From the NCBI GenBank assembly GCA_938083505.1, contig CALKCF010000001.1:1-64000 (forward strand): 64,000 nt of DNA, read 5' to 3'. A program made the translations under genes and the position numbers. Positions within the stretch are counted from its first letter, which is position 1; the number at the start of each line of letters is the position of its first letter. The notes beneath the pieces were generated by a model, which ran no database searches, had not been told where the DNA came from, and worked only from the letters and a program-made list of their open reading frames with translations. The stretch is from an uncultured archaeon. Lineage in GTDB: Archaea > Thermoproteota > Nitrososphaeria_A > Caldarchaeales > Wolframiiraptoraceae. This document shows positions 1-64,000 of this stretch, in pieces.

Positions 1-10
1 CTACGAGATT

Positions 11-106
11 GGGCCCGTAGCTCAGCCAGGACAGAGCACCGGTGAGACTGAGGTCTCGGTGAGGCTTTTAACCCGGGGGTCGTGGGTTCGAATCCCGCCG
101 GGCCCG
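11..106 (+). tRNA. tRNA-Lys(UUU) with a 21-nt intron at non-canonical position 30/31 (intron 43-63)
   Basis: Acceptor GGGCCCG/CGGGCCC and T-loop TTCGAAT. Removing TGAGACTGAGGTCTCGGTGAG gives the anticodon arm CCGGG-CTTTTAA-CCCGG. The junctions form a bulge-helix-bulge (CACC/GGTG helix, GGT and AGG bulges). CCA is not encoded. Confidence 0.95.
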
Positions 107-192
107 TAAAATAACTTTACGATAAGAAATTATTTTTATAAAGACCTAAAAGACCTACAAAAAGGCTTTACAGGCGAAGGTGGACTGTAATT

Positions 193-1061
193 TTGGTTTC
201 CATATTCAGACCTAAACTTATCTTGGCAACGATTACCATTGCAGCAATAATTATCTCGGCTCTCTTTAACGCTGTTTTATATCAGAGGATTATATCCCCG
301 GCAACTACTGCTACATTATCAACAAACCCATCGGTGCTAAACGTTGATGACATACGTGATGAAAAGGGTAACAAAGGATTTTGGGGAGATAGCTATAATA
401 GATGTGGATAAACCAGATTTGTTGAAATTTAAGTTGATTGATTGGAGCGCAGAAGGCTTACGATCTCTCATTGAGCGCTAGGGTAGATCTAGTATCTAAG
501 GATGCAAGGTACAGCATCGATATGCCGTGCGTTCTTTACTTTAATACCTCATGCCCCAGAGTTACGGTCATCATATACGGGTATGATGCACCATTAAGAA
601 TAGAGCCTGGGAGATATTCTCTAGGATTGAAGATTTATTGGACTGAGGCTGAAGGTTCAGGAAAAGTGAGATTATCCATTTCTACGAGAGCATACAATGC
701 ATCCATCATACATCTTGGACATACGGCTCCTCAGGATACAACCAATTGGATTACGGCAGAGGGATCTACGAGGTCTTATACTTTACTGCTCAATAAGGTA
801 GAAACTTCAACCAAGGATTCAGGCTACGGGGAATTTATGGCGTATGCATGCATCTTTGCACCACCTCAAGAAGGGGACAAGATCTTTAAATTTGAGATAA
901 CGTCACTTGATACAGGAAAGATAGAATACCACTTAGAGATGCCCGTGGAGAAGAAGAATGCTACTTACTCCGCGACGCTGCTGATTAAAGCGGTTCCAGT
1001 AAAGTATCGACTCAACATCATCCAACCTGTCGAACTTTCTTTAGACCTTATAGTTAAATGA
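193..1061 (+). pseudogene. Membrane-anchored/secreted beta-rich hypothetical protein, apparently broken by two frameshifts
   Basis: ORF 193-411 has an N-terminal hydrophobic helix and ORF 438-1061 is beta-rich. The third frame, 377-478 (DFGEIAIIDVDKPDLLKFKLIDWSAEGLRSL), bridges them. Confidence 0.55.
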
Positions 1062-1143
1062 TTTCAAAGTTCTTGAAATATCCCGTAGACATACGAAATA
1101 TTTAATAACCTTATGTTTTTTACATCTCTTTCCGAAGAACCTC

Positions 1144-1734
1144 ATGTCATTCTTAAGAAAGTTAGCTGAAAAGGTTACACCACCAAAAGTTAACTTGAAA
1201 ATGAACCTTAGCGATTCTGTCTTTTTTCTTGGTGATAGCATTAAGGGAGAATTGCTAGTGTCTTCCGAGGAAGATTTTGACTCCGAGGAGGTCAGGTGCG
1301 AGGTACAGTGTGTTGAGGCCGCAAAGGTTCAGAAAAGAATCTATAGCCCATCCTTAAAGAGGGAGATTATCACAGAGGTTTGGGAGTCCGCAACACTCTA
1401 TTTTGCCAAACCAAGCCTCAGCGGTCCCATACATATTTCAAAGGGTTTTTCAGGTAAGTTTCCCTTCAACATCCCAATCCCAATAACAATGAAGCCTACC
1501 TCAAAGAGCGTGGACAGGAGGGTTACATGGACGGTCAAGGGCGTATTGGCAGTCAAGGGCAGGCCGGACGCCGTTAGCCCTACATTAGAAGTCCAAGTCG
1601 CCCAGCCGCAAGCTGCTCCGGTTGTGAAGGAGGTGGTCCGTGAAGTAGTAATGGTCCCATGTAAATATTGTGGAACACTCTTCCCGGTTACAGAGACTGT
1701 GTGTCCTAACTGTGGCGCTAAGAGGACGGCTTAA
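1144..1734 (+). CDS. Arrestin/SpoOM-like beta-sandwich protein with C-terminal zinc ribbon
   Basis: Arrestin-N-like pattern (FFLGDSIKGELLV...FPFNIPIP...PT...VTWTVKGVLAVKGRPD) and C-terminal CKYC...CPNCG. Confidence 0.65.
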   Translation: MSFLRKLAEKVTPPKVNLKMNLSDSVFFLGDSIKGELLVSSEEDFDSEEVRCEVQCVEAAKVQKRIYSPSLKREIITEVWESATLYFAKPSLSGPIHISKGFSGKFPFNIPIPITMKPTSKSVDRRVTWTVKGVLAVKGRPDAVSPTLEVQVAQPQAAPVVKEVVREVVMVPCKYCGTLFPVTETVCPNCGAKRTA

Positions 1735-1741
1735 GAATTTA

Positions 1742-2770
1742 TTAAACCAATTTTTCTCCACAGTTTGGGCAGAATTTCATTCCAGACTGAACCTCGCTTC
1801 CACATTTCGGACATTTATTGAATGCTTGAAGCGGGCCTCCACAATTCATACAGAACTTTGCTCCTGCAGGATTAACAGTACCACACTTCGGGCAGGACTG
1901 TCCAGCAACCTGCAGAGGCGTCCCGCAATTACCACAGAATTTTGCTACTTGTGGGTTCTGAAAGCCGCATTTAGGACAAGACACCATTGGTTGTGCCTGA
2001 ACAGTTGGCTGCTGAAACAATGGCGGGATTATGGCTATACCGGCTCCAACAGCTGCCCCCGGACTTTTTGATAGACTCTCAGCGGCTTTTTGGATAGTTT
2101 CCATTCTTAGGACTTCCGGTGCCACTACACCAGTTCTCAGGTAAAAAAGCCTGTCTCTCCATTCTACTGTTGTATCTATTCCCTCAAATTTTACATCAAT
2201 GAGCTCTAGCCCTATTCTCTTAAACGCATCATAGATGGCATTCTTAGCTAAGAAACTAGTTTCGTCGAGCTTACCATATACTTCAACGAGCGAATATTGG
2301 CTCAACGTATCAATCAACCTCTCGTTGAAGTATCCCCTTAAGAATTCTTGCAGCCTCTCGGTCGTATAGGCTCCCTGACCGCCCACGACCTCATTTACGA
2401 ATAGGTTTGCATCCTCAACTCTAAACCAGAAGCTGCCATAGAACTTGAGCGGAGCCAACTCTTTTGTTTGGCCTTGGGCACCAAACCTTCCCTGAAATTG
2501 TTTAAGCGAGACAAACATTATTGTTGCCCTAAATGGGACTTTATCGAAGCCAGATATGACTGACAACACCTTTGTGAGCAATGGTAAGTTTACCGTTGTT
2601 AAAACATGCCGCCCAGCCCTAAACACATCATATGCTTTACCGTCCCTAAAGAAAACGGCGGCCTCATATTCGTTAACTACAAGGACATCTCCCCACACAA
2701 TCTCTTCATTTGGATATCTCCAGACAATGTCGCCTTCCTTTGCACCAACCCATTCGATGACCTTCGGCAT
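1742..2770 (-). CDS. SPFH/band-7 domain protein (YdjI-like) with C-terminal zinc ribbons
   Basis: IVWRYP...LVVNEYEAAVFFRDGKAYDVF.AGRH.L.T.NLP is typical of the YdjI/COG4260 type. Three CxxC...CxxC ribbons at the C-terminus. Confidence 0.85.
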   Translation of the reverse strand: MPKVIEWVGAKEGDIVWRYPNEEIVWGDVLVVNEYEAAVFFRDGKAYDVFRAGRHVLTTVNLPLLTKVLSVISGFDKVPFRATIMFVSLKQFQGRFGAQGQTKELAPLKFYGSFWFRVEDANLFVNEVVGGQGAYTTERLQEFLRGYFNERLIDTLSQYSLVEVYGKLDETSFLAKNAIYDAFKRIGLELIDVKFEGIDTTVEWRDRLFYLRTGVVAPEVLRMETIQKAAESLSKSPGAAVGAGIAIIPPLFQQPTVQAQPMVSCPKCGFQNPQVAKFCGNCGTPLQVAGQSCPKCGTVNPAGAKFCMNCGGPLQAFNKCPKCGSEVQSGMKFCPNCGEKLV

Positions 2771-3289
2771 TTAGCCCACCAGTCCTCTGAGAATCTCGAC
2801 CCTCTTATCAATCAGTGTATCCAGTTCTCCAGTCTTTGATATCAGCTCGTCTATAAGCCTCCTCCACTCTTTTTTTCCTGGCTCCGTTTTAGCCAAGTAT
2901 TCTGCATCCACTTTTAATGCTTCAGCTTTTTCTATCAAGCTCAAATCGTGTTGGATGAGTGCGTCAAGCTTATCTTCCTTGACCTTAACTGCGTCGAATA
3001 TTCCCGCGTATCCGGTAACGGCCCTCTCTATGCGCTGTGTCACCCTATCAAGGGTTGAGAGAAGCGTGTCAAACTTCCAAGCATCCTCGCTAGAAATTTT
3101 CTGTGCTATGATGGGGTTTGCCAAACTCTTCCTTACGACATCCTTTGTCATTTTGAGCCTATTGACAATCTCCATCCTGACGAGCCTATCACTTTCTCTG
3201 CGCAGCTCCTTCTCCTTATACCCACGATATCCCGGAATATAGCTTAAGATTTTCTCAAACAGACTCATTTCCTTACGAACTTTCTCCAA
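2771..3289 (-). CDS. Conserved helical hypothetical protein (IPGYRGY..KE.RR..D motif)
   Basis: All-alpha/coiled-coil-like ORF abutting the SPFH gene. Confidence 0.7.
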   Translation of the reverse strand: MEKVRKEMSLFEKILSYIPGYRGYKEKELRRESDRLVRMEIVNRLKMTKDVVRKSLANPIIAQKISSEDAWKFDTLLSTLDRVTQRIERAVTGYAGIFDAVKVKEDKLDALIQHDLSLIEKAEALKVDAEYLAKTEPGKKEWRRLIDELISKTGELDTLIDKRVEILRGLVG

Positions 3290-3623
3290 CCTTCCCCCTC
3301 CTCAAATATGCAACTAGACCTATAATTGCAAGGCCTATTACCAATATACCAAGCATGATGAACGGATTTATAACCTTGTAAGAGGTTAATGTTAGCCCAA
3401 TGGTGAGCATAATCAACCCCCATGATGTATAGTAGATCATGTGCTTTCGTTTTGCGATGGCGTAAACGACCGTGTAAGTACCAAGAGGTGTAAGAATCCA
3501 TGCAATTAAATTCAGAAGATCAAAAACCAGGAATCCGGCACCGTAGATTATACTTACAACACCAACAGAAATGAAAGTTGTTGCAAGTGCGCCAACTTCA
3601 TAAACAACCTTTTCTGTTTTCAT
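3273..3623 (-). CDS. Small 4-TM membrane protein
   Basis: Four hydrophobic segments; overlaps the next gene, indicating an operon. Confidence 0.75.
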   Translation of the reverse strand: MKTEKVVYEVGALATTFISVGVVSIIYGAGFLVFDLLNLIAWILTPLGTYTVVYAIAKRKHMIYYTSWGLIMLTIGLTLTSYKVINPFIMLGILVIGLAIIGLVAYLRRGKVGESS

Positions 3624-3859
3624 CTATTAATTCACGAAGCCTTAAACCTTTTTGGCGATATTTTGGATATAAATTTTTCTGAAAATTCAAGATTACCCTT
3701 TCATACCGAATGATCAGAATGTTTTGTATATGCACTACAACCCTTAAAATCCGGCAAGTAGTGGTTAAACCAGAAAACCTGTAGCACTTTTGCGCACCCC
3801 CCTCCATACCTTAAGAAAAACTCTTATCTAAAACCTTTGTAAATTTTATTTGATAAATC

Positions 3860-4324
3860 TTGACGTCCTATAAAAGCGAGAGTGAGCACATTCCAATTAC
3901 GCTTAAGATAAAGAGGAAAGGGTTTGAAGTAATAGTCCAAGGTGACATACCAACAATAACTAGGCAGATTGATGCTTTGTCTGAGTTCATAGAATCACTT
4001 GAGGAAAAGTTACACGTGGAGGCCGAAAAGGTTGAAGTGGAAAAACCACCCTCGCTCCAAGAACTGTCATTAGTCTCTACCTTTGATGTACCAACAATAA
4101 AGCCCTCAAAGAGTACAACAGAAAATATAGTTAGCCTATTCCAGACACCTTGGGGAAGACAACCGCGCACCCTTGCAGAAGTTATTAAGGCTCTTGAGAC
4201 CAATGCTGTGCCAGATACTCCGGATAAAGTATCGGTATACTTAGCTAGACTTGTAAAGAAAGGTTTCCTTAGAAGGATAGAAAAGGATGGTAAATGGGCA
4301 TATTTTCATGTTGCCGAGTCCTGA
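3860..4324 (+). CDS. Hypothetical protein with C-terminal winged helix-turn-helix
   Basis: PRTLAEVIKAL...VSVYLARLVKKGFLRRIEKDGKWAY is a wHTH signature. Confidence 0.65.
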   Translation: MTSYKSESEHIPITLKIKRKGFEVIVQGDIPTITRQIDALSEFIESLEEKLHVEAEKVEVEKPPSLQELSLVSTFDVPTIKPSKSTTENIVSLFQTPWGRQPRTLAEVIKALETNAVPDTPDKVSVYLARLVKKGFLRRIEKDGKWAYFHVAES

Positions 4325-4392
4325 TAGAGCCTTTACGTTTTCACCTACTAACTTAAAAATAGTTATAATATGCAACAACACAATTTGTTATT

Positions 4393-4650
4393 ATGAGCAG
4401 TACCGCGAGAGTCGTAATATTTCTTCTTGCTATAGCTTTTGGACTTGCTAGCCTCTTTACCGGTCTGGTCCTGTATTTCTGGCCTCATGGTCCTAGGTCA
4501 GGCCAACTGATAATTGTAGGGTTTAACAAGGCTGGCTGGTCTGACCTTCATGTATATTCCTCGATGTTAGCACTGCTCGTGGTATCGGTTCACTTAATTA
4601 TGAATTGGAAGTCGATAAAGCTTTATATAAAGTGCCTCAAAGAGATGTAA
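4393..4650 (+). CDS. DUF4405-like small membrane protein
   Basis: Two TM helices with TGL.L...W.DLH.......VSVHL..NW His pattern. Confidence 0.7.
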   Translation: MSSTARVVIFLLAIAFGLASLFTGLVLYFWPHGPRSGQLIIVGFNKAGWSDLHVYSSMLALLVVSVHLIMNWKSIKLYIKCLKEM

Positions 4651-4669
4651 AACTCGATAAGGTAATGAT

Positions 4670-5011
4670 CTATAGCCCTAATTGTTTAGCCAAGTCGTAA
4701 ATTATCGGTGGGCTCCAATAAACTCTGTTAATCGACTTTAATATGCCGAGTATCCAAAATACTAGGAGGAGTGCGCCAAATATCACACTAACAACCAATC
4801 CGAGAAGGTGCATGAACGGTATGAGCGATATGAGATAAGCTACAATGCTAGCGAGCATCGCGACTATGAAGAAAGATACGGAAAGGTACGCCCAATGCCT
4901 CGCATACCTGTAGTCCGGCTTGAGCAATAAAACCAGCACACCACCAATGAGGGGAATTAACCATGCAATGAATGCCCAAAGTTTTTCTTCGTCTCCAGAT
5001 ATCATACTCAT
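4670..5011 (-). CDS. DUF4870-like membrane protein
   Basis: EEKLWAFIAW...YARHWA...LIPF...WILGILKS...YWSPPIIY pattern, 3 TM helices. Confidence 0.7.
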   Translation of the reverse strand: MSMISGDEEKLWAFIAWLIPLIGGVLVLLLKPDYRYARHWAYLSVSFFIVAMLASIVAYLISLIPFMHLLGLVVSVIFGALLLVFWILGILKSINRVYWSPPIIYDLAKQLGL

Positions 5012-5094
5012 GAAGCTTTTTCTATACAGAGCTTACTTAAGGTTTTTGGTTCTTATGGATGGGTTTAATACTTTGACCTTTTTGTATAAAGTTT

Positions 5095-5976
5095 ATGCTC
5101 GGAGAGATGCTGACACTTGCTGCTGCTTTATGCTGGGCCACTGGCGCCAACCTTTACAAGGTTGGCCTAAGGAGTATGGATCCGATTAAACTAAACTTTA
5201 TCAGAAGCTGTGCCGCAGCAATATTTCTTCTAATATTTATGTTCGTCTTAGATAAAAATAAGTACTTTCTTTTGCTATACACACCATCAGCCGTTTATCT
5301 TATCGCGGCCTCCTTTGTAGGCTGGGCATTTGGTGATACGCTTTACCTCGTTAGCCTGAAACATGTGGGCGTATCCCGTGCAGTACCGTTAACCTACTCC
5401 TATCCACTTTTCTTGGTTCCCATGAGCATGCTTGTGCTTCAAGAGCCGTTTACTATGAACATCGCCGCAGGTACAGCTTTGATGGTGCTGGCGGTGTGGC
5501 TATTGAGTGAACGAAAAAGATTACAACCCGAAGGTTCAGCTAAGCTTGGTTTCATTGCCGGGATTTTGACCGCCATCTGTTGGGCCTCGGGCGTGACGCT
5601 ACTCAAGCTAATAATGGAGACATTCGACCCAATATTCACAGCGTTTTTCAAGATCTTAGTCGTCTTACCGTTTCTTGCAACATATCTCAAAATTTTTGGT
5701 CATTGGAATCCATCTTCTGCGGTTCCGCCAAAAAGATCAGAGCTCGTTGCGGTAATACTGGGCGGACTAATATCCGTAGGGCTAGGTGACATGATTTACT
5801 TCGTAGGGTTAAGCCTAACGCAGGCAAACACCGCAGTACCCATCGGGTCCTCTACTCCCATATTCTCCGTAATGCTGGCTACAATCTTCCTGAAGGAGCG
5901 GTTGACAAAAAGATCCATAATTAGCTCGATATTGGTTGCAGCAGGAGCAACGCTCCTCTTAAGCCCAATCCATTAA
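5095..5976 (+). CDS. EamA/DMT-family transporter
   Basis: About 10 TM helices in two repeats (GDTLY..SLKHVGVSRAVPL...YPLF; LATIFLKE). Confidence 0.9.
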   Translation: MLGEMLTLAAALCWATGANLYKVGLRSMDPIKLNFIRSCAAAIFLLIFMFVLDKNKYFLLLYTPSAVYLIAASFVGWAFGDTLYLVSLKHVGVSRAVPLTYSYPLFLVPMSMLVLQEPFTMNIAAGTALMVLAVWLLSERKRLQPEGSAKLGFIAGILTAICWASGVTLLKLIMETFDPIFTAFFKILVVLPFLATYLKIFGHWNPSSAVPPKRSELVAVILGGLISVGLGDMIYFVGLSLTQANTAVPIGSSTPIFSVMLATIFLKERLTKRSIISSILVAAGATLLLSPIH

Positions 5977-6031
5977 ACGAATCCATAGCGTGATAAAGGC
6001 TTAATTATTAGGGTGTAGAGAATCCATTTAA

Positions 6032-6515
6032 ATGAAAATAGGGAAAAAAGGCGTTAGTTATATTGTTACAGTGGCCATTATGACGAGTATAACTATAACC
6101 ATAGGATTATTCATCTGGGGGATTGTTGGAGGTTGGGCAGGAACTTCGGCAATAGATATATTAAAGGAAACAAATAAGGGAATAGCGCAACAAAGAAGTT
6201 TTTTTATAGTAGAGTTTGTTGACAGGGAAAGGGGAATCGTTTGGATATCAAATCCAGGAAAAGTTGATCTTGTTGTATTGTCGTGCACAATTTATTCGAA
6301 GACCTCTGCTCCGCCCCCCAAAAACCTATCAAGCATTAGTCGAGGTAAAAGCATCAATGGATGAATACTATCCTTTGAGGATAGGGTCAGAATGCCAGCT
6401 CGTCGGCTCAGGCCCGTATGTCCTCGAAATAACTGCCATTGCATCGACACTCTACAATGACAAAAACCCCGTAGAGAACATCCAATGGGCGATAGTGGTG
6501 AGGCAGGATGTATAG
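6032..6515 (+). pseudogene. Archaeal type IV pilin-like gene split by a frameshift at C6A5 (6314-6324)
   Basis: Class III signal peptide KKG/VSYIV followed by a hydrophobic helix. The reading continues in the +1 frame as PPKTYQALVEV... to TAG 6515, which overlaps the next ATG at 6508. Confidence 0.75.
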
Positions 6516-7695
6516 GAAGCATAATAGTAGACGCGGCATATCGGCCATAGTAAGTGGAATAATCATCCTAGCAATATTCTTCGCAACGGTAATACCTCTG
6601 GTGGTGCTCATGCAAAATTCATACACAATATTCCTGCAGGAATCAAATTCGCGCAGAATCTTCGACACTGATAGAGCGTCAGAATCATTAATTGTCGAAG
6701 TATCCCAGAACAATATAACGAAGGAATTACTATTGGTATTATTAAACAGTGGACCAGTATACATAAAACCTGTCAGAGTGTGGGCTATTGATGTAACTAG
6801 GCAAAAGTCCATAACGGGAAGTACACCATGTTTAGAAGAAGGTCTCGAAGGTCTAACTCCAGGTAGAAATGCAACACTTAGTGTCCAACAATGTGTTAAC
6901 GGATTTACGGGTATTGTAGAATTTCTTGTTGTAAGTGAGAAGGGAAGGTTATTCGCCTCAAGTAGAGTAAACCTAACGGGCGGGCGTTTAGTTGATATAA
7001 TATTCCCTTATACATTGAGTGTCAGCATATTAAACATGAAGAGAGGTTCAACGTATACAGTTCGCGTGGACGTCATCGGTAACGAGGGGAATATATCACC
7101 TAGTACATTCACCCATAAAGCGACGGCGTCGAATGAAAACGTCACTGTGGCCTTCGGTGCGACGGCTGGTAAGTATAGGATATCATTATATGAAAACAAC
7201 ATCCTTGCAAAAGTTAAAGAAAACCCGATAACGATAACAATTCCAGATACTACAACGATAATCTTCGACTTGGAAAGGGTAGCATATCAACCAATACCTT
7301 TGGATATAATCTTCGATGCTCCAAGGAAAGTTTTTGCCGTTCAGGCGGAGGAGGAATCTTTTACCGCAAGCATATGGGTCCAGCTTCCAAAAAATGCACT
7401 CGAACCGGTCGATATTAACGAGGTGGACACGAGTAAAATAGGAGTTATTGGTGATACTAGAATTGTCCAAGAGCTCATATGTATGCACTATACAGGTTTT
7501 ACGCTACGGCCTGGAGAAAGAGCCATGGTAGCAACGTGCACAGTTGTAATAAAACATGCTGTTACTGGCAAATACTCTTTAAATATCGTTGCTTACGAGG
7601 GGACTACAATAGGAGAGGGTTTCTATTCCTCTTTAACTTACATAAACAGTGAAACCATAAGCTCGGCAATTGACGTCTTTATACGGAAAAAGTGA
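6508..7695 (+). CDS. Large pilin-like/adhesin protein with class III signal peptide
   Basis: RRG/ISAIVSGIIILAIFF prepilin motif and a beta-rich body. Confidence 0.8.
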   Translation: MYRKHNSRRGISAIVSGIIILAIFFATVIPLVVLMQNSYTIFLQESNSRRIFDTDRASESLIVEVSQNNITKELLLVLLNSGPVYIKPVRVWAIDVTRQKSITGSTPCLEEGLEGLTPGRNATLSVQQCVNGFTGIVEFLVVSEKGRLFASSRVNLTGGRLVDIIFPYTLSVSILNMKRGSTYTVRVDVIGNEGNISPSTFTHKATASNENVTVAFGATAGKYRISLYENNILAKVKENPITITIPDTTTIIFDLERVAYQPIPLDIIFDAPRKVFAVQAEEESFTASIWVQLPKNALEPVDINEVDTSKIGVIGDTRIVQELICMHYTGFTLRPGERAMVATCTVVIKHAVTGKYSLNIVAYEGTTIGEGFYSSLTYINSETISSAIDVFIRKK

Positions 7696-7703
7696 ACTGC
7701 TTT

Positions 7704-9566
7704 CTACACCGACGTTGAGTGCTCCTTTAGTCTAATCGTCGATTGGTAAATGTCAATCACTCCGTCCTTTCTAAGCTTTTTAAGAGCGTTAAACACTATC
7801 TTCTTTGGAACAGGTATGTCTATGAACACCCTCCAGAGGAGGTAACGTCCATCATGCTCCCTCAGGGTATTCAATATAATCTCCACCACTTTATCTTCGT
7901 CGACTTCTTCTGCATCCTTAATGATGAGGGATGCAGCTTCATTAGGTTCCTTTTTAACAGCGTTCTGGATTTCTATACTCTCGCCAATGGACACTCGGGA
8001 TACTATGCCCTCGATTCCATACTTTCTAAAAACTTGCTCCGGATCCGTGTAGTATGAGTATACTTCTCGGGCTATGTCACTCAGCTCGAATATTTTCCAC
8101 TTGATGAATGTTCTCAGAAGAGCGGCCCTTCTCATGACCTCGGAGATGACCTCTTCTTTCGTTTTAGCAAGCTTCCTTGCTATCGTATTTAGGACCTTGC
8201 TATCGGAGAAATATGTGTTGAAGGAATCTGTGAGCGGATTCCACTCAGCGATCATCACGTAATTATTGTAGTCTAATACCTCCCAGACGTAACGCATTCT
8301 CCTACCATAACCCTTGCCCTCAATGGGTTTTGTAAAGCTCACACGCTCGATAAGCGCAACGACATCCAGTAAGGGGATGTGGCTAGGCGGAATGTTCATC
8401 GGTGGACTTATGAGTCTCTTAGTGACGGACTCTATACTTTCGGCATGAATTGTCGAGATACCACCGTGTCCTGTTGCAATCGCTTGGAATAATACAAATG
8501 CTTCCTCTCCCCTAACCTCCCCAACTATGAGGTAATCCGGTCTATACCTTAAGCTTGTCTTGACAAGATCGTAGAGCGTTATCTCGCCGGTCTTCTGGGC
8601 TCCAAGCCCATAACTCTCCCTAGTCACGAACCTAACCCAGTTATCGCTCGGTATGTTCAGCTCTGCCGTCTCTTCGCATGTGACTATCTTCATCCTAGGT
8701 TTTATGAAGCATGATAGGGCATTCAGGATCGTTGTTTTTCCACTTCCGGTTGCTCCTGCGAGTAATATGTTTGCTTTGTGTTCTATCAATACCCAGAAGT
8801 AAGCGGCGATCTCAGGACTCAGCAAGTTACTTGCTAGAAGCTCGGTTATGCTGAAGGGTTTCTCCCTGAACTTTCTTATCGTGAAGGTGCTCCCCTTAGG
8901 TGAGACCTCCTCCCTAAAGGTTGCTGCTAGTCTGTGCTTTCCATAAATCATGGCGTCGAGGATGGGGAATGCAGAGGAGATGTGTCTCTCAGATTTATGA
9001 GCCAACTGAATTATAAAATCATCTAGGACATCCCGATTCGTGAATATGACGTTCGTTGGAATACTCTCATAATCTCTATGCCAAACGTAAACGGGCACGT
9101 TTACACCATCGCATGAAATGTCTTCTATCCTGTAATCTTCCATCATTATATTGAGCGGGCCAAAGCCGGTCATGTCCCTCTCAAGATAGTAAAATATTTT
9201 ATTCTTTGACTCCTCGTTAAATTTCCCAAGAACTCCTCCGTATTTTTTAAGAATTTTGTCAGCGGTGTTCAGCAACATCTTCTTAGCATCCTCTTCCTCT
9301 CCAGGCTTTGGAGGCTCGAGCTCCTTTGATAAGATGTCTTTCAACTTTTCTATGGCCAAAGTTTCTTCTGGAGATAACTGAACCTCTCTTGCGAAGTATT
9401 CTGGTCCCACCACCTCTTTAGAATGCGTGGCTATTACGACTTCCGCAACCCCTTCCTTTATTGCGTAGCGTTCTAAGATTTCATAACCCTCGGGAATTGA
9501 CCTAATCTCTATCCCTTTCCATAGTGTCGGGACCTCTTTGGGTTTTGCTTTGCTCCTCCAAATCAC
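7704..9566 (-). CDS. Type II/IV secretion (pilus assembly) ATPase, FlaI/TadA family, with C-terminal extension
   Basis: EDISCDG, FTIRKF, Walker A GATGSGKT, EET.EL, LRYRPDYLIVGEVRG.EA, TGHGGISTIHA. Confidence 0.95.
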   Translation of the reverse strand: MIWRSKAKPKEVPTLWKGIEIRSIPEGYEILERYAIKEGVAEVVIATHSKEVVGPEYFAREVQLSPEETLAIEKLKDILSKELEPPKPGEEEDAKKMLLNTADKILKKYGGVLGKFNEESKNKIFYYLERDMTGFGPLNIMMEDYRIEDISCDGVNVPVYVWHRDYESIPTNVIFTNRDVLDDFIIQLAHKSERHISSAFPILDAMIYGKHRLAATFREEVSPKGSTFTIRKFREKPFSITELLASNLLSPEIAAYFWVLIEHKANILLAGATGSGKTTILNALSCFIKPRMKIVTCEETAELNIPSDNWVRFVTRESYGLGAQKTGEITLYDLVKTSLRYRPDYLIVGEVRGEEAFVLFQAIATGHGGISTIHAESIESVTKRLISPPMNIPPSHIPLLDVVALIERVSFTKPIEGKGYGRRMRYVWEVLDYNNYVMIAEWNPLTDSFNTYFSDSKVLNTIARKLAKTKEEVISEVMRRAALLRTFIKWKIFELSDIAREVYSYYTDPEQVFRKYGIEGIVSRVSIGESIEIQNAVKKEPNEAASLIIKDAEEVDEDKVVEIILNTLREHDGRYLLWRVFIDIPVPKKIVFNALKKLRKDGVIDIYQSTIRLKEHSTSV

Positions 9567-9669
9567 TTTAAATACATTAACATGAATACAAATATATCTT
9601 TTCTCCGCGTCTATAGCAAGCTTAAAAATATATAAACGAGTTTGAAATTAAATATTTTACCATACAAAA

Positions 9670-10236
9670 ATGTTTAATTTTGGTACACTATTTACCGATT
9701 ATTTGACAAGTTTCGCGTTAATTACACTTTTTTTCGTAAATTCCCCAGTTGTAGTATCAATATTGTTTTTTAAGAGGAAATCTAAAGAGCTTACTCCTTC
9801 TAAGTTTAGCGAGGATATAGATAAACAACATTCCGCTGAACAGCAAACGGGAAAAGACGCGGAAGCAAAGCCCGCCGAGCCCAAGAAGTCGGCTAGTTTC
9901 GCATCGCTCGGAGAACTCGTCTCCGCGATTGGTGCAAAACAGCTCATGTTCTTTAATCAGTTTGGAATACCTATAGAGTCCTATAATTTTAATGAGGAAC
10001 TTAGAGTCTCGGCATTGCTCGCGGAAGTTGTTTTCACTATGCGGAAGTTTAGTCCAAACTTTAGTTCCACGGTCTTTGAAGACGGTCAGAAAATAATTCT
10101 ATTATCTATTGGGAAGATCGGGGAAGTCGAAGTCTTTGCCCTTACCATGAGCAGCTCGGAAGCAACGCTTAAAATGGAAGAAATGCGGGAGCTTCTCAGG
10201 ACGTACCTATTGGAGAGTTTGGGGAAAAGCGCATGA
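9670..10236 (+). CDS. Membrane-anchored protein with divergent Roadblock/longin-like C-terminal domain
   Basis: N-terminal TM helix, low-complexity linker, then alpha-beta-beta-alpha-beta-beta-beta-alpha pattern (LMFFNQFGIPIES). Confidence 0.5.
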   Translation: MFNFGTLFTDYLTSFALITLFFVNSPVVVSILFFKRKSKELTPSKFSEDIDKQHSAEQQTGKDAEAKPAEPKKSASFASLGELVSAIGAKQLMFFNQFGIPIESYNFNEELRVSALLAEVVFTMRKFSPNFSSTVFEDGQKIILLSIGKIGEVEVFALTMSSSEATLKMEEMRELLRTYLLESLGKSA

Positions 10237-10592
10237 GTGCGAACGAGGAAAAGCGCTCATTGAATTCCTTGATTAAGGAAATAAAAATGAATAGCCGCGG
10301 CTGGATCGAAACAGCAATTGCAGTCTCCGAAGATGGGACGCTTATAGCCTATGAAAATGAATTGATCAACCCAGAATATATTGCCACGGCTACTGCGGCT
10401 ATCTGCGGGGTTGTATCCTACGTTATGGATCTCGTGAACGCTAAGAATTATAAGCGCGTGAATATAGAATTTGAGGATGGTAGGAGACTCTTGATAACAC
10501 GCTACAAGGGAAACTATATCGTGTGTTTGACGAAGAGCAAACCCAACATGGGATTCGTTGAGATTTTGCTGGAGGCGCACCTTTCTGAGTAA
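10233..10592 (+). CDS. Roadblock/LC7 (MglB-like) domain protein
   Basis: 119 aa; AIAVSEDGTLIA...IATATAAI...RVNIEFEDGRRLLI...NMGFV pattern. Confidence 0.85.
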   Translation: MSANEEKRSLNSLIKEIKMNSRGWIETAIAVSEDGTLIAYENELINPEYIATATAAICGVVSYVMDLVNAKNYKRVNIEFEDGRRLLITRYKGNYIVCLTKSKPNMGFVEILLEAHLSE

Positions 10593-10607
10593 CCGGAGGT
10601 TAAAAGG

Positions 10608-12380
10608 ATGAGTTTAAGTTTCGGAGATAAGTTTGTAGGTTTCTTCTATTCGAAGTTCGGTAAATCTGGATCACTCATTCTGAAGATGTTGCCAGGGATT
10701 GCCTCAAAACTCGATGCAGCCATGATTAGAATTTATCCCGAAGCCTATGCCGCTACAGTCGCGGGCCTAACACTCATCACGGCCACTATATGCATCCCGT
10801 TAACGCTCCTGTTTTACTTTTTCACCGGAAACCTCTTAAGTTTTATACTTCTAGCGGTTCCGCTCATAGTCATACTTCTTGGTGCTTTTTACCCTTATTC
10901 CCAAGCCTCCTCGATTGCCTCAGTCTTCGAGAGTGAAGTACCTTATGCTGCCACTTATCTCGCGGTCATGGCTACGGGTGGTGTTCCGCCGTACACAAGC
11001 CTGAGGAGGCTTTCTAAGAGTAAGCTCATGCCCAACCTCGCAAAGGTAGCTAGCATAGCACATGTTAAAGTAGATGCAACGGGAGAGGATCCTGTATCCG
11101 CGATAGAGGATATGGTGAAGAATATTAAGTCGAAGGAGTTCAAGGATCTACTTTTAGGCTACGTTTCAACACTCAGGAGTGGAGGAGATGTCGTCCACTT
11201 CTTGATCAGAAAGACTGAGATGGTCTTCCAGAGCAAGATCGCGAGCATGAAGATCGTTGGCGAGAGGCTTGGGATGGTTATGGAGACATACGCGGCCGCT
11301 ATTATGATGATCTTGCTAGCCCTTTACATAATCTTCATAATATCGAGAGCCCTTCCGTCGGAATACTTCTACTTTCCAGCAGAAGAGTTCGTGGTCTTCT
11401 CCTATCTCATAATGCCGCTCATGGCCGGGATGTTTATCTACCTCGCTGATATTACCCAACCAAAGTATCCGCTAATGGATAAGAGGCCCTTTAAAGCGTT
11501 CTTGCTTGGGATGCCGATCGGGATAACCTTCTTCATACTTTTTGTGATCCCACTCTACGCCGAGCCCCTGAGATACGTTGTACCGTTCAACTTTACGTCA
11601 GATCTAATCGTCAGGCTTAGGATGTTGATGGGGCTCGAGAGGGGGTATGAGGCAACGATAACCATATGTTTGGGGTTCCTTGTCCTCTTCGCACCTGGCG
11701 CACTCGCTTGGGAGAAATACGGTAAGGAGAACGTATCTATTATTAATGGTTTGACGAGGTTTCTTAGAGATCTGACCGAGACTAGAAAGACTGGAATGAG
11801 TCCGGAGAAGTGTATCAGGATACTATCGGATAGGGATTATGGCGGATTCAGTAAGCACCTTAAGCTGATGAGTAGACAGATTGGATGGGGCGCATCGCTG
11901 AAGAAAATATATGAGGACTTCGAGAAGAGGGTTCACGGATGGCTTGCAAGAGCCGGTATGTTCGTACTGATTGACTCGATAGACGTTGGCGGGGGTGCTC
12001 CTGAAACTCTCGACACCTTGACTACTTTCATGGAAGATCTCCAGGAGGTGGAGAGGGAGAAGCGGGCAGCACTCAAACCGCTCATGCTCGTCCCGTACAT
12101 GACCGCAATCATGCTTGTCATAATAATCGTGATACTCGTCGTCTTCATGAGGAGTCTACTTCAGATTGCAAGGATGTACATATCCGTATCGGAGTTCGTC
12201 CACATGTTCCTGCCACCGGTCGTGATAATAGCGATGATCAGCGGCTTCGTAGCGGGTAAGATCTCGGATGGGACCGTCGCCGCTGGTTTTAAGCATGCCA
12301 TGATAATGGCCGTAATAACGTTAATATCTGTCTGGCTCTCGGGAACTACAAGCATACAGATGATAACAATGCCTACGTAA
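10608..12380 (+). CDS. Type II secretion F / TadC-FlaJ-type pilus membrane platform protein (two T2SSF domains)
   Basis: EVPYAATYLAVMATGG.PP...LRSGGD and FLRDL.E.RKTGMS...DVGGG repeats; multiple TM helices. Confidence 0.9.
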   Translation: MSLSFGDKFVGFFYSKFGKSGSLILKMLPGIASKLDAAMIRIYPEAYAATVAGLTLITATICIPLTLLFYFFTGNLLSFILLAVPLIVILLGAFYPYSQASSIASVFESEVPYAATYLAVMATGGVPPYTSLRRLSKSKLMPNLAKVASIAHVKVDATGEDPVSAIEDMVKNIKSKEFKDLLLGYVSTLRSGGDVVHFLIRKTEMVFQSKIASMKIVGERLGMVMETYAAAIMMILLALYIIFIISRALPSEYFYFPAEEFVVFSYLIMPLMAGMFIYLADITQPKYPLMDKRPFKAFLLGMPIGITFFILFVIPLYAEPLRYVVPFNFTSDLIVRLRMLMGLERGYEATITICLGFLVLFAPGALAWEKYGKENVSIINGLTRFLRDLTETRKTGMSPEKCIRILSDRDYGGFSKHLKLMSRQIGWGASLKKIYEDFEKRVHGWLARAGMFVLIDSIDVGGGAPETLDTLTTFMEDLQEVEREKRAALKPLMLVPYMTAIMLVIIIVILVVFMRSLLQIARMYISVSEFVHMFLPPVVIIAMISGFVAGKISDGTVAAGFKHAMIMAVITLISVWLSGTTSIQMITMPT

Positions 12381-12418
12381 TATTCCTAGAAAATCCAACG
12401 AGAAGTTTTTATATAGTT

Positions 12419-12895
12419 TTGATTATGGTAATTTTGAAAAGAATGAACAGGAGTAAATCTGGAATAAGCCCCGTAATGGCAACCGTCATACTCGTGGCCA
12501 TCGCCATAGTCATAGCAATCGCCGTGGCATTCTGGGCAACGGGACTGGTCGGAGTATTCACGAGGTTTGAAAAGCTCGAAATAACCTCAGCATATTATAC
12601 TCAGGATAGGGTGAAGATAATCGTTAGAAACACAGGGTCAGCGGATGCGTCGATAGATAACATATTTATAAATGGCATACCTTGTATAGAGGCTACTGAT
12701 AATATTTGCGACATATCTGAAGGGCCAGGGCCCGATAATCCAAAGTTGATTGCTGTCGGCGATAGTGTAACTATAACTGTGACAAATCCACCTGACAGTG
12801 TAACTGGAGGTATGTGGCGCAGCGGCGTTACCTATGAGATTGTCGTACACACGGCGTCCGGCAAGAGCTATCCTGTAGCTGTCCTGATACCATGA
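12419..12895 (+). CDS. Archaeal type IV pilin (probable major pilin)
   Basis: KSG/ISPVMATVILVAIAIVIAIAVAFW class III signal peptide; VRNTGS...IFING and GVTYEIVVHTASG. Confidence 0.9.
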   Translation: MIMVILKRMNRSKSGISPVMATVILVAIAIVIAIAVAFWATGLVGVFTRFEKLEITSAYYTQDRVKIIVRNTGSADASIDNIFINGIPCIEATDNICDISEGPGPDNPKLIAVGDSVTITVTNPPDSVTGGMWRSGVTYEIVVHTASGKSYPVAVLIP

Positions 12896-12980
12896 ACTGA
12901 ACCATGATTCCCTATTTTTTATTAAACACCAATGCTTAACAGATCCTTATCCTGACTTTTTTGGGCACAGCGCGGATGGA

Positions 12981-13064
12981 TGCCGGGGCTGGGATTCGAA
13001 CCCAGGATGGCCTACGCCAGTGGGTCTTGAGCCCACCCCCTTGACCAGGCTCGGGCACCCCGGC
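12981..13064 (-). tRNA. tRNA-Leu(CAA)
   Basis: Reverse complement GCCGGGG...GTGGG-CTCAAGA-CCCAC, long variable arm, TTCGAAT T-loop, CCCCGGC-A. Confidence 0.95.
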
Positions 13065-13142
13065 TGCCACCAGATTCGTTCGCAGCACCCAAATTTATCC
13101 ATTCGTTAGATATTTATCCCTCTAGCGCGCAACCTAAAGATC

Positions 13143-14234
13143 ATGAAAATAGAGAGCATAAGGGTTTTTATCCTGAAAAAACCGCTTGAGAAGCCCCTCA
13201 TAACCTCAAAGGCTGAGCTCAAGGAAAGAGCCACCGCCATAGTCCAGATCAGAACCGACAAAGGCATCGAGGGTTTGGGTGAGGGCGTTGGCGTACCGAA
13301 CGTGATAAAGGAGGTAGTCGAAAGGAATTTTGCGCCCATGCTGATTGGCGAGGACCCGTTCGACGTTGAGAGGTTATGGAGGAAGATGTTTCATAGATTG
13401 TATTGGGAGCCAAAGGGAGCATGGGTTTGTGCTATAAGCGCGGTAGAGATTGCGCTTTGGGACATAATCGGCAAGGCTCTAGACGTGCCGGTGTACAAAT
13501 TGCTCGGTGGGTTGTACAGGGACAAGCTGGAGGCGTACGCGAGCGACATATTCTGGGACGATGCCGAGGAGATGGCCAAGAAGGCAGCCTCTTTCGTCAA
13601 CCAAGGCTTTAGGTACGTAAAGTGCCATATAGGTAAGGGATTCGGGCAAGATGATGTTAGGGTCAGGGCCATGAGAAAGGCAATCGGGAAAGATGCCGAA
13701 CTTATGGTCGATATAAACTGCGGCTACGACAGACCCACGGCCATAAAATTTGCGGAGATATTCGAAGAAAATGAAGTGTTTTGGTACGAGGAGCCTTTGC
13801 CACCGTTTGACTTGGAGGGCTACAAACTGCTGAAGGACTACACTGACCTACCGATAGCTTCTGGCGAAAATGAGTTCACGAAGTATGGGTTTAGGGACAT
13901 GTTCCTCAAAGGTGTGGTTGATTATGCCATGCCAGACTTGGCAAGGGTGGGCGGAATACTCGAAGGAAAGAAGGTCTGCGCGCTTGCGGAGTCCTTTAAT
14001 GTCGTATGCTCGCCGCACGTGTTCTCGACCGGTATATTGATAGCTGCAACTCTGCACCTCATGGCGAGTACGCCTGGGACTGAGCTCTTCGAGCTCGACA
14101 CCACGGGTACAGGCATAATAGATGAGCTCCTAGTAGAGCCGTTGGAGGTTCGGGACGGCTACGTATATGTACCTAAGGGACCTGGCCTAGGCGTTCAGCT
14201 CAGCGAAAGGGCAAAAAGATACTTGGCACAATGA
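13143..14234 (+). CDS. Mandelate racemase/muconate-lactonizing (enolase superfamily) enzyme
   Basis: AISAVEIALWDIIGK...PVYKLLGG; metal ligands in MVDIN, WYEEP, GENE; GPGLGV. Confidence 0.9.
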   Translation: MKIESIRVFILKKPLEKPLITSKAELKERATAIVQIRTDKGIEGLGEGVGVPNVIKEVVERNFAPMLIGEDPFDVERLWRKMFHRLYWEPKGAWVCAISAVEIALWDIIGKALDVPVYKLLGGLYRDKLEAYASDIFWDDAEEMAKKAASFVNQGFRYVKCHIGKGFGQDDVRVRAMRKAIGKDAELMVDINCGYDRPTAIKFAEIFEENEVFWYEEPLPPFDLEGYKLLKDYTDLPIASGENEFTKYGFRDMFLKGVVDYAMPDLARVGGILEGKKVCALAESFNVVCSPHVFSTGILIAATLHLMASTPGTELFELDTTGTGIIDELLVEPLEVRDGYVYVPKGPGLGVQLSERAKRYLAQ

Positions 14235-14326
14235 TGCAGGAGCCTGAAGTGATTAACTTTCACCGTTAACAATTTTTTTATTTTTCTACAACATTCAGAT
14301 AAACATCTTTATGAGCAAAGGTCTTA

Positions 14327-15010
14327 TCACGGCACAACGAGCGTTCCGACATTTTCGCCCATTATGGCTTTTCTAACATTTTCTAACTTTCTGCCGTTTA
14401 AGTACAAGCATGGCATCTTAGACCTTTGTAGGATTGATATGGCCAAGTTATCTATTAGCGGATATTTTCCTGCGGTCTGCGGGAGTTCAGCTACCATCTT
14501 AGACAACTCGGATAGCGAGATTTGTGGTAACGGCTTTGCACTCGGGTCGACTTTTGGGTCTGATGTGTAGATTCCGTCCACATCCGTTGTGATTATAAGC
14601 CTTTCCGCTTTTATGACTGAGGCGGCTAAGGCAGAAACCGCTACCGTTGACTGGCCTGGCTGAAGCCCACCCATCACCACTATCTTCCCATCGATAGCGA
14701 GCTCCCTCAGCTCTTCAGTTGAAGTGGGTATGCGTTGCTGTGCAAGGTTACCAAGGCATGCAGCCATCAGCCTTGCGTTAGCCCTCGTTATTAGTATCGC
14801 CACTTCATCGCACATCACCTCATCCGCACCGATGGCCCTAGCTGCTTCAACGTACCTCCTAGCAACCTCACCACCTCCAACAACCACTACCCACTTGCCT
14901 TTACTGTCGTATACCTCTCTTAACAGTTTCGCGTAATCTGCTATCAATTGATGGTTTATCTTGCCGTCGCTTGATACCAGGTGTCCACTAAGCTTGAGAA
15001 CCAGATTCAA
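14327..15010 (-). CDS. pyrH: Uridylate kinase
   Basis: VLKLSG, VVVGGG..ARRY, MGGLQPGQST, TDVDGIYTSDP. Confidence 0.9.
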   Translation of the reverse strand: MNLVLKLSGHLVSSDGKINHQLIADYAKLLREVYDSKGKWVVVVGGGEVARRYVEAARAIGADEVMCDEVAILITRANARLMAACLGNLAQQRIPTSTEELRELAIDGKIVVMGGLQPGQSTVAVSALAASVIKAERLIITTDVDGIYTSDPKVDPSAKPLPQISLSELSKMVAELPQTAGKYPLIDNLAISILQRSKMPCLYLNGRKLENVRKAIMGENVGTLVVP

Positions 15011-15110
15011 ATCTTACACGCCCAAACAGTGCTGATGCGAGAGGTTATTAAAAACTTTAGGGATTTTTACAAAATTTGGAAAAAAGCTTAAAAGTGGATT
15101 GTAGGGCAGA

Positions 15111-16319
15111 TTGGTTGGTATGTCCACTCTAAGAAAGGTTGTCGCGGCTACGCTGATAATCCTCGCTTCTATGTTAGCGATGTGGTTCGCAATTAGCACG
15201 GCTTCTACACTAACGGACCTTAACGCCAAGGTGTCAGAATTGTCTGAGAATATCTCAGGGCTGTACAAAGCTCATAGCGAATTGCTGAATAGATTCAAAA
15301 GCTTAGAAGAAAACATCACGTACGTTACGGTCACAAAGACCGTGACAGTTCTCGCCACTAGCCCAGTTACTGAGATCTACGAACGGATTAAGGATTCTGT
15401 CGTTTTAGTCCGAGCAACGTATCCCTACGGTACCTCCATCGGTTCAGGCTTTGTTTACGATACGCTTGGTCACATCGTCACGAACAACCATGTAATTGAG
15501 GGTAGCTATCAAGTTACCGTGACTTTCCTTGATGGTACGTCCCTAACCGCTCCGGTCATCGGAACGGACCCTTATAGCGATTTGGCTGTCCTGAAAGTTA
15601 AGCCTGATGGTATCGTATTAAAGCCGCTTAAGCTCGGGAACTCGTCAGAGCTAATGATAGGCGAGCAGATCGTTGTGGTTGGAAGCCCATTCGGCTTGGC
15701 CGGAAGTGTGACGACAGGCATTGTGAGCCAAAAGGGCAGGCTCTTAGAGACTAAATACGGATATTCCATACCTGGCGTCATACAATTTGATGCCGCCGTG
15801 AACCCAGGAAACTCTGGCGGACCCTTACTCAACATGAAGGGTGAGGTTGTCGGCATAACCACGGCAATAGAATCGCCCATCAGCGGCTTTGTGGGTGTTG
15901 GTTACGCGATACCCTCTAATATAGTAGCGAGGGTCGTGCCGGCCTTGATAGAGAAAGGAAGCTACACCCATAGCTGGATAGGCATAAAGGCCGTAAACAT
16001 GAACAAAGAGATTGCTGAACTCATGAATGTAGATATAACTAAAGGCTTCTTGATAACTGACGTCGTACCAGGAAGTCCGGCTGATAAGGCAGGTCTTAGG
16101 GGTGGTTACAGGACCGTAATGAGAGGAGGTGAGAATATAAAAATAGGCGGCGACATTGTTATAGCGATGAATGGTATAGCCATTAAGAGTATAGAAGAGA
16201 TGCTGACGTATCTCGCGGAGAGGACAAGCCCGGGAGACGTTATAGTGTTCTCAATCGTCAGGGACAAGCAGACACTACAGGTAAGCGTAGTGCTGGGCGA
16301 GAGGCCCCCACCAAAGTAA
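15111..16319 (+). CDS. HtrA/DegP-family membrane-anchored serine protease with PDZ domain
   Basis: GSGF, TNNHV, DLAVL, DAAVNPGNSGGPL catalytic motifs; PDZ GSPADKAGL. Confidence 0.95.
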   Translation: MVGMSTLRKVVAATLIILASMLAMWFAISTASTLTDLNAKVSELSENISGLYKAHSELLNRFKSLEENITYVTVTKTVTVLATSPVTEIYERIKDSVVLVRATYPYGTSIGSGFVYDTLGHIVTNNHVIEGSYQVTVTFLDGTSLTAPVIGTDPYSDLAVLKVKPDGIVLKPLKLGNSSELMIGEQIVVVGSPFGLAGSVTTGIVSQKGRLLETKYGYSIPGVIQFDAAVNPGNSGGPLLNMKGEVVGITTAIESPISGFVGVGYAIPSNIVARVVPALIEKGSYTHSWIGIKAVNMNKEIAELMNVDITKGFLITDVVPGSPADKAGLRGGYRTVMRGGENIKIGGDIVIAMNGIAIKSIEEMLTYLAERTSPGDVIVFSIVRDKQTLQVSVVLGERPPPK

Positions 16320-16377
16320 TACATCAAAAGTAGTCAAGATATTTTAATAAGAGTGCAGACCAAATAGACAGGCAGAC

Positions 16378-16473
16378 ATGCAACGGTTAGGACAGAGATC
16401 CTTGGCTCCTAAGGGGCGCATTATGTCTAGGATAAGGTTAGCAGAAATTTCGACGCACGATTCCAGCTTTTAG
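16378..16473 (+). other. Candidate 31-codon uORF in frame with aRF1
   Basis: ATG 16378 to TAG 16471-16473, second in-frame TAG 16480-16482, then in-frame aRF1 ATG at 16501. TATA-like TTTTAATAA at 16342-16350. Confidence 0.35.
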
Positions 16474-16500
16474 CGACCGTAGAAGGGGTGTAAAAACTTT

Positions 16501-17757
16501 ATGACTCAAAAAAAGAGCTCTATAGAGTTCTATAGGTTTAGGAAGTTGCTAAACGAGTTGGCAAGTAAAGAGGGTAAGGGTACAGAACTCGTGTCGATTT
16601 ACGTGCCGCCAGACAGGCAGATATCCGACGTTATTAACTATTTAAGGCAGGAATATGCTACAGCCGCCAATATTAAGTCTAAGACCACAAGGAAGAACGT
16701 TCAGGATGCCATCGAGAGGGCCATACAAAGGCTTAAGCTGTTCAGCGACGCTAAACCCAATGGCATAGCAGTGTTCAGTGGTGCAATTCCTCAGAATGGG
16801 CCTGGGACGGAAAAAGTTGAGGTATACCATGTGATACCCCCTGAGCCCATCAACACTTTCTTATATAGTTGCGATAGCAAATTCAGACTTGAACCGCTCT
16901 TCGAGCAGCTAAAGGAAAAGGATGTTTATGGAATAATAGTTATAGACAACGAGGAGGCAGCCGTCGCCATTGTCAAAGGTAAAAGGTTAGAAATTTCAAA
17001 AACATTCACTTCGGGCGTTCCAGGGAAGCATAGAGCAGGTGGCCAGTCGGCGAGGAGGTTCGAAAGGTTAAGGGAGCAGAACCTCAACGATTATTATAAG
17101 CGCGTCGCGGAACACGCTAACGAGATACTCCTATCTTATCCTGAACTACGAGCAATAATCGTCGCGGGACCTGGTCCAACTAAGGAGGCATTTTTAAAAA
17201 CTGGCTACCTCCACTACACTTTCAGGGACAAGACGTACGTTGTTGACACATCGTACTCAGGAGAGAGTGGCATAAGAGAAGCAATTGTTAAAGCCTCAGA
17301 GCAGCTAAAGGAATCTAGACTCGTAGAAGAAAAACAACTCATACAACGCCTGATGAGCGAGGCTGTATCCCAGAATGGAAAGGTGATTTACGGTGAGCAG
17401 GCTGTGAGGGAGGCTTTGAGGAGTGGAATGCTTGAAACGCTACTCATCTCTGAAGACTTGGACAGAGTCGAGGTAAGGGTCGAGTGTAGTAATTGCAGAT
17501 ACATCAAAACGGAGACACTAAGCAGCGACGAGGTTCAAGTGACGCTACCTAGCATTCTATCACAAAAGTGCCCATCGTGCTACAATCAAACACTTCAGGT
17601 AAAGAAGATCGCTCCCTTGATAGATGTCTTAATCGATGAGGCCGAGGAAAGCGGAACAAATGTCGAGTTAATATCTGGAGGGCATGAGGAAGGAGAGATG
17701 TTTAAGAAGGCATTTGGCGGGCTGGCTGGTTTCCTGAAAAGCAGGACAGGGACATAA
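16501..17757 (+). CDS. prf1: Peptide chain release factor aRF1
   Basis: GTELVSIY, TAANIKS (NIKS), YSCDSKF, GGQSARRFER; zinc-finger insert in domain 3. Confidence 0.97.
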   Translation: MTQKKSSIEFYRFRKLLNELASKEGKGTELVSIYVPPDRQISDVINYLRQEYATAANIKSKTTRKNVQDAIERAIQRLKLFSDAKPNGIAVFSGAIPQNGPGTEKVEVYHVIPPEPINTFLYSCDSKFRLEPLFEQLKEKDVYGIIVIDNEEAAVAIVKGKRLEISKTFTSGVPGKHRAGGQSARRFERLREQNLNDYYKRVAEHANEILLSYPELRAIIVAGPGPTKEAFLKTGYLHYTFRDKTYVVDTSYSGESGIREAIVKASEQLKESRLVEEKQLIQRLMSEAVSQNGKVIYGEQAVREALRSGMLETLLISEDLDRVEVRVECSNCRYIKTETLSSDEVQVTLPSILSQKCPSCYNQTLQVKKIAPLIDVLIDEAEESGTNVELISGGHEEGEMFKKAFGGLAGFLKSRTGT

Positions 17758-17776
17758 AAACGGCGCACGTCGTATG

Positions 17777-18028
17777 TTATTTCTTTTCTCCCTCGTGCTT
17801 CATCATACAACCTTCGCATGCGCTGTTTATGACGCGCCTTATATGCCCTGGTTTGGTCTTACAGCCACATTTGATGTAGATTATACCTTCTTCCTTACAC
17901 AATAGGTCACCACATTCGCAGACGGTAAAAACTATACCGCTGTACCCATTCACCAAAGAATCTAGATCCAGGTCTTTAGAGTAGCTACCGCGAAAGACGT
18001 AATACATATCTCCCAAAAATATCACCAT
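17777..18028 (-). CDS. Small Cys-rich hypothetical protein
   Basis: 83 aa with CECG, C, CGC and CEGC; fills the gap between neighbours. Confidence 0.5.
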   Translation of the reverse strand: MVIFLGDMYYVFRGSYSKDLDLDSLVNGYSGIVFTVCECGDLLCKEEGIIYIKCGCKTKPGHIRRVINSACEGCMMKHEGEKK

Positions 18029-18128
18029 TAATTAGGATCCAACACCTCTACTTTTAATCTTTATACAACATACGTGTTCTAATGTCTAGATTAGGGTTAT
18101 TATATACGCCCGAACACAGTTAAGCAGT

Positions 18129-18761
18129 ATGACTTGGGATTCGCTCATACCTACTGTGATTATTGTCTCGCTCTCCGGCGCACTCGCACCTGGTCCGCTA
18201 TTCTTTGCAACGGTTACTTATGGGATTAGAGGCGGAGCAAAGTCTGGCTTCATGGTTGCTCTTGGACATACCGCTTTTGAGTTCCCACTCGTCATTACCA
18301 TGGCGCTGGGCATCCTATCTGTGATAAACGTGACGCAACTCAAACCCTTCATAGGGCTCATAGGCTCTGTCGCGATAATGGGGTTTGGACTCTTACAATT
18401 AAGAGGTGCACTTAGGCAGGGTGTAACACTTAACGGAAACAAAAGCTTCAAGATCCCAACCAACGCCTTTTTGGTGGGTTTACTCTTCACAGGGCTGAAT
18501 CCTTTCTTTATAATTTGGTGGTTTACGGTAGGCATGAAACTCGTATTCGACTCGTTACTACTTGCATCCTTAATAGGTGTCTGTGTGATGTACGCGTCGC
18601 ATGTCTGGATAGATTATGCTTGGCTCGCATTTGTTTCACAACTCGCAAATAAAGCATCAAATTTCATCAAAGGAAGGTGGATGAGGATGCTGATTATATC
18701 CCTGAGTATTATACTGATAGCCTTGGGAGCATTCATACTAGTAAACGTTTTATTGGGTTGA
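18129..18761 (+). CDS. LysE-family exporter
   Basis: SLSGALAPGPL, LGHTAFE, LNPFFIIWW.TVG. Confidence 0.9.
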   Translation: MTWDSLIPTVIIVSLSGALAPGPLFFATVTYGIRGGAKSGFMVALGHTAFEFPLVITMALGILSVINVTQLKPFIGLIGSVAIMGFGLLQLRGALRQGVTLNGNKSFKIPTNAFLVGLLFTGLNPFFIIWWFTVGMKLVFDSLLLASLIGVCVMYASHVWIDYAWLAFVSQLANKASNFIKGRWMRMLIISLSIILIALGAFILVNVLLG

Positions 18762-18802
18762 ACATAGGCTAAGCATAAATCCACCTATGTTTATTTAACT
18801 TC

Positions 18803-19120
18803 TTGAAGACCATGCTACATCCTGACCTTATAGTGATACTCATCGCATTTATAGCAACGACTTCGGCGCTTATTGTTGTTTATGTTATGCGGGTTTACAA
18901 GGCTAAGCAAAACGTTGAGGATAGGTCCGTACTCAATCCCGACAATGTCAAAGTTACTTTACCCGAGGTGAAGTTAAAGGACACTGAAGGGCTGCGTACA
19001 ACTATACTTGAGTTTAAAGGTAGAAAAAACTCGGAGGTGGAAGAACTTTTTGAGAGACTTAATATGACGAAAGAATCTCTCAAGAAGCTTATGGAGGAAT
19101 TGGATGATGCAAACCGCTAG
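18803..19120 (+). CDS. Membrane-anchored hypothetical protein
   Basis: N-terminal TM helix and C-terminal coiled coil; overlaps rpiA. Confidence 0.6.
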   Translation: MKTMLHPDLIVILIAFIATTSALIVVYVMRVYKAKQNVEDRSVLNPDNVKVTLPEVKLKDTEGLRTTILEFKGRKNSEVEELFERLNMTKESLKKLMEELDDANR

Positions 19121-19814
19121 CGACGATAGGATATTAAATGCTAGGATAGCAGCGATCACAGACGTTCTATCTAAGGAGATATATGATGAAATGATCATCG
19201 GCATAGGTAGCGGATCGACAATCGAGATGTTGCTCAAGGAGCTGGGAAAGTTTGTGAAAGAAAGGAGCTTAAATATAGTCGTCATTCCGTCCTCATACCG
19301 CTCGCACATGTTGGCCGTCGCTGAGGGGTTGAGGACGGCGACGCTTTATGAATACAGCGATCTTGACCTAACAATTGACAGTTTTGACGAGGCAGATGAA
19401 GAAAACAACGTAATCAAAGGCGGGGGTGCAGCATTAACTAGAGAGAAGGTAATCGCCCAAGCTGCTAGCCGCGTGGTTTACGTCGCAGATTATGCAAAGA
19501 TGAAGAAGATCCTCAGCATGCCTGTACCGCTTGAGGTGCTTCCCTTCGCTCTACCGCATGTTAAGAACACTGTTAAGAGACTTGGCGGCGAACTCAAGCC
19601 CAGATATGGCACTGGAAAGTTCGGGCCGGTATTCTCCGATAACGGGAACATGATAGCAGATGCCGATTTTGGTGAATTGAAAGACCCACGGAGACTTGAG
19701 GTAGAGCTTAAGCAAATAGCAGGCGTTATCGAGAACGGAATCTTTGCAAACATTTGTCACATGACATACATAGGGCAGCAGGACGGTACGGTGAAGAGAA
19801 TAGAATGGAAGTAG
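19104..19814 (+). CDS. rpiA: Ribose-5-phosphate isomerase A
   Basis: GIGSGST, IDSFDE (DGADE-like), IKGGGAALTREK, SDNGN, GVIENGIF. Confidence 0.95.
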   Translation: MMQTASDDRILNARIAAITDVLSKEIYDEMIIGIGSGSTIEMLLKELGKFVKERSLNIVVIPSSYRSHMLAVAEGLRTATLYEYSDLDLTIDSFDEADEENNVIKGGGAALTREKVIAQAASRVVYVADYAKMKKILSMPVPLEVLPFALPHVKNTVKRLGGELKPRYGTGKFGPVFSDNGNMIADADFGELKDPRRLEVELKQIAGVIENGIFANICHMTYIGQQDGTVKRIEWK

Positions 19815-19876
19815 ACATAAATTTATTCCGGTTAGGAAATCGCTTATTAGGCGGTGAGTAGGATAAAGTAGACAGG

Positions 19877-19953
19877 GCCGCCGTAACTTAGCCTGGCCAG
19901 AGTGGGGGGCTCATAATCCCTTGGCGTGGGTTCAAATCCCACCGGCGGCACCA
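19877..19953 (+). tRNA. tRNA-Met(CAU), probably elongator, intronless, CCA encoded
   Basis: GCCGCCG/CGGCGGC acceptor, CTCATAA loop, GTGGG-TTCAAAT-CCCAC T-arm, 3' ACCA. Confidence 0.88.
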
Positions 19954-20032
19954 CTATTAGCCTACCAATAATGTAAACCTATAAATATAGGTTCTTAGTC
20001 TTGGAGTAGCAAATTTCGTAATGTTGCATTAG

Positions 20033-20236
20033 CTACGGTATCTTTACATCCTTGAACTTCTCGCTAGCCTGCTGCCCGGCTATGCCCCAATTTTCCATTG
20101 GGTCTTCATGGATTATGATCTCGACAGCTTCCGCAGGGATACCCAACGTTGTAAAAACCTTGGTTATACCCTCTATCACTTTTTTCTTTGCCTCACTTGA
20201 GAAACCTTTCCATACATATGTATGAACTACTGGCAT
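20033..20236 (-). CDS. 4-oxalocrotonate tautomerase family protein
   Basis: N-terminal Pro after Met, 67 aa, EAVEIIIHE.PMENWGIAG. Confidence 0.9.
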   Translation of the reverse strand: MPVVHTYVWKGFSSEAKKKVIEGITKVFTTLGIPAEAVEIIIHEDPMENWGIAGQQASEKFKDVKIP

Positions 20237-20375
20237 GATCCAGTCTATTGTTACAATATGAGGATTTGTATAAAAATTTTAGCTAAAATTCTGAAATTCG
20301 AAAATGGAAGAAAAGTCCGCAGATATCTATAACTAAAAAGAAAGATTTAATTAGCAACCCATCAACAAAATATTT

Positions 20376-22244
20376 TTGATGTCAGAGGTAATATTAAAAG
20401 TTGATTTAACGAAAGGAGCCATTACTAAAGAAACAATTGATCCAAATATTCTGAAAAAGTTCATGGGCAACAAAGGACTTGCCGCATACTACTTGTTTAA
20501 TGAGATACCGCCAAGAGTTCCTGCATTCAGTGCCGAGAATAAGGTAGCTATAATGTGTGGCCCCCTGATAGGTACTGTTGTACCTAGCTCTGTAAAGTTC
20601 TGTGTGGCAACAAAGTCGCCCCTTACTGGAGGTTGGACCGATGGGTACGCGAGCGGGACATGGGCTGATATGCTAAGGGCTGCGGGCTACTATGGTATAA
20701 TAATTGGAGGCATAGCTGAGAAGCCGACTTATCTTTACATAGAGGACGATAAGGTTGAGCTCCGCGATGCATCTGACATATGGGGTGCAAACACTTACGA
20801 AACGATAAGGTTATTGAAGGAGAGGCACCGCTCCGATATAGAGCCTAGAGTTTTGACGATAGGTCCTGCCGCTGAAAAGCTAGGGCTTATAACGACAATC
20901 ATAGCTGAGTACAGGGCTGCGGGCCGTGGTGGTGTCGCCAGCGTCCTAGGTTTTAAGAAGCTAAAGGCAATAGTCGTTAAGGGTCACAAGGAGGTAAAAG
21001 TTGCAAACCCAGAGAAACTAGAGGAAGCGGCAAAGGCTGCTAGGGAGAAGCTGATAAAGAACCCAATAACCGGTGCGAGAGGAAGGCACCAGCAGATGGG
21101 CACATCGAACATAGTGCTTGGTGTGAATGCGGCAGGTGCCCTTCCGACTAGGAACTTCCAGACAGGAGTCTTCGAATATGCAGAGGAGATAAGCGGTGAG
21201 AGCTTCAGGGACACACTGTGGATGGGAGGAAGTAGGAGGAGGCCATGTCCAAGGTGCATAAACCAATGCACACATCTTGCTGTCATAGAGTCCGGAAAGT
21301 GGGCAGGAATTGTGGACGAGGGACCTGACTACGAGAACCTAGTTATGCTCGGCTCAAACTGTGGTGTTGCAGACAAGAACACGATAGCGACAGCTGAGTT
21401 CCTCTGTGACGTCTACGGTCTTGATGGTATATCGGCAGGAAACACGATAGGCTTCCTGATGGAGTGCTTCGAGAAGGGCCTAATAACAAAGGAGGATACT
21501 GATGGCGTAAACCTTAGGTTCGGTAACGAGGATGCGCTAATAGAGGCGCTGATTAGGGGAGGGACCATCACAGGTAAGCTCGGCAAGCTCGTTGCAATGG
21601 GTGTAAGAAGGGCAGCAGATGTGATAGGCCAAGGATCGCAGAAGTTCGCGATGCATGTTAAGGGACTGGAGATGCCGGCTTACGAGCCTAGGGCTGCGTT
21701 CGGCATGGGACTTGCCTATGCAAGGTCAGATAGAGGTGCCTGTCACTTAAGACCGTGGACGTTTGGAGCAGAATGTCTGGGCCTTGCACCTAGAGAGGTC
21801 CCGTATTTACCGTACGATACGCAAGGAAAGGGTGCATGGGTCAAGACGTTGAACGATGTGTTTGCTACCGTACACTGCACCGGTGTCTGTCTGTTCATCG
21901 CTTTTGGCATAGATGCCGTTGAGGATATATTGCCGATGGTCAATGCTGCGACAGGTTTCAACTACACAACTGAGGAATACCTAAAGGTCGGAGAGAGGGC
22001 GAACAACCTGACGAGGGCATTCTGGTTCAGAGAGGTGAGCGACTTTGGAAGAGATTACGACACGTTACCATGGAGGTGCCTGCATGAGCCGCTACCGTCA
22101 GGCCCGGCAAAGGGTAAGACCGTTCCTCTGGAGCCGATGTTGAACGACTACTACAAAGCATCTGGATGGGATGCAAACGGCAAGCCGACGAAGGCTAAGC
22201 TACAAGAGCTTAGTTTAGACTTCGTTATCGATAAGATTTATTAA
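20376..22244 (+). CDS. aor: Tungsten-dependent aldehyde:ferredoxin oxidoreductase family protein
   Basis: TKSPLTGG, IGPA.E, RAAGRGG, KKLKAI, CPRC..C, GPDYE, CD.YGLD.IS, HVKGLE.PAYEPR, RGACH. Confidence 0.93.
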   Translation: MMSEVILKVDLTKGAITKETIDPNILKKFMGNKGLAAYYLFNEIPPRVPAFSAENKVAIMCGPLIGTVVPSSVKFCVATKSPLTGGWTDGYASGTWADMLRAAGYYGIIIGGIAEKPTYLYIEDDKVELRDASDIWGANTYETIRLLKERHRSDIEPRVLTIGPAAEKLGLITTIIAEYRAAGRGGVASVLGFKKLKAIVVKGHKEVKVANPEKLEEAAKAAREKLIKNPITGARGRHQQMGTSNIVLGVNAAGALPTRNFQTGVFEYAEEISGESFRDTLWMGGSRRRPCPRCINQCTHLAVIESGKWAGIVDEGPDYENLVMLGSNCGVADKNTIATAEFLCDVYGLDGISAGNTIGFLMECFEKGLITKEDTDGVNLRFGNEDALIEALIRGGTITGKLGKLVAMGVRRAADVIGQGSQKFAMHVKGLEMPAYEPRAAFGMGLAYARSDRGACHLRPWTFGAECLGLAPREVPYLPYDTQGKGAWVKTLNDVFATVHCTGVCLFIAFGIDAVEDILPMVNAATGFNYTTEEYLKVGERANNLTRAFWFREVSDFGRDYDTLPWRCLHEPLPSGPAKGKTVPLEPMLNDYYKASGWDANGKPTKAKLQELSLDFVIDKIY

Positions 22245-22265
22245 ATCCCCACCTTTTTATATTTT

Positions 22266-22562
22266 TTGGTGAAGAAAAATTTGGAGGCGGTAGCCGAGAA
22301 AGGGGAAGTTATTGTTAAGTTCATGGGTGTTTTGAGGGATACTGCAGGTCCAGAGATTATGGTGCCCATCAAGGGCAAATCAAGGATATCAGACGTTTTG
22401 CAGGATGTTCAGAAAAAGCTTGAACCCTTGATGGATAAAAACCTGTTGAGTAAAATATTGAAGTATTCTAGGCTCGTGCTGAATGGTGTCTATGCGCCCG
22501 ATGAGGCAGAGATAAAACCTGGCGACGTTTTGATGATAATAAGCCCTGCAGCTGGAGGATAG
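22266..22562 (+). CDS. MoaD/ThiS/SAMP ubiquitin-like protein
   Basis: Beta-grasp pattern with C-terminal PAAGG; directly follows aor. Confidence 0.88.
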   Translation: MVKKNLEAVAEKGEVIVKFMGVLRDTAGPEIMVPIKGKSRISDVLQDVQKKLEPLMDKNLLSKILKYSRLVLNGVYAPDEAEIKPGDVLMIISPAAGG

Positions 22563-22747
22563 TATAGTTCTGAATATACCAAGTATAGTGGGCTTTATTA
22601 GTTTAGCATGCAGGAAAAATTAGCATGATTTTGAACTAATTGTAGGTGGCATATAATACCATGGATTCAGAGCTCAAAATGGTACTCAATTAGCGTTTGA
22701 CGTATGCGTTAACAAACAGTAATATTAAGGAATTAAACTTTTGAATC

Positions 22748-23506
22748 ATGAGGGACATGCTCTGTAAAAATTACAGAATAGTACACATATCCGATACGCA
22801 CATCACAAAGCATGGCCAGTTTGATGAAAACGTATTTAATATGGGTCTCGAAGCGCTTGACATGCTCAGCCCGAAACCAGATATTTTAGTGCACACAGGA
22901 GATTTGACGGATAATGGCATCCTTCCAGACTATGAGTTGGCGGTGGATAAACTCAAATCTGTGAAGTACAGATACATAGTAGCACCGGGCAATCATGATG
23001 AAAGGAACTATGGCCATTCCCTATTCAAGGAGATGTTTGGATCGTTGGATTTCGAAGTGGATGACGAATTGGCAAAGTTCGTGGTTCTGAACTCACCAGA
23101 ACCTGATAGGGATGAAGGAAGGCTGGGAAGGCGCAGACAAGTTTATTTAGAAGAGATTCTGAAGTCAACGCCGGCAAAAAAATTAAAGGTCGTAGTTTTT
23201 CATCACCATCTAGTGCCCGTTCCTTACTCCGGAAGGGAAGTGAACGTTTTGGAAGACGCTGGCGATGTACTTGACATAATTATTCAAAACCGCGTCAACT
23301 TAGTGCTAATGGGACATAGACATGTAAGACATGCGATCAAGATAGAGGAGACAGTTCTCGTAAACGCAGGAACATTTTCATGCGTAAGGACGAGGGGGCA
23401 TTTTCTCCACTCATTTAACGTTATAGATATATTGAGCGATGGTACTATAAAAGTCTCGGAAGTTGACATAAGGACCAAGGAGGAGAGGCTGTTAAAGCGT
23501 TTTTAA
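22748..23506 (+). CDS. Metallophosphoesterase (CpdA-like)
   Basis: HISDTH, TGDLT, PGNHD, HHH, GHRH. Confidence 0.9.
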   Translation: MRDMLCKNYRIVHISDTHITKHGQFDENVFNMGLEALDMLSPKPDILVHTGDLTDNGILPDYELAVDKLKSVKYRYIVAPGNHDERNYGHSLFKEMFGSLDFEVDDELAKFVVLNSPEPDRDEGRLGRRRQVYLEEILKSTPAKKLKVVVFHHHLVPVPYSGREVNVLEDAGDVLDIIIQNRVNLVLMGHRHVRHAIKIEETVLVNAGTFSCVRTRGHFLHSFNVIDILSDGTIKVSEVDIRTKEERLLKRF

Positions 23507-23653
23507 AGCTGGTGCTTAGAAAATGAGAACCTCACGATATAGAACTTTATACTTCGCCCAGTAAGACGATTGTCTTTTTATGAAAGGAAGGTTTTTATTA
23601 GAATTCAGCAAACAAATTAAGGTTTAACAAAATGTAGTTGGAGGTCAAAAAAA

Positions 23654-26305
23654 GTGTACAATAAGATACGCATCGAGAAGGTAATCAAGAGGGATGGCAG
23701 AATCGTCGAGTTTGATACCAACAGAATATCAGAGGCAATTAGGAAAGCCATGGTTTCGACAAACCAGTATGACCCAAAAACCCATTCGGAAGTCTTGAAC
23801 TACGTTTTGAGACTATTAAACGAAAAGTTTGCTGACGGACGCATACCACACGTTGAGGAGATACAGGACATAGTTGAGCTTTCCCTCGTCAAGTTCGATT
23901 TATATGAAGTAGCGAAGGCCTACATCCTTTACAGAAAAGAGAGGGAGAGAATAAGGGAAGAAAAGAAAAAGATACTTGAAAAGGACTATGTCGATGAGGT
24001 CGATAAGGCATTCTCATTAAACGCTCTCAGGTTGATGGCGTCCAGGTATTTGCTTAGGGATGAGAGTGGCAAGCTAATCGAAGGCCCAAAACAGATGTTC
24101 CAAAGAGTTGCCGCCCTTGTTACGATACCTGACATCTTATATGATGAGCTGGTGTTCTCAAAAACAGGAGGTCAGAAGATCCGTGAAAAAGAGGACTTTA
24201 ACCCGTTAGAATGGACCAGTAAACTTGTATTGGAAACTGGAGATGGTGGACAGAAGATCGTTTGGAATGAATGGCATCTTGAACGCATGAAGCATCTTTA
24301 TGATGAACTTAACTCACAAGGAAAGATGAAAGTTAGTTGGAGTGAATTTCTCAAACTTTTCCAGAATGGTGCTTTTAAGCATGTTCTTAAAAACTTTGAA
24401 AATTATTACAATCTAATGGTTAGTAAAAAATTCATGCCAAACAGCCCTACATTATTTAACGCCGGTACAAGGTTAGGTCAACTTTCTGCATGTTTTGTCC
24501 TCGATATACACGACAACATAGAGTCGATAATGGATGCAGCCAAAGAGGCTGCCCTCATATTCAAGTCTGGTGGCGGGGTTGGCATAAACTACTCTAAGCT
24601 GAGGCCTGAGGGAGACCTTGTTTTCTCAACTTCTGGCGTTGCATCGGGTCCGGTATCTTTCATGAAGATAATTGATACCGTTACAGAAGTGGTTAAACAA
24701 GGAGGTAAGAGAAGAGGTGCCAATATGGGCATACTTGAGGTATGGCATCCTGACATAGAGAAGTTCATAAGTTCGAAGATGACCGAGGGGTACCTTGAGA
24801 ACTTTAACATATCAGTATTGATAACTCCGGACTTTTGGGAAAGTTACGAAGCTAAAAAACCGTACCCGCTGATAAACCCCAGGACGAAGACTGTTTGGAA
24901 GACTGTAGATCCTATCAGGCTTTTCAGGTCGATAGCCGAGGCTGCATGGAAGACTGCAGATCCTGGTGTGATTTTCTTAGAAAACCTAAACCGGAGAAAT
25001 CCGTTAAAGAAGTGTTTTAGTTACATAAGAGCTACGAATCCATGTGGCGAGCAACCGTTATATCCCTATGAATCATGCAATCTTGGCTCCATAAATCTAT
25101 ACGCTTTCGTACGTCATACACCCAATGGACCCGTATTAGATTGGGAAGAACTTTCTAAGACCGTAAGACTCAGCGTTAGGTTTCTGGACAATGTAATAGA
25201 CGTCAATAAATATCCTTTAGAAAGCATAGAGAAAATGACAAAAAGAACAAGGAGGATCGGCCTAGGGATAATGGGGCTGGCAGACACACTTTACGCGCTT
25301 AAGATTCCGTACAATAGCGAAGAAGGGTTTGCCATGATGAGTAGGATCATGGAGTTCATAGAATTCCACGCCATGTTGGAATCCGTTGAGTTAGCAAAAG
25401 AGAGGGGCACATTCCCAGAGTTTCAAAATTCGAGCTATGTGGACGGTGAGCTGCCAATAGAGGGATACTATCATAGGGAATGGTGGACATTGAACTGGGA
25501 GGAGGTTGCGATCGCAATAAAGAACCATGGAATAAGGAACTCTCACGTCACTACAGTCGCACCAACCGGCAGCATATCGATGCTTGTGGATACGTCTTCA
25601 GGTCTTGAGCCGCAGTTTGCTCTTGTCTTTGAAAAGAGAGTCACCGTCGGCACGTTCTATTACTGTGATGTTGAGTTTGAGAGGCAACTCAAAGATGCGG
25701 GGCTGTATAGTGATACCTTACTAAAAAAGGTTGCTGAAAATGGCGGATCGGTTCAAGGATTGGAAGAAATCCCAGAGGAGATGAGGAGAGTCTTTCTCGT
25801 TGCATACGACATACCTTGGTGGGACCATATTAGAGCGCAGTTTGAGATTAGTAAATGGGTCGATGCCTCCGTAAGTAAGACTATCAATATGCCGAGCTGG
25901 GTTACTTCTGACGACATTATGATGGCATATCTTTTCGCGTACAAGCTTGGGTTAAAAGGAATAACCGTGTATAGGGACTCCTCCAAAACGGCACAAGTAT
26001 TGGTTACACCGACGCAAAAGATGGAGAGGTATGTTGTTTTGACACCTAACAAGACTTTGAAGATCATGGAGGAGCTCGGGTTCAACGTCAATCAAATTCT
26101 GATGAAATACACTAAAGCAAATGCCGCATTTGAAAAAGTAAAACCAAAGCCTAAACCAGTGCACCTTCTCACAGTCCCTGAAAAGATAACGAGCATGAAG
26201 GAAAAAATAGAAAAATGTCCATCTTGCGGTAGCATTAATATCCTGTACCAAGAGACCTGTGTTAAGTGCATAGATTGCGGATGGAGCAGCTGCCCAATAG
26301 CGTAG
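23654..26305 (+). CDS. nrdJ: Class II (adenosylcobalamin) ribonucleotide reductase with ATP cone
   Basis: VIKRDG ATP cone, PNSPTLFNAG, LSACF, RRGANMG, TNPCGEQPL, CNLGSINL, TVAPTGSIS; C-terminal Cys cluster; no intein evident. Confidence 0.95.
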   Translation: MYNKIRIEKVIKRDGRIVEFDTNRISEAIRKAMVSTNQYDPKTHSEVLNYVLRLLNEKFADGRIPHVEEIQDIVELSLVKFDLYEVAKAYILYRKERERIREEKKKILEKDYVDEVDKAFSLNALRLMASRYLLRDESGKLIEGPKQMFQRVAALVTIPDILYDELVFSKTGGQKIREKEDFNPLEWTSKLVLETGDGGQKIVWNEWHLERMKHLYDELNSQGKMKVSWSEFLKLFQNGAFKHVLKNFENYYNLMVSKKFMPNSPTLFNAGTRLGQLSACFVLDIHDNIESIMDAAKEAALIFKSGGGVGINYSKLRPEGDLVFSTSGVASGPVSFMKIIDTVTEVVKQGGKRRGANMGILEVWHPDIEKFISSKMTEGYLENFNISVLITPDFWESYEAKKPYPLINPRTKTVWKTVDPIRLFRSIAEAAWKTADPGVIFLENLNRRNPLKKCFSYIRATNPCGEQPLYPYESCNLGSINLYAFVRHTPNGPVLDWEELSKTVRLSVRFLDNVIDVNKYPLESIEKMTKRTRRIGLGIMGLADTLYALKIPYNSEEGFAMMSRIMEFIEFHAMLESVELAKERGTFPEFQNSSYVDGELPIEGYYHREWWTLNWEEVAIAIKNHGIRNSHVTTVAPTGSISMLVDTSSGLEPQFALVFEKRVTVGTFYYCDVEFERQLKDAGLYSDTLLKKVAENGGSVQGLEEIPEEMRRVFLVAYDIPWWDHIRAQFEISKWVDASVSKTINMPSWVTSDDIMMAYLFAYKLGLKGITVYRDSSKTAQVLVTPTQKMERYVVLTPNKTLKIMEELGFNVNQILMKYTKANAAFEKVKPKPKPVHLLTVPEKITSMKEKIEKCPSCGSINILYQETCVKCIDCGWSSCPIA

Positions 26306-26359
26306 GTTAATTTTAATATTTAAGGTCTTTACGTAAAATTTTGTCGGGAGGGGCTGACT

Positions 26360-27826
26360 GTGGATTTTACCCCGTCGCCTTTACATGTCCTTATAATTCT
26401 TACGGCCATATCGCCTATCTTGGCGTACGTCTCAAGGAAGTTTCGCTTGGAATGTGTGATGGATGTTTATTCCGTCATCGGTCTTGCGGTCGTATTCTAT
26501 TTTGCGATCATCCAAATGCTGAACGTTACTTTTCAAGGTAGCGCATTAACACTTACAGGTCTGCGTGAAGGGACAGCATCAATAATCCTCATCGATAAGT
26601 TGTCTGCTTATGTAACCTTCGTCTTTGTACTCGTCGGCCTAGCATCCGCGCTGTTCTCAGTTGGCTACATAAGGGAGCGAAAGACGGAATACTATCCGCT
26701 CCTTCTAACGATGATAACCGGGATGGTTGGTGTGGCATCTTCCGGTGACTTCGTGACCTTCTTCATCTTTTGGGAGATGATGAGCTTATCGGCTTATGTC
26801 CTTGTGGCGTTTAGGTACAAAAGTTGGGAGGCTGTGGAGGCCTCGCTGAAGTATCTTATAATAAGCTCCGCGGGCACTGCCGCTATACTCTTCGCGCTAT
26901 CGCTCATGTACGGCATAGCGGGTACGCTCAACATGAACCTCCTGTCAACGGTCTTTGGTTTTCAAGACATGGCGGGCAAAGTTTGGAGCTATGTAATTTT
27001 GGCGCTTCTTTTAGCAGGGCTCGGCGTTAATGCTGCGATAGTGCCATTCCATACTTGGCTGCCGGATGCCCATCCTGCTGCGCCTAGCCCGATCAGTGCC
27101 ATGCTGTCGGGCGTTGTGATAAAAACGGGAATATATGCGATGTTCAGGGTTTTGGCGGTCATATTCCCTTCAGCAATCTACAATTGGGGAATAGCATTGG
27201 CATTGTACGCTGCTATAACCATGACGGTCGGCAACCTTATGGCCATGCTCCAAGAGGACATAAAACGGTTACTTGCCTTCAGCAGCATAGCCCACATAGG
27301 CTACATAGTCTTCGGAATATCCTTGGCGACTGTTAATGGTTTGGCCGGAAGCCTCTTACATGTATTAAACCATGCGAGTATGAAGGGGCTGCTCTTCTTA
27401 TCTGCCGGTGCCTTCATACACGCGACGGGTACGAGAAACCTAGACGAGCTCTCAGGCGTAGGTCGTAAGATGCCGATCAGCGGTACGACATTTGCGATAG
27501 GTGCATTCTCGCTCGCCGGTATACCTGGCCTGAGTGCTTTCGTAAGTGAGTTTCAGATAATAACTGCCAGCCTGGAGGCAGGGATGTTGCCCTTTACGAT
27601 TATAATGGTACTTAACGTTCTGATATCCGTCGCTTACTACCTTAGAGTCATTCAGATAATATTCCTGAAACCCTTAACATCCGTCTCCGAGAAGGCGCAC
27701 GAAGTCAGCCCTCTAATGCTGATACCGGTCGTGGCCCTAGCTGGCCTTGGTGTATGCATAGGGATTTATCCATCGCCCTTTTTAGAGATGACAAAAGCGA
27801 TAGCTGGTTCCTTGCTCGCCCACTAA
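26360..27826 (+). CDS. Proton-conducting antiporter-like subunit (MrpD/NuoN/HyfB family)
   Basis: FIFWEMM, EASLKY, PFHTWLPDAHPAAPSPISAMLSG, DIKRLLAFSS, NHA.MKGLLF. Confidence 0.9.
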   Translation: MDFTPSPLHVLIILTAISPILAYVSRKFRLECVMDVYSVIGLAVVFYFAIIQMLNVTFQGSALTLTGLREGTASIILIDKLSAYVTFVFVLVGLASALFSVGYIRERKTEYYPLLLTMITGMVGVASSGDFVTFFIFWEMMSLSAYVLVAFRYKSWEAVEASLKYLIISSAGTAAILFALSLMYGIAGTLNMNLLSTVFGFQDMAGKVWSYVILALLLAGLGVNAAIVPFHTWLPDAHPAAPSPISAMLSGVVIKTGIYAMFRVLAVIFPSAIYNWGIALALYAAITMTVGNLMAMLQEDIKRLLAFSSIAHIGYIVFGISLATVNGLAGSLLHVLNHASMKGLLFLSAGAFIHATGTRNLDELSGVGRKMPISGTTFAIGAFSLAGIPGLSAFVSEFQIITASLEAGMLPFTIIMVLNVLISVAYYLRVIQIIFLKPLTSVSEKAHEVSPLMLIPVVALAGLGVCIGIYPSPFLEMTKAIAGSLLAH

Positions 27827-27891
27827 ACAATTCATCCGACCCAACTTTCTACTGCACTATTTATAAGCAACAATCACATAGTGCTTTTTGT

Positions 27892-28533
27892 ATGATTTTT
27901 AAGAATAGAGAAGAGGCAGGTAAGCTATTGGCGAAGACCCTTAAAGATTACAAGGAACGCGATGTAGTCGTCCTAGCAATTCCTAGGGGCGGCGTCGTCG
28001 TCGGCTATTACATTGCGGAGGAGCTTGGCTGCCCACTTGACGTCATAATCCCTAGAAAATTGGGTGCACCGCTTCAGCCAGAGCTGGCAATCGGAGCCGT
28101 AGCAGAAAACGGCACCACCGTGTTAAATGAGGATCTGATATATTCTATGGGCATACCGCAGCAGTACATACAAAGGAAGATTAGGGAGGAGGTTGCCGAG
28201 ATAAGAAGGCGCATGTCGCTTTACAGGTCGGGAAGGGAAGCGATAACGGTAAAAGATAAGATCGTAATACTTGTTGACGATGGTCTTGCAACCGGTGCTA
28301 CGATGAAGGCGGCAATAAAGTACGTCAAGAAACTTGGACCAAAGGCGATCGTGGTAGCAGTACCCGTGGCACCGCCAGACGTCGTTAGGAACCTGGGGCA
28401 GGAAGTCGACAAAGTCATATGCCTGTCGACTCCCGAGCCTTTCTTCGCTATAGGCCAATTCTATGAAGAATTTGAGCAAGTTGAGGACGAAGAAGTCATA
28501 AGGCTCCTTTCGGCTAGGAGGGAGCCTGCATGA
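27892..28533 (+). CDS. Phosphoribosyltransferase family protein
   Basis: MIFKNREEAGK, LAIPRGG, RKLGAP.QPELAIGA, VDDGLATG PRPP loop; start moved to ATG 27892. Confidence 0.9.
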   Translation: MIFKNREEAGKLLAKTLKDYKERDVVVLAIPRGGVVVGYYIAEELGCPLDVIIPRKLGAPLQPELAIGAVAENGTTVLNEDLIYSMGIPQQYIQRKIREEVAEIRRRMSLYRSGREAITVKDKIVILVDDGLATGATMKAAIKYVKKLGPKAIVVAVPVAPPDVVRNLGQEVDKVICLSTPEPFFAIGQFYEEFEQVEDEEVIRLLSARREPA

Positions 28534-28766
28534 TAAGAAATGGTGAACTGGCATCTCCTTTCGTATTACTCGGCATACTTCTCATAATAATTGGTGCGAT
28601 GCTGCTCATAATACCGGCCCTACTAAGGTTTGTACCGAGGCTGGAAGAAATTCATCCTTTCATCCTCTGGTGGTTCAAGGTTGACGGCATAACAATAGGT
28701 ACCTCGCCAGCGTTCATACTGATAGCGGTTTTAATTTACCTCATATTACTACTGGTTAAGCACTAG
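28530..28766 (+). CDS. Small membrane protein
   Basis: Two TM helices; ATGA overlap with the upstream gene. Confidence 0.7.
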   Translation: MIRNGELASPFVLLGILLIIIGAMLLIIPALLRFVPRLEEIHPFILWWFKVDGITIGTSPAFILIAVLIYLILLLVKH

Positions 28767-28768
28767 GG

Positions 28769-30121
28769 CTAATCTATCATTTCGGCAAGTTTGATCACGA
28801 GCGATGCGACCTCCACAGCATCCTTTCCGAACACCGTAACCATCGGCTCCTTTCCCCAATCACCTTCATGGTACACGATGTTCGGAACTTTACCGCGGAG
28901 TTTCACGGCTTGGCTTATACCCCACCTCACGCTCATGCCCTCGATCTTCTTAACGTCCTCGGGTTCCAGCCTTCTATCATAATACGATATACAAAGACCT
29001 AGAGCTTTTGCTGCGTTCAGGATGTCTTTATCAAACCTTATGTTCATAGCTGCCCTCATGTTCGGGTCGTACTCCATAACACTCAACACAGCGTTCGCTA
29101 CATGTCGAGATGTTCCAAACTCTGGGCATCCGGAGGCTTTAACACCCCACGGCTGTCTCACTATCCTTCCAGGTATAGCAACAACCTCCTCTCTGCTTTC
29201 TGCGTACGGAATCGCCATGGCTATGTTGGATTGCGACTCCGGTATGAGTTTCGCGACCGCTGGTACGGACTCCAGCATCCTGACAGCATCTTTTAGACGT
29301 TCTAAAGCCTCAAACCTCATGGCGGCCTCATACACAGATGCTGACGGATTTACCGGTCCGTGTCCTTTACCGATACTTATTCCGCTCTTAATGGCGTTTA
29401 ACACGAACTGTTTGGCCACTAAGACTGCGTTGATGATATCCGAGCCTTTCGCCAGCTCAGCTGCTATGGCGGATGCGAAGACGCAACCCGTGCCATGTGT
29501 GTTTTTCGTATCGATCCTTACGGATTCTAATATCCTGAATTCGCCATCATAGTATAGCGTGTCAGCAGATTTTTCAGCGCTTATGTGTCCACCCTTCACA
29601 ACTACCGCTTTCGGTCCCATCTCGGCTATTGCCTTTGCTGCCCTTTTGGCATCCTCCAAAGTCTTTACAGCAAAGCCCGCAAGTCTTGAAGCTTCCAACG
29701 CATTTGGTGTTAAAACAGTAGCAATCGGAAGCATCCTCTCGATGAGACTTTTCACGGCATCTTGCTTAAGCAACTCTGCACCGCTCTTTGCGATCATCAC
29801 GGGGTCCACGACTATAGGTTTAGAAAGCTTGGAAAGCTCTTCAGCGACAGCGTTTATTATTTGGAACGTGTGTAGCATGCCCGTTTTAACAGCATCAACC
29901 CCTATGTCCTCAACGACGACCCTTATCTGGCTCCTGATGACCTCGACATCTATATCTTGAACGGCATGAACACCAACTGTGTTCTGGGCAGTGATCGTGG
30001 TTATTGCACACATACCATGGACGCCTAGGGCTGCGAAGGTCTTAAGATCTGCCTGTATTCCAGCACCTCCTCCCGAATCGGAGCCCGCGACCGTTAATGC
30101 ACGTGCCCTAAACGCCCTCAT
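28769..30121 (-). CDS. thiDN: Bifunctional HMP/HMP-P kinase and thiamine-phosphate synthase (ThiD-ThiN)
   Basis: [28 protein letters not shown]; C-terminal ThiN (LIPE.QSN, FG.SRHVA, G.WGKEP). Confidence 0.93.
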
Positions 30122-30197
30122 TACGCTAAAAGCTTACATTGTTCAGGCTTATATGCATACATAAAACATGCTTATAAAATTGCGAGAAGGGGTAAAT

Positions 30198-30752
30198 TCA
30201 TTCCAAGAAGATTACCTCATCGACCTTTTTCATTATTTTTTCAGTCAGCATCCTTTCCCTGAGAGTTATGCCGGAGCCCTTGTCATACTGAAGTTTAGTA
30301 CCATAGTAGGCCGTTCCCACGAATGTCTCGGAGACCTTTATGCATTTTTCAAGCAACTCAGGGTCGCCGGCGTGGAGGTAGATTGTGAGGTCGTTAATGA
30401 AGAGCAGTCTTGTAGGCTTGCCGAGGAATTTCTTCAATAAAGGTTCAATGGCTTCTCTGTTCTTCTCGGCTAACAACAGAACTTCCTCCTTCATCTTACC
30501 AGAAAGTCTTGGTGCAAAAACGTCCGTCGGTACTAGCAATCTAGTGCCGCTGATGTTACGCAAATAATCCGTCACCCTACCGCCGAACTCGCCGATCTTT
30601 TTTGGTGCTAACTCTATCAAAGTAACTTCGCTGGAAAGACCTCGCATGATCGCCTCCTCTAACAATTTAACGAGAAGCATAGTTTTGCCTGTTCCGGTAT
30701 CACCTGCTATCAGCACCTTCTTACCAAGCACCTTATCGAGTTTTAGCGCCAA
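30198..30752 (-). CDS. Uncharacterised P-loop NTPase
   Basis: Walker A GDTGTGKT and Walker B-like LFIND. Confidence 0.7.
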   Translation of the reverse strand: MALKLDKVLGKKVLIAGDTGTGKTMLLVKLLEEAIMRGLSSEVTLIELAPKKIGEFGGRVTDYLRNISGTRLLVPTDVFAPRLSGKMKEEVLLLAEKNREAIEPLLKKFLGKPTRLLFINDLTIYLHAGDPELLEKCIKVSETFVGTAYYGTKLQYDKGSGITLRERMLTEKIMKKVDEVIFLE

Positions 30753-30757
30753 AAGTC

Positions 30758-31339
30758 TTAACTCCTTTCTGAAAGCACACCAAACCTTTCAAGCGCGATC
30801 AGAACCATGAACCCTATGATGCTACCTATGACTGAGCTTATGGCCCATCCGCTCCATAACGTGAGTAGTGCTGTAAATGTACCAAGCTCCTGCATACGTA
30901 GGAGCATATCTTGCGCAGGCTTCAGATAACTAGCGGCCCACGGTGCGACCATGAACAACGAGATTGTCCCTCCGATAAAAACCGTGCCTATCGGTTCAAA
31001 GAGTGCTGCTACGTACTTTAGATATCTAATTTTTATTTGTGATGTAATCATATAAGTAAGCCCCACGACTATAGCACCAGGTATGCCTCCGGGAAAAGCG
31101 AATATCGTACCAACACCAAGCGCATTCCTTATAAAACCAACTATTATAGCTACGAGTGCTGCCCACCAAGGACCCAGCATTATGCCAGTCAGCGAGTTTA
31201 TGAGGTGTTGCCCAGGGTAGGCCTTCGTCCCGAGGAAAGGAAACCAGAAGAACGGTGCTAACACGACACCCAGCGTCGAGAAAGTTGCAGCTAACGCAAC
31301 CTTTCTTGATAAACCAGAAAGCCTGTAGTTGGTGTTCAT
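30758..31339 (-). CDS. thiW: ECF transporter S component ThiW
   Basis: KAYPGQHLIN, LGPWW, RNALGVGT.FAFPG, EPIGT. Confidence 0.9.
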   Translation of the reverse strand: MNTNYRLSGLSRKVALAATFSTLGVVLAPFFWFPFLGTKAYPGQHLINSLTGIMLGPWWAALVAIIVGFIRNALGVGTIFAFPGGIPGAIVVGLTYMITSQIKIRYLKYVAALFEPIGTVFIGGTISLFMVAPWAASYLKPAQDMLLRMQELGTFTALLTLWSGWAISSVIGSIIGFMVLIALERFGVLSERS

Positions 31340-31373
31340 AGAAAATTACATATTTTGTTCTAAATAATAACAT

Positions 31374-31778
31374 TTACTTCCAAACCCATAAGTCACTTGT
31401 AAAATAGTTAATACATGTACCAATCCCTATGGCTATTATATTGGATATCAAGTAGTGTATGGTTAGGAACTCCGTTATGAGGAATAATGCGAGCATTGTT
31501 GTGACGAATCCAAGAATTCTTGAAATATGGAACTTAATGAGCCTAAGCCAGCGTGAAGAAGACGTGTTTCTTTTCCTGAAAGTCCATACTTCGTTTAGAA
31601 TAAAGTTGTTAAGGAGCGCGACCTCAAAGCTGAACATAGCCGCCAACATATAATAGATTCCAAGGATGTAGGCTAAGAAAAAAAGTACTGCTTGGTTAAT
31701 AAGAACACCAATAGCACCAACGACGCTAAACTCCAGGAACCTTATTGTGAATGCGCTTTTGATGAGTTTTAAAATCAT
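31374..31778 (-). CDS. GtrA-family membrane protein
   Basis: RFLEFSVVGAIG..IN, NNFILNEVWTF, NYF....WVW. Confidence 0.9.
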   Translation of the reverse strand: MILKLIKSAFTIRFLEFSVVGAIGVLINQAVLFFLAYILGIYYMLAAMFSFEVALLNNFILNEVWTFRKRNTSSSRWLRLIKFHISRILGFVTTMLALFLITEFLTIHYLISNIIAIGIGTCINYFTSDLWVWK

Positions 31779-31808
31779 CGCCCTTACGCTGGATTTTTCC
31801 GTAACCGT

Positions 31809-32669
31809 TCACCCATAGAGTTCCTTAGACTTCAGTATGTTTGTCCTAAAATTTCCCCTATTGTCCTCAGGTGTCTCCAAGATGAACGGAAGGTTCCTTA
31901 GATCTTTGTGGTGAAATATCGCCCTGAAACCTTCTTCACCTATCATACCCATACCTATGTGTTCGTGTCTATCCAAATGACTACCTAGTCCACCCTTTGA
32001 ATCGTTTATGTGAACGACCTTAAGGTGCTTCATGCCTATCACACTATCAAATTCCTCAATGGTCTTTTCCACAACCTCTTCGTTTCTCAAATCGTAACCA
32101 GCTGCAAAAGCATGGCACGTGTCGAAGCATATTGCGATACGCTTATTATCACCTATCAGGTCTAAAATCCTTCTTAGCTCCTCAAATCTCGAGCCGACAC
32201 TATTCTTCTGCCCTGCCATGTTTTCCAGCAGTATTATGACGTCATTCCGGACTTTTTCCAGTGCGGTCTTACATGCTTCCACCACTTTTTGTATGCCGAC
32301 ATCGATACCCTTGCCCATATGGCTTCCAAGATGGACTGCAAGGAACTTTATACCCAGCTCGCCGCACCTCTCAAGCTCAGTCATCAAGACTTTGAGAGAC
32401 TTAGTGAAGAGTTGCTTCGATGGTGAGGCTATGTTTGGTAAGTACGGCATGTGGCCGACTGGTACGGAGAATCCTTTAGCCGCAACCTTTTCTCTGAACA
32501 ATCTGATCTCTTCCGGGTTTAGTTTTTTGAACTTCCATCCCCTCGGGTTCCTTATGAATATCTGAAAAGTACCTGCGCAGCCTATTTCTACAGCCCTATC
32601 AACGGCCTTGTCAATCGAGCCCGCTATAGATACATGTGCCCCTAGGATAGGGCCCATTGTCATGTTCAT
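31809..32669 (-). CDS. nfo: Endonuclease IV
   Basis: GAHVSIAG, HMPY..N, LLENMAGQ, CFDTCH.FAAGYD, H.NDSK, DRHEHIG.G, ILETP. Confidence 0.95.
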   Translation of the reverse strand: MNMTMGPILGAHVSIAGSIDKAVDRAVEIGCAGTFQIFIRNPRGWKFKKLNPEEIRLFREKVAAKGFSVPVGHMPYLPNIASPSKQLFTKSLKVLMTELERCGELGIKFLAVHLGSHMGKGIDVGIQKVVEACKTALEKVRNDVIILLENMAGQKNSVGSRFEELRRILDLIGDNKRIAICFDTCHAFAAGYDLRNEEVVEKTIEEFDSVIGMKHLKVVHINDSKGGLGSHLDRHEHIGMGMIGEEGFRAIFHHKDLRNLPFILETPEDNRGNFRTNILKSKELYG

Positions 32670-32735
32670 AGTGATCTAGCAACTCATAAAAAAGCATTTA
32701 CAAAATAACTTCGACGAAAGGTTCGAAGGGAGTTA

Positions 32736-32954
32736 CTAGAGCCTGCATGCCCTCTTCATCTTTAAGGAGATTAACATAGTCCTAACGTCCTTTGGGTCCT
32801 TGGATGTATACAGCACATATTTAGGATTCACATAATTTTTCTTACCACAACCGTGGCATACGAAATAACGCTCAGCAAAAGTAACTTGTAAGTGGCCGCA
32901 GCTCGTGCATGATACAACCTTATACTCTTTACGCGATGCTCTAATATTCATCAA
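32736..32954 (-). CDS. Small zinc-ribbon protein (DUF1922-like)
   Basis: CTSCG...CHGCG in 72 aa. Confidence 0.7.
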   Translation of the reverse strand: MMNIRASRKEYKVVSCTSCGHLQVTFAERYFVCHGCGKKNYVNPKYVLYTSKDPKDVRTMLISLKMKRACRL

Positions 32955-33018
32955 TCTTCAAAACAAACTAACTTTATATTAAAGTTAGCTTAGTGGTTTT
33001 GCTGCACTGTAACAGAAG

Positions 33019-35046
33019 GTGTCTGTTTTGCTACAACCATTTAGGGAAAGTTTTACATTAATGCCGCACTACACAGAAATCGTTTTTTATTTAGTCTTAA
33101 TACCATTCACGATAATACTTGTCGTAGGTCTGTATAAGCATTACAAGCTTTACGGAAGGTGTGTAATAGAAGAGCTCGCTAGGCATTGTGGACAGAGGTT
33201 GAAGGTTTTCCTTAGATATGGTCTACTTCAAGCTAGGATACTTTCTGACCGCTTTATGGGTAGTCTACATGTAACACTCTTTATTGGAGTTGCCGCCCTC
33301 TTCATAGGTACGTGTATAGTTTTTCTTGATCATATGATTGAAAAGTTTGGAGGGAAATTGTTAGTGGGAGATATCTACCTAGTTATTGAAACACTCCTAG
33401 ATTTCTTTGGTTTACTCTTCATGTTAAGCGTAGCCGTACTCCTCGTCTCCAGAGTTTTCAGATATCCTTCTAGAATCGGCGTGCGTGTCCAATACATGCT
33501 AGTGTTGATAGGGTTATTTTACGTGGGCGTATCTGGGTTTTTGGTGGAAGGGTTTAGAATATTTCTTAAACAGGTGCCATGGTCTAGCTACTCTTTTATG
33601 GGTGCAACAATCGCAGATGTACTTTCATACTTTAACATTCATCTGGAGTTTGTGTATGGTTTGTACGTTACAGTTTGGTGGAGTCATGCGCTCACAGCGC
33701 TTATGTTAATAGCTTTTCTACCTTATTCAAACCTTATACATATCCTAACGTCATCTATGAACATCTATCTTTCAAGACCTGCTGAGCCTGCTGGAAAATT
33801 GACAACACCATTAAACATTATGACTTTAGGTGAAGTTGGAGAGTCCGAGTTACGTATAGGATTCAAGAGAACAAGAGAGATGAACTGGCGAGATGCGCTC
33901 GGTGTTTATGCTTGTACAGACTGTGGCAGATGTGAGGAGTCATGTCCAGCTTACGAGGCGGGTTCAGCGTTATCACCGAGGAAGCTTATCCAATCGCTAA
34001 AATTCTTACTCGATAAGAGTCTTGAAGACCGTGACGTGCTAGCTGATGATGCGATAAAGGAGGAGGCAGTATGGGCGTGTACTACCTGTCATGCGTGTTC
34101 CTGGAAATGCCCCGTTCTCATAAGCCCTACAAAGTACGTAATCGAAATTAGGAGGGCGACAGTCTTCGAAGGGAAGATGGATGAAAGGGTTTATCCATTA
34201 GTCTCTAACATAGCTAGGATGTCCAATCCATTCGGCATACCCGAGTACGAGAAGAAGAAGTTGATCGAAGAGCTCAAAGGTATAGGTGTAAAAGTTCTAC
34301 CGAACAACGGTGATGTTGAATACCTATACTGGCTCGGTTGTGCTGCTTTTTATGACCCAAGGGTTGGAAAAGTAGCTAAGGCGACCATTAGGCTGTTAAA
34401 GGAGGCAGGATTGAGTGTTGGGGTACTCATCGATGAAAAATGCACTGGTGACCCAGCCAGAAGAGTTGGTGAGGAGGGCAGATTCCAAGAGCAAGCGTAT
34501 GCTAACGTAGAGAAGATCATGGGACTTAAAGTGAAGAAGATAGTGACACACTGTCCACATTGTTACAACACATTAAAGAATGAGTACAAGGAGTTTGGAC
34601 TAGAGGCCGAAGTCATCCACCATACTCAACTGTTGAGCAAGCTGCTAGAAGATGGAAGGCTTCGTATAAAGAAAAGACTTGAGGCATATGCCGTACTGCA
34701 TGATTCGTGTTACATAGGTCGTGTGAATGGAATATACAACGAGCCAAGACATGTGTTATCTACTGTACTATCGGGTAGGCTTTTAGAGTTTCCGCGTTCA
34801 AGAGAAAATAGTTTCTGCTGTGGTGCAGGCGGTTGCAACTATTGGTACCACATACCGAGGGTCAAGAGGGAATCTCTGATAAGAGTTGAGGAGGCAATCT
34901 CGATAGGCGCAAAGATTCTTGTTACTGAGTGTCCATATTGCCTAGCGATGTTTGAGGATGCTGTGAGGGTCATGAACCTTGAGGGCTTTATTGTAAAGGA
35001 CGTGGCGGAAATCTTAACAACATCAGTCTTTGACAAAGAAATTTAA
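33019..35046 (+). CDS. Membrane Fe-S oxidoreductase (FadF/HdrD-GlpC-like), probable ETF:quinone oxidoreductase
   Basis: N-terminal TM region with His ligands, two CxxCxxCxxxCP motifs, two CCG domains; directly upstream of etfBA. Confidence 0.88.
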   Translation: MSVLLQPFRESFTLMPHYTEIVFYLVLIPFTIILVVGLYKHYKLYGRCVIEELARHCGQRLKVFLRYGLLQARILSDRFMGSLHVTLFIGVAALFIGTCIVFLDHMIEKFGGKLLVGDIYLVIETLLDFFGLLFMLSVAVLLVSRVFRYPSRIGVRVQYMLVLIGLFYVGVSGFLVEGFRIFLKQVPWSSYSFMGATIADVLSYFNIHLEFVYGLYVTVWWSHALTALMLIAFLPYSNLIHILTSSMNIYLSRPAEPAGKLTTPLNIMTLGEVGESELRIGFKRTREMNWRDALGVYACTDCGRCEESCPAYEAGSALSPRKLIQSLKFLLDKSLEDRDVLADDAIKEEAVWACTTCHACSWKCPVLISPTKYVIEIRRATVFEGKMDERVYPLVSNIARMSNPFGIPEYEKKKLIEELKGIGVKVLPNNGDVEYLYWLGCAAFYDPRVGKVAKATIRLLKEAGLSVGVLIDEKCTGDPARRVGEEGRFQEQAYANVEKIMGLKVKKIVTHCPHCYNTLKNEYKEFGLEAEVIHHTQLLSKLLEDGRLRIKKRLEAYAVLHDSCYIGRVNGIYNEPRHVLSTVLSGRLLEFPRSRENSFCCGAGGCNYWYHIPRVKRESLIRVEEAISIGAKILVTECPYCLAMFEDAVRVMNLEGFIVKDVAEILTTSVFDKEI

Positions 35047-35098
35047 GAAATAAAAAATTTATTATATATTATTAAAATTCGGTACTCTGTGATATTGC

Positions 35099-35872
35099 AT
35101 GTTGAATGTCCTCGTATGTGTGAAACAAGTTGTAGACATAAATCAGCTTAGAATATCTGATGGATCCATCGAAGAAGCCATACGACGCGCACCAAGAAAG
35201 ATCAGCGAATTCGACCTGAACGCGTTAGAAGAGGCCATAAGGTTAAAAGAAAAACACGACGGCAAAGTCATGATTCTCAGCGTCGGTTCTGATGTTAAAA
35301 CCATGCTGATAAGGGAGGCACTCGCAATGGGTGCCGACGAGGCTTACGTCGTCTCGGACCCCCTCATGGAAGGCTCTGATGGGTTTGTTACCGCCACGGT
35401 ATTAGCAGAGGCAGCTAGAAGGATAAAAGGGTGGGATATCATACTCTGCGGGGAGGCGTCCTCTGATGAGGCTGGATATCAAACAGGTCCTAGGTTAGCC
35501 AAGGAGCTCGGCATACCTTTCCTGGCCTATGTGACGAAGCTAGAACTGAGATCAGGTAAAGCGTTGGTTGAAAGAACTTTAGAGGATGTCGTGGAAACTT
35601 ACGAGGTACCGCTGCCCGCTCTATTCACAGTGGGCTTAGAGATAAACACACCAAGGATTCCAAGCCTACTTATGATAAAGGTAGCATCCAAGAAACCTAT
35701 AACGTCTTGGAGTTTGAAAGATTTGGGGATAACTGTCAAGCCAGCTTTAAGAACGATAGAGATGAAGGTCTTGAAAAGTGAAAGGAAGAACGTGGTGATA
35801 GAGTGCAGCCCCGAGGAGGCGGCAGAAAAGCTGGTCATGAGTCTATTGAGGGAGGGTGCTATAAAGGTATGA
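35099..35872 (+). CDS. etfB: Electron transfer flavoprotein beta subunit
   Basis: VCVKQV, D.NALEEAIRLKE, REALAMGAD, INTPRIP. Confidence 0.95.
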   Translation: MLNVLVCVKQVVDINQLRISDGSIEEAIRRAPRKISEFDLNALEEAIRLKEKHDGKVMILSVGSDVKTMLIREALAMGADEAYVVSDPLMEGSDGFVTATVLAEAARRIKGWDIILCGEASSDEAGYQTGPRLAKELGIPFLAYVTKLELRSGKALVERTLEDVVETYEVPLPALFTVGLEINTPRIPSLLMIKVASKKPITSWSLKDLGITVKPALRTIEMKVLKSERKNVVIECSPEEAAEKLVMSLLREGAIKV

Positions 35873-36831
35873 GCGGAAAGGCGGTTCTTGTCTTCTCCGA
35901 AGAAGATAACCTTGCGTTTGAGCTTCTTGCTTTGGCTAAACAGTTATCGAACCAACTAGGTTCTTGGACAGGGGCCATAATCTTAGGTGACGGGGAAGAT
36001 AGGGTTGTCAAATTTACGGAGCACTGTGCTGATAAGATCTTCGTGGTCTCAGAAGTTGATCCACAAAGAAATGGACCAGATGTAATTGCTGAGGCTGTAG
36101 CGCAGGTTGTTTCAAACATGTTGCCACACATAGTGCTAATTGCGGCGACGAAAATAGGAAAGGAAGTTGCCGCCTATTTGGCGCAAAGCCTACGCACAGG
36201 ATGCGCATCGGGGTGCTTAGACGTATCGCTTAGAGATTCGCAGGTTGAGGTCACTAGGTTTGTAATGGGTGGTAGATTTTTAGCAAGACAGATTTTTGAA
36301 AGTTATCCCGCCGTAATCACAATACCGCCCCACAGATTTCAAGCAATACAATTAAAAGGTAACGGAAGCGTAGAAAATGTAAAGGTTACAGTACAGAAAA
36401 GGATCTCTAAACTTGAGTTCCGAGCGGTTGAGAAAAGTGGTGCTGAGCTTGAGGATGCAGAGGTTGTGGTTGCTATAGGGAGGGGCCTAAAAAGAAAAGA
36501 TGACTTAAAGCTGGTGGAGGAGCTTGTTAAGGTGTTAGGAGCTGAGCTTGGTTGCACGAGGCCAATATCTGGAGACTTAAAGTGGCTTCCCGAGGACAGG
36601 CATATAGGGCTTTCTGGAAAGCATGTGAGGCCTAAACTATACATTGCAGTCGGTGTGTCAGGCCAGATACAACATGTTGTAGGCATGAGGGATTCAAAAA
36701 CTGTCGTATGTGTAAACACAGACCCAAACGCTCCGATGCATAAAGAAGCTGACTACAGCATAGTAGGCGATCTTTACAAAGTTTTACCAGCCCTTACTAA
36801 TATTATTAAAAGAATAAAGGAGAAGGCCTAA
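35869..36831 (+). CDS. etfA: Electron transfer flavoprotein alpha subunit
   Basis: GRG, LG.TRP, IGLSG..VRPKLYIAVGVSGQIQH.VGM; start placed at ATG 35869. Confidence 0.95.
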   Translation: MSGKAVLVFSEEDNLAFELLALAKQLSNQLGSWTGAIILGDGEDRVVKFTEHCADKIFVVSEVDPQRNGPDVIAEAVAQVVSNMLPHIVLIAATKIGKEVAAYLAQSLRTGCASGCLDVSLRDSQVEVTRFVMGGRFLARQIFESYPAVITIPPHRFQAIQLKGNGSVENVKVTVQKRISKLEFRAVEKSGAELEDAEVVVAIGRGLKRKDDLKLVEELVKVLGAELGCTRPISGDLKWLPEDRHIGLSGKHVRPKLYIAVGVSGQIQHVVGMRDSKTVVCVNTDPNAPMHKEADYSIVGDLYKVLPALTNIIKRIKEKA

Positions 36832-36839
36832 AAACCTTT

Positions 36840-39038
<2,199 letters not shown>

Positions 39039-39067
39039 CTAAAATAAAAACTAATAAATTTAAATCC

Positions 39068-40525
39068 CTAGCCTTTAATTACGCCTATAGGAACAAACCT
39101 AGCAACTTTTGTAGCTATTCCTACAGCGTGGCTTACATCAACAACCTCATCGACGTTCTTATATGCTTCGTCGGCCTCTTCTATTAAGGTCTCCGTGCTG
39201 TCGCTCCTGACGATTATGCCTTTGCTTTCCATCTCTTTTATAATAGTTAGGCCTGTGTAACGCCTCTTCGCACCTGCCCTGCTCATTTCTCTTCCAGCCC
39301 CATGAGCCGTGCTACCGAAGCTCAGCTCCATAGCTTTTGGATTTCCTAGCAAAAGCCAGCTTGCCGTTCCCATTGAGCCAGGAATTATCACAGGCTGCCC
39401 TATGCTCCTGTAATCACTGGGTATGAGTGGATGTCCAGCGGGGAAACTCCTCGTCGCTCCTTTTCTGTGAACATAAACGTCCTTCGTCTCACCGTTTACT
39501 TTATGCTTCTCTAGTTTCACGATGTTGTGGGCCACGTCATACACAAGCTTCATTCCAAGAGATTCTGCTGGCTGTTTGAATACCTCCTCGAAACTCTGTC
39601 TAACCCAGTGGCTAATCGCTTGCCTATTCGCGAACGCAAAGTTAACGGCGCACGCGAATGCCTTAAGGTACTGCTCAGCCTCGGGAGTGTTGGCAGGTGC
39701 GCATGCAAGCTCCCTATCTGGTAGCTTGATTCCATACTTGTGAGATGCCCTTTCCATGACCTTCAAGTAATCACTACATATTTGGTGACCGTAACCTCTG
39801 CTACCTGTATGGACTAAAACCGTTATCTGATTCTCATGATGTATCCCAATAATCTTTGCTGCTTCGCGGTCAAATATTTTGTCAACCCTTTGTATTTCGA
39901 GAAAGTGATTGCCGCTACCGAGCGTACCTATCTGAGACTCGCCTCTACTCTTAGCAGTCGGTGAGACTTTTGAGGGATCCGCTCCTTTTAAAGCCCCCTC
40001 TTCCTCTATGTACTTTATATCCTCACCCCATCCAAGCCCATACTTTTCTATTATATAGCGCGCCCCCTCTATCGCTATCCTATCAAGGTCTGAAGCACTC
40101 ACTCTGAAGTCCTTCCGCCTACTTCCAAGACCTGCGGGAATATTCCTAAAAATCGTGTCTATTAGTTCCTTTAACTTGGGCATGACTTCCTTTACGGTAA
40201 GGTTTGTTACCATAAGCCTGACGCCGCAGTTGATGTCGTATCCTACACCTCCTGGCGATATAACACCCTCCGTCGCATCCATAGCAGCCACACCTCCTAT
40301 GGGGAAACCGTACCCTTCGTGCGCATCAGGAAGCACTACGCTAGCTTTGTATATGCCTGGAAGCATAGCAACGTTTGCACCCTGCTCAAGTGTTCTGTCC
40401 TGTGTCATCTTTTGGAGTAACTTCTGAGATGCGAATATCACGACCGGTACCCTCATGCCCTGTTTGAAATCCTTCTCTATGGTCCATACGTTTTCATCTA
40501 ACTTCTTTAACGGTATATTGTTCAT
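39068..40525 (-). CDS. rtcB: RNA ligase RtcB
   Basis: PDAHEGYGFPIGG, GYDINCG, GTLGSGNHFLE, HTGSRG, HRKGATR, HGAGR. Confidence 0.97.
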   Translation of the reverse strand: MNNIPLKKLDENVWTIEKDFKQGMRVPVVIFASQKLLQKMTQDRTLEQGANVAMLPGIYKASVVLPDAHEGYGFPIGGVAAMDATEGVISPGGVGYDINCGVRLMVTNLTVKEVMPKLKELIDTIFRNIPAGLGSRRKDFRVSASDLDRIAIEGARYIIEKYGLGWGEDIKYIEEEGALKGADPSKVSPTAKSRGESQIGTLGSGNHFLEIQRVDKIFDREAAKIIGIHHENQITVLVHTGSRGYGHQICSDYLKVMERASHKYGIKLPDRELACAPANTPEAEQYLKAFACAVNFAFANRQAISHWVRQSFEEVFKQPAESLGMKLVYDVAHNIVKLEKHKVNGETKDVYVHRKGATRSFPAGHPLIPSDYRSIGQPVIIPGSMGTASWLLLGNPKAMELSFGSTAHGAGREMSRAGAKRRYTGLTIIKEMESKGIIVRSDSTETLIEEADEAYKNVDEVVDVSHAVGIATKVARFVPIGVIKG

Positions 40526-40564
40526 GCCAAATTATAATTTAACTCTCGTATATTTAAACCATTG

Positions 40565-41602
40565 TTAATTTGTCCCACATTTTTGGAGAAGGTGTTCTGA
40601 CAATATTCGCCATAACTCATCCGTAACTGTCGACTTTATGCTCTCAACGGTACCTTCAGACCTTATCACTTTTCTTCCATACTTTTTAGGTACCACTTCG
40701 CCTATAATTGCAGCTTTTATACCTGCCCTTTTAAGGGCGGAAATTATTTTTTTATAATTACCTCTAAAAGAGGCTATCAGAGTGCCTGAACTTATCAGTT
40801 TCAAAGGGTCGCACCTTAGTGTTTCACAAATTATCTTAGTCTCTCTAGCAATCGGTATGGCATTTTCATAAACAATAAACCCTGTCCCAGAAGCCTCGGA
40901 CATTTCGTAAAGCCCGCCCAACAGGCCACCTTCGGTCGGATCATGCATCGCCGTGGCAAGACCCGTTGACGCTATCTTTATGGCCTCATTCACGACGCTT
41001 ATCTTCCTGTAAAACATAGAGGCCCTTTTGAGTAAACGTTTGTCTATTTTCGAGCTAAGTGCCTCTGACAAATCCGTAGCAAGTATCGCCGTTCCCTCTA
41101 TGGCCGCAGTCTTCGTCATGAGTATCTTATCACCAGGTTTCGCGCCCCTCGTCATGTAGTATTTATTCCCTTCAACTATTCCTATCATCGTTCCGATTAT
41201 GATTGGTTCAGATATATGGAGTGCAACCTCGGAATGGCCCGTGATAACTGAGACGTGAAGTTCCGATGCTGCCCTATGAATCTGCTTGACTATGGACGCG
41301 AATAAGTGTTCATCGTTTTTGGGCAGTAGTATACAAGATGAAAACCAAGCAGGTTTTGCGCCACAAACTGCTACATCATTAGCATTTATGTGAACTGACA
41401 ACCACCCGAGTAATTTCCTCGAGCCGGTTATAGGATCGCACGCTATAACTAGGCGTCTCTTGGGTACATCGACGACTGCCGCATCCTCGCCATATGCTGG
41501 CCATAGAAGAACATCCTTCCTCTTCGCTCCTAACCATTTGAAGACCGTTTTTTCCAGAACTTCTTTCGGCAATTTACCGTAGGTTGTCCTCATATCGTAC
41601 AT
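40565..41602 (-). CDS. AIR synthase (PurM/HypE-like) family protein
   Basis: GEDAA, DPITG, NANDVA, GHSE, GAKPGD, MHDPTEGG. Confidence 0.88.
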   Translation of the reverse strand: MYDMRTTYGKLPKEVLEKTVFKWLGAKRKDVLLWPAYGEDAAVVDVPKRRLVIACDPITGSRKLLGWLSVHINANDVAVCGAKPAWFSSCILLPKNDEHLFASIVKQIHRAASELHVSVITGHSEVALHISEPIIIGTMIGIVEGNKYYMTRGAKPGDKILMTKTAAIEGTAILATDLSEALSSKIDKRLLKRASMFYRKISVVNEAIKIASTGLATAMHDPTEGGLLGGLYEMSEASGTGFIVYENAIPIARETKIICETLRCDPLKLISSGTLIASFRGNYKKIISALKRAGIKAAIIGEVVPKKYGRKVIRSEGTVESIKSTVTDELWRILSEHLLQKCGTN

Positions 41603-41637
41603 TCTAACATGTGCTCTGACTTTAATACATTAAAACT

Positions 41638-42306
41638 CTATAACGACCTATTGCGAAGTATGTTCTCCACTTTTGGCACATCTGCTGCAGAAGAAACTCT
41701 ATATAGGATAGCAAGTTTGCTATCAAACAACCTGAGGGCATTGGTTGACACATAAAGCACATTTCTAAGCTTCTTGATAAGCTCAGGTAAATGCATCTCA
41801 GGATACTTTTTAAAAGCTTCAATGAAGGGGTCGGTTTGGTAGGATGCCAAGCTGAAGTCGACATTATTATTTAGCATTCTGGGTAACACAGCCGTGAATT
41901 TTTTGGAGGCTTCTAGCAAAAAGTAAGTAAATTCTAGTGTTATGCACGGCATATCGCAAGGAAGGACGAGTACACTAGAACTCGGAATGTGCTCCAGAAC
42001 CTCTCTTACCTTTTCATATTCATTCGAATACTGAGTTTTCTCCATCCTCATGAGTGAGGCAAAGTATTTTTCACATATAGGCTCGTAAGCCTCAGCCTGC
42101 GTTTCATTCTCAACCGATAAGAACAACTCTGTAACCTCGTCGGGCACACTGTCAAGGACGTACTCAATCATAGGCTTCCCAGCTATCTTTACCAACCCTT
42201 TCTTATCACCCATGTAACCTTTTCCGTTTACAATGATGACACAAGAATAACTTCTTGTCCTACCTTTAGACATGGATGCCAACCGTTCCTCTTTTTTCAT
42301 TATCAT
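41638..42306 (-). CDS. MobA-like NTP transferase (degenerate motifs)
   Basis: MG.KKGLVKIAGKPMIEYV and VLPCDMP present; canonical LAGG..R and NINT..D are altered. Confidence 0.7.
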   Translation of the reverse strand: MIMKKEERLASMSKGRTRSYSCVIIVNGKGYMGDKKGLVKIAGKPMIEYVLDSVPDEVTELFLSVENETQAEAYEPICEKYFASLMRMEKTQYSNEYEKVREVLEHIPSSSVLVLPCDMPCITLEFTYFLLEASKKFTAVLPRMLNNNVDFSLASYQTDPFIEAFKKYPEMHLPELIKKLRNVLYVSTNALRLFDSKLAILYRVSSAADVPKVENILRNRSL

Positions 42307-42419
42307 AACAATATTAGTTATAATTAGTTATAGTTGTCCCTGAATATAAATGCTTTAGAAGTTTCAGCCAGCTGTATAACGATTACAATAAAGCCTTAAC
42401 GTAGAATTGTTACGTACTC

Positions 42420-42434
42420 GAAACGCTTAAATAA
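42420..42434 (+). promoter_or_regulatory. Putative BRE/TATA promoter of the aromatic biosynthesis operon
   Basis: GAAACGC followed by TTAAATA (42427-42433), about 25 nt upstream of the leader start region. Confidence 0.5.
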
Positions 42435-42457
42435 AAACGCATAATGCAATTTACTAA

Positions 42458-42588
42458 AGAGAGGCGGTGAACGTGAGGGATTGCCTTTTCTTCATGGCTG
42501 GCTATAGCTGGTATTGCTATAGCCAGCCAGACGCCTCTCTCTAAAGCTATCTTCTCCTTTTTGGGTTTTTGTGGCTTTGGAGGGAGGT
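42458..42588 (+). promoter_or_regulatory. Putative attenuator RNA with alternative helices
   Basis: 42458-42466 pairs with 42532-42540 (9 bp); 42495-42508 pairs with 42516-42529 (14 bp perfect); 42534-42547 pairs with 42574-42587, covering the lysC SD. Confidence 0.7.
42473..42544 (+). CDS. Putative aromatic-amino-acid leader peptide MRDCLFFMAGYSWYCYSQPDASL
   Basis: SD-like GGCGGTGA at 42463-42470, GTG start, TAA stop; 6 of 23 codons are Phe/Tyr/Trp; lies directly upstream of the shikimate operon. Confidence 0.7.
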   Translation: MRDCLFFMAGYSWYCYSQPDASL

Positions 42589-42595
42589 CATGTCT

Positions 42596-43813
42596 ATGAA
42601 AGATATAATAGTCGTAAAGCTTGGCGGCTCTGTCCTCCAAGACTCTAAGGCTCTTGAAAAGGCAGCGTCTTGGGTAAAGGATCTGCTAAAGGAACATGGA
42701 CTGGTGGTGGTGGTCTCAGCACTAAAGGGTATGACCGATGAGCTTTTGAAGATGGCTAAGGAGGTTAACCCAGAGGTTCGACCCGAAGTACTCGACGAAA
42801 TTTTGGCGATGGGTGAAAGGACGAGTGCTAGACTTTTCACTGCTGCGTTGAATAGGTTCGGCGTTGATGCTGTTTTGGTAGACCCATCCAACGATTACTG
42901 GCCTGTAATAACGGACGACGTACATTTTGACGCAAACCCCATCTATCACGAAACAGAGAAAAGATGTAAGGAGAAATTATTGCCATTGATTGAGGCTGGC
43001 AAAGTCCCTGTTGTGTGCGGATACATTGGTGTTAGTACCTCGGGTAAGATAACTACGTTAGGTAGGGGTGGTAGTGATACGACGGCCATACTGCTCGGTA
43101 GTTGTCTAAAAGCTGCGGAAGTTGTCTTAATTAAAGATGTTGAGGGTATATATTCAGGAGATCCAGATAAGGTCAGTAATGCTGAGATACTTGAGGTACT
43201 TAACGTAGATGAGGCCAGGTTGTTGACAGAAGGAGGCGCAAAGGTCATTCATTCAAAGGCATTAAGATACCTATCAGAAGGTCTCAGGTTAAGAGTGTCC
43301 AGTATGGAAAGCTTAGGAAGATCAGGAACCGTCATAATTGGCACCCTTCCAAAACTTGATGTTGTCAAACACCCGGCTAAAGCAACCATGATAACGATAC
43401 TTTCGAGAAACTCTAATGGTGTTTCGCTCGTTAAACTTGTCGTGGAGTTTGTCCAAAAACACAACGGAGAAATCCTCAACATAACGACTGATGAGAAATC
43501 CATCATAGTTTATACGAATTTAGATACCAATTTTATGGATAAGTTACATAAGGAGGTTGTAGAATCCGGTATGGGCAAGGCCATAAGCTTTTTCGAAAGG
43601 TTGTCTGCTATAACAATAAGCGGCAGGATGCTTGAAATAAGTCCGGGTGTAATACATAAAGTTGTAGAGCCGCTCGCACGACACGGCATAAATATCTATG
43701 GTTTGGTGACCATAAGCTCATCTATCAGAATATTCGTGTCCGCAAAAGATGCAGATAAGGCGACATATCTTATAAAAGCAAACTTGGAGGTGGAGTTGAA
43801 TGAAACAAATTAA
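42596..43813 (+). CDS. lysC: Aspartate kinase
   Basis: VVKLGGS, VVVSA..GMTD.L, GER.SA, TTLGRGGSDTTA, DVEGIYSGDP, GAKVIH; C-terminal ACT region. SD GGAGG at 42583-42587; ATG at 42590 or 42596. Confidence 0.93.
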   Translation: MKDIIVVKLGGSVLQDSKALEKAASWVKDLLKEHGLVVVVSALKGMTDELLKMAKEVNPEVRPEVLDEILAMGERTSARLFTAALNRFGVDAVLVDPSNDYWPVITDDVHFDANPIYHETEKRCKEKLLPLIEAGKVPVVCGYIGVSTSGKITTLGRGGSDTTAILLGSCLKAAEVVLIKDVEGIYSGDPDKVSNAEILEVLNVDEARLLTEGGAKVIHSKALRYLSEGLRLRVSSMESLGRSGTVIIGTLPKLDVVKHPAKATMITILSRNSNGVSLVKLVVEFVQKHNGEILNITTDEKSIIVYTNLDTNFMDKLHKEVVESGMGKAISFFERLSAITISGRMLEISPGVIHKVVEPLARHGINIYGLVTISSSIRIFVSAKDADKATYLIKANLEVELNETN

Positions 43814-44855
43814 AGTTGCGGTACTTGGAGCTACCGGAATGGTTGGTCAACGATATGTGAGCATGCTTTCGAGACATCCGTGGTTCAAGCTTTCATGTCT
43901 AACAGGGAAGGAGTCTGCCGGTAAGAAGTACGGCGAAGCAGTGAGGGGCAACCCGATCGACATCCCGTCTAGCGTAGCGGATATGGAAGTTTTACCTAAT
44001 GAGCCAAAGTACGTTGACGCAGATCTAGTATTCTCTCCACTACCAACCGAAGTTGCTCGCGAATCGGAGCCACTTTTTGCGCAAGAAGGTTTTCCCGTTG
44101 TGAGCGATGCTTCTGCTCATAGGATGGAGAAGGATGTCCCACTTATCGTACCTGAGATAAACCCGGAACATATAGAGTTAATAGACGTTCAGAAAAAGAA
44201 TAGAAAGTGGGATGGGTACATCGTAACCACACCAAACTGCACGACCATAGGTTTAATCATGCCCCTCAAACCACTACACGATGCTTACGTTCTCAAGAAA
44301 GTCGTGGTCACTACGATGCAAGCGGTCTCAGGTGCGGGCTTCCCAGGAGTACCATCGCTTTCCATACTTGGGAACGTTATACCATACATATCCGGTGAGG
44401 AAGATAAAGTGGAAAAAGAAACGCAGAAGATACTGGGGAAGTTCAAGAGTAACCATATAGAGCCCGCTCCTATAATCATTGAGGCCAGCTGCACCAGAGT
44501 TCCTACAATAGACGGACACCTAGAATCCGTGTATATTGAGACAGAGAAACCCGTGAACATAAACGATGCAAAAAAGGTGTTAGCAGAATTCAAAGGTCTT
44601 CCACAGGAGCAGGCTCTCCCTACAGCTCCTGATAAACCGATAATTGTCATGGAAGAGGAAGATAGGCCGCAACCAAGGCTTGACATATATGCTGGAAGTG
44701 TTCCGGGAATGAGTGCGGTCGTTGGGAGAGTAAGGTCTGCAAAAGACGAGAGAGCTCTGAAGTTCTTTGTTCTTAGCCATAATACGATAAGAGGTGCTGC
44801 CGGCATAGCAATACTGACAGCTGAGTTGCTACACGTATCCGGGAGGATAGAGTAA
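43800..44855 (+). CDS. asd: Aspartate-semialdehyde dehydrogenase
   Basis: LGATGMVGQ, PNCTT, QAVSGAG, CTRVP..DGH, HNTIRGAAG. Confidence 0.96.
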   Translation: MKQIKVAVLGATGMVGQRYVSMLSRHPWFKLSCLTGKESAGKKYGEAVRGNPIDIPSSVADMEVLPNEPKYVDADLVFSPLPTEVARESEPLFAQEGFPVVSDASAHRMEKDVPLIVPEINPEHIELIDVQKKNRKWDGYIVTTPNCTTIGLIMPLKPLHDAYVLKKVVVTTMQAVSGAGFPGVPSLSILGNVIPYISGEEDKVEKETQKILGKFKSNHIEPAPIIIEASCTRVPTIDGHLESVYIETEKPVNINDAKKVLAEFKGLPQEQALPTAPDKPIIVMEEEDRPQPRLDIYAGSVPGMSAVVGRVRSAKDERALKFFVLSHNTIRGAAGIAILTAELLHVSGRIE

Positions 44856-44857
44856 AC

Positions 44858-45655
44858 ATGGTTTTCGGAAAGCAGGTCAGGTTGAGTAGAATAACAGAAA
44901 AAGGAAAGATGCTTTGCATACCGATGGACCACGGTGTTACTATAGGGCCGGTCAAAGGCTTAGACAAGATATTTGATATAATAGAAAAGATTAGCTTTGG
45001 AGGAGCCACGGCCGTTTTGACACAAAAAGGTATACTGAGGATGATGCCCAAGCCCTTGAACGTTGGCACTATAATGCATGTCTCTGCAAGTACGTCATTA
45101 GGACCATCACCTAACTTCAAAGTGAGAGTTTCGAGTGTGGAAGAAGCCCTAAGGCTCGGAGCAGATGCTGTTTCCGTTCACGTTAATATAGGATGTAGTG
45201 ATGAGCCGAAGATGCTGAGAAAGCTTGGAATGCTTGCTGATGAGTGCGACGAATGGCAAGTACCGTTCATAGCGATGATGTATCCGAGGGGCGAGAACAT
45301 AAAGAATCCAAACGACCCTGAGATCGTAGCACATGTTGCAAGGATAGGTGCTGAGCTTGGAGCTGACATCGTAAAGACGCCCTACACAGGCACTCTGGAG
45401 ACATTTAGGAAGGTTGTGGATGGTTGCCCAGTTCCCATAGTCATAGCCGGTGGACCGAAAGCAGAGAGCGACCTAGAAGTTTTGAAGATGGTAAGGGAAG
45501 CTATGGACGCCGGCGCTATCGGCGCAGCAATAGGCAGGAACGTTTTTCAACATGATAATCCGTTTGCGATAACCAAAGCGCTCAGGGCCATAATAATTGA
45601 GGATTACACACTCAATGAGGCGCTGGAGGTGCTTAAGGACGCATCTACCAAGTAA
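44858..45655 (+). CDS. aroA': 2-amino-3,7-dideoxy-D-threo-hept-6-ulosonate (ADH) synthase, DhnA-type class I aldolase
   Basis: PMDHG...GP, LGADAVSVHVN.G, AMMYPRG, ELGADIVKT, IAGGPK, GRNVFQH; adjacent to DHQ synthase II. Confidence 0.88.
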   Translation: MVFGKQVRLSRITEKGKMLCIPMDHGVTIGPVKGLDKIFDIIEKISFGGATAVLTQKGILRMMPKPLNVGTIMHVSASTSLGPSPNFKVRVSSVEEALRLGADAVSVHVNIGCSDEPKMLRKLGMLADECDEWQVPFIAMMYPRGENIKNPNDPEIVAHVARIGAELGADIVKTPYTGTLETFRKVVDGCPVPIVIAGGPKAESDLEVLKMVREAMDAGAIGAAIGRNVFQHDNPFAITKALRAIIIEDYTLNEALEVLKDASTK

Positions 45656-46697
45656 AAAGGAGTTTTGCATAGATTTAAGAGACTGGAACGACGAAATCTT
45701 TAGAGAAGCTTTCTCGAGAGGGATTACTACATATTATTGTGATCCTACCAACATTCCACAAGAGCTTAGACAAAAGCTGACGATATACTCGGATTTGTCG
45801 ACCGGAGATGTCATTGTTATACCTCTCGGTAAAGAGGTACCGCAGGTGAGAAGGTTTGCGGTGTATGCTGTCGTGCTAAATTATAGCGATGTAGAGAAGT
45901 TAATCTCCGCGGTAAAGCTTGGCGCCGAGGCTTTGATAGTTGATGCTAAAGATTGGAAGATAATACCGTTAGAAAACATAATCGCATACCTGCAAAAAAC
46001 ATCCACGAAGCTTATGGCGAAGGTCGATAGCTTAGAGGAGATCGAAACTATGTACGGCATCTTGGAGAGAGGGGTTGATGTTGTCTTGTTTAAACCAAAG
46101 AGCAAAGAGGATGTTAGCAGAATATTTGAGGCGATCAGCTACATCGTAAGTGTTCAGCTAACTTCGGTGGAAGTTACAGAAGTCAAGGATGTAGGGATGG
46201 GGGATAGGGCATGTATCGATACGATATCTATTTTATCGATAGGGGAGGGCATGCTCGTTGGAAGTAAAGCAAGTTTTCTATTCCTCATTCACAGTGAATC
46301 GTTAGGTTCTTCGTTCACGGAACCAAGACCCTTCAGGGTAAATGCAGGTGCGATACATAGTTATGTTTTAACACCTACTGGTGGAACTAAGTACTTATCA
46401 GAGATAAAGGCAGGTGATAGAGTCCTGATAATTAACATGCAAGGCTCGGCAAGACCCGCCACAGTCGGCAGGGTTAAGATAGAGAGGAGGCCGATGAGAC
46501 TTATCAGGGCTGAGGCTAACGGTGAAGAGGGTACTGTTGTTTTGCAAAACGCTGAGACCATAAGGCTTATAGGACCAGACGGTAAGCCCGTCCCGGTAAC
46601 TGAAGTTAAACCTGGTGATAAAGTGTTAGCGTACATAAGCAGAGAGAAGGCTAGGCATTTCGGAGTGGCGATTGACGAATTCATAGTGGAGAAATAA
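45615..46697 (+). CDS. aroB': 3-dehydroquinate synthase II (start uncertain)
   Basis: DWKIIPLENIIA, LERGVD, GDRACID, GEGMLVGS, RPFRVNAG, GRVKIERRP, LQNAETI, RHFG. Confidence 0.93.
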   Translation: MRRWRCLRTHLPSKKEFCIDLRDWNDEIFREAFSRGITTYYCDPTNIPQELRQKLTIYSDLSTGDVIVIPLGKEVPQVRRFAVYAVVLNYSDVEKLISAVKLGAEALIVDAKDWKIIPLENIIAYLQKTSTKLMAKVDSLEEIETMYGILERGVDVVLFKPKSKEDVSRIFEAISYIVSVQLTSVEVTEVKDVGMGDRACIDTISILSIGEGMLVGSKASFLFLIHSESLGSSFTEPRPFRVNAGAIHSYVLTPTGGTKYLSEIKAGDRVLIINMQGSARPATVGRVKIERRPMRLIRAEANGEEGTVVLQNAETIRLIGPDGKPVPVTEVKPGDKVLAYISREKARHFGVAIDEFIVEK

Positions 46698-46728
46698 TTC
46701 TCGATTATTCATTGAAACTGGTGAAACG

Positions 46729-47436
46729 ATGTTTACGAGAGCAAAACTGTTCAAATTATGTGTATCGACATTTGGAAGAGACATACACTCTTTGAGAGAT
46801 TCTGTAGTTAAGGCAATAAGCGTTGGCGCAGACCTCGTAGAGGTTAGGCTTGATTATTTAGATGAATTGAACGTTAATGTTGTAAGCTCAACGCTAAAGC
46901 CTTACATGAATAGACTCGTGTTAACGCTCAGAGCGCATTATGAGAATGGACTATTTGAAGGTGATGAAAAGGAAAGAGCAGAAATCCTCAAACAATTGGG
47001 TCGGGAAGGTCCAGCGTATGTCGATATAGAGCTTCGTTCTCCTATGTTTCAGGACTTATCAAAAGAGTTGATGAAGGCAGGTACCGCTTTAATAGTTTCA
47101 TGGCATGACTTTGAGAAGACACTAGATACCGACACACTCAGAAGAATAGCCAATATGGCCATGATTGGTGGAAGTATTGCGAAAGTTGTAACTATGGCGA
47201 GATCTTTCAGCGATAACCTTAAGGTCCTCTCGCTATACCATACAGGCGATAAACACAGACTTGTAGCCTTCTGTATGGGAACAGAAGGTGTCTTATCTCG
47301 GTTTCTCTCGGTAATGTTGGGAGCACCCTTCATGTATGTCTCATTGCCTGGGGAGCCAACAGCACCCGGCCAACCCAGCATCACCGAAGCAAAGGAGATC
47401 TTCCGCATGCTTTCGTTAAGCTGTTGTGGAGAGTGA
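46729..47436 (+). CDS. aroD: Type I 3-dehydroquinate dehydratase
   Basis: ADLVEVRLD, TLR...E.G, YVDIE, IVSWHDF, AKVV, FCMG..G..SR, TAPGQ. Confidence 0.92.
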   Translation: MFTRAKLFKLCVSTFGRDIHSLRDSVVKAISVGADLVEVRLDYLDELNVNVVSSTLKPYMNRLVLTLRAHYENGLFEGDEKERAEILKQLGREGPAYVDIELRSPMFQDLSKELMKAGTALIVSWHDFEKTLDTDTLRRIANMAMIGGSIAKVVTMARSFSDNLKVLSLYHTGDKHRLVAFCMGTEGVLSRFLSVMLGAPFMYVSLPGEPTAPGQPSITEAKEIFRMLSLSCCGE

Positions 47437-48315
47437 TTGGGCATATCACCACAAACACGCTTCGGTAACAAAAGACTCATAGGCCTCATTGGACAACCGG
47501 TTAAGCATTCGATATCACCGGATATTCACAATGCTGCTTTTAACTATATGAACCTCGATTACTTTTACATCGCCTTTGATGTGAAGGAAAGGGCCTTAGG
47601 ACTTGCTGTTAAGGGTCTTAAGGCCCTAGGAGCTTTAGGTTTTAATGTAACGATACCATATAAGCAGAAGGTCGTGAAGTTCCTGGATAAACTTGTAGAC
47701 GATGCTAAAGTCCTAAAGACCGTAAATACTGTGGTGATCGAAAAAGATAGAATGATTGGGTACAATACAGATGTTTTAGGTATAATGAATACCCTGGTGC
47801 CTTACAAAGACGTAATAAGTGGTTGTGAAGCATTGATTCTTGGTGCAGGTGGAGGCGCTTCTGCCGCCGCCTTAGCCTTGGCCAGATTTGGTTGTAATCA
47901 CATAACGTTTGCTAACCGAACACTTTCAAGGGCCCGTAGGCTTGCGAACTTCCTACGTCAGAAGATTAAAATTTCTGCAGAGGGCATAGGTCTTTCGGCC
48001 AGCAACTTATCTGCAATTGCCAAAACTTGTGGTATTGTAATCAACGCGACACCCATCGGTATGTGGCCGAATAACAATAATTCATTGCTTAAAAAGGAAC
48101 AGATACGAAGTGGCTCTATAATAATGGATATGGTATACAATCCTTCTGAAACAGCACTCCTTAGAGAAGCAAAGCTTGCAGGTGCTATATGCGTCTCCGG
48201 ACTTGACATGTTGGTATTTCAGGCTGCAGAGTCCTTTAAATTATGGACATCCTTAGAGCCGCCGATAGAGGTTATGAAGGAGGTTGCCTTAGAGGCAATA
48301 GGTCGTTTTGTATGA
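47437..48315 (+). CDS. aroE: Shikimate dehydrogenase
   Basis: G.PVKHS.SP.IHN, GFNVTIPYK, VNT, GYNTD, GAGG, NRT, NATPIGM, DMVYNP. Confidence 0.95.
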   Translation: MGISPQTRFGNKRLIGLIGQPVKHSISPDIHNAAFNYMNLDYFYIAFDVKERALGLAVKGLKALGALGFNVTIPYKQKVVKFLDKLVDDAKVLKTVNTVVIEKDRMIGYNTDVLGIMNTLVPYKDVISGCEALILGAGGGASAAALALARFGCNHITFANRTLSRARRLANFLRQKIKISAEGIGLSASNLSAIAKTCGIVINATPIGMWPNNNNSLLKKEQIRSGSIIMDMVYNPSETALLREAKLAGAICVSGLDMLVFQAAESFKLWTSLEPPIEVMKEVALEAIGRFV

Positions 48316-49190
48316 AGGCGAGCGCTAGGGCGCACGGCGCTATAACGATCGTTAACGCCATATCGATTGGTAAAGGGGCGGCCATGGGTATCGATCTTTA
48401 TACAGAGGTCACTGTGGAGATAGGTGGTAAAGACATAGATGTGATGATAAAGGAAAACCCGGATGAGGATACAACACTAGCGAAGGTGGCGGTAAGCAAA
48501 GTCTTGAAGTTGGCACATATGAACTGCGGAGCTTATGTCGAAATCAGCTCAAACATACCAATCGGCAAGGGATTGAAGAGTTCCAGCGCAGCCGCCAATG
48601 CTATAGTTCTGGCTACGGCAAGGGCTGCGGATTTGAACTTGAATGATATTGAGATGTTAAATATAGCCGTTGACGCGGCAATAGAAGCTGGCGTTACCAT
48701 AACCGGTGCATATGACGATGCGTGTGCTAGCTATTATGGCGGCATAGTCATCACAGATAATTTGAAGAGGCAGATTGTGAGAAAGGATAAAGCTCCAGAA
48801 GACCTTTTTGTTATTTTGCTCGTCCCAGAATCAAAGAGTTATACTAAATTTTTTGATAAGAACGTACTTAAATCTATTGCATCATTTATTGAGGATGTAT
48901 ATAGCATGACTCTGAACGGGGAATATTGGAAAGCCCTGACACTTAACGGCATACTTCATTCGGTGGTGTTAAATTACGACGCGAAAAAAGCTATAAACGC
49001 TATGAAAGCAGGAGCTTTAGCTGCCGGTCTATCTGGAACCGGGCCCGCCATTGCCGCTGTATGTAGAAAAGATGCTTTGGACAACGTTGTCAATACATTA
49101 AGCGAAAAGAGATGTAAGCTCATAATAGCTAAACCGAATAACAAAAAAGCTTACTCATGGAGAGGTGGTCGTGTTGCAGGTTTCGATTAA
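48312..49190 (+). CDS. aroK: Archaeal GHMP-type shikimate kinase
   Basis: GAITIVNAI..GKG, IPIGKGLKSSSA, TGAYDDA, GLSGTGP; start at ATG 48312. Confidence 0.93.
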   Translation: MKASARAHGAITIVNAISIGKGAAMGIDLYTEVTVEIGGKDIDVMIKENPDEDTTLAKVAVSKVLKLAHMNCGAYVEISSNIPIGKGLKSSSAAANAIVLATARAADLNLNDIEMLNIAVDAAIEAGVTITGAYDDACASYYGGIVITDNLKRQIVRKDKAPEDLFVILLVPESKSYTKFFDKNVLKSIASFIEDVYSMTLNGEYWKALTLNGILHSVVLNYDAKKAINAMKAGALAAGLSGTGPAIAAVCRKDALDNVVNTLSEKRCKLIIAKPNNKKAYSWRGGRVAGFD

Positions 49191-50463
49191 ACCCTCAGTG
49201 ATATATGGTAGGGTACAAGCACCTCCCAGCAAAAGCTACAGCCATAGGGCTATAATAGCTGCCTCTATGTCAGATGGCGAATGTGTTGTAGAAAACGTTT
49301 CAAAATCCGATGATGTTCTTGCCACAATTAGTGCGTGTAAAAAATTTGGCACCTCAATAGTCGAAGAAGGTGATAAGCTCATCATCGACGGCCTCTCAAC
49401 ACCTAAGACACCAGAGGATGTTGTGAACGTTCAGAACTCGGGAACGACATTGAGGATAATGACTGGTATAAGTTGCTTAGTTCAAGACGGGTACGTAATA
49501 CTCACGGGCGATGAGAGTATAAGAAGAAGGCCAATGCAGCCACTCCTTGACGCCCTTAACATGCTTGGAGGGGAGTGCTGGTCTACAAGGCTTAATGGTT
49601 GCGCTCCCATTGTCGTTAAAGGTGGTGGATTAAAGGGTGGGAATGCCTGGATGAATGGTAAAGTATCTTCCCAGTTCGTATCATCCATACTGTTCTCATC
49701 ACCGAAGGCTACAAGCGATACGACGCTCACGATACAAGGAGATCTCGTATCAAAACCTTACGTTGACGCCACCATACATGTACTAGAACAGTTCAACATT
49801 CATATAGAAAGGGAAGGATACAAAGTATTTCGCATTGCTTCACAGCAGAATTTTAAGCCCACGCATTTTGTAGTGCCCGGAGATTTTGGGCTTGCCTCCT
49901 TCATGATGGCTGCAGCGCTTATTACAGATGGTTCAGTAAATGTTGAAGGGCTTAATCAAGAGTTACCGCAAGCCGATGCTGCCATAGTTGATATACTTAT
50001 CAAGATGGGGGCCAGCGTTAAGTTGGATTACAGTTCTAGGCGTGTAACAGTTAGTGGAGGTGGAAGGCTTAAGGGCGGTAGCTTTAACTTATCCGATTCT
50101 CCAGACCTTTTGCCAGTCTTAGCAGTCCTAGCTACCAAATGTGAAGGGACTGTTGAAATAACAGGTGTGGAACATGCAAGGTTTAAGGAAAGCGATAGGG
50201 TTAGTGCCCTTGCACATGCTCTTTCTATGATAGGAATGAATGTAAAAGAGATGCCGGAGGGATTAAGCATAACGCAAGGTAAATTGGTTAAGCATGCAGT
50301 ACTCGACTCAAAAGGTGACCATAGACTCTTCATGGCCTATTGTCTTTTAGGGCTCATCCTAGAAGAGGGGTGCACTATAGCGGGAGCAGAGTGCATGAAC
50401 GTATCTTATCCGAATTTTCTTAGAGACCTTGCTAGTTTAGGTGCAAAAATTGAGCTCATATAA
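49165..50463 (+). CDS. aroA: EPSP synthase (3-phosphoshikimate 1-carboxyvinyltransferase)
   Basis: PPSKSYSHRA, NSGTTLR, RRPM, SSQFVS, KESDR, DHR, SYP.F. Confidence 0.96.
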   Translation: MVVLQVSIKPSVIYGRVQAPPSKSYSHRAIIAASMSDGECVVENVSKSDDVLATISACKKFGTSIVEEGDKLIIDGLSTPKTPEDVVNVQNSGTTLRIMTGISCLVQDGYVILTGDESIRRRPMQPLLDALNMLGGECWSTRLNGCAPIVVKGGGLKGGNAWMNGKVSSQFVSSILFSSPKATSDTTLTIQGDLVSKPYVDATIHVLEQFNIHIEREGYKVFRIASQQNFKPTHFVVPGDFGLASFMMAAALITDGSVNVEGLNQELPQADAAIVDILIKMGASVKLDYSSRRVTVSGGGRLKGGSFNLSDSPDLLPVLAVLATKCEGTVEITGVEHARFKESDRVSALAHALSMIGMNVKEMPEGLSITQGKLVKHAVLDSKGDHRLFMAYCLLGLILEEGCTIAGAECMNVSYPNFLRDLASLGAKIELI

Positions 50464-50486
50464 CTATACTAAGTTTAAATTTAAAT

Positions 50487-50505
50487 AATAGTTAGGCTAA
50501 CCTAA
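50487..50505 (+). promoter_or_regulatory. DtxR/IdeR-type iron-repressor operator upstream of feoAB
   Basis: TTAGG-CTAA-CCTAA palindrome at 50492-50505, immediately downstream of TATA-like TTTAAATA (50480-50487). Confidence 0.7.
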
Positions 50506-50529
50506 TTCTGACAAACTCTATGGAAGGTA

Positions 50530-50838
50530 ATGATGCCCGAACGTTGTGGATGTCATAGGCAGAGGCATATGTATAGACACGGTCAACGACTCGGAGATTT
50601 AGTCTCTTTGCTAGAGCTTAAAAACGGTCAGGAAGGCGTAGTGGTTATTCTAGAAGGAGATGAAAAAGTCATTCATAGACTTTCAGAGTTAGGCATAGTA
50701 CCCAACACTATCATAAAGGTTATAAACTCGATACCTTTTGGTGGACCTGTTGAAATCCTTGTAAGAGGGAGCAAACTCATTATCGGAAGGGATATTGCCA
50801 AAGGAGTATTGGTACGTGTAGAAGAGTGCGAAAAATGA
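50530..50838 (+). CDS. feoA: Ferrous iron transport protein A
   Basis: RLSELGIVPNT.IKV....PFGGPV...VRGSKLIIGR. Confidence 0.92.
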   Translation: MMPERCGCHRQRHMYRHGQRLGDLVSLLELKNGQEGVVVILEGDEKVIHRLSELGIVPNTIIKVINSIPFGGPVEILVRGSKLIIGRDIAKGVLVRVEECEK

Positions 50839-52784
50839 GTGCCTGCTGTACGCCCTCAAGTACAAAAAAGAATAAAAGAGCAGATTTTGTTGTCGCACTG
50901 GCGGGTAATGCAAACGTCGGTAAGAGCACACTCTTCAATCAGCTAACGGGATTGCATCAACACGTGGGTAATTGGCCAGGTAAGACTGTCGAAAGACGTG
51001 AGGGGAGCCTAGTAGTCGACGGTTACACAATAGATGTTGTAGATCTACCTGGCATATACTCTTTATCAACCTTCTCGATAGAGGAGCTCATATCACGTGA
51101 GTACATAGTATTCGAAAGACCTGATGTTGTAATAAATGTCGTGGATGCCTCTGTGTTAGAGAGAAATCTGTATTTTACACTCCAACTTCTAGAGTTGCAG
51201 GTACCTATTGTTATTGCTCTAAACATGGTTGACTTAGCCGGAGATAAAGGTCTGAGCATAGACGATAAAAAGCTGAGCGAAGAACTTGGCGTACCTGTCG
51301 TTCCTACAGTTGCGAACAAAGGCATAGGTGTATACGAGTTAATTCGACAGGTTATCAATTTAGCACAACGTAAGATAAAGTTAAGACCCATACGAATTAC
51401 GTACAGTAAGGACGTCGAAGAAAGGTTAGAAAAGTTGACAGAACTTCTTAAGAATGAAGACGTAAGTTACCCACTCCGTTTTGTTGCTATAAAACTCCTC
51501 GAAGGGGATGAAGACATTAAAAGAAGGGTTAGTAAAAATATTGTTGAAGTTGCTGAGAAGTTTGCAAAGGAGATCAAGGAAATAAGAGACATACCAGCCC
51601 CAATCGTAATAACTTCTGAAAGATATGCAATTGTAAGCAAAATCATCAAGAAATCCCAGAAAGTTTTAGCATCTCCTAAAATCAGCTTGATGGAGAAAAT
51701 TGACCAATTACTTACACATAAAGTCCTAGGATATTTGATAATGGTGATAGTTATCTTCTCGTCTTTTTACATTATATTCACTTTAGGTGACTATCTTTCT
51801 ACAATACTTTTGGAAACATTTGATTTGATTAAACCATCAATAGTCGCAATAATAGGTGAGATGATGTGGGAAGGGTTCTTTGGTGGGTTCATAGCCGGCG
51901 TTACACTTTTAATTCCATTTGTTTTTCCATTCTATTTGCTTCTCTCTGTATTAGAAGATACAGGATACCTTCCAAGGATTGCGTTCCTTCTTGATAATGT
52001 CATGCATAAGGTAGGCCTTCATGGAAAAGCCATCATACCACTCATCATGGGTTATGGTTGCAATGTTCCCGCATGTTTTGCGTGCAGAATAATGGAAACT
52101 CAAAGGGAGCGACTCATATCTGCATTTGCAGTTACGTTCATTCCTTGCACTGCGCGACTCGTTGTGATATATGCGTTAGTAGGTGTGTTCGTCGGCATAG
52201 AGTGGGCATATCTGTTACTGTTAATAAACTTTGTAGTCGTTATGGGTATGGCGAGACTGGCTTTCAAGGTGTGTCCAGGAGAGTCTATGGGTCTCATAAT
52301 GGAGGTGCCGCCGTTAAGATTGCCTGCATTAAAAACCGTATTGCTGCAGACATGGGGTAACATTAAGTCAATAATCTACATCGTTTTTCCTGTCTACATT
52401 CTGGGAGGTGGAATATTAGCGACATTGTATTCATTCAACTTTTTACAACCAGTAGAAAGTTTGCTAACACCATTAACTGTAGAATGGTTGGGTTTGCCAT
52501 CATACGCAAGTATTCCATTGCTCTTCGGTGTGGTAAGAAAAGAAATGGTCATAATCATGCCGGCCATAATTTTTGGAACCATGAATTTTACACATCTATT
52601 TACACACATCCAAATGATAACGCTAGCGTTTGTGAGCATGTATTACGTGCCTTGCATCTCTACATTCATGATGTTGAAGAGGGAGTTTGGGTGGAAGACA
52701 GCTTACTACATCACGATTTCCCAGATCGCATTTGCAACGTTCCTCGGAGGTTTATTCTACAGAGCTCTCGAAGTGTTACTTTAA
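50835..52784 (+). CDS. feoB: Ferrous iron transport protein B
   Basis: GNANVGKS, GNWPGKTVE, DLPGIYS, NMVD; membrane domain with LEDTGY, GYGCNVP, IPCTAR, YVPC. Confidence 0.96.
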   Translation: MSACCTPSSTKKNKRADFVVALAGNANVGKSTLFNQLTGLHQHVGNWPGKTVERREGSLVVDGYTIDVVDLPGIYSLSTFSIEELISREYIVFERPDVVINVVDASVLERNLYFTLQLLELQVPIVIALNMVDLAGDKGLSIDDKKLSEELGVPVVPTVANKGIGVYELIRQVINLAQRKIKLRPIRITYSKDVEERLEKLTELLKNEDVSYPLRFVAIKLLEGDEDIKRRVSKNIVEVAEKFAKEIKEIRDIPAPIVITSERYAIVSKIIKKSQKVLASPKISLMEKIDQLLTHKVLGYLIMVIVIFSSFYIIFTLGDYLSTILLETFDLIKPSIVAIIGEMMWEGFFGGFIAGVTLLIPFVFPFYLLLSVLEDTGYLPRIAFLLDNVMHKVGLHGKAIIPLIMGYGCNVPACFACRIMETQRERLISAFAVTFIPCTARLVVIYALVGVFVGIEWAYLLLLINFVVVMGMARLAFKVCPGESMGLIMEVPPLRLPALKTVLLQTWGNIKSIIYIVFPVYILGGGILATLYSFNFLQPVESLLTPLTVEWLGLPSYASIPLLFGVVRKEMVIIMPAIIFGTMNFTHLFTHIQMITLAFVSMYYVPCISTFMMLKREFGWKTAYYITISQIAFATFLGGLFYRALEVLL

Positions 52785-53917
52785 CCTATAACTAACTTTT
52801 CAGGTATCAGTTTCCCTTCCTTGAACCTAGTAGGTAGGAACGGTCTCATGAGCTCGTCTATTTCTCCGTACAATATGTTCTTAGCCAACAGCTTACCGAT
52901 TAGAGGCCCCATCATGAAGCCATGACCACTATCACCGTAGCTCACGTAAAGCCCTTCCGGCCACTCAGGGTCCCTTCCCATTATATGGCTTGAATCTGCA
53001 GACATGGAGTAATACCCGCTCCAGCATCTCATGATTCTGGCTCCTCTTAACGCAGGGAACCTCTTGTATACGGCTTTTGCCCACTTTACCAAGAACTCAA
53101 GTGTGTTCTCCAACGGCAGGAGTCCACTCTTTGCTGGAATCTCTATACTTCCGAGTATCTCACCTTTAAGTGCTTGACCAATATACGCTGAAGTTCCGAA
53201 GTCTATGATCAGAGGTTTAATAAAGTATTTGTAAGACTCCGTTAGGGCAATCTCCTTCCTTTCGGGTTCCGTTGGTAACTCAATTCCCAAACCTATCAGG
53301 AGCTCATCAGTCCAAGCACCTGCAGTCAACAAAACGACATCAGCTTCTATATTGCCTTGAGGTAGTTCAACGCCTATAACTTTGTTGTTTTCTACGAGTA
53401 CCCTTTTAACGGGAGACTTCTCGAAGAGCCTGGCACCAAGCTTAGTTGCTGCTTTGTAGTAACCGAACGCTACGTAACTGTGAAAACAGCTTCCGTTCTG
53501 CGGACCAAAGAAGCCTTCAACAACGTCATCCGTGTATATATACGGATACCTTTCTTTAATTTCTGATGATGAGAGAAACTTTCCAGCTATCCCAAGCCGC
53601 TCCCACATTTTGTTCTTTTCACGGAATGCTTTAACTTGCTCCTCACTAAACAGCAACCAAAGATAGCCACCTGTTGTCACTATAATATTCCAGCCAGTAA
53701 TCGATGATAGTTTGAGCATAATTTTCTTTGCTTCTAAAGCAAACCTAGAATTTTCCTCGGTCCAGAAATGAACCCTGAACCTGCTGGCAGACCTTACCGT
53801 TGAACCATATGATAGATACTCCTTTTCTAAGATGATTATATTCTTTGCTCCAAGCTTTGCTAAGTTATATGCTGAAGAGAGTCCCATAACTCCTGAACCA
53901 ACTATCACGATTCTCAT
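52781..53917 (-). CDS. FAD-dependent oxidoreductase, proline dehydrogenase/sarcosine oxidase beta-type subunit
   Basis: IVGSGVMG, GST.R, AGAW, RCWSGYY...D, SGHGFMMGP. Confidence 0.85.
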   Translation of the reverse strand: MRIVIVGSGVMGLSSAYNLAKLGAKNIIILEKEYLSYGSTVRSASRFRVHFWTEENSRFALEAKKIMLKLSSITGWNIIVTTGGYLWLLFSEEQVKAFREKNKMWERLGIAGKFLSSSEIKERYPYIYTDDVVEGFFGPQNGSCFHSYVAFGYYKAATKLGARLFEKSPVKRVLVENNKVIGVELPQGNIEADVVLLTAGAWTDELLIGLGIELPTEPERKEIALTESYKYFIKPLIIDFGTSAYIGQALKGEILGSIEIPAKSGLLPLENTLEFLVKWAKAVYKRFPALRGARIMRCWSGYYSMSADSSHIMGRDPEWPEGLYVSYGDSGHGFMMGPLIGKLLAKNILYGEIDELMRPFLPTRFKEGKLIPEKLVIG

Positions 53918-55710
53918 GTTTTATTCATCTCCATAGCAGCCAGCAAGTTAATGGGCATAGATATGGTAAGCGGTCTTTGTCTAGCTATACCTACTGCGTT
54001 AGGACTTAAGCCTGCGACATATGCTATGTATAACGCAGAATTAACAAGGCATAGCCTGCCCTGACAGCTAGCCGTGCCGATTCCAGTACTACGCTTCACC
54101 TTCTCAAGACATGTGAAGCCGTAGACGGATATAGAGCGGTGCAGGTCCCACAGCCTGATGTCTTCACAGAAACAAACGAATGCATCTCTTCTCGGTCCTG
54201 AGCAGAATAACGTGGGCAGCTCGGTTATCTTCTCATCTGGAATAAGGGCCGTTTCAAAAGACCTGAATACCTTCTCTTTGGGGTCGCTTATGCCAAACTT
54301 TTGGAGCAATGATCTGTATTCTTTCACGAGCGCCTCACGTTCAGCTTCGGCACTAGTTTTATTTAACATAACAGCGGCGGAGAGTCCTGCGATTCTTCCT
54401 TCGATTATGTGAAGTATTCCATAGGGTGAGCCGGAAGCACCACCCGCCACGAAAAGACCATCCTTTGAAGTTCTCATGAAAAAATCATGAAGTGGTAGAA
54501 AGCCAAGCTCTTTGACGTATGCTATTTTTGCACCAGCTTGGGCAGAAATCCTTATGTCAGGGTTCGTAGAAGCTGCGCAAATTACGCAATCAACGTTTAA
54601 CCTAAACTCCTCACCCTCACATTTTACCTTAAGAAGTTTAACCATCTCTTTTCCTATTGCAACAATCTCTTTCACTCCATGTATGACGTCACCTTTACCG
54701 GTATTGCCACACGATTTGTCAAGTACGACCGTATTGACGTCATTTTTTTTCAGATTTTCTGCTAACCTTAATCCACGTTCTGTGGCTCCCAATATGGCAA
54801 CATTCTTTCCTGGAATAACGCCGTGCATATTTAACATCATGAGAGCGGATGAAGCGTCTATTATTCCTGGCAAGTCGTTATTGGCGAATATGCATGGCAA
54901 ATCTACGGTGCCCGTAGCAACAATATACGCTTTAGCTGAGATTATATAAGGTGTTCCAACATTGAGCGGATAAGGTGAAAATGCAAGCGCTGCATCTTCA
55001 AAGAAGCCAACAAATGTAGTTTTCGATAAGACCCTCACACCAAGTTCAAGTGCTTTTCTCCTCAGGTTTTTTACGAATACGTGACCAGGTTCTGATATTC
55101 CAGGCGGTTCAAACTTGTCGTATAACATCTCCCCGCCGAGCTCAACACCATCATCTATTTGGAGAACCTTAAGATCGTACTTTCTGGCCTCGATGGCTGC
55201 TGAAAGTCCAGCTGAGCCACCACCGATTATCACTAAATCAGCATTTTCTACAATCGTGGAAACACTATGCGAAATTTCATATTTAGCTGGTTCTGGATTA
55301 TTGATGCTATTTGCAATGAACTTAAGAGCTATAGGCCAAATTAACCTATTCTTCACGAGAGGTTTATGTAGCAGACTCGTGTCTACCATGGATTCGAAAA
55401 CACGCATTAATAACGGTCTTTTTTGTTGGGTACGAACCTTAAGCCCATCCGTTAGATAAATTTCGGACGGGTTCATGGCGGGTATGCCGTTTATGCTGAC
55501 CATTACCGTTCTAGCTTGTGGATGTAAACTGAAGAATCCACGAGGTCTGTAGAGCTTTTTGCTCCTACCAAGAAATTTTATACCGTTAGCGTATAACGCT
55601 ACGCTTATGGATTCCGACGTAAAGCCACTTATAGTCGCGCCATTAACGTCGATAGAAACAACGTTACCTTGGCTATCTGCCGTCAAATCCTTAGCACGTA
55701 AAGCACCCAT
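53914..55710 (-). CDS. Proline dehydrogenase/sarcosine oxidase alpha-type subunit with C-terminal BFD-like [2Fe-2S] domain
   Basis: RSKKLYRPRG, IIGGGSAGLSAA, VATG, NNDLPG, CFCED...GTASCQGRLC. Confidence 0.82.
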   Translation of the reverse strand: MGALRAKDLTADSQGNVVSIDVNGATISGFTSESISVALYANGIKFLGRSKKLYRPRGFFSLHPQARTVMVSINGIPAMNPSEIYLTDGLKVRTQQKRPLLMRVFESMVDTSLLHKPLVKNRLIWPIALKFIANSINNPEPAKYEISHSVSTIVENADLVIIGGGSAGLSAAIEARKYDLKVLQIDDGVELGGEMLYDKFEPPGISEPGHVFVKNLRRKALELGVRVLSKTTFVGFFEDAALAFSPYPLNVGTPYIISAKAYIVATGTVDLPCIFANNDLPGIIDASSALMMLNMHGVIPGKNVAILGATERGLRLAENLKKNDVNTVVLDKSCGNTGKGDVIHGVKEIVAIGKEMVKLLKVKCEGEEFRLNVDCVICAASTNPDIRISAQAGAKIAYVKELGFLPLHDFFMRTSKDGLFVAGGASGSPYGILHIIEGRIAGLSAAVMLNKTSAEAEREALVKEYRSLLQKFGISDPKEKVFRSFETALIPDEKITELPTLFCSGPRRDAFVCFCEDIRLWDLHRSISVYGFTCLEKVKRSTGIGTASCQGRLCLVNSALYIAYVAGLSPNAVGIARQRPLTISMPINLLAAMEMNKT

Positions 55711-55760
55711 GTCTCTAAATTTATAGGGATCAATTTAAAAACTTTTTAAAACATTATAAA

Positions 55761-56684
55761 TTGAAGAACTGTGCTAAGACTTGGTGGTATTCGTTGGGAG
55801 GGCCATGGTCCGCTCTAGTCAATTATTGGCAAGTTACAAAACCACGTACATGGTTCCTTCTAACATTCACCGGATTTTGTAGCGCCATAGTTGGTTTCGG
55901 AGTTTCTGGAAAAAACATAGATTGGTATGTCGTCATGCTGACAACTTTAGCCATTATCTTAGGTTCAGCAGGAGCTAATGCGATCACATGTTATATAGAT
56001 AGAGATATTGATGCTGTAATGGATAGGACTAGAATGAGACCCTTACCCTCTGGTAAGATAAAGCCAGCTGAAAAAGCACTTTACTTTGGTCTCATACTCT
56101 CAACGATAGCCATCGCGATATCCATTATGCTTAATCTCATATGCTTTGGTCTGATGCTCTTCGGATTAATAGACAACATCTTAGTTTATAACAAATGGTT
56201 AAAGCGCCGAAACCCCATTAATATAATAGCTGGCAGCTTTTCTGGTGGTGCGCCAGCTATGATAGGTTACTCAGCGGCTACAACCGAAAATCTCACTTTC
56301 GGCTTAATACTTGCAGCAATTGTCGTTCTTTGGGTACCTACACATATCTGGAGTCTTGCACTCAAATATAAGGAGGATTATATGAAAGTAAAAGTTCCTA
56401 TGTTACCAGTAGTCGTGCCTGAAAAAGTTGCTATAAGGTGTATAGCATCTACCAGCGTCTTGATGGTGGCGTTCAGCTTTTTGCCGGTCCTTATGAGCGT
56501 TTTTCAAATGATATACGCGATGATAGCATCCATTTTCGGTGCAGTAATTTTAATTCTTAACTCCTTGCTTGTCATCAGGCCGGATGCTAGGAAAGCGTGG
56601 TTTGTATTTAAGATGTCAAGTCCTTACTTAGCTGCCTTATTCACGGCTATGGTCCTTGATGTTTTCTTCCTAACTCACCTATAG
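55761..56684 (+). CDS. ctaB: Protoheme IX farnesyltransferase (heme o synthase)
   Basis: TKPR, DRDID..M.RT..RPLPSG, LKRR...NI..G, W.PTH.WSLA....EDY...VPMLP. Confidence 0.93.
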   Translation: MKNCAKTWWYSLGGPWSALVNYWQVTKPRTWFLLTFTGFCSAIVGFGVSGKNIDWYVVMLTTLAIILGSAGANAITCYIDRDIDAVMDRTRMRPLPSGKIKPAEKALYFGLILSTIAIAISIMLNLICFGLMLFGLIDNILVYNKWLKRRNPINIIAGSFSGGAPAMIGYSAATTENLTFGLILAAIVVLWVPTHIWSLALKYKEDYMKVKVPMLPVVVPEKVAIRCIASTSVLMVAFSFLPVLMSVFQMIYAMIASIFGAVILILNSLLVIRPDARKAWFVFKMSSPYLAALFTAMVLDVFFLTHL

Positions 56685-57343
56685 TTTATTGTCCTATCTG
56701 GTTTAATCGCTGAGAGAACATATTCAACAAACTGCATCTCCGGTAAGGCTCCCTCAAAAGAAACAACATCGTTTATTATGGTCTTAGGAACTGCTATAAC
56801 GTCGTATTTATTCGCAAGTTGAGGAAATTCTATAGCCTCTATCATATCAGCCCTAATGAGCTCGTTCTCGATCGCCAACTGATGCGCAACCCTTACAGCT
56901 CTAGGACAATATGGACAGGTTGGTGTTACGAATACCTGAATATGTACAGGCTCCTTTACGTTTTTAATTTTTTCTTTTACTATAGGTTGGAGTTTTGTCG
57001 TTCCCCTTGACGCATCTATTATAGTGTCGATGAAAGCTGGAAATTCATAACCCGTCGGTAAACCAAAGAACCTTATGCCGTACTCACGGATGCCAAATAC
57101 TGCTGTTGCCGGTATTTTATCTATGCCCCACCTTTGCGCTTTCTCGTAATCCTTTTCGAAATCGAATACTTCGAGCTTTATCTTATCTGAAAGCGACGCT
57201 AGGTCTTCCATCAATTCTCTATTTGTTGCACAATACTCACACTCAAAATCCTGCGTAAATACAATGAGCCTAACATCGTTTTCCATATTTCTATTAAGCT
57301 TTTCTGCAATAAGCTTTTTCTCCCTTTCTTTCAAGATGGGCAT
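56675..57343 (-). CDS. Protein disulfide oxidoreductase (two thioredoxin folds)
   Basis: CEYC and CPYC sites, G.P.GYEF. Confidence 0.92.
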   Translation of the reverse strand: MPILKEREKKLIAEKLNRNMENDVRLIVFTQDFECEYCATNRELMEDLASLSDKIKLEVFDFEKDYEKAQRWGIDKIPATAVFGIREYGIRFFGLPTGYEFPAFIDTIIDASRGTTKLQPIVKEKIKNVKEPVHIQVFVTPTCPYCPRAVRVAHQLAIENELIRADMIEAIEFPQLANKYDVIAVPKTIINDVVSFEGALPEMQFVEYVLSAIKPDRTINYR

Positions 57344-57375
57344 TAATCAAATATTTACGAGTCAAATTTATAAAT

Positions 57376-57798
57376 CTAACGGTTATCATCTATAGCCTCA
57401 TTAGCAAGCTCGTCGGCCAGCTTGTTCAACTCTCTGGAGATGTGAAAGTACTCGACATTAAGTAATCTTTCCAGCTCTTTAACCTCGGAGTAAAGCTTGC
57501 CAAGCCTTGCCTCTTTAACAGAGAATTCACCCCTAAGCTGCTTCACTATCAGCTCACTATCGGAGAAAACCTTTACTTTTTTTACATTAAACTCTATAGC
57601 TAACTTTAGTCCTTCTAGGAGTGCTAAATATTCGACCTCATTGTTTGTTTTGTTGCCAACAAACTTCTTGAAACAAATCGTCTTAGAATTGAACTTGAGA
57701 ACAATGCCGATACCAGCGGGTCCAGGATTACCTCTAGATGCACCGTCAACGTATATCTCGACCTCGGCAAGCCCTTGAGTGCTGCGATTTGATTGCAA
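57376..57798 (-). CDS. rnhA: Ribonuclease HI family protein
   Basis: DGASRGNPGPAG, TNNEVEY, SDSELIV.Q, N.LAD.LA. Confidence 0.92.
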   Translation of the reverse strand: MQSNRSTQGLAEVEIYVDGASRGNPGPAGIGIVLKFNSKTICFKKFVGNKTNNEVEYLALLEGLKLAIEFNVKKVKVFSDSELIVKQLRGEFSVKEARLGKLYSEVKELERLLNVEYFHISRELNKLADELANEAIDDNR

Positions 57799-57817
57799 GT
57801 AATTTTTACCCTAAAGT

Positions 57818-60193
57818 TCAGTTTTTAGATTTTGTAAGTTCGTTGAGTTTTTCTAAAATTATTTTCTGTTCTATGCTGGCGACGAGCTGCTTCGTTTTGA
57901 TCACAACGTCTGGGTTGACGCTTATTGAATCGATACCACATCTAACTAGGAATTCTGTGAATTCTGGATAAACGCTGGGTGCCTGTCCGCAAATCGAAAC
58001 GGTAACACCATTTTCGTGCGCAACTTTTATCAGATTTTCTATTGCCCTCAGTACAGCCGGGTCTCTTTCGTCAAAATATCTGGCGTCTATGCTGGGCAAT
58101 ATGGCAGAATCTCTGTCGGTCGCCAAGATGAACTGAGTGAGGTCGTTAGAACCTATGCTGAAACCATCGCATAACTTGCTAAACTCATCCGCCATGAGTA
58201 TCGTGCTTGGAACTTCTGCCATCAGCCATACTTTAAAGTCCCTGCCTCTCTCAAGCCCTTCCTCTTTCATTATTTCTAAGACTCTTTCTATTTCCCATAT
58301 GGTCCTCGCCATCGGTATCATGACCCAAACATTCTTCAGACCCCACTCATCTCTAACCTTTTTGATAGCCTTACATTCAAGTCTAAATGCCTTTTCGTAC
58401 CCTTTGCTTATATACCTCGCTGCCCCTCTCCATCCCATCATCGGGTTCGCTTCTTCAACCTCATACTTCTCTCCGCCCTTTAATTCTCTATACTCATTCG
58501 TCTTGAAGTCTGAAAACCTGACCACGACTGGTCTGGGTTGTATCGCCCTAGCAACTTTTGCAACCCCCTCAGCTAGCTTATCCACGAACTTTTCAGGCTG
58601 ACCTATCTCAATGAGATAATTTGGGTGCTCGCCTATGTATGAGGCCAGTATGAACTCTATGCGCATTAAACCTATACCATCAAAGGGCAGATCTGCATAC
58701 TCATCTATCTTTTCTGGAACACCAAGGTTCATCATGATCTTCGTAGCTGTAACTGGCACATTAATTAAAGAGACTGGGGCACCAGAAGGTACGCCTGCGG
58801 GAGTCGGTGGTTTTGCCATTAACTCCTCTACAGCACCTTCGTATACTACGCCCGATTTAGCATCTACTGTGTAAATCTGTCCATCTTTCATAGTCTCGAT
58901 GGCATCACCAGTGCCTACTATACAAGGTATGCCCAACTCTCTTGAAACTATAGCTGCATGACATGTCATTCCGCCTTCTGAGGTCACTATTGCTGATGCT
59001 ATCCGCATTGCAGGTACCCAATCGGGCGACGTCATTCGTGTGACTAATATGTCGCCCTTTCTCATCTGCCCTATGTTCTTTATGTCTAAGATCACCCTGG
59101 CAGTCCCAATAGCAATGCCAGGGCTTGCTGGCAATCCTTTCGTGACAACTTTTCTAGCAACCGTTACGGTTCCAGATTTTACAGGAATTTCTGCAGCTGC
59201 TTTCTGGGACCATACAGTCTCAGGTCTAGACTGAACTATGAAAACATTGTATGGGAAAGGTACATCCATATCTATGCTCCATTCTATGTCCTGTGGTGTG
59301 CCATAATGTTCTTCGATGCGGATAGCGAGTTCTGCGAGCCTATATATCTCTTCATCAGTTAAGCATGGCACATTCTGCTTCGAAAGTGGGACCCCATGCT
59401 TCTCCGTACCACCTTTTGGGCTGTAAATAATCTCGATAGTTTTCCTCGCAACCTTCTTTTCAATTATCTTTAATGTTTTTTTGTCAACAATATATACATC
59501 TGGTGTTGCTTCACCGCTTACTACAGACTCGCCAAGTCCCCAGTTGGCTTCTATTAGTATCTTTGATGTATCACCTGTAATTGGGTGTAGTGTGAACATT
59601 ACGCCAGAGGCTTTTGCATTAACCATCTTCTGAACTACTACACATAAGTACACACTCATATGATCGAATCCTTTCTCATGTCTGTAAAATGTTGCCCTTG
59701 ACGTGAACAAGCTTGCCCAACATTTCTTAACACTTTCCAACAGTTGCTTTTCACCCCTAACGTTTAGGTAAGTTTCTTGCTGTCCAGCGAAGCTGGCCGA
59801 TGTCAAATCTTCAGCAGTTGCACTCGATCTGACGGCTACAGGAGGGTCTATCATACCTACTTTCTCAGCCAACTTCCTGTACGCCGCTATTATCTCTACC
59901 TCTAACTCTTTGGGAATTTCTTGCTTTAATATGAGTCCCCTTATTTCTCTGGTTTTCTCTTCTATCGACTCAGGATTTGAGTAATTTATTTCACTCAATA
60001 TATTATGTATTTGTTCAACAATACCAGCCTTCTCTATAAAATACTTGTATGCATATGCTGTTATTGTAAAACCGGGAGGTACAGGTATGCCAAGTCTTAA
60101 CATTTCGCCTAAGTTCGCACCCTTACCCCCAACTAGGGGTACATCCTCCTTTGTTATTGACTCCAGTTCAAGTATGAACGTGTTCTCTTTCAT
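57818..60193 (-). CDS. ppsA: Phosphoenolpyruvate synthase
   Basis: [57 protein letters not shown]. Confidence 0.97.
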
Positions 60194-60254
60194 TTCTCTT
60201 ACCTCATTAATCTTATTAAGGAATTATATTCCTTGTTAATTTTTAAGCGTTTAG

Positions 60255-60767
60255 CTAGGAGGATGTCTTTAGCTCTACTAATTTGCTAATAGTTACCTTA
60301 TAACTCTTAGGAAGCTTTTTTGACGCCAGCTCAAGGGCTTCCTTAGCCACATTAACGCCGTTTTCATACACAAGAACCCTGAAGACAGGCTTTCCAGGTT
60401 CCAGCCTTGCAGCCCTTCCTATGGGCTTTCCGAATGCCCTTCTCATACCTTCCTGTAGCCTATCGGCATGCGCCCCAAAGATCATCTTGTTTTCCCTTAA
60501 AATGATGTGTGGGTGGGTCTTGAGTTCTAGGAAATAATTTTCACCTAATTTGCTACTAAGCATCTTTCCTATGGACACTCTGGCCGACTCTAGCGCTACA
60601 TCCCTAACCTGAAGCTCTTCCAACGCTATAAGCTCAAGTTCGTGTGTATAGTCTTCTCTGTAAGTTCCCATCGTGTACTTACTTATTCTTGGCTCAGGTG
60701 CACCATGGATATATTCCCCTCTTGTATAGGGCATACCTTCTGTCCTGCGGTAGTTCCTAGCCTTCAT
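60255..60767 (-). CDS. rpl10e: 50S ribosomal protein uL16 (L10e)
   Basis: YTR.EYI.GAP, LESAR, RENKM..GAHADRLQEGMRRAFGKPIG. Confidence 0.96.
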   Translation of the reverse strand: MKARNYRRTEGMPYTRGEYIHGAPEPRISKYTMGTYREDYTHELELIALEELQVRDVALESARVSIGKMLSSKLGENYFLELKTHPHIILRENKMIFGAHADRLQEGMRRAFGKPIGRAARLEPGKPVFRVLVYENGVNVAKEALELASKKLPKSYKVTISKLVELKTSS

Positions 60768-60857
60768 CTATCTACCCTCTTTGCTTATATTACAAGAATC
60801 AGCCGCTAATTAATCTTTATCAAGGTTTGTTTTTAATAAATTTGACCTTCTATAACA

Positions 60858-61475
60858 TCATTCCCTTCTGAGGAATCTTTCTGATGCAATACTAGACGGT
60901 TCTCGAACCAGCAAGAAATAACCGCCGCCTCGGCCGGTCAACTCATCCATTATCCTTTTAGTAATCGCCTTTGCAGGATCTGAGAGCCCGCCCCTTTCAT
61001 GCAAATCTTTAAAGGATTCGAAAGGTTTCTTTTCCCTTTCTTCCAGAATTTTTTGCATAGATTTTTTACCAATGCCAGGAATCAGTTCAAGCGCATGGAG
61101 TCTTGGTGACACGGGTGTGCATGTATTAAAGAACTCTACAAACCTTTGCTCATTTGCCTGAACTATCTTTTGGATAACATCCTCCAATTCAAGTTTAGCA
61201 TTCTCAGTAAGCTCATCATAATTTATACGTCTGAGTATTCTTAAGATGTTTCTCGGAACATCTTTACCTATATAGAGCCTTATGCCTACGCGCGGTCTAT
61301 AATTCTCGTTTATCGCAGCCTCCAGGAGAGTAAAGTATTCTTCACCTAACAATTGGATAAGCAATTCATCCTTATGTATATTTACATGAGAAGTTGAGCT
61401 CCTGAGCAGTGTCGCATCGACTACATCCAATACATAAGCATAATCCTCATATTTCTTCTGCTTTTGCAGATGCAA
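60858..61475 (-). CDS. DUF655 putative RNA-binding protein
   Basis: YEDYAYVLD, GE.YFTLLE, FV.FFN, RLHALEL.PGIGKK, PFESF.D. Confidence 0.9.
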   Translation of the reverse strand: MHLQKQKKYEDYAYVLDVVDATLLRSSTSHVNIHKDELLIQLLGEEYFTLLEAAINENYRPRVGIRLYIGKDVPRNILRILRRINYDELTENAKLELEDVIQKIVQANEQRFVEFFNTCTPVSPRLHALELIPGIGKKSMQKILEEREKKPFESFKDLHERGGLSDPAKAITKRIMDELTGRGGGYFLLVREPSSIASERFLRRE

Positions 61476-61514
61476 TCCCCCTTTTGACGTCCTGCCTTAC
61501 ACGTTCAAAATTCG

Positions 61515-61877
61515 TTATTTGCTTGCCTCTAAAGCTTGCTCAACAAGGTTCAATATACCGCGCATCTTTTCTTCAGAGAATAATAAAAACGATACTAGGC
61601 GACGGTAACCACTCAGGATTGTTCTAAGTTCATCGAGAGTCTCAGGACATATGTCAGCAACTTGGACCGCCTCCTCCCTTTCTAGTCCGTATTCGTTCAT
61701 AAGCTTAGTGATAAGCAACTCAGCCTGCTCAGGAGTTAATTTTGAGTACTTTTTTGTATAATTCAACGTTTTTAGCTGAAATGGGTTTAAGTATTGTTCC
61801 CTTTCTTCCAAGAGCTTCTTGACCTCAGCTATGGGTATAGGTTTAGAACTCAATATCTTCCTTGGCAACTCAGCCAC
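61515..61877 (-). CDS. rpo4: RNA polymerase subunit Rpo4 (RpoF)
   Basis: IPIAEVK, Y.KKYSKL, AVQVADICP.T.DELR.IL; conserved position after rpl21e. Confidence 0.9.
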   Translation of the reverse strand: MAELPRKILSSKPIPIAEVKKLLEEREQYLNPFQLKTLNYTKKYSKLTPEQAELLITKLMNEYGLEREEAVQVADICPETLDELRTILSGYRRLVSFLLFSEEKMRGILNLVEQALEASK

Positions 61878-62166
61878 CTTCCCAAGGTCTGAGATGGTCT
61901 GGCAATATCGTTAGCTTCTTCAACTTATCTCCTAACATTAGAGAGACTTCGTATGCATTACCCTTCTTAGATAGTATTGTGCCTATTTTACCATAAAATC
62001 TTTTATGCGGCATCCCCTTCTGAACTGCCGGGTCAACTACTATTAACACTTTATCACCCGGATTATACTCTCTGATGTATATATCCGGTCTTGGACCACT
62101 TCGCAAGCCATACTTCTTCCTAAGTAGTTGCCTAGTTCTCACCCTGTAACCATGCGAGTTGGGCAT
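61870..62166 (-). CDS. rpl21e: 50S ribosomal protein eL21
   Basis: SHGYR..TR, GDKV.I..DP.VQKGMPHKRFYGK.G, P.HLRP. Confidence 0.96.
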   Translation of the reverse strand: MPNSHGYRVRTRQLLRKKYGLRSGPRPDIYIREYNPGDKVLIVVDPAVQKGMPHKRFYGKIGTILSKKGNAYEVSLMLGDKLKKLTILPDHLRPWEGG

Positions 62167-62174
62167 ACCAGCCT

Positions 62175-63503
62175 TTACTCCTCCACTTCTAGTACTGAAA
62201 GGGTAATATTTATTGGTGTGGTTCCTAGAGTATCAGCTATATTAGGCACAGTCCTCCCACCATCCCCGTTTATCACCTCTTTTATGTAAAGACCTCCTTG
62301 TGCCTTTATCTTGAACTCTACGAGCTTATCTCCTTTCTTTTCAGCCTCTATGAAATAGAGGTATTTTTTCCTAACTTTTTCGCCTCTACGGAAAATTCTG
62401 CTCGGCGTCCTCTGATGTATCAATAAGTTTCTGAATTTCTCGCAGAGTTCTTTTAGCCTTTCCTCATCTACACTCGACTCGAACTCAACAAGCGCAATGT
62501 AAGTTTTTGATGTAATTGCTGATTTTGCTTTCATATCCCTCACATCTTTTTTTGTTGCATAAGATAAAGATAAGACTTCGACCTTACCCTTTGCACACTC
62601 ATTTATAGCATCTTGTAGTTGGTTGAGTTGAACAAATCTCTTCCTTGGTGATTTTAACTCGAGGATAAATGGTCTTCCATTTCCAAGAACTGTTACATCC
62701 ACATCTTCTCTTCCTGCTGCATGAAATTTATAGTCTAGGGCTTCAAAGAAGCCCAGCGCCGGATTTCCTATAAGTTCGCTGATGGAATCCGAATATTCCC
62801 TTCCAGTATGGCCGCAAGCATCACACCCCTTACCTCGACACTTCCTGCATATCCATGGTGCCTGAGGTATGTTAGGTTGTAACTTTTTATAATAACCCTT
62901 GATAAACACAGGATTTGACTTAATAGTAAATGTACCTGAAAAAATGTCCACAATTATAGTTACATCTGGTGTGGCAAATTCAACGGGCTTTTTCATAATT
63001 CCTTCAATAATTTTCCCTATTTCTCTCGTTATGTCGCTCTTGATTTCTTCACCAAAGGTTAAGGCGAACTCGGCCTTTATTTGGTCATCTTTTTCTTTTA
63101 TATGAGCTGGGATGGTTGCGCCTATTAAAAAGTTCGAAAATTCATATTCTTTCAGCTCTTCCACTATCTTTTCAGCCATACGACGAAAATTCTCATCAGT
63201 CAATTTGCCTTCGCAAATATAGCATGTTTTAATTTCGTTAATCTGATAATTGAGCAATTTGGCAAACTTTATCACGTATCTGTTCATGCCATTTTCAGCA
63301 ACCGTTTTCAAAATATTTGCTGCATCCATATTGTTCATTAATAACTTTAGGTTTGCCTCCATCGCTAACACGACTTTAAGATTCTCACCCCTTGCCTTAT
63401 TGCCCACGCCGGATAGTAGCCTCGCAAATTGTCTTCCGAGGCAGTAATCACAAAGTGCATACTTCTGCAACATCCTATAAGCTAAGTCAAGTATCCCCTC
63501 CAT
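62175..63503 (-). CDS. pus10: tRNA pseudouridine(54/55) synthase Pus10
   Basis: LCD.CLGRQF, THUMP-like region, FHAAGREDVDV, GRPF, QRTP.R, GGLYIKE...GD.GRT.P. Confidence 0.95.
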   Translation of the reverse strand: MEGILDLAYRMLQKYALCDYCLGRQFARLLSGVGNKARGENLKVVLAMEANLKLLMNNMDAANILKTVAENGMNRYVIKFAKLLNYQINEIKTCYICEGKLTDENFRRMAEKIVEELKEYEFSNFLIGATIPAHIKEKDDQIKAEFALTFGEEIKSDITREIGKIIEGIMKKPVEFATPDVTIIVDIFSGTFTIKSNPVFIKGYYKKLQPNIPQAPWICRKCRGKGCDACGHTGREYSDSISELIGNPALGFFEALDYKFHAAGREDVDVTVLGNGRPFILELKSPRKRFVQLNQLQDAINECAKGKVEVLSLSYATKKDVRDMKAKSAITSKTYIALVEFESSVDEERLKELCEKFRNLLIHQRTPSRIFRRGEKVRKKYLYFIEAEKKGDKLVEFKIKAQGGLYIKEVINGDGGRTVPNIADTLGTTPINITLSVLEVEE

Positions 63504-63527
63504 TTGTGTTCACCAACTTTGCTCATT

Positions 63528-64000
63528 TCATTCTCCTAATTCTGCACTAAACATACGCTTTGGTAACTTCAAAGGAGACCTTTTTATAGATTTTATCATC
63601 CTTTTTAATAAATTATATTGTTGGAGGAGGTGTTTAACATCCTTCTCGGTCACACCCGATCCTCTAGCTATACGTCTTATCCTCGAGGAGTCTATAATGT
63701 GAGGGTTCTTCCTTTCCTCAGGCGTCATAGAAAGTAAAATCGCCGACCATTTTTCGATCTGCGTCTCAACCTTTTCGAATTCCTCGTCAGGTATATTGGG
63801 AAGTCCAGGTAAAGGTAACTTCGATATTATTTTCTTCAAAGGTCCTAATTTTTTCATTTCTTTAAACTGTTTTATAAAATCTTCTAAGGTAAACTTCCCG
63901 CTTGTAAAACTCTTGAGCCTCTCCTTGTTAAACTCCAACTCGGCAATCTTTACTCTTTCTAGTAAACCCTTTATGTCGCCTATACCTAAGAGCCTACCGA
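63528..64000 (-). CDS. srp54: Signal recognition particle protein SRP54, C-terminal part (gene begins beyond the window)
   Basis: GRLLGIGDI at the window edge; M domain G.FTL.D, KLGPL, SMT.EER.NP, SRIRRIARGSG. Confidence 0.95.
   Translation of the reverse strand, partial: GRLLGIGDIKGLLERVKIAELEFNKERLKSFTSGKFTLEDFIKQFKEMKKLGPLKKIISKLPLPGLPNIPDEEFEKVETQIEKWSAILLSMTPEERKNPHIIDSSRIRRIARGSGVTEKDVKHLLQQYNLLKRMIKSIKRSPLKLPKRMFSAELGE

Follow-up and report, generated by a model that had tools for sequence, protein, structure and literature searches.

A conserved aromatic-rich leader ORF with a candidate +1 frameshift cassette upstream of an archaeal lysC-aro operon

How amino-acid biosynthesis is tuned in archaea without known repressors is largely an open question, and it is raised by one locus in the 64,000-nt stretch of DNA analysed here (the window), where a short ORF dense in aromatic codons stands just upstream of an aromatic-amino-acid operon. 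Is this ORF a sensor of aromatic supply and, if it is, by what route could its translation reach the first gene of the operon?

The leader ORF and its conservation

The original prediction described a short, SD-led ORF with six Phe, Tyr or Trp codons among 11, lying downstream of a TATA-like box and ending about 50 nt before an eight-gene operon, and the sequence bears out each part of this description (Table 1). The SD-like element occupies 42463-42470, the aromatic codons are numbers 6, 7, 11, 13, 14 and 16, and the gap to lysC is 45 nt to the ATG at 42590 or 51 nt to the ATG at 42596, which has the better SD spacing. Transcription is predicted to start at about 42457-42459, judged by the TATA-to-ATG spacing of apparently leaderless genes in relatives. 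The genes run from lysC to aroA, with aroC, pheA and the trp genes located outside this lysC-asd-aro operon, and the nearest named relatives are Candidatus Terraquivivens species (LysC identity 87-88%). Both genomes of genus g11 (L008 and L010; G050 and G060) have one in-frame TGA within their ADH synthase match.

Table 1. Features of the leader region, its operon and the hisG leader of the same genome (window positions except in the last row)
Feature	Position	Strand	Remarks
BRE and TATA box	42420..42433	+	kept in 7/7 Terraquivivens
Segment 1	42458..42470	+	purine-rich 5' end with the leader SD; can pair with 42532-42539
Leader ORF	42473..42544	+	23 codons, GTG start to TAA 42542-42544; sequence and 7-species comparison
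Putative +1 frameshift cassette	42473..42490	+	internal SD-like 42473-42481, 3-nt spacer, P-site CTT 42485-42487, Phe TTC 42488-42490
Open +1 frame	42486..42599	+	37 codons, ends at TGA 42597-42599 overlapping lysC ATG 42596
Inner hairpin	42495..42529	+	14 bp here, 8-bp core conserved, Trp13-Tyr14 in loop
Segment 3	42532..42551	+	anti-SD including the leader stop codon; partners are segment 1 or the lysC SD
Segment 4	42570..42589	+	lysC SD, locked in helix 3:4 around a U-rich loop
lysC, aspartate kinase	42590..43813	+	first operon gene; start 42596 or 42590
asd, ADH synthase, DHQ synthase II, aroD, aroE, aroK, aroA	43800..50463	+	
hisG leader	G000 C6 ~30250-30360 (L037)	-	cassette with His codon

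Taken singly, the leader is only about a 1-in-100 to 1-in-200 event and thus modestly unusual: among 1488 short ORFs in the intergenic DNA of this genome, 7 hold at least six aromatic codons in 11, and at least five occur in 29 of 445 free upstream regions, 3 of those 29 with an SD. Consequently, the case rests on conservation. The original prediction had proposed looking for a conserved aromatic-rich short ORF in relatives, and such leaders are present in 11 of the 13 genera of the order. A strict rule (at least five aromatics in 11 codons plus a canonical start) is satisfied in 9 of 13 genera against a 6.5% background, and two further genera fall just short of it, one with four aromatics and one with an ATA/ACG start; the leader of genus g7 is a short form with one Tyr. 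A start-to-stop aromatic-rich ORF lies some 40-60 nt upstream of lysC in genera g1, g3, g5, g11, g12 and g13, precedes ADH synthase in g2 (8/8), and precedes asd in g6, g9, g14 and g15. Across these loci the leader is shown to be tied to the operon head and to be retained when the first gene changes between lysC, asd and ADH synthase.

In genus g8, no leader was found before asd in 11 genomes. At eight of its loci (L013-L015, L020, L021, L024-L026), lysC is separated from the aro genes and asd is apparently leaderless; at the detached lysC the leader is gone in five genomes, and Phe/Tyr-ending remnants lacking an SD persist in three. Nor was a leader found at about 50 ADH-synthase loci, mostly of ammonia oxidisers, where ADH synthase may not be the operon head in every case; two of them meet the aromatic threshold, neither with a strong SD. 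Where lysC has been lost, in g2 (L043-L049, L113; asd lost as well) and g14 (L078, L090), an SD and ATG are retained 39-50 nt past the leader stop and start a short relay ORF that terminates near or within the next gene. Outside the order, aromatic leaders precede lysC in Bathyarchaeia (L163-L165, L168) and Jordarchaeia (L162), the latter having a TTT TTC site whose +1 frame stays open as far as -9.

The enrichment is specific to the reading frame. Among 42 distinct leader peptides, Phe, Tyr and Trp make up 14.5, 13.4 and 3.9% of residues, compared with 4.0, 3.6 and 1.0% of the proteome, and the last 14 codons hold 4-8.4 aromatics in frame compared with 0-2.4 in the other frames (3.9 in one genus). 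In g6, where the internal start has been lost, an in-frame ATG arises at the predicted transcript start and the frame is kept. Within Terraquivivens, whose leaders are about 91% identical, Phe6, Tyr11, Tyr14 and Tyr16 are invariant across seven species. The original caution that two Tyr codons sit in an inverted repeat is right in that Tyr11 and Tyr16 do lie inside the 14-bp repeat (42495-42508 with 42516-42529), and it is partly answered by one species, in which Tyr11 is kept through a synonymous change that disrupts a stem pair. The proposal that the leader integrates Phe, Tyr and Trp supply is not supported by the comparison as it stands. Codon 7 is Phe solely in this genome and Leu in 6/7 species, and codon 13, which is Trp or Tyr throughout, is Tyr in 5/7; neither Trp sensing nor the Phe-Phe pair is conserved within the genus. 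We regard translation of the leader, with sensing of the aromatic supply by one route or another, as highly likely, and it very probably senses Phe and Tyr supply.

The putative slip cassette and the +1 frame

The original reading overlooked a putative +1 slip cassette at the start of the leader and an open +1 frame that ends on the lysC start. Codons 2 to 6 are AGG GAT TGC CTT TTC, in which the putative A-site codon is a Phe sense codon and not a stop. The internal SD-like element pairs with the anti-SD at -7.4 kcal/mol, for which a 1-nt bulge is needed (-4.9 to -9.1 kcal/mol in relatives), and the CTT TTC slip site at 42485-42490 is present in 7/7 Terraquivivens. Compared with the commonest form, the focal cassette lacks one codon, and its pattern precedes 6 of 1122 genes of this genome; it is also part of a conserved hairpin that covers the start codon, and this pairing could account for the cassette's conservation. 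The distance from Phe6 (42488) to Tyr16 (42518) is exactly 30 nt, close to the footprint of one ribosome, and on a speculative note a ribosome stalled at Tyr16 could queue a following ribosome on the slip site.

The +1 frame here runs through both hairpins of the leader RNA. It is open in all seven Terraquivivens species, compared with 1.9 expected from dinucleotide shuffles and 4.8 from codon shuffles; under the codon-shuffle null (7 vs 4.8) this is weak evidence within the genus, and the seven are closely related. The frame ends on the lysC AUG in four species and 56 nt inside lysC in the other three, in which a 1-nt shorter spacer shifts the stop to +56.

The same cassette occurs in about 30 other archaeal lysC-aro leaders. 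Among a discovery set of 10 relatives with a related G-D/G-x-L/V-Y cassette, seven have their +1 stop at +1 or +4 relative to where lysC starts, and in three (family f3) lysC itself is the +1 frame and has no ATG, GTG or TTG. We then fixed the cassette pattern and applied it out of sample to newly fetched loci, 22 of which carried it; a scan for further loci by lysC alignment returned mostly unrelated bacterial genes. All 22 loci have an open +1 frame of 18-52 codons, where dinucleotide shuffles predict 6.3 such loci; an open -1 frame occurs in 3 (5.7 expected). The +1 frame either stops between -16 and +23 relative to the lysC start or continues into lysC as a fusion, and two of the fusions are start-less. 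These loci are kin and no tree was built, so the counts overstate their independence; collapsed by eye to 16 clusters, they still give a joint null probability near 1e-10. Three of the 22 (L303-L305) have a TGA directly before the CTT slip codon in an otherwise intact cassette with an open +1 frame, two others lack a canonical start, and the remaining 17 all comply.

A codon-blind motif search found NTT as the P-site codon in 24/24 cassette matches; in these lysC genes, Leu is encoded by CTT in 21% of cases and Val by GTT in 27%. Seven more loci have the exact spacing seen in the window (AGG, two codons, NTT, then Phe or Tyr), all with a +1 frame open to between -21 and +23. At L079-L081 (f3), L323, L326 and L283, the +1 frame of a short leader is lysC itself, and an ATG, GTG or TTG start is absent at L079-L081, L323 and L326; in f3, lysC could alternatively start at an ATA.

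Many leaders of the order have no cassette. Taking all of them together, the +1 frame is open in 47 of 57, compared with 40.5 expected from codon shuffles, and it is closed in 4/8 leaders of g5 and 2/3 of g3. Frameshifting is thus not universal in the order's leaders, and with this degree of openness we make no claim for those that lack the cassette.

A parallel case comes from histidine synthesis. The hisG leaders of all seven Terraquivivens species share the cassette design, with His as the A-site codon and CTT and GTT interchanged; the hisG loci with this cassette are L037, L344, L348, L351, L352, L354, L355, L353 and L362. The +1 stop lies at +10 in 6/7 Terraquivivens, at -19 in this genome, and at +5 and +1 in two other genera. 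Because the hisG leaders share the design but carry His, the hungry codon is shown, by comparison within one genus, to track the pathway product: Phe or Tyr for aro and His for his. Elsewhere in the genome, leuA (G000 C7 48060-48205) and ilvB (C7 49760-49926) have structured leaders with 5-codon SD-led ORFs that place Leu or Ile at codon 4; there it is the -1 and not the +1 frame that is open to the gene start.

Leader RNA structure and routes to lysC

The leader folds much more stably than shuffled sequences (z-score -7.6), and the leader ORF overlaps two mutually exclusive helices. Helix 1:3 joins 42459-42466 to 42532-42539 (8/8 pairs invariant in seven species, -17 to -18 kcal/mol); helix 3:4 joins 42533-42547 to 42574-42588 (15 bp, 100% paired in seven species, -29.3 kcal/mol here) and sequesters the lysC SD by default, as in leaders of the ermC/cat type, with the U-rich tract after the leader stop forming its loop. 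There are no two-sided changes in these helices among the seven Terraquivivens species, which makes covariation uninformative there; in family f2, it is modest, with the outer helix misaligned between genera. The cognate 1:3 duplex beats shuffles and other-genus partners in eight genera, weakly in two of them. Both 1:3 and 3:4 beat such partners in g1, g11 and g12, and in g13 helix 3:4 does so clearly and 1:3 weakly. Genera g2, g3 and g5 have a different layout, with a strong 1:2 helix and a hairpin holding the stop in its loop; in this genus, helix 1:2 is no better than shuffles. The inner hairpin may act as a pause element 3' of the slip site.

A terminator scan found no intrinsic terminator (hairpin plus U run) before lysC, and an Rfam covariance-model scan of the leader gave no match up to an E-value of 5 (Phe_leader, Trp_leader, His_leader and others). 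The absence of a terminator and the sequestration of the lysC SD in a hairpin make the control of lysC look translational. The original attribution to a ribosome-mediated attenuator therefore stands in one part, a conserved SD-led aromatic leader that very probably senses charged tRNA, and falls in the other, since the missing terminator and a structure aimed at the lysC SD do not fit transcription attenuation of the trpL/pheL type.

By what route would translation of the leader open this hairpin? In calculations on the full-length RNA, helix 3:4 has a probability of 0.96 or more in every ribosome state except a ribosome at the stop. Since 3:4 wins even when the ribosome is stalled at aromatic codons, stalling alone does not open the hairpin. 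A simple equilibrium attenuator was accordingly rejected, as ribosome walks along 44 leaders gave no consistent ON signal at aromatic codons. On nascent RNA ending before the SD, helix 1:3 has a probability of 0.95 or more with the ribosome at codons 6-16, and is absent with the ribosome on segment 1 or at the leader stop. A stall switch is thus possible only kinetically, during transcription.

The reading we prefer is that the translated leader sets initiation at lysC, and hence expression of the tightly packed aro operon, according to the supply of aromatic aminoacyl-tRNA. With enough Phe-tRNA, the ribosome would terminate at the leader stop and the hairpin would remain shut (OFF). When Phe-tRNA is short, the ribosome would wait with an empty A site until, by a prfB-like slip, the Leu-tRNA moves from CUU onto UUU; the shifted ribosome would read through the hairpin and then reinitiate at lysC (ON). 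Slipping is not open to the conserved Tyr/Trp codons 11-16, which probably add a stall-dependent route via helix 1:3 in the nascent transcript. A further contribution might come from aCPSF1/FttA-mediated polarity on messages left untranslated. We judge this combination of a Phe-shortage +1 slip, hairpin melting and reinitiation with an added Tyr/Trp stall route to be probable. Somewhat less firmly, we favour the wider description of the Terraquivivens leader as a hybrid of a Phe frameshift sensor and a Tyr/Trp stall switch, belonging to a widespread, undescribed archaeal family of hungry-codon +1 sensors that act by reinitiation or fusion. Comparative support for the hungry-codon frameshift is strong in the leader family as a whole; for the Terraquivivens copy, it is good but incomplete. 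Reinitiation requires near-overlap of stop and start (PMC10666635), and the +1 stop at +56 in three of the seven species would be too far for it, so that hairpin melting alone would remain there. In addition, termination at the normal leader stop transiently opens the hairpin as well, which for the model is leakage in the wrong direction.

The strongest rival dispenses with functional frameshifting in the genus and treats the cassette as a relic. A ribosome stalled at codons 6-16 would leave segment 1 uncovered, so that it could bind the anti-SD ahead of synthesis of the lysC SD (ON), whereas one reaching the stop would strip 1:3, and 3:4 would then close (OFF). The SD-less transcripts behave as this scheme expects; four genera whose sequences are unrelated show cognate-specific pairing in both 1:3 and 3:4; the invariant Tyr codons are non-slippery; and the helices are kept in genera without a cassette, with compensatory changes in f2. 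However, helix 3:4 (-29) beats 1:3 (-17 to -18) at equilibrium, which confines the scheme to kinetics, and ribosome-free nascent RNA forms 1:3 too, and the walk shows no contrast between stalled and free states. It also leaves the cassette, the open frame and the parallel His leader unexplained, and we consider it unlikely as the whole account.

Far less probable is control at the level of transcription, either by trpL/pheL-like attenuation or by ribosome-gated aCPSF1/FttA cleavage in the U-rich loop at 42552-42569. In most homologs a U-rich tract does follow the leader stop, and archaeal transcription ends at poly(U) with the aid of aCPSF1 (PMC8116511), but the hairpin-plus-U terminator is absent and the conserved pairing targets the SD. 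Genus g2, moreover, keeps an SD and ATG at the same distance after losing lysC and asd, and initiation is therefore likely to be the controlled step.

The weakest alternative, slightly less probable again, is that nothing is sensed and that a structured 5' UTR with U-rich stretches reads as Phe and Tyr by chance or provides a fixed-level leader: Tyr11 and Tyr16 do lie in stem arms, leaders of the genus share about 91% identity, and g8 and the ammonia oxidisers manage without one, but the aromatic enrichment is frame-specific with Phe, Tyr and Trp each at about four times the genome level, start codons turn over in g6 while the frame persists, and the hungry codon matches the pathway.

Comparison with known systems

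In its parts, the leader resembles those of E. coli trpL, pheL and hisL: a short SD-led ORF with pathway codons at an operon head, overlapped by alternative helices. Unlike them, it is archaeal, has no intrinsic terminator, acts on the SD of the first gene, and uses helix 1:3 rather than 2:3. Frameshifting has been described in pheL, as incidental (PMC5009743), and according to a 2016 review no hungry-codon frameshift yielding starvation-specific products was known (PMC5009743). The closest counterpart of the cassette is bacterial prfB (RF2), in which a CUU_U slip site follows an internal SD-like element ending 3 nt upstream and A-site decoding is slow (PMC5009743); the cassette shares the slip site, the SD spacing and, as proposed here, a slow-A-site signal. 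The prfB A site is UGA, whereas the leader cassettes present a Phe, Tyr or His sense codon, and, unlike the prfB fusion, a shifted leader ribosome would mostly stop at the start of the next gene, with fusion in some relatives.

For the downstream step, ermCL-ermC offers a precedent: ketolide-induced frameshifted ribosomes enter the spacer, unfold the SD-sequestering structure and allow downstream initiation (PMC5009743). The proposed leader would likewise unfold an SD hairpin by frameshifting. The ermCL-ermC system is bacterial and triggered by an antibiotic, whereas the trigger proposed here is a shortage of aminoacyl-tRNA. We know of no internal-SD cassette in ermCL-ermC. Control codons in a short ORF also govern an operon in the mycobacterial polycysteine attenuators, which are in this respect like the proposed leader sensor; these are reportedly leaderless and Cys-specific and are said to stall and unfold without a change of frame. 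In Methanothermobacter, a Met-Trp minigene before trpY is said to have been proposed as a sensor.

Archaeal recoding is known from a -1 frameshift in S. solfataricus fucA1 and from haloviral frameshifts, with one viral +1 event predicted (PMC8211752); reviews state that only -1 frameshifting has been shown in archaeal cells (PMC8211752). Unlike the event proposed for the leader, these frameshifts lie inside genes, are mostly -1 and are not nutrient sensors. Our literature search, which lay outside most subscription journals, found no archaeal leader-peptide sensor, and the literature searched held no experimental description of such a frameshift switch in archaea; papers on ribosome profiling in archaea do mention uORFs, though not a sensor of this kind.

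If the proposed mechanism is true, hungry-codon frameshifting would be no error but a means of sensing favoured by selection, archaeal ribosomes would exploit pairing with internal SDs while elongating, and, among biosynthetic genes that appear to lack a start, some would be intact and expressed via recoding.

Follow-up and report, generated by a model that had tools for sequence, protein, structure and literature searches.

A leader RNA with two mutually exclusive helices upstream of an archaeal aspartate kinase operon looks like a bacterial-style amino-acid-sensing switch

The window is the whole stretch of DNA analysed here, 64 kb from an uncultured archaeon. The nearest named relatives of the host are Wolframiiraptoraceae, and its nearest named proteins are those of Aigarchaeota/Ca. 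Terraquivivens. Because the 16S GC content is 62.7% against 44% for the genome, and because of the relatedness to Wolframiiraptoraceae, the host is, as predicted from its sequence, a thermophile. The interest of the locus is in the leader of an operon that starts with an aspartate kinase gene, and in how the strands of that leader can pair. The features that the argument depends on are as follows.

42420..42434, forward strand: BRE/TATA-like promoter, GAAACG CTTAAATAA
42458..42466, forward strand: X, AGAGAGGCG, which supplies the 5′ strand of long-range helix X:B and holds the leader SD
42472..42496, forward strand: Ha, a 9-bp hairpin (42472-80 with 42488-96) that is a member of the RNAalifold consensus
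42473..42544, forward strand: leader ORF of 23 codons, peptide MRDCLFFMAGYSWYCYSQPDASL, with a conserved GTG start at 42473 and the stop TAA at 42542-44
42495..42529, forward strand: H2, a hairpin of 14 bp without mismatch, capped by a 7-nt loop and made of the leader Tyr/Trp codons
42532..42551, forward strand: B, the shared strand, resembling the 16S anti-SD; 42532-40 pair with X and 42534-51 with C
42552..42569, forward strand: loop of the B:C hairpin, pyrimidine-rich, with two U5 runs (within 42555-42569) and a possible weak second anti-SD (B2)
42570..42587, forward strand: C, the 3′ arm of the sequestering hairpin, holding the aspartate kinase SD GGAGGGAGG (42579-87)
42590..43813, forward strand: aspartate kinase ("lysC"), by NCBIfam aspartate kinase match
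43800..46697, forward strand: asd, ADH synthase (aroA′) and 3-dehydroquinate synthase II (aroB′), by profile matches and conserved order

The asd product matches TIGR00978 with 442 bits, the ADH synthase matches TIGR01949 with 338 bits against a cutoff of 299, and aroB′ has DHQS-II family matches. Relatives have the identical gene order kinase-asd-DeoC. These matches show that the operon is the archaeal aspartate-semialdehyde route to the aromatic amino acids. The locus also points to aromatic synthesis as the likely task of its aspartate kinase. The kinase start is either ATG 42590 or ATG 42596, each of which is supported by some relatives. The promoter is kept in all loci of the genus and the sister lineages, at a fixed 23-28 nt 5′ of X. 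Using the archaeal TATA-to-start distance, which is established promoter knowledge, we infer from the promoter position that the transcript starts at about 42456-42458, and X would thus be the very 5′ end of the mRNA.

The leader SD is GAGG at 42461-64, inside X and 8 nt 5′ of GTG 42473; an additional in-frame GTG at 42467 is present only here and in one relative. Phe codons occupy 42488-42493, Tyr/Trp codons occupy 42503-42520, and B encodes the last leader codons (A S L) and the stop. Homologous aromatic-rich leaders are found 5′ of aspartate kinase-asd-ADH synthase operons in Caldarchaeales, Nitrososphaerales and Bathyarchaeia, with an aromatic share of 22-48% against a background of 8.2%. 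Within this genus the enrichment is modest, at 5-6 of 23-25 codons, with P about 0.01-0.05 when taken alone. The ORF with its SD, start, stop and aromatic enrichment persists in lineages where the nucleotide sequence is unalignable. As would be expected of an attenuator, the predicted leader ORF is short, rich in codons for the end products, and placed directly 5′ of the biosynthetic operon. A crude genome-wide scan for other amino-acid-rich uORFs gave nothing convincing; a Thr-rich ORF before an ABC-transporter ATPase is probably due to chance.

The initial annotation proposed that this leader can form 2 mutually exclusive helices over the kinase ribosome-binding site, and the 4 segments it named are where it placed them. 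AGAGAGGCG at 42458-42466 and CGCCTCTCT at 42532-42540 are exact reverse complements of each other, and a repeat search reports them within a 12-nt inverted repeat of 92% (42455-66 / 42532-43). The 9-mer of X and B occurs at these two sites only within the window, and the element as a whole is single-copy in the genome. CCTCTCTCTAAAGC at 42534-42547, running across TAA 42542-42544, pairs with GCTTTGGAGGGAGG at 42574-42587, and in the minimum free energy fold this helix extends to 18 bp (42534-42551 with 42570-42587), so that GGAGGGAGG lies within the 3′ arm of a conserved hairpin, as SD masking would have it. For the 171-nt region the predicted fold has −73.4 kcal/mol, which is z = −6.1 relative to 200 dinucleotide shuffles. 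When only the B window is shuffled, B:C comes out at −29.3 kcal/mol with z −5.5 (0/300), and X:B at −17.9 kcal/mol with z −2.6 (p 0.02). In Ha the leader start codon lies on the 5′ side of the stem and the Phe codons lie on the 3′ side; 93% of the Ha cells are paired, and one pair has changes on both sides. The H2 loop was also looked at as an anticodon mimic or a T-box specifier, and we dismiss that as numerology.

To ask whether both helices are under selection, we depend on an alignment of 12 sequences from this genus and three sister lineages (alignment A2), with lysC identity down to 64%. A metagenome search with the kinase gave only near-identical members of the genus and unrelated matches. 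The aligned sequences are related, and covariation counts are accordingly counts of few events. The 14 core pairs of B:C, which form the RNAalifold consensus, are almost always paired (n = 12); 5 pairs are changed on both sides, and of 500 shuffles just 1-19 attain the observed values, with controls in slid registers well below them. Scored for pairing energy against shuffles, B:C has z −3.1 to −5.5 in 11/11 sequences. X:B is 98% paired (n = 12), with one pair varying between A-U, G-U and G-C. MAFFT moves L138 by two columns in X, and the two unpaired X:B cells are that artefact. In composition-matched shuffles, the X:B z is just −1.3 to −2.6 in several genus members, and a part of this complementarity is expected for any anti-SD-like strand opposite an SD. 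Three nucleotides change in concert. Column 19 (42462, in X) goes from A to G jointly with its partner. Across the genus, L137 and L136, respectively, 42536 in B reads U, U and C, and the X nucleotide 42462 and the C nucleotide 42585, with which it can pair, each read A, G and G. Hence the shared B nucleotide covaries with both of its alternative partners, which is rare direct sequence evidence for selection on both states of a switch. The pair of helices that share B, as the initial annotation proposed them, one burying the kinase SD and the other using the leader SD, is therefore conserved with compensatory changes in both.

Three other genera of the order show the X/B/C logic again, built from sequences of their own; the strand pairs there are CUGAGGCGG/CCGCCUCAG, GGCCGGAGG/CCUCCGGCC and a GGAGG/CCUCC core. 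B:C in these has z −3.3 to −4.1, and inside one of the genera a U-A pair becomes A-U. Between genera there is no nucleotide-level conservation outside the helices except in coding sequence. Rfam gives tRNAs only, at the gathering threshold and at E up to 10, and no match within 41500-43500 up to E = 10; with the sequence between the helices not conserved across genera, the region does not have the character of a riboswitch or T-box. Genera g5 and g3 and the Bathyarchaeia, the last being the distant group among these loci, have a hairpin at the leader stop codon in which the downstream SD is not included. The pairing of X with that hairpin is not significant in these three groups, and SD accessibility is not clearly dependent on the state; these variants of the leader probably work differently.

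On balance we think it probable, if modestly so, that the leader is a bistable RNA sensed by ribosomes and acting as a translational attenuator of the aromatic-pathway operon. In the OFF state, B:C would bury the aspartate kinase SD and leave the leader SD free. In the ON state, X:B would bury the leader SD and free the kinase SD, which would be exposed because the only remaining competitor, B2, is nearly melted at about 70 °C. With plentiful aromatic aminoacyl-tRNAs, ribosomes would keep loading on X and traversing B, so X:B could not persist, and after each leader termination the local B:C hairpin would close again. Under scarcity, a ribosome would stall at Phe-6 or Tyr-11, which may be near enough to the start to block new initiation and leave X bare, and since the stalled ribosome never traverses B, X:B would form, aided by the fact that polymerase makes B first and C only afterwards. 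Coupling of transcription to translation is a feature of archaea.

B:C is worth −13.2 kcal/mol at 70 °C and −7.6 kcal/mol at 80 °C, and the alternative without B, in which B2 pairs with C, contributes just −1.4 kcal/mol at 70 °C; in several relatives, however, the SD stays covered by B2 when X:B is formed (accessibility 0.05-0.19). In 12/12 sequences at 70 °C, the gap in ensemble free energy between the two folds is no more than 4.2 kcal/mol. In this window's sequence, B:C is favoured by 3.7-7.7 kcal/mol. Ribosomes were modeled by equilibrium folding with 30-nt footprints at each aromatic codon. In the 70 °C models, X:B has a probability of 0.58-0.96 in 9/12 sequences when the RNA is free or when the first Tyr codon is occupied by a ribosome. 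A stall at a late Tyr codon shifts the model toward B:C in most relatives. When the transcript is ended before C, X:B forms with P 0.83-0.93 in this window, also if a ribosome is stalled on it. A 30S subunit on the leader SD forces B:C (0.62-0.99) and puts kinase-SD accessibility at or below 0.07 (12/12). Of all modeled states, the one with a ribosome at the leader stop leaves the kinase SD most accessible, 0.13-0.81 at 70 °C. As a separate point of geometry, X:B has to close around the stalled ribosome, which may be sterically hard.

The initial annotation accordingly stands in part. The two exclusive helices, the conserved aromatic uORF and the near-isoenergetic folds support it. Selection of the fold by a ribosome at the aromatic codons is not what the equilibrium models give in this window, where B:C is dominant (P 0.98-0.99) at every modeled stall position and is opened only by a ribosome at the stop. 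Footprint-constrained equilibrium folding, the check offered with that annotation, finds no SD-open state in this window for stalls at aromatic codons, so by itself it gives no support for the ON state, which would have to be kinetic. The direction of the logic cannot be fixed from sequence, as the initial annotation itself held.

That accessibility peaks with a ribosome at the stop, with stalled states lower, is what would be seen if the leader worked by positive translational coupling, where B:C keeps the kinase SD shut until a leader ribosome reaches the last codons or the stop and unwinds B, with X:B merely limiting leader initiation. The placement of B across the last four leader codons and the stop fits with this as well. 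We nevertheless consider positive coupling unlikely, as it would silence the aromatic operon exactly when aromatic tRNAs are uncharged, since stalling at the Phe/Tyr/Trp codons under starvation is unavoidable; it also offers no reason for aromatic codons to be selected across phyla and leaves the X:B covariation unexplained.

A different use of the same strands would be attenuation of transcription, with the pyrimidine- and U-rich stretch between B and C as an oligo-U terminator, possibly assisted by aCPSF1/FttA. X:B, able to form ahead of C, would then cover the naked RNA and give read-through, a ribosome that has just left the stop would leave bare RNA and favor termination, and this may act alongside SD sequestration. 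It is established that archaea can terminate at oligo-U with no hairpin. The oligo-U that had been noted in the loop is there, as two T5 runs (42555-42569), pyrimidines make up 65-80% of the loop in 12/12 sequences, and X:B is highly probable in transcripts ending before C. As a conserved signal, though, the oligo-U does not survive comparison, with runs of T5 or longer in just 6/12 loops and no run of T4 or more in 3/12. Neither helix is a GC-rich hairpin directly followed by a U-tract, as bacterial terminators require; B:C is followed by TCATG, and the U runs sit in the loop and not 3′ of the helix. What is best conserved is the B:C helix, whose 3′ strand carries the SD. For these reasons we hold control by termination to be quite unlikely.

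The structured 5′ leader might also act independently of leader translation, as an RNA thermometer, a stabilizing 5′ stem, a protein or ligand element, or with the H2 palindrome as a repressor operator, and then the ORF would be incidental. The SD is held in a G-U-rich hairpin and the host is a predicted thermophile, which invites the thermometer idea, though a second covarying partner for B is not expected of a thermometer. The perfect palindrome of H2, 3′ of the TATA box, invites the operator idea, but the hairpin persists in relatives with shifted registers and no fixed DNA word, which we read as a sign of RNA structure rather than of a fixed DNA operator. The compact architecture with a closing stem would suit any of these, and against all of them is the retention of an ORF with SD, start, stop and aromatic bias where nucleotides are unalignable, together with cross-genus conservation limited to helices and coding sequence and the lack of an Rfam match. 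We see little prospect for a leader that ignores its own translation. That purine-rich SDs match a pyrimidine-rich spacer by chance, an idea which draws on the fact that any CCUC-like run pairs with any SD and on the low X:B z-scores in several genus members, is very improbable in view of the compensatory and triple covariation, the recurrence of the logic with different sequences in four genera, and the B:C and whole-region z-scores.

Returning to translational attenuation by a ribosome-sensed leader, the comparison to make is with the bacterial systems. In Escherichia coli, trpL, pheL-pheA and hisL are ribosome-mediated transcription attenuators that use coupled transcription and translation. 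The locus has in common with them a cognate-rich leader peptide 5′ of the operon, mutually exclusive helices with a common strand, and a design needing that coupling. Unlike them, it has no Rho-independent terminator, its 3′ helix carrying an SD with no U-tract after it, and its competing 5′ strand is upstream of the leader ORF with the leader SD, rather than downstream of the control codons, in an archaeal host. In the ermC and cat leaders, a stall that depends on the drug and the nascent peptide makes segments pair anew and unmasks the downstream SD. These share the leader ORF and the hairpin masking the SD of the downstream gene, but hungry codons do not cause the stall there, none of the four segments lies upstream of the stall site, and the switch does not involve the leader SD.

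There is a further likeness to the polycysteine short-ORF attenuators of mycobacteria, in which a short ORF of end-product codons precedes an RBS sequestered in an RNA duplex, control is translational, and stalling decides the duplex, as outlined by Canestrari et al. (bioRxiv 10.1101/834739). Common to both, on that outline, are the uORF with pathway codons and the downstream RBS sequestered in an RNA duplex. The mycobacterial ORFs as sketched there are bacterial and leaderless, and their stalled ribosome blocks the sequestering structure directly. Here the short ORF has its own SD, which is the alternative partner of the anti-SD strand, and the codons are Phe/Tyr/Trp rather than Cys. With the regulatory codons at least 14-16 nt 5′ of strand B, no such direct block is predicted for this genus.

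We are evenly divided on a more specific proposal, that the leader is a reciprocal flip-flop of two ribosome-binding sites, a design undescribed in bacteria. One anti-SD-like strand would alternate between the leader SD and the SD of the first gene, making leader initiation and operon translation exclusive, with the flux set by charged Phe/Tyr/Trp-tRNA. The arrangement would be one branch of an ancient aromatic-leader family over Caldarchaeales, Nitrososphaerales and Bathyarchaeia, and the reciprocal two-SD switch is what is new here. Our literature search found no archaeal precedent for attenuation by an amino-acid-sensing leader peptide. To our knowledge, leader-peptide attenuation is known only from bacteria, and no amino-acid-sensing leader is documented in archaea.

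The spread of the aromatic-rich leaders points to regulatory uORFs of an old, widespread family in TACK archaea, which are missed when genomes are annotated. The present locus, which looks from its predicted features like a bacterial-style amino-acid-sensing leader switch, gives a concrete archaeal case that can be tested by mutation, with three defined strands and predicted compensatory mutants.

The region upstream of the aspartate kinase gene had been read in the initial annotation as a switch in which one strand (B) resembling an anti-Shine-Dalgarno (anti-SD) sequence pairs either with the strand holding the leader's own SD (X) or with the strand holding the kinase SD (C). Every coordinate in that reading is correct when the sequence is read again, and the parts are as follows.

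41638-42306, minus strand: MobA-like gene, the divergent flank of the region
42420-42434: BRE/TATA-like motif GAAACG CTTAAATAA, conserved in all close relatives
42458-42466: X, AGAGAGGCG, holding the leader SD
42495-42529: H2, a perfect 14-bp hairpin within the leader ORF
42532-42540: X-facing part of B, CGCCTCTCT, the exact reverse complement of X
42534-42551: C-facing part of B, the 5' arm of the sequestering hairpin, spanning the leader stop
42570-42587: C, the 3' arm, holding the kinase SD GGAGGGAGG

The B:C helix, which would bury the kinase SD (OFF), is 18 bp long and scores z = -5.5 against shuffles of the B window (0/300), and X:B, which would leave it free (ON), scores z = -2.6 (p 0.02). 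Folding of the 171-nt region gives -73.4 kcal/mol (z -6.1). The X 9-mer and its complement have no further copies in the 64-kb window, the leader element is single-copy in the genome, and it has no match in Rfam. Strand B resembles the anti-SD of the 16S rRNA, which ends 3' in GGAUCACCUCCU.

Comparison with homologs bears out the claim of two mutually exclusive helices, both of which are real, conserved, and marked by compensatory changes. The alignment, A2 (n = 12), joins the window with 8 members of its genus and 3 sister-lineage loci from public assemblies, L138, L137, and L136, with kinase identities of 73, 65, and 64%. For B:C, 14 core pairs are nearly always paired and 5 pairs have changed on both sides; its covariation measures were matched by 1-19 of 500 shuffles, and 84% of its cells are paired versus 44-58% for slid controls, every one of them far lower. 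Its upper stem has been remade in the sister lineages, e.g., GAAGC/GCUUU to GAAAUC/GGGUUUU, where a CCGAU/AUCGG extension is also seen. X:B is 98% paired, both unpaired cells being a two-column misalignment of L138, and one of its pairs varies as A-U, G-U, and G-C. The B nucleotide 42536 is U in the genus and in L137 and C in L136, and its partners, 42462 in X and 42585 in C, are both A in the genus and G in L137 and L136. Covariation of one nucleotide with two alternative partners is the pattern predicted for a two-state switch, and on this sequence comparison it is the most telling sign that both helices are selected; the covariation as a whole is good but not overwhelming evidence because the events are few and the sequences related. 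The single consensus given by RNAalifold contains Ha, a hairpin holding the leader start codon, with a small H2 and B:C.

The leader region lies between the MobA-like gene and the aspartate kinase, which is followed by aspartate-semialdehyde dehydrogenase, 2-amino-3,7-dideoxy-D-threo-hept-6-ulosonate synthase (TIGR01949 match, 338 bits, cutoff 299), and 3-dehydroquinate synthase II. This four-gene set makes up the archaeal route by which aspartate semialdehyde feeds aromatic amino acids; hence, the gene called lysC heads an aromatic operon rather than one for lysine. At G000:C5:33682-34575 the same genome encodes a distant paralogue of the kinase, with about 30-38% identity and an open frame of about 468 aa. 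The Lys/Thr/Met branch is presumably the task of that paralogue, in keeping with a kinase in the window that is dedicated to the aromatic pathway. Among named kinases, the closest (85-87% identity) belong to Aigarchaeota, Candidatus Terraquivivens tikiterensis (Wolframiiraptoraceae, Nitrososphaerota) among them. The window's kinase has two in-frame ATGs, 42590 and 42596, either of them possible; in L007, a relative, only the first is present, in L136 and L137 only the second. In close relatives the BRE/TATA-like motif lies 23-28 nt upstream of X. Given the distance that commonly separates TATA box and start in archaea, the mRNA is predicted to have its 5' end at about 42456-42458, right at X.

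The conserved leader start is GTG 42473, 8 nt past GAGG (42461-64), with an additional in-frame GTG at 42467 in the window and one relative only, and the predicted peptide is MRDCLFFMAGYSWYCYSQPDASL. Aromatic residues are modest in leaders of the genus, 5-6 of 23-25 versus an 8.2% background. Orthologous kinases elsewhere are preceded, at the homologous position, by leaders far richer in aromatics, a comparison for which the most aromatic ORF per region was picked, so that single P values are inflated: ...VFFAFWSYYYFAPA and ...RFFFGFWSYGYFALA in other genera of the family, ...FSYYYRW and ...YFYPFSRYFYYRF in the sister family, ...FDYYFYYYHFP and ...FFSFGYYFYYYFR in Bathyarchaeia, and ...KPIFGFRY in Nitrososphaerales. 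The leader's frame, SD, position, and stop recur even where nucleotide sequences cannot be aligned between lineages, and the kinase-asd-DeoC-type aldolase gene order is repeated at loci with homologous leaders.

The X/B/C logic is retained with different sequences in three other genera of the order, g11, g12, and g13, where B starts at or just past the leader stop and pairs the kinase SD too (z -3.3 to -4.1). In g12, X is CUGAGGCGG and B is CCGCCUCAG, which also pairs GUUUUGGGGUGG; in g13 they are GGCCGGAGG and CCUCCGGCC, and in g11 a GGAGG core and a CCUCC core, B again pairing the kinase SD in both. The g12 helix extends by GGAUGCGGUA/UACCGCAUC, where a congener reads GGAAGCGGUA/UACCGCUUC, so that U-A has become A-U. 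Another layout is seen in Bathyarchaeia and in two further genera of the family: the 5' UTR pairs with the opening aromatic codons, and a GC hairpin that covaries either holds the stop codon in a GNRA-like loop or comes right after the stop; the downstream SD is not included in this hairpin. This layout is found at L010, L015, L016, L021, and L023 (about 120-45 nt upstream of aspartate kinase), and at L033-L035 and L039, with leaders richer in aromatics, e.g., ...FFAFWSYYYFAPA and ...YYFYYYHFP. It follows that the leader family is old, with an output module that varies.

Several leaders have features of their own. The Nitrososphaerales-type loci L141 (about 1078-1152) and L032 (about 138-63 nt upstream of the kinase) conserve a peptide, M..RGGSLY..L.Y.KPIFGFRY*, beyond composition, a possible hint that the nascent peptide itself acts, instead of codons simply being sensed. 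At L115 (g13), about 126-54 nt upstream of the kinase, a frame rich in aromatics, ...TYYWPFGYTTFSFFYYRG*, lacks ATG, GTG, and TTG after the SD, and the first codon at the usual SD spacing is AUA. In the Caldarchaeum-like genus g8 (L119, L120, L122, L123), some members have no aromatic leader at the orthologous kinase and others have short leaders ending ...TYY* or ...KYY*; the leader seems to have been lost or shrunk repeatedly. A Tyr-Tyr-Arg motif (UAU UAU/UAC CGC; window 42512-42520) recurs in leaders of g1, g11, g12, g13, and g8, and its CGC may be rare in this AT-leaning genome and may slow translation there by design. A small ORF rich in Thr, MLTFTTETTTF..., at G000:C6:38180-38275 (L143 281-376), 44 nt before a MacB/LolD-like ABC-transporter ATPase, is probably chance.

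The GC content of the 16S rRNA (62.7%) and tRNAs (64-70%), versus 44% for the window, indicates a thermophile, so folding was modeled at about 70 C besides 37 C. In the window, the lead of B:C is 6-8 kcal/mol when folded at 37 C and 3.7 at 70 C. The other 11 A2 sequences at 70 C have the two ensembles at most 4.2 kcal/mol apart, X:B mostly slightly ahead. As modeled, the two states are reciprocal in SD accessibility, with the leader SD at zero in X:B, and in B:C the kinase SD at zero and the leader SD at 0.27-0.77. B2, a pyrimidine tract in the B:C loop, is able to cover the kinase SD in the X:B state in several relatives; at 70 C, however, the B-less alternative has only -1.4 kcal/mol versus -13.2 for B:C.

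Ribosomes were represented by masking 30 nt around the P site in the 12 A2 sequences at 70 C. A 30S subunit on the leader SD/start gives B:C at 0.62-0.99 and kinase-SD accessibility of at most 0.07 in 12/12; no ribosome, or a stall at the first Tyr codon, gives X:B at 0.58-0.96 in 9/12 with variable accessibility; a stall at late Tyr codons moves most sequences towards B:C with low accessibility; and a ribosome at the stop codon covers B and gives the highest accessibility, 0.13-0.81. As for the proposal that ribosome position selects the fold, the window's own equilibrium model has one fold, B:C, dominating at 0.98-0.99 whatever the stall position; by the initial annotation's own measure, equilibrium switching is absent there. 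Window transcripts ending before C have X:B at P 0.83-0.93, stalled ribosome included, so that on paper the ON state could be reached kinetically.

On balance we lean slightly towards a ribosome-flux attenuator in which stalling leads to ON; it builds on the observed helices, covariation, leader, and operon identity, and on a start site, ribosome behavior, steric feasibility, and direction that we infer. With aromatics plentiful, frequent initiation at X and transit through B would keep X:B from forming, and the local B:C hairpin would close after every termination. With aromatics scarce, a ribosome would stall at Phe-6 or Tyr-11, no more than about 10 codons from the start, blocking new initiation and leaving X bare and B untraversed; X:B would then form, with the kinase SD free at growth temperature. 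The sign is an argument from biology and not a result: a starved cell cannot avoid stalls at the enriched codons, and shut-off in response would be self-defeating, so we take stall-to-ON as required. Positive coupling, in which a ribosome at the leader stop opens the kinase SD, is favored by the equilibrium models but has the wrong biological sign, and we consider it unlikely. An added effect on transcription at the U-rich loop, where oligo-U tracts had been likened to a termination signal, is a little more doubtful still, the terminator idea being weak and the U runs not conserved (T5 or more in 6/12, no T4 or more in 3/12). We would give about as little credence to a structured RNA independent of the leader, a thermometer or operator, and chance complementarity is very improbable.

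By analogy, the attenuator that we favor would work most like the translational attenuators. The closest known system is that of the polycysteine short ORFs of mycobacteria, in which a duplex that would sequester the RBS is kept from forming by stalled ribosomes (bioRxiv 10.1101/834739). The ermC/cat leaders are similar too, as translational attenuation, and the leader-peptide logic is shared with trpL and pheL, although their defining terminator feature is missing here. To our knowledge, no bacterial design lets the SD of the leader itself compete for the shared strand, in the manner of a two-RBS flip-flop. Full-text literature searches, of incomplete coverage and so giving absence of evidence, found no archaeal leader-peptide attenuator. 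The element would be amino-acid leader control of a known general type, in a domain where the searched literature has not documented it.
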